Of a DNA stretch of 14,262 nucleotides, positions 1-14,262 are shown piece by piece. Origin of the DNA: Azolla caroliniana (Eukaryota; Plantae; Polypodiophyta); assembly GCA_043228905.1 (NCBI GenBank), contig JBHGNT010000884.1:1-14262 (forward strand). Reading direction: 5' to 3'. A program made the translations under genes and the position numbers. The notes under the pieces are model-generated. The model was not told the origin of the DNA and made no database searches. It saw only the letters and a program-made list of their open reading frames with translations. Positions within the stretch are counted from its first letter, which is position 1. Every line of letters starts with the position of its first letter.

Positions 1-354
1 AAGGCAAATGGGAAAGCAAGGTCGGATCGGATAAATATAGAAATAGGAATAGAATTATTAGGAGGGACGGATCCGGTAGTTGTAACCGATCCGGATCCGA
101 ACCGATTCGGTTTCGGTTAACGGTTGCCTATCGAGCACCGATTGTAATCTGGCCGGATGCCTATAAAAGGATCCGATGTTTTGTAATGAAGGGCGAAGAA
201 TTAATATAGTTTTGCTTATGCTGATTAATCTTGTCTTCGTCTGTGCTTAAGTGTAATTATCATACGCGTGTATTAACATCCTATCCCTACCACCCCTTTG
301 GAGAAGTGTCGGATAGACACCTGTGTTGCGGCTAGTCCAGCCATACATACAACA
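1..354 (+). repeat. 5' LTR of the gypsy element (5' end outside the window)
   Basis: Matches 9698-10051 with no mismatch seen by eye; ends in CAACA; followed by a TGG-starting PBS. Confidence 0.95.
162..168 (+). promoter_or_regulatory. Candidate LTR TATA box (copy at 9859-9865)
   Basis: CCTATAAAAGG in mid-LTR. Confidence 0.7.
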
Positions 355-360
355 CTATTT

Positions 361-372
361 TGGCGACCACGA
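361..372 (+). other. Primer-binding site, probably tRNA-Arg(UCG)
   Basis: TGGCGACCACGA after a 6-nt spacer (CTATTT) from the LTR end; complementary to the ...GUGGUCG-CCA 3' end of eukaryotic tRNA-Arg(UCG) as recalled. Confidence 0.8.
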
Positions 373-406
373 TTCCTGCAGAGTGCAGAGGACAACCGGG
401 GGATGG

Positions 407-3400
407 ATGTCTAGACAAAATAACGACCACATCACCGAAAGAGGGAGACGCCACGCCGAACGGCAGCGACGACGGGAAGCCCTGCAGCAAGCCGTCGACG
501 AGATCCGGCGCGATCGGTCATTCTCAAAAACGCTTCGGCAAATCGCAGAAGACGCACTGCAGTTCCAGGTTCTACAAGCTTCCGACGAAGGCAGTAGCAT
601 AACCAGCCTCCAAGAAGCGGAGACACTACTACAGACTCTCGCTGGCGGCGACGGGGACGCAGCGGCATTTGCAACATTAGAGGCGGATTCGGATAGCGGG
701 GAAAGCGTGGGATCCCGCTATAAAAGCAGCCACGAGAACAACCCCTTTGAGTCGGATCGCTCAGCAACGTCGGAGCCAGAGGAGGAAATAACTCTGGAGT
801 TCGGTGACCGGCAATCGCCGAGGAGGGAGGAGCGGATACCAACACCACCCGCGGAGGAACCGCAGGAGCGGTTATCAACACCACCCGCGGAGGAACCGCA
901 GGAGCGGAGACCGACATCGGAGGAACCAGCGCAGGAGAATCAGTGGGACGACACGATGCCGTATCCATACCCAAAGTATCGGGATGAGCCCGACGGAGAG
1001 GCACATGTGTATGCATTCCTGCGAACATGGGAAGCCAACCACGTGTCCCAGAGACTGACGGAGCCCGAGGCCGACCGATCCAAAGTCGCCGAATTCGGCA
1101 TGACATTAGAAGGACCGGCGGCCCGGTGGCACGACAAGCACTTACCAGGCAGCTTCGCCACGTTCGAGGCATTGAAAACCCAGTTTTTACGCTTGTTTCA
1201 TAGACGAGTGGAACAAAGGGAATTGGTCGGACAATTCTACACCACTCGGCAGGGAGAAAACGAGACGGTCCCACAATTTATCATTCGTTTCCAGACCTTG
1301 CACAGTCAATTAGCAAGAGCACCACCCGAAGAGGAGGCCAAGGCAGTCTTTTTGGCTGCGTTAAAAGACCCACTTCGAGCGATGTGTGGAATCCTCGATT
1401 TCAGCACCAGCACAATGGACCAAGTCATTGATCGGGTCCTGGAAATGGACAACACGAGCTCCTTCTTGCCGATGGGGGCGTTACACCAGGCTCTTCCGAA
1501 GGAGGAGGACCTCCGGTTCCGACAAGCCCTACAATGCACAACATGCCTAAATTCGGGGCACTCGACCGTCGACTGCACCCTGCGTGCACAGTGCATGATA
1601 TGCAATTCTCGCGCCCACACAACGAACCAATGCGAGTATAACCTGTTAACTCGACAAGCGGCACCGGTCCGACACATAGAACCGCGCAATCGGGACCCGG
1701 AAGAGGATCGATTCCGGAGGGACGACCGCTACCGACGAGAACGCGGCGACAGATACCCCGATAGAAGACGCGACAGCTATGACCGAGAGGAGAACCGAAG
1801 GGATAGCTACCCCCGGGACCGGTACGACCGAGACGAATCCCCGGAATACGAGCGACGCAGGGAAGAAAGGCGGCCAGGGAACCGGAATTTCCGACGGAAC
1901 CAAAGGCGTGGATTCTTCCGTAGAGAGGAGCGTCGGGAAGCAACAAGGAATGACAAACCAGTAGCGGCACCGGAGAACCGAAAAACCGAGGACAACCGCC
2001 GGGGAATGCCCTTCCCCCAAACATGGGAAAAAGGAGAATCCAGCAACACGCACAGGGTGTACTGTTATTACTGCCGAAAAGAAGGGCATTACAGTAATCA
2101 ATGCCCAAGCAAAACAGCCGACAAGCAGCCAGCAGTCAACATGGTAACAGCCGAAGTACAGCAGGTTACCACGCGGTCGAAAGGGAAGGCCGCCGAATGG
2201 GAAGCCCAGGAAGCAATCAGAAAACAAGCGGCACAATGGATCAAAGAAGCCAACGAACAAGGTGCGGCGGAAGTAAGAAACCAAAATATGCCAAGGGAGG
2301 AGGAAATCGTACAGCCAGGAGAAAACCCGACATGGCAAGCACTACAAGATTGTCAGATCGTGCTGCCGTTGGCACGGTTACTACAGTTGGTGCCGCGGTT
2401 TACAGCAGACTTACAAGCCGCCGTGAGCAAACCGACGCCGACGCCGGCACCGGCATTTTTCTCCAACCCGGAGGAAGGCCCAGCGGTGGTTGATACCAGT
2501 AGCCCAGCAATCACGACAATCGTCAAAGGAAAGGAGATTCCAGGAACAATTATTGACGGAGGCTCCGGGGTGAACGTCATTAGTCGACAGACATGCGACG
2601 ACCTAGGCATCCAGGAGTGGGAACCATGCCCCTTCTGGTTACGCATGGCGGATACAAGCTCAGTCCGACCAACGGGTCTTATCCGGGACTTGGAAGTAAC
2701 AATAGGAGGCCACGTATTCCGAATATCGGCCGTGGTACTAGAGCTGAATATACAAGGCGCATATCCCCTACTGTTAGGACGACCATGGCTGCGAACGGCG
2801 CATATCAAGCAAAACTGGCAAAAGAATATGATCACGTTCCGACGAGGGAAAACAAAGGTACGGGTAGCCACGCAACCACGGGTGCTCACTAGCAAGGAGG
2901 CAACCCCTTTATATGCCGAAAGCATCAACATGTTGGAGGGCTTACCGGATGAGGAAGTTGATCGGTACCTCGAGGAACACCCACAGATCGTCCCACTTTT
3001 TGAGGTGGATATCACGGCAACAGTAGAGCCGTACATCACAATGCCGGACGAGCCGGACAAAGTGGCGATCCGGGAACTACGCCAAGCACAGGAAGCCCTA
3101 GAAAGAGAAATGACGATATCCCAAAGGGTGAAAGCATCCCAGCTGGAAGAGGTGGACCTCGGCACAACAGAACAACCCCGACCGGTAAAAGTCGCGAAGG
3201 AATTGCCGAAGGAGGAAAAACAGGCAATGGTAGCACTGTTAACGGCTTTCAAGGACGTGTTCGCATGGTCATACGAAGACATGCGAGGGTTGGACCCCCA
3301 GCTCTACCAGCACCAAATTCATCTAAGTACTGACGCGAAACCCATCGCTCAACGTCGGTACCGGATGAATCCAAACTATGCGGCAAAGGTGAAGGAGGAA

Positions 3401-6106
3401 ATTGACAAGCTTCTCCGGGTCGGATTTATCCGACCAGTCAAGCAGGCAACCTGGCTAAGCCCGATAGTGGTGGTCCCGAAAAAGAACGGCAAAATCCGGG
3501 TATGTGTGGACTACAGGAAACTAAATGTCGCGACAGTGACCGACGCTTTTCCACTACCATTCACGGACGGAGTGCTAGATGCGGTGGCCGGCCACGAAGT
3601 TTACAGCTTCCTGGATGGATTCAGCGGCTACAACCAAATCCGAATGAACCCGGCCGACCAAGAGAAAACAGCGTTCGTGACGGAATGGGGAGTGTTCGTA
3701 GCGGTCGTGATGATGTTCGGATTAAAGACAGCCCCTGCAACATTTCAAAGGATAATTATGGAAATCTTCGGTGATTTTATTCCCGGTTTTATGCAGGTCT
3801 TCCTAGACGATTTTGCTGTCTACAGCCGACACGGAGAGCATCTCGATCACCTACGATTATGCTTAGAAAAGTGCCGCGAGTACCGATTAAGTCTGAACCC
3901 GGCTAAGTGCGTCTTTGGAGTCGCAAGCGGCAACTTGTTAGGCCACGTGGTGAGTCGGGAAGGAATCGCGGTAGATCCGGATAAGGTAAAAGCAATTCTC
4001 GACGCACCGGCACCGAATAGCGCAAAGGCTTTAAGCCGATTCCTTGGGCAAATAAGGTGGCATAGTCGGATGATAAGGCACCTTGCCGACTTTGCTACAC
4101 CATTGCACGCTGCTGTACATAGAGTACCTTTCCAATGGACAGAAACGGAGGAGAAAGCCTACCAAGCGTTGAAGGTAATGCTGTCACAAGCTCCGGTGGT
4201 GCAGCCGCCGGACTGGAGTAAAAGCTTTCACGTCTTCGTCGACGCGTCGGACGTAGCAATCGGCAGTGTTTTGATGCAACTCACGGAACCGAAATGGTAT
4301 CGGCCGGTGTACTACGCAAGCAGGAAACTCTCGAAAGCCGAACGGAACTACTCTACAACGGAACGAGAGGCATTAGGAATGGTGTACAGCGTCACAAAGT
4401 ACAGGCACTATCTGCTCGGACGAAAGTTCTCCTTCCACGTTGACCACTCGGCACTACTCTACCTGGTCTCAAAGGCAGCCCTGACAGGAAAACTCGCACG
4501 GTGGACGCTGCTATTACAGGAATTCGAATTCGACATTTTCCACCGACCCGGGGTGCAGCATGCGGTAGCAGACTACCTGAGCAGACTAGAATCCGGAGAA
4601 TCAGGGGACGGCGTACAGGACGAATTTCCTGACGCCGAGCTATTTAAGGTCACGACGGCACCGGCAACGGAGACCACAGTAGCGGACGAAGACAAATGGT
4701 TAACCGAAATGCATCAGTTCCTGAGCACCGGAGTTCCCCCGGAAAACCTGGACCGAGACGAACGGAAAAGGATGGCAGTACGGAGCAGACATTTCTGCTT
4801 GGTAGGAGACACCCTCTATCATAAGGGGGCAGATGGCGTATGGAGGCGAGCAGTGCGGAGCGATGAAAAGGATCTGATCCTGAGGGAAGCCCACTGTGGA
4901 ATTGCAGGCGGGCATTATGCCGGCGAAACAACAGCCCGGAAGATATGGCAGAGCGGACTATGGTGGCCGACTACCATGAGAGATGCCGTTAAGTATAGCA
5001 GGGAATGCGACCTGTGTCAACGACTGGGCCAACCCACGGAGCAGGCCCGGATGCCACATCACCCGGTCTTGCCATTAGAACCATTCCAAAAGTGGGGCTT
5101 GGACTTTGTCGGCCCCTTTAAGCCACCGGCAATGCGGACCGGAAATCGGTATATAATAGTGGCTACCGACTACTGCACCAAATGGGTAGAAGCAAAGGCA
5201 CTACGGGACAACACGGCGGCGTCCACGGCCAAATTTTTATATGAATGCATATGGTGTCGGTACGGATGCCCGATTGAGCTGATCAGTGACCAGGGAGGAC
5301 ATTTCCTCGGGCAGGTGGTGGAAAGTTTGACATCATTCTATGCGGTAGTACACAAACGAAGCACTCCCTACTACCCTCAAGCCAACGGATTAGCGGAATC
5401 AACAAACAAAACGCTACAGAACATCCTTAGAAAAATCGTCAATGAGAACCGGACCGACTGGGACACGAAGTTGCAGAGCGTGCTGTGGGCGTACCGAACG
5501 GCGTACAAGACTAGCATCCGGACGACCCCGTTCCGACTGGCATTCGGCTTGGAAGCAGTCATGCCAGTAGAATTCCAAATTCCTAGCTTAAGAATACAGG
5601 TTAAGGAGCGGTTAAGCGAGAAGGAATCGGAACGAATCCGGCTGAAGATGCTGTTAGAACTGGAAGAAAATCGAATAGCCAGCCTGCTACAGCTAGAACT
5701 AGAGCAAAGGAGGAGGAAAGCCTTTGTAGACCGACACCGCCGCGGTAACGAAAAGGAATTCGAGGTCGGGAAACCTGTATTACTGTTCCAGACAAGGATG
5801 GGGAGCATGCCAGGGAAATTGCGATTTCGGTGGACCGGACCATTCTGGATCACAAAGGAGTACAATGGGTCTTACCAGCTCGGGACGTTGTCAGGAGAAG
5901 TTGTGGGCAAATGGGCAAATGGTTTTCGCCTAAAACCGTATAAGGGGCACATGCCAGCTAACCCCTTCAAGCAAGAACCGGACATCCTGAATGGCGAGGA
6001 ACCGACACAGATACGGAGGACCGAGGAGCCGACACCGACGCGTAACAACGAGGAACCGACAACAGTGCGCACCGACCCGAACACATCGGGGGGAACCGAA
6101 CAATGA
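407..6106 (+). CDS. gag-pol: Gag-Pol polyprotein (1899 aa from the first in-frame ATG): Gag, 3 CCHC knuckles, aspartic protease, RT, RNase H, integrase
   Basis: Uninterrupted ORF. CX2CX4HX4C at 1535-1576, 1592-1633 and 2063-2104; protease IDGGS (D at 2555); RT CVDYRKLN, FLDGFSGYNQI, MFGLKTAPATFQ and FLDD (3800-3811); RNase H VDAS..TERE..DH..ADYLSR; integrase H-X6-H..CDLC, GLDF, SDQG, NGLAE and GPF. Confidence 0.97.
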   Translation: MSRQNNDHITERGRRHAERQRRREALQQAVDEIRRDRSFSKTLRQIAEDALQFQVLQASDEGSSITSLQEAETLLQTLAGGDGDAAAFATLEADSDSGESVGSRYKSSHENNPFESDRSATSEPEEEITLEFGDRQSPRREERIPTPPAEEPQERLSTPPAEEPQERRPTSEEPAQENQWDDTMPYPYPKYRDEPDGEAHVYAFLRTWEANHVSQRLTEPEADRSKVAEFGMTLEGPAARWHDKHLPGSFATFEALKTQFLRLFHRRVEQRELVGQFYTTRQGENETVPQFIIRFQTLHSQLARAPPEEEAKAVFLAALKDPLRAMCGILDFSTSTMDQVIDRVLEMDNTSSFLPMGALHQALPKEEDLRFRQALQCTTCLNSGHSTVDCTLRAQCMICNSRAHTTNQCEYNLLTRQAAPVRHIEPRNRDPEEDRFRRDDRYRRERGDRYPDRRRDSYDREENRRDSYPRDRYDRDESPEYERRREERRPGNRNFRRNQRRGFFRREERREATRNDKPVAAPENRKTEDNRRGMPFPQTWEKGESSNTHRVYCYYCRKEGHYSNQCPSKTADKQPAVNMVTAEVQQVTTRSKGKAAEWEAQEAIRKQAAQWIKEANEQGAAEVRNQNMPREEEIVQPGENPTWQALQDCQIVLPLARLLQLVPRFTADLQAAVSKPTPTPAPAFFSNPEEGPAVVDTSSPAITTIVKGKEIPGTIIDGGSGVNVISRQTCDDLGIQEWEPCPFWLRMADTSSVRPTGLIRDLEVTIGGHVFRISAVVLELNIQGAYPLLLGRPWLRTAHIKQNWQKNMITFRRGKTKVRVATQPRVLTSKEATPLYAESINMLEGLPDEEVDRYLEEHPQIVPLFEVDITATVEPYITMPDEPDKVAIRELRQAQEALEREMTISQRVKASQLEEVDLGTTEQPRPVKVAKELPKEEKQAMVALLTAFKDVFAWSYEDMRGLDPQLYQHQIHLSTDAKPIAQRRYRMNPNYAAKVKEEIDKLLRVGFIRPVKQATWLSPIVVVPKKNGKIRVCVDYRKLNVATVTDAFPLPFTDGVLDAVAGHEVYSFLDGFSGYNQIRMNPADQEKTAFVTEWGVFVAVVMMFGLKTAPATFQRIIMEIFGDFIPGFMQVFLDDFAVYSRHGEHLDHLRLCLEKCREYRLSLNPAKCVFGVASGNLLGHVVSREGIAVDPDKVKAILDAPAPNSAKALSRFLGQIRWHSRMIRHLADFATPLHAAVHRVPFQWTETEEKAYQALKVMLSQAPVVQPPDWSKSFHVFVDASDVAIGSVLMQLTEPKWYRPVYYASRKLSKAERNYSTTEREALGMVYSVTKYRHYLLGRKFSFHVDHSALLYLVSKAALTGKLARWTLLLQEFEFDIFHRPGVQHAVADYLSRLESGESGDGVQDEFPDAELFKVTTAPATETTVADEDKWLTEMHQFLSTGVPPENLDRDERKRMAVRSRHFCLVGDTLYHKGADGVWRRAVRSDEKDLILREAHCGIAGGHYAGETTARKIWQSGLWWPTTMRDAVKYSRECDLCQRLGQPTEQARMPHHPVLPLEPFQKWGLDFVGPFKPPAMRTGNRYIIVATDYCTKWVEAKALRDNTAASTAKFLYECIWCRYGCPIELISDQGGHFLGQVVESLTSFYAVVHKRSTPYYPQANGLAESTNKTLQNILRKIVNENRTDWDTKLQSVLWAYRTAYKTSIRTTPFRLAFGLEAVMPVEFQIPSLRIQVKERLSEKESERIRLKMLLELEENRIASLLQLELEQRRRKAFVDRHRRGNEKEFEVGKPVLLFQTRMGSMPGKLRFRWTGPFWITKEYNGSYQLGTLSGEVVGKWANGFRLKPYKGHMPANPFKQEPDILNGEEPTQIRRTEEPTPTRNNEEPTTVRTDPNTSGGTEQ
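829..907 (+). repeat. 36-bp in-frame tandem duplication in the Gag N-terminus (TPPAEEPQER x2)
   Basis: CAACACCACCCGCGGAGGAACCGCAGGAGCGG at 840-871 and 876-907. Confidence 0.9.
5996..6076 (+). repeat. 3 x 27-bp degenerate repeat in the integrase C-terminal tail (EEPTxxRxx)
   Basis: GAGGA(A/G)CCGACA at 5996, 6023 and 6050. Confidence 0.8.
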
Positions 6107-6123
6107 TGCGGCATATGTTTAAA

Positions 6124-6150
6124 AATAAAATTAAAAAAAAAAAAAAAAAA
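6124..6150 (+). other. AATAAA plus A18 tract just after the gag-pol stop
   Basis: AATAAA 6124-6129; A run 6133-6150. Function is inferred. Confidence 0.6.
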
Positions 6151-6392
6151 GAATGACGTGGAGCTACGGGTAGAAAAGTCAAGACAAGAAGATCAAGAAA
6201 ATCATGGTAATGATGAAGGAAGTAGTTACAACCGTCACACGGGTGCACGAGCTATTTAAAGCACAGAACGTGGGGGCGCCGATGTACAGGATTTAAAACG
6301 CGCGTCAATTAAGGAGTCATAATGACAGACACGTAGGAGATTCGACACACGCGGCAAAGAAGCACAAGCATGACACGCGGCAGCAAAGGACA

Positions 6393-6491
6393 GACATACT
6401 ATTCATGACACAGCATGCGCAGGCGCCAAAAATAGGACATGCTATTCATGACACAGCATGCGCAGGCGCCAAAAATAGGACATGCTATTCA
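6393..6491 (+). repeat. 43-bp tandem repeat (~2.3 copies) in the inter-ORF region
   Basis: CTATTCATGACACAGCATGCGCAGGCGCCAAAAATAGGACATG at 6399 and 6442; partial copy at 6485. Confidence 0.92.
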
Positions 6492-6590
6492 AGGCAGAAC
6501 ACGTGCAGCCGTCAAAATTAAAGAGTGACATGCTAATTATGGCAGGGGACGCGCGAAAAACAGGAAAAGGCGGCTCGAGGGAAACGCCAC

Positions 6591-6598
6591 TATATAAA
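6591..6598 (+). promoter_or_regulatory. Candidate internal TATA box for ORF2
   Basis: CTATATAAAGG, followed 20-45 nt later by a pyrimidine-rich patch and then a strong-context ATG at 6734; G-box CACGTG at 6500-6505. Confidence 0.6.
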
Positions 6599-6733
6599 GG
6601 AAGAACCGGGGAAGGGTTCACTTTTTACGAATTTTCCCACAAGCAAACGCAGGCTCAAGACAGCAAGATCCGACGCGCAGAACACCTACACCCCGACCTC
6701 AGACCACAGGCAGCAGCAGACGAAGAAGAAGCG

Positions 6734-9631
6734 ATGGCACTGTCGGACGGAGCGCGACAATGGCTGACGGAGAACGGATTAGGAGGGCTGCTGCGGGTCG
6801 CTGACGCGCCACCACACAAGGAACTAGAGCAGGCGGCAACAGCGGTGGACTTAGCAGAGGTCACTGAAGGAGCGGTACAAGCGCTCACAGGGATTTCGGA
6901 GGGAGGACTTCAGACGATAGAGCTACCCTCGAGCCAAATATTCTTCGAGTATTTCGGCGAATACTCCCTTAGCAGCAAGGCGTATCGCACACAGGGCGGA
7001 GAGAACCTGCTGTTCGGAGAGGTGGCCCGCGCCCTGATGGAGTACGGGTTCGTGAACCCTCGTCCGGCAGCCATAGCCAAATACCGAGCAGCGATCGTCA
7101 TCGCGACATTCGAAGGCCTGCAGGTGGACTGGCTCCATTTCATCACCGAAGGACTGAAAGAGGCGATCAAGCACTTAGTGGAAGGGAAGAAGCCATGGGC
7201 CGGAATATCCCAATGGTTAACAGTGTTGGTCCCACCGGTGTCCCCCATCAAGCACAAGCAAAGAAGTCGGCAGGAGACTACCCCGAAGCAAACCATGAAG
7301 CGCCGACGAATCCTAGAGAAACACACTCCAGGATGGACGCGGGAAGAAGGATCATCCCGACAGCCGCGGAAAGAAGGCTCATCTCGACAATCGCGGGAAG
7401 AAGACTCATCCCGACAGCAAAGGGAGGAAGGCCCATCATGGCAGCCACAGAAACAGCAACAGCAACCGACAACGAAGAAGAAAAAGGTGGAAAAAGGCAA
7501 GGAGAAGCTGGCAAAGAAGACCAGCAAGAGGCAAACCGACACCGAACCAGTAACGCTCGAATCGGAACCGGTACCAGTAAAGGAACCAATAGTGGCACCG
7601 ACGGAGGACGTTGAAACAGAGGAAGACTCATCCGAACCGATGTTAATACTACCACCCAGGCAAGGAAAGGAGAAACGAGCGACAAGACCGACCCCAACAG
7701 CGGACGGAACTCAGCAACGGGCAAAAGAACCGCCTCCAGTAACCGGAACAGAAGCGACACAGGATGAAGGTCCGTCTGCACCAAAGACGGCAGTACCGGA
7801 ACCGACGGCGGCGGAGTTCGAGGAACAAAGAAAGGAACAAGCGCCGGAACAAGAGAAGAGGCCGGAGAAACAGCCGGAAAAACAGCCGGAGCTAGGCACG
7901 CCTGCTGACACCAACGAAGGCAGAACAAAGGCACAATGGCTAAGGTGGTTGTCAGGGCAGTTGTCGGGAGTAGCAGACCAGATGGAGAAAGAGGAGGAGC
8001 AAAGGGAAGAAGTGACTAGGACGACGACTAAAGATATGGTCAGGCTCCGGGCACAATTACATGAGCTGCAAGAAGAGCTAGCACAGGCAAAAGAAGGCAG
8101 CCGACAAGCACAAGATGGCACCGAGCCGGTCGGGACATCAGAAAAGCAAGCCGAACCAGAAACGGAGAGGGCCTTGCAAACCGGCCCTGAGACCGAGAAG
8201 TTAATAGCAACTTTGAAAGAAGAATTACAGGCTCAGGAGGCATTGAGAGATAACGAAAGAGAACAGCGGAAGTTGGTAGAAGACGACAGACGGCGAATGG
8301 AGGAAGGCCTTCGCCGAAGCAAAGCCACCAATGACCGACTACAAGAAGAAAACGGGACACTGCAAAAGGAAAAAGATAGGCTGCGCCGACGAATGGAGCA
8401 GGAAATTGAGCGGTTGCGAGAGGAACTCCGACAACAAAAGGACCGGGATGATCAGTTGCGAGCTCAGGCGAACCGACGCCTAAAACAGAAGACGGAGGAA
8501 TTCGACAGACTATGTAAGGATTATAAACAGGCCACGTCGGACATCAAGAATCAGGCAGCAACGTACGACCGACAGATAGAGAAGCTGAAAGAGCAGCTCA
8601 AGGAAAACCGCTTGGAATTGTCCAAAGCAAGGGAGGAAGTATCGGCGGAGAAGACCTTGACGTCGGAACAAAGAAAGGAGATGGAAGTACTTCGGCAGAA
8701 AGTAGGGGAGCTGACAAAGAGCAGGAATGAGGAGAAAGTGAAGTTGACTTTCGAAATCAACAAATGGCGGAGTACCTGTGACAAGCAAAAAGTCGACTCT
8801 GAAGCTCAAGCTCAGTTAATGGCCGACATCATCAAACGGATAAGGAAGGAAAAACAAGCAGCTTCGGAACAGGCTAAAGCAGGGGTTGGCCGAATTAAGT
8901 TCATCATGTCAAGTTGGAGTACCCGAGCTCAGGCCAGCATAAATGAAAGCACGGAGAAACTCTGGAAGGAATGGGCACAACAGGCAGCTGAACTGCAGAT
9001 ACTCCGAGCTGATGCAGAAAATCGGAAGAAAAACGGAGATGGGTTCTATAAAATGGACGAAGAAAGTATCGTCAACATCCGGGAAGAACTGTCGGAGGAT
9101 TTCTATGCTCTAGCAGAAGAGCATCTCAAGGAAATCCGAGGGTTAGTAGAGAGGTTGGATGACGGACAGCTCGAAACCCAACTAGAATTGGAAGGGTACG
9201 AGAAGGACCGACTGCGACAGGAAGCCGAGGGACACACAACGCCGATCTCCATTAGTGAGGGCGAGCGACCGGCTGAAGAGGATCCAACCAACAATGCACC
9301 CCGACAAGAATTACCCGAGGAAGAACTTCCGGAGCAAGAGCAGGTTGATGCCGGGGATGATGCAGAGTGGAGACAGCGAAGTACCGAATCCGGGGAGGAA
9401 AGGACACAACCAGTGGAAACCGGAGAGAGCGATACCGGGAACGGAACGGAGGTAGAGCAGGACAGACCCGGACAGGATACAGAAGAAACACCGGTACTAC
9501 CGGTAGAAGCAGAGTCGGAGCAGCAAGATGCGAAAAGGCAGCCAATCCAATCGGAAGTCGGAGACGGCACAGGCAAAACAACACTTGAAACCTCTGAGCG
9601 GAGTTTGCTGGATAATTTGGAGGAAGACTGA
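6734..9631 (+). CDS. Accessory ORF2 (965 aa; frame open from 6482): N-terminal globular domain, disordered repeats, basic NLS-like patch, long coiled coil, acidic tail; function unknown
   Basis: Long stop-free ORF between integrase and the 3' LTR; start chosen at GCGATGGC downstream of the TATA; E/K/R/Q heptad-like region ~7930-9225; KKKK at 7475-7486; no signal peptide or clear transmembrane helix seen. Confidence 0.85.
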   Translation: MALSDGARQWLTENGLGGLLRVADAPPHKELEQAATAVDLAEVTEGAVQALTGISEGGLQTIELPSSQIFFEYFGEYSLSSKAYRTQGGENLLFGEVARALMEYGFVNPRPAAIAKYRAAIVIATFEGLQVDWLHFITEGLKEAIKHLVEGKKPWAGISQWLTVLVPPVSPIKHKQRSRQETTPKQTMKRRRILEKHTPGWTREEGSSRQPRKEGSSRQSREEDSSRQQREEGPSWQPQKQQQQPTTKKKKVEKGKEKLAKKTSKRQTDTEPVTLESEPVPVKEPIVAPTEDVETEEDSSEPMLILPPRQGKEKRATRPTPTADGTQQRAKEPPPVTGTEATQDEGPSAPKTAVPEPTAAEFEEQRKEQAPEQEKRPEKQPEKQPELGTPADTNEGRTKAQWLRWLSGQLSGVADQMEKEEEQREEVTRTTTKDMVRLRAQLHELQEELAQAKEGSRQAQDGTEPVGTSEKQAEPETERALQTGPETEKLIATLKEELQAQEALRDNEREQRKLVEDDRRRMEEGLRRSKATNDRLQEENGTLQKEKDRLRRRMEQEIERLREELRQQKDRDDQLRAQANRRLKQKTEEFDRLCKDYKQATSDIKNQAATYDRQIEKLKEQLKENRLELSKAREEVSAEKTLTSEQRKEMEVLRQKVGELTKSRNEEKVKLTFEINKWRSTCDKQKVDSEAQAQLMADIIKRIRKEKQAASEQAKAGVGRIKFIMSSWSTRAQASINESTEKLWKEWAQQAAELQILRADAENRKKNGDGFYKMDEESIVNIREELSEDFYALAEEHLKEIRGLVERLDDGQLETQLELEGYEKDRLRQEAEGHTTPISISEGERPAEEDPTNNAPRQELPEEELPEQEQVDAGDDAEWRQRSTESGEERTQPVETGESDTGNGTEVEQDRPGQDTEETPVLPVEAESEQQDAKRQPIQSEVGDGTGKTTLETSERSLLDNLEED
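7340..7447 (+). repeat. 4 x 27-bp in-frame repeat in ORF2 (REEGSSRQP-like)
   Basis: Units start at 7340, 7367, 7394 and 7421. Confidence 0.88.
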
Positions 9632-9663
9632 AGCCGGCTGTGGGTTCGAAGTGCAATGCACTT

Positions 9664-9679
9664 TCCCACGGGCGTGCCA
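9664..9679 (-). other. Second, inverted PBS-like site (tRNA-Arg(UCU)-like) at the position normally occupied by the PPT
   Basis: The minus strand reads CAACA-CA-TGGCACGCCCGTGGGA from the 3' LTR start; the plus strand reads as a tRNA 3' end finishing in CCA (9677-9679). Confidence 0.7.
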
Positions 9680-9681
9680 TG

Positions 9682-10051
9682 TGTTGGCCGGTCAGAGAAG
9701 GCAAATGGGAAAGCAAGGTCGGATCGGATAAATATAGAAATAGGAATAGAATTATTAGGAGGGACGGATCCGGTAGTTGTAACCGATCCGGATCCGAACC
9801 GATTCGGTTTCGGTTAACGGTTGCCTATCGAGCACCGATTGTAATCTGGCCGGATGCCTATAAAAGGATCCGATGTTTTGTAATGAAGGGCGAAGAATTA
9901 ATATAGTTTTGCTTATGCTGATTAATCTTGTCTTCGTCTGTGCTTAAGTGTAATTATCATACGCGTGTATTAACATCCTATCCCTACCACCCCTTTGGAG
10001 AAGTGTCGGATAGACACCTGTGTTGCGGCTAGTCCAGCCATACATACAACA
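9682..10051 (+). repeat. 3' LTR of the gypsy element (370 bp, TGTTG...CAACA)
   Basis: 9698-10051 repeats 1-354; start placed at TGTTG (9682) from the 5-bp terminal inverted repeat with CAACA. The start cannot be confirmed against the clipped 5' LTR. Confidence 0.88.
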
Positions 10052-10409
10052 CTCACAACTATTCTGTTCTACTTACAATCTTTGTTTTCCCTAAGTGTAT
10101 TTATACTCATACACTGTATGGGTTATTTACAAACGTAGCCACTACTACTGTCATTCCTATTATAACAATAGTAGTTATTCAGCCGACAGATCAACTAGTC
10201 GATTCGACTAGTTGACTCCAGTGTCGACTGTCTAGTCGGCCTGACTAGTCGTCCTTATCTTCGACCATCCGGTCGGCCCGACTAGTTGGTTGTGTCTTCG
10301 ACTTGGACTCTCCTACTGTCGACTCCCCAAGTCGACTCTCCATGTCTTTGACTATCGGCACTCGGCCCGATCAGTCAACTGCTCCCATAGGAGGGACATA
10401 TTCCTAACA
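10052..10409 (-). repeat. Partial 3' LTR of the copia element (cut by the gypsy insertion)
   Basis: Minus strand AAGGGGGAG-TT-TGTTAGG; TATAAATA on the minus strand at 10098-10105. Confidence 0.8.
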
Positions 10410-10411
10410 AA

Positions 10412-10420
10412 CTCCCCCTT
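10412..10420 (-). other. Polypurine tract of the copia element
   Basis: AAGGGGGAG, 2 nt before the LTR TG and directly after the RNase H C-terminus. Confidence 0.85.
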
Positions 10421-13400
10421 CACTCCTATGGGTGGAGTCGGTCAGTTTTTTCCTCTGTCGACAGACTCTAAGTCTGTCCATCGATAGGTTCTTTGTCAGC
10501 ATGTCAGATCCATTGTTGTTAGTATGGATCTTTACCACGGTAAAATCTTCTTCTTCCACTTGTTATCTCTACTCCGAGATAACACCTTCGATTACTTCTA
10601 AGGTAATCGGGTCAAGGGGTCGTGGTATGTAGTGGTGGACAAGAAACTCGGGATTGCACCGCTAGTTGATTACGAAAACAGTCAGCCACAACCGGCCCTG
10701 TAAATTTTACTTGAAATTAGGATACCAAATCCAAATAACACAGATAGATTCTTGAACAGATTTGACCCACAAAGATAGATGTATTAATAGATTCAGATGC
10801 AAAAGTTACACTACTCACGGCCGGAGTTTTATTCTCATACAATCAAACATATAGCTGTAATCCTCTCTAGACTAGGGTATAACTCTCCCTCTATTCGTCT
10901 TCTCCCCCCTTTCTAGTGATTCTGCTCCTCATTTTATAGCTTCCCTCTTGGTGCACTTCAGTCAATCCTTTCTTCTCGGCCTTCATTCTCGGTTGCACGT
11001 ATTCCATTAGCTTCCTCATTCTCAATTGTCATTTTTCACCTACTTTACCTACTCGTATCCTTAGATTCGTTTCACATTGTATCCTTTTTGTCCCATGGAT
11101 AACACCACTTTCTCCCGCAACCAGTGATACCTTCTTTGTATGTGCTTGGTTCGGGAGTGGTACGCAGAATTCTGCAGTCGTGACTGCCACGACACTACTC
11201 CCCCTTCATAGGTCATCACGTACCCTAAAGTGGATCGGCTTGAGTCTGCATCCCCCGACATGTCTGAGTCGGTAAACCCCTCGAGCATGGGTTTTCCAAC
11301 ACCTTACCTAAGGCACACACCCGAGGTGCCTTTTAAGTACTTGAGTATCCATTTTACAGTTGCACAATGTTCTCTGCCTGGATTACTCATGTATCGGCTT
11401 ACTACTCCCACAGCAAATGCTATGTTTGGCCTCGTACATACCATAGCATACATTAAATTGTCGACGGTTGAGGCATATGATACTTTCTTCATCTCAACCT
11501 TCTATTTCTCTCCTCTTGGGCTTTGCTTGGCATTCAGGTTGCGGTTGGTTGGCAACACAGAGTCGTCTGGCTTTGCATCTAACATGTTAAACCTCACCAA
11601 GATCCTTGTCACATACTTCGCTTGTGACAGACACAACACTTTCTTAGTTCTCTCCCGAACTATGTGCATCCCTAAGATCCGTTTTTCCGGTCCAAGATCT
11701 TTCATGGAAAACGACTTGCCTAATGCTTTCTTCAAGCTCACGATCTTCTTCGTGTCTTGTCCGACTATCAACATGTCATCCACATATAGCAAGAGAATTA
11801 AGAAGTCACCTTCATCGTACCTTTTGACGAACACACAATGATCAACATGTGTTTTCTGGAACCTATGTTCCACCATGAAGGACTCAAACTTCTTGTACCA
11901 TTGGCGTGGAGTTTGATTCAACCCATACAAGCTTTTCTTCAGTCGACACATCGGGCTCTCTTTCCCTTTCTCCACAAACCCCTTGGGTTGCGGCATATAG
12001 ATCTCTTCATCCAGCTCCCCATGCAAGAATGTTGTCTTGACATCCAATTGTTCGATTTCCAAGTCCATACTCGGAACAATGCTCGGAACAGTTCAGATGG
12101 ATGTTATCTTCACGACTGGTGCGAATATTTCATCGAAGTCGACACCTTTTTTCTATTGGAACCCCTTCACCACAATGCAGGCTTTAAATCTGGGTGTGTT
12201 GTCGACTTCTCCAGTCTTCACCTTGTAGACCCATTTGTTTCTAAGCGCTCTTTTACCTTTTTGTAGTTCTACCAGGTCATAGGTGTAGTTCTCATGCAAG
12301 GAGTCCATTTCATCTTGCATCGCGCTCAGTCATTTCTCCTTATGCTCATTAGCTATGGATTCTTCATAGCACTCCGGCTCACCATCATCAGTCAAGAGGA
12401 TGTATTGACTGGCATATGTCATCAATGATCTCCTTTCTCTGAGTGGGTATCTCCTTCCACTCGTTGTCGACTCAAGTTCGGATGTCTCTGTCGACTCTAC
12501 TCTTAGCTCGGATTCATATGTGTCGATCGATCATTGGGGTTTAGTCGATTCCAACTCGTAGTCCTCGATCGACTTCAATAGATCTGCCAACTCTGACTCA
12601 TTTGTATTTGTCGGTTGCTCTAAGTCCATCGACTCGGATTCTGTTGTGCCGACTGGCTATCTCCAAACAACCGACTGTGTCGGTTCACTTCTCCTTAAGT
12701 TGGTAGTAGTGGGAGTAGATTGGGAAGTTGATTCATACTTCTGTTGCTTCTAGTCCTCTATTGTCTTGTCTTCCAAGAAGACTACATCCCGACTCCTCAC
12801 TACCTTCTTGTCGACTAGGTCCCACAGCCTGTAGCCGAACTCGTCCTTCGGGTATCCCATGACTATGCATGGTTTCGACTTACTATCGAGCTTCGACCTC
12901 TGATCCTTAGCCACATGCATATATACTAAACATCCAAACACCCTCAGGTGTCGGTCGGAGACATCTTCTATCAACTCAAGGGTCTTTGGTACAATATATT
13001 TGATTCGAATATCCTGGGCCTTACAGTATTCCTCAAACTGCCCTTTATATTTGCCACCATTGTCGGTTCTGGCAGCCTTCAGTTTCCGACCCGACTCTCG
13101 TTCGGTTCTTTCCTTGAACTCCTTGAACATTGACAGTACCTGATCCTTTGTCGTCTGTACGAAGACCCACGTCTTCCGACTATGGTCATCAATAAATGTC
13201 ACGAAGTATTGTCCACCTCAATGTGATGGAGCATCTACATAGCACACATCTGTGTGCACTAGTTCCAATGCAACCTCTCTTCTTCTTGGTTGACTTGTGT
13301 GGAATGCTACCCTGTTCTGCTTTCCGACTAAGCAGTCGACACACTTCTCCAAGTTTACTCCTTTCTCTTCTAGGAGAAGCTCCTAGTCGGCTAGGATGTG

Positions 13401-13699
13401 CATTCCTTTTTCACTCATGTGGTCAAGCCTCTTATGCCATAACTCTCCACTCGAGTCGGCTGCCACATTCACCTCCGACTTGCATAGCCGGTCATGCATC
13501 ATATACAGTGTGCCTTCTTTATGTGCTCTTACCACTATGAGGTTGCCACAACAGAACTTTCACTTGTCGTTTCGGAAGCTACCATTGTAGCCTTCGTCAT
13601 TCAATCTTCCAGTCGATATCAGATTCAATCTTATATCGGGGACATGTCGACCTTCCCTCAGTATCAATCAACAACCAGTCGATGTTGTCAAGCACAAGC
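10421..13699 (-). pseudogene. pol: Copia pol pseudogene (protease C-terminus, integrase, RT, RNase H)
   Basis: RHVPDIRLNLIS; LWHKRLDHMS; LELVHTDV; TFIDDHSR; RTDNGG; LRVFGC; QLDVKTTFLHG; LKKSLYGL; YVDD (11775-11786); TDSD; HSRTKHI; KIHT..SDMLTK. Contains internal stops, deletions and a solo LTR insertion. Confidence 0.93.
10561..11104 (-). mobile_element. Solo LTR (544 bp) with 5-bp TSD CCACT
   Basis: TGTTATC...GATAACA termini; CCACT at 10556-10560 and 11105-11109; removal restores the RNase H reading WLREKVEEEDF; orientation inferred from TATAAAA on the minus strand at 10932-10938. Confidence 0.92.
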
Positions 13700-14262
13700 T
13701 GTGGTGAAGATTTTCGGCAATAGTGTGAAAATCCCATAAAACGTACAAAATCGAGTATGAATCATGTAATACAATAATTGTGAAGATAACATTTTTAATA
13801 TCTAAGTACAAAATGATGGAGGTTTCGAATGCACTTTATTACACGAGAAATGGACAACTAAATGTCAAGATATGAGGGTATAAAGTTTGTGAAAAGAAAA
13901 GAGAAAATTGTGAGATATCCCACATAGGCACGACAAATACGGCTCTCATCATATATAAGGTGGAGCAAAAGATACTATCTTTGTGTCTATGTGTGGAGCA
14001 TAGAGAGTTCAAGGTAACTTGAACTTAGAGTGGAGGTGGCTAGCTACTCGTAAAGGGTTTTGGCCAACCAAAACCGGACCGGCGATGGAGCCGGTGATCC
14101 GACGGCATCCGACCGCAATCCGGTGGCGGCATGCGGCACCGGTATCCGGTGTCGGCATCCGGCGACGACATCCGGTGTCGGTATCCGGCGTCGGCATCCA
14201 GTGTCGGTATCCGGCGTCGGCATCCGGCGTCGGCATCCGACGTCGGCGGCAGCATCCAGCGT
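13700..14262 (+). mobile_element. Probable further insertion (LTR-like start) interrupting the copia protease; runs off the window
   Basis: Copia homology (LCLTTSTGC) stops at ~13699; the new sequence begins TGTGG, is AT-rich and non-coding, and has TATATAAG at 13952-13959. The other end and TSD are not visible. Confidence 0.5.
14113..14262 (+). repeat. 13-bp GC-rich tandem array, consensus TCGG(C/T)ATCCGG(C/T)G, ~11 copies, truncated by the window end
   Basis: Clear units at 14139, 14152, 14165, 14178, 14191, 14204, 14217 and 14230; degenerate units at 14113, 14126 and after 14243. Confidence 0.9.

Follow-up and report, generated by a model that had tools for sequence, protein, structure and literature searches.

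How does an LTR retrotransposon start its plus strand when the bases directly before its 3' LTR are not a polypurine tract (PPT) and read instead as the CCA-terminated 3' end of a tRNA? This question is raised by an element of Azolla caroliniana (assembly GCA_043228905.1, contig JBHGNT010000884.1), analysed here in a stretch of 14,262 nucleotides that is referred to as the window. To our knowledge, plus-strand priming by a PPT is treated as universal in retroviruses, LTR retrotransposons and pararetroviruses. LTR-annotation software takes the PPT as diagnostic. An earlier note on this DNA had proposed that a second, inverted tRNA site abuts the 3' LTR, and our comparative analysis followed this proposal through the element, its relatives and a second family.

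A Ty3/gypsy element without a polypurine tract

As indicated by its directly repeated LTRs and the order of its domains, the window carries one Ty3/gypsy LTR retrotransposon (Metaviridae) on the plus strand, with the following features outside the tRNA-derived block.

1 to 354, plus strand: 5' LTR, with the CAACA end at 350-354; its first 16 nt are cut off by the window start, and the 5' flank with the target-site duplication lies beyond it
361 to 372, plus strand: conventional minus-strand primer-binding site (PBS), TGGCGACCACGA, 12 nt, 6 nt past the 5' LTR end
407 to 6106, plus strand: open gag-pol frame of 1900 aa with gag, zinc knuckle, reverse transcriptase (RT), RNase H and integrase
6482 to 9631, plus strand: ORF2, an open frame of 1049 aa for an accessory protein, with the stop codon TGA at 9629-9631
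9619 to 9627, plus strand: purine run GGAGGAAGA within the last ORF2 codons, 54 nt from the LTR; not a PPT
9682 to 10051, plus strand: 3' LTR of 370 bp, TGTTG...CAACA, with a TATA box at about 9859-9866

The terminal sequences are direct repeats bounded by TG...CA with short inverted termini, as is usual for LTRs, and a PBS follows the 5' LTR as is usual for Ty3/gypsy elements. The succession of Pfam domains in gag-pol (Retrotrans_gag, zf-CCHC, RVT_1, RT_RNaseH, Integrase_H2C2, rve) is that of Ty3/gypsy. A Pfam search assigned no family to ORF2, and exact-protein look-ups with the window's ORFs returned no recorded gene with exactly these products. The identical LTRs and intact reading frames described earlier were recovered in full: over the visible overlap, positions 1-354 and 9698-10051 agree at 354/354 positions, and both gag-pol and ORF2 are open. 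With identical LTRs and open frames, this copy was recently active. The 5' PBS TGGCGACCACGA is kept in the relatives of the window's family, and the same 12-mer has been given as the PBS of HERV9, of an Arg type that is disputed as Trp (PMC4724089). No plant tRNA matching it was found in the fetched loci or in IMG/VR. Downstream of the 3' LTR lies other repetitive DNA, which includes a decayed Ty1/copia element on the minus strand.

Between the end of ORF2 (9631) and the start of the 3' LTR (9682) there are 50 bases. The last 20 of them (9662-9681), which had been described as not being a purine tract, read TTTCCCACGGGCGTGCCATG and are followed by TGTTG at 9682; in the 10, 15, 20 and 30 nt nearest to the LTR, purines make up 50, 53, 40 and 43%, in agreement with that description. 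Within 100 nt of the LTR no purine run of at least 6 was found besides GGAGGAAGA. This run codes for the acidic C-terminus of ORF2, and its counterparts in relatives (GGACGAAGA, GGATGAAGA and GAAAGAAGA) differ as the coding sequence does. The PPT that abuts the 3' LTR in Ty3/gypsy elements is absent, and the element is one without a PPT.

The left boundary of the 3' LTR was placed with the help of a diverged relative (L130; gag 47% identical, decayed at CpG sites), in which the 5' LTR is preceded by about 750 nt of genuine upstream flank. The alignment of L130 to the window's LTR opens exactly at TGTTGGC, and the DNA upstream of this point is unrelated, AT-rich and without the block. Furthermore, four public DNA runs, which stem from four studies and bear two organism labels, supplied assembled contigs that were aligned to 9100-10400. 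In two of these runs, two subfamilies have contigs whose first base is exactly 9682; a de Bruijn graph breaks contigs where left contexts diverge. An LTR start at TG 9629, after GGAGGAAGA, was considered and is ruled out by the L130 flank and the contig starts. At the right end, L129, in which a true 3' LTR is followed by flank, ends in ...CATACAACA and continues with TGAAG. Since TG follows CAACA there, the CT that follows CAACA in the window is flank and the LTR ends in CAACA; the candidate reading of CT as part of the LTR was dropped on the same ground. The related copies are short-read assemblies with collapsed LTRs, in which the boundary can be placed by L129 and L130, not by most junction contigs. 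By these alignments, of which that of L130 is decisive, the 3' LTR spans 9682-10051, as the earlier note had it, and not a longer upstream segment. With the boundary at 9682, the block is internal and occurs once per element.

A block derived from tRNA-Arg(UCU) directly before the 3' LTR

The 43 bases at 9639-9681 resolve into the following parts, numbered by the positions of the tRNA.

9639 to 9649, plus strand: copy of tRNA nt 48-58, TGTGGGTTCGA, the 5' strand of the T stem and the T loop to A58; 11/11 match
9650 to 9663, plus strand: insert at tRNA position 59, a 13-nt mini-hairpin AGTGC-AAT-GCACT (9650-9662) followed by T
9664 to 9669, plus strand: copy of tRNA nt 60-65, TCCCAC, after which nt 66 is missing
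9670 to 9679, plus strand: copy of tRNA nt 67-76, GGGCGTGCCA, ending in an untemplated CCA
9680 to 9681, plus strand: 2-nt spacer TG between CCA and the LTR

Scanning of metagenome contigs for a T arm with an acceptor strand yielded more than 120 loci, and ARAGORN identified tRNA-Arg(TCT) in most of the 38 loci scanned. The 3' part of these genes reads ...(A/G)(T/C)TGTGGGTTCGAGTCCCAC(C/T)GGGCGTG, to which CCA is added post-transcriptionally. When the block was compared with more than 25 tRNA-Arg(TCT) genes, which come from metagenome contigs and not from the host genome, 27 of the 41 bases at 9639-9679 matched in order, and the CCA that is not encoded in the genes was present as well. By this alignment the block is a sense copy of the 3' part of tRNA-Arg(UCU). 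The match to this tRNA, which the earlier note had proposed, is thus confirmed by real genes and proves longer than supposed, as the T loop as far as A58 and the T arm's 5' strand are included. The presence of CCA indicates that the source was not a tRNA gene but a mature tRNA, or a PBS that had been copied from such a tRNA. The mini-hairpin sits exactly after A58, the base where reverse transcriptases normally stop on a tRNA. The complement of the tRNA 5' end was compared with the block as well and was rejected as a candidate, since it gives only 9 matches where the sense 3' part gives 27.

Read on the minus strand, the block presents the LTR end CAACA, 2 nt, the 10 nt TGGCACGCCC and, after a 1-nt gap, GTGGGA. 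This is the likeness of a canonical PBS, in which 8-18 nt complementary to a tRNA 3' end including CCA follow an LTR. The claim that both LTR boundaries carry an inward-facing tRNA-type site accordingly stands, the two sites being 361-372 and the minus strand of the block. The predicted pairing energies are also close, with -24.2 kcal/mol for the last 11 nt of the tRNA at the block versus -23.9 for the 12-nt 5' PBS (computed with RNA parameters, which approximate an RNA/DNA duplex). In contrast to a canonical PBS, which lies on the sense strand after the 5' LTR, the block lies on the antisense strand before the 3' LTR, is interrupted at position 59 by the 13-nt hairpin and is without nt 66.

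Such mirror geometry is the one feature in favour of the suggestion that the block serves as a true minus-strand PBS from which antisense transcripts are reverse-transcribed. The LTRs are direct repeats, and the TATA box at about 9859, R/U5 and the 5' PBS all lie on the plus strand, while an antisense RNA would be devoid of the terminal R repeats that the established mechanism uses for strand transfer. This part of the earlier proposal found no support and is hardly credible.

A different function in cis, with the plus strand primed in some unrecognised way, was considered as well. The block might serve packaging by binding RT, nucleocapsid or a host protein with affinity for tRNAs, bridge the 5' and 3' ends of the genome, or control ORF2 expression, and a stable imperfect hairpin that begins 8 nt past the ORF2 stop codon would suit such roles. 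Against them, the RNA fold of the region is no better than that of shuffled sequences (z = -1.15), as is also the case for the DNA fold, and no cloverleaf was seen when the block was submitted to ARAGORN and Rfam as a foldable tRNA or RNA family (0 hits each). ARAGORN found no tRNA in the window either, where only tRNA nt 48-76 are represented. Genome cyclisation through the block could be imagined for a second family described below, in which the block is complementary to the element's own 5' PBS; in the window's family the block tail GGGCGUGCCA and the 5' PBS UGGCGACCACGA can form at most 5 bp by inspection, which argues that cyclisation is not general. Moreover, a primer abutting U3 would still be needed, and nothing else is present there. 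We regard a function of this kind as unlikely.

Conservation of the block in the window's family and beyond

All relatives of ORF2 that were found come from metagenome assemblies of ENA and JGI; scans of IMG/VR for the junction, the split block and ORF2 relatives found none. The junction was readable in nine copies (L001, L002 twice, L123, L125, L126, L127, L128 and L129), with ORF2 proteins 56-98% identical to that of the window. These copies differ from one another in their LTRs and in the 7-10 bases that separate the block from the ORF2 stop codon. From TGTGGG through CCA, TG and the first 15 LTR bases, however, all nine are identical, with the exception of the third loop base (9657), which takes T, A, G or C among the relatives. 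A change of T to G at 9657 is also the sole variant of the block in the aligned contigs of the public runs, with G in the majority of reads. In the four runs, depth over 9628-9715 was 8-60x that of the ORF2 end and 5-10x that of the next LTR bin, and this excess indicates that many more elements share the block than share this ORF2 or this LTR body. No other non-coding part of the element is as conserved as the block.

A second family, designated family Z, is represented by two contigs (L003 and L040) of the same ENA study series as the others, both read on their minus strands. The order of its parts is an ORF2-like C-terminus (..ILEED*), a T-rich spacer, the block and an LTR starting with TGTTGTCC. 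Its block is composed of TTTGGGTCCGA, CGGAC-AAG-GTCCT, G, TCCCAC, GGGCGTGCCA and TG, with the nt-66 deletion, the distance of 2 nt after CCA, the AAN loop and TGTTG all kept. The T-arm copy is 9/11 identical to the tRNA. The copy in L040 is decayed, with TCA for CCA and CG as spacer, and L003 has TG as spacer. Across all 11 copies of both families, the sequence corresponding to tRNA nt 60-65 and 67-76 is unchanged, the one decayed copy excepted. In the stem core of the mini-hairpin, two pairs are changed on both sides relative to the window's family (T-A to G-C and G-C to A-T), which are compensatory changes; 10 of 500 shuffles did equally. Hairpin covariation thus has modest support in the alignment, from one diverged sequence.

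The 5' PBS of family Z is the complement of tRNA-Arg(UCU), and the lineage accordingly already has this tRNA in use as a primer; its PBS copies are unusually long (33-76 nt in L040, L101, L003 and L079). In family Z the block is complementary to the element's own 5' PBS, whereas in the window's family it is not. As judged by homology between the two families, the block is a lineage-wide feature, and the 5' PBS is what differs between them. A reading of L040, L079 and L101 as forward-oriented relatives, in which the tRNA copy before the LTR would be uninterrupted, was rejected, since BLAST against L003 identified these as reversed ordinary LTR-end/PBS junctions.

None of the nine related copies, nor the second family, has a PPT at this place, and all carry the same block, which agrees with the expectation that other copies would have no normal PPT. 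The three findings named beforehand as fatal to the proposal were all looked for: the LTR does not extend upstream over the block, a matching tRNA exists, and no normal PPT occurs in other copies.

The block might nonetheless be a tolerated relic without a role, namely an inverted LTR-end/PBS fragment left by an ancestral fold-back or recombination. The minus strand does read exactly as an LTR end, 2 nt and a PBS, and the long PBS copies of tRNA-Arg(UCU) in the lineage would be a possible source. However, the block is invariant across families despite diverged non-coding DNA around it, its hairpin carries compensatory changes, and the copies are young, intact and without another primer. An origin by inversion would in any case be compatible with a present function, and a mere relic appears improbable.

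Candidate primers of the plus strand

In the established retroviral mechanism, the plus-strand primer fixes the left edge of U3 with its 3' end, and it follows that something ending at about 9679-9681 must prime. With the block at this very site, conserved above all other non-coding parts of the element and with nothing else there, we take it as the determinant of plus-strand priming, and in this general sense the block probably primes DNA synthesis. As to the identity of the primer, our favoured reading, to which we assign a probability of roughly 0.4, is that the block at 9639-9681 is a plus-strand primer site that replaces the PPT and that host tRNA-Arg(UCU) acts on it in trans.

According to this reading, RNase H would clear the template once the minus-strand cDNA is made, and the minus-strand DNA would expose 5'-TGGCACGCCC-3' beside a small DNA hairpin. 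Host tRNA-Arg(UCU) would anneal there by its 3' end, GGGCGUGCCA-OH, with nt 66 bulged, and the pairing may reach into TCCCAC and the T-arm copy. RT would extend the CCA-OH of the tRNA through TG into U3, RNase H would take the tRNA off as it does at the 5' PBS, and integrase would trim the 2 extra bases, the usual number beyond CA, to leave the LTR end TGTTG. One tRNA would be used on genomic RNA at the 5' PBS, and tRNA-Arg(UCU) on the cDNA of the minus strand, at a site that is its mirror image and is flanked by a hairpin. A working tRNA site of this kind would arise at once if an LTR-end/PBS fragment were inverted. Since the tRNA has the same sense as the plus strand, it can pair only with minus-strand DNA and not with genomic RNA.

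The structural part of the earlier proposal of a second host tRNA as plus-strand primer is borne out, with a primer-like 3' end, CCA, placed exactly 2 nt before the TG of the LTR. The mechanistic part fits this geometry and the pairing energy, and most of the same facts are explained by a primer made of the element's own RNA. The predicted fold of the minus-strand DNA keeps the hairpin beside the 10-nt stretch, and the stretch itself is predicted to be partly paired. Several features weigh against a host tRNA. The conserved deletion of nt 66 limits perfect pairing with the tRNA to 10 nt, which counts against it as the primer; the 9/11 T-arm copy in family Z means that extended bipartite pairing is not strictly maintained; and the hairpin stem, which has no counterpart in the tRNA and is yet equally invariant, indicates that constraints besides tRNA pairing act on the block.

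These features are easier to accept if the primer is supplied in cis. The genomic RNA of the element, ...CCCACGGGCGUGCCA(UG), might survive RNase H at the block and prime the plus strand as a PPT does, being cut after CCA or UG. The cut could be made because the enzyme's specificity for tRNA removal recognises the same duplex, or it could be measured from an RNA 5' end that is set by the hairpin. Position, conservation and the absence of a PPT fit a cis primer equally well as a host tRNA, and the nt-66 deletion, the invariant non-tRNA hairpin and the imperfect T-arm copy of family Z would all cause less difficulty. The RNA would already be annealed at the block, with no host tRNA necessary there, and since it is paired to the minus-strand DNA from the outset, a cis primer would be kinetically simpler than a tRNA acting in trans. 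In addition, the window's family has gone over to another tRNA at its 5' PBS, and the block has stayed as it was. On the other side, a primer in cis gives no reason for an exact tRNA 3' end with CCA or for the 11/11 copy of the T arm, and an RNase H specificity for a non-purine primer was not found described in the searchable literature. We consider priming by the element's own RNA a close rival of priming by the host tRNA, though a somewhat less likely one.

Priming by host tRNA-Arg(UCU) remains the reading that we prefer, and its wider form is also held tentatively: an active Ty3/gypsy lineage may prime both of its strands with host tRNAs and may have dispensed with the PPT together with the RNase H specificity that belongs to it. 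Irrespective of the primer's identity, a lineage without a PPT and with a CCA-ended tRNA copy in its place suggests that the plus strand is primed in a previously undescribed way.

Full-text literature searches, whose scope left out most papers in subscription journals, did not return any account of a tRNA-derived sequence that ends in CCA and occupies the position of the PPT. The block resembles a PPT in its place directly upstream of the U3 of the 3' LTR, in being conserved together with the first LTR bases and, presumably, in determining where the plus-strand DNA has its 5' end; it differs in its purine content of 40-53%, its derivation from a tRNA, its CCA end and the hairpin before it. 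For yeast Ty3, Gabus and co-workers reportedly described in 1998 a bipartite 5'-3' PBS, the 3' sequence of which is said to be complementary to the primer tRNA and to bind it on RNA. In the element studied here, which is also of the Ty3/gypsy type, the 3' end of the genome likewise bears a sequence related to a tRNA, near the region of the plus-strand primer, but this sequence has the same sense as the tRNA, in contrast to the complementary one of Ty3.

In Tf1/sushi elements, the minus strand is self-primed from the 5' end of the element's own RNA. Priming by the element's own RNA at the block would be similar, in that a piece of this RNA replaces a host-derived primer; own RNA complementary to the PBS, as in Tf1, is absent from the window's family and present only in family Z. 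Plant RNA viruses and the Mauriceville retroplasmid bear tRNA-like structures ending in CCA, which have a tRNA-like fold and lie at the 3' terminus of the RNA. The common trait is a CCA-ended mimic of a tRNA that is tied to the initiation of copying, whereas the block has an internal position, some 370 nt before the LTR ends, and forms no cloverleaf.

Another tRNA-derived sequence in an LTR element is that of the Helenus TRIMs, in which a tRNA-like sequence inside the LTR acts as a pol III promoter and occurs along with an ordinary PBS and PPT (PMC10886601). In contrast to Helenus and TRIMp3, where the tRNA-like unit is whole and has A and B boxes, the block comprises tRNA nt 48-76 only, ends in CCA, lies outside the LTR as placed by L130 and the contig starts, and occurs in an element without a PPT. 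A survey of plant lineages treats their PBS types and not the loss of a PPT (Neumann et al. 2019, PMC6317226). A printed Capsicum sequence (PMC10211496) has TGGCACGCCCAGT after an LTR-like CAACA, apparently as an ordinary PBS, and tRNA-Arg(UCU) hence looks unremarkable as a minus-strand primer in plants.

A widespread and recently active lineage without a PPT and with a CCA-ended tRNA copy would show that the plus-strand step can be solved differently. It would offer a natural system for the choice of primer by RT and RNase H, and the replication of retrotransposons would be linked at a second step with pools or fragments of tRNA. The two leading candidates for the primer differ in sequence: in the host tRNA, nt 66 and G59 are present and the 13-nt insert is absent, and the reverse applies to the RNA of the element.

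Primer-binding sites of family Z and the L079 array

In the second, diverged LTR family that shares the block geometry of the window's element (family Z), the 5' PBS is the complement of tRNA-Arg(UCU) and is much longer than 18 nt, as recorded at four loci on metagenome contigs (L003, L040, L079 and L101).

Extent of the tRNA-Arg(UCU)-complementary PBS at family Z loci
L040: 33 nt
L101: about 50 nt
L003 (1-1266, minus strand) and L079: entire 76-nt tRNA

The extension of these PBS copies to 33-76 nt suggests that the reverse transcriptase of family Z often copies on through the primer tRNA. At L003 the PBS is fused to the C-terminal portion of an ORF2-like gene, and this locus looks like a deletion derivative. 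A tandem array with units of about 540 bp occupies L079:1-2055, each unit comprising one family Z LTR and a complete copy of tRNA-Arg(UCU) including the CCA. It looks like either an amplified junction of the 2-LTR-circle type in which the primer tRNA was kept, or an LTR-derived satellite.

Hairpins beside the primer sites and decay of L130

A small hairpin, CTGCA-GAG-TGCAG, was observed at window 376-388, 3 nt downstream of the 5' PBS, and is kept in most relatives. A short hairpin is thus found on the inner side of both primer sites. The diverged locus L130 (750-1225) is an old relative with the PBS TGGTGACCATGA and the LTR start TGTTGGCCAG, in which CpG sites have turned into TpG/CpA, the decay to be expected of methylated plant repeats.

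ORF2 and the spacer preceding it

ORF2 (6482-9631, 1049 aa) matched no Pfam family, the sole match being a weak, sub-threshold one to the DUF4200 coiled-coil. Its relatives were restricted to the same ENA and JGI assemblies, and its acidic C-terminal motif (..LEED*) was retained even in family Z. Between pol and ORF2, a 43-nt unit is present in three to four tandem copies (window 6367-6569), and the predicted ORF2 start at 6482 falls within this array.

Depth peaks in the LTR and downstream repeats

Two more depth peaks inside the LTR (window 9848-9891 and 9980-10023) fall on the TATA-box region and on the segment ...CCACCCCTTTGGAGAAGTGTCGGATAGACACCTGTGTTG, and point to LTR portions common to many families. 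The gypsy element lies in repeat-rich DNA, and high depth continues past the LTR end. Window 10180-10400, rich in short palindromes of the GACTAGTCGAC type, displayed many differing contig joints, each skipping 37-115 nt. This stretch probably represents a variable minisatellite or a repeat resembling a MITE. Farther downstream lies a decayed Ty1/copia element (window 11505-13202, minus strand).

Domains of the decayed Ty1/copia element
11505-12068, minus strand: RVT_2
12753-13202, minus strand: integrase core and SH3-like domain

A 13-nt tandem repeat, ATCCGGCGTCGGC, in ten copies with a higher-order unit of 26 nt, occupies window 14118-14259 and reaches the window end.
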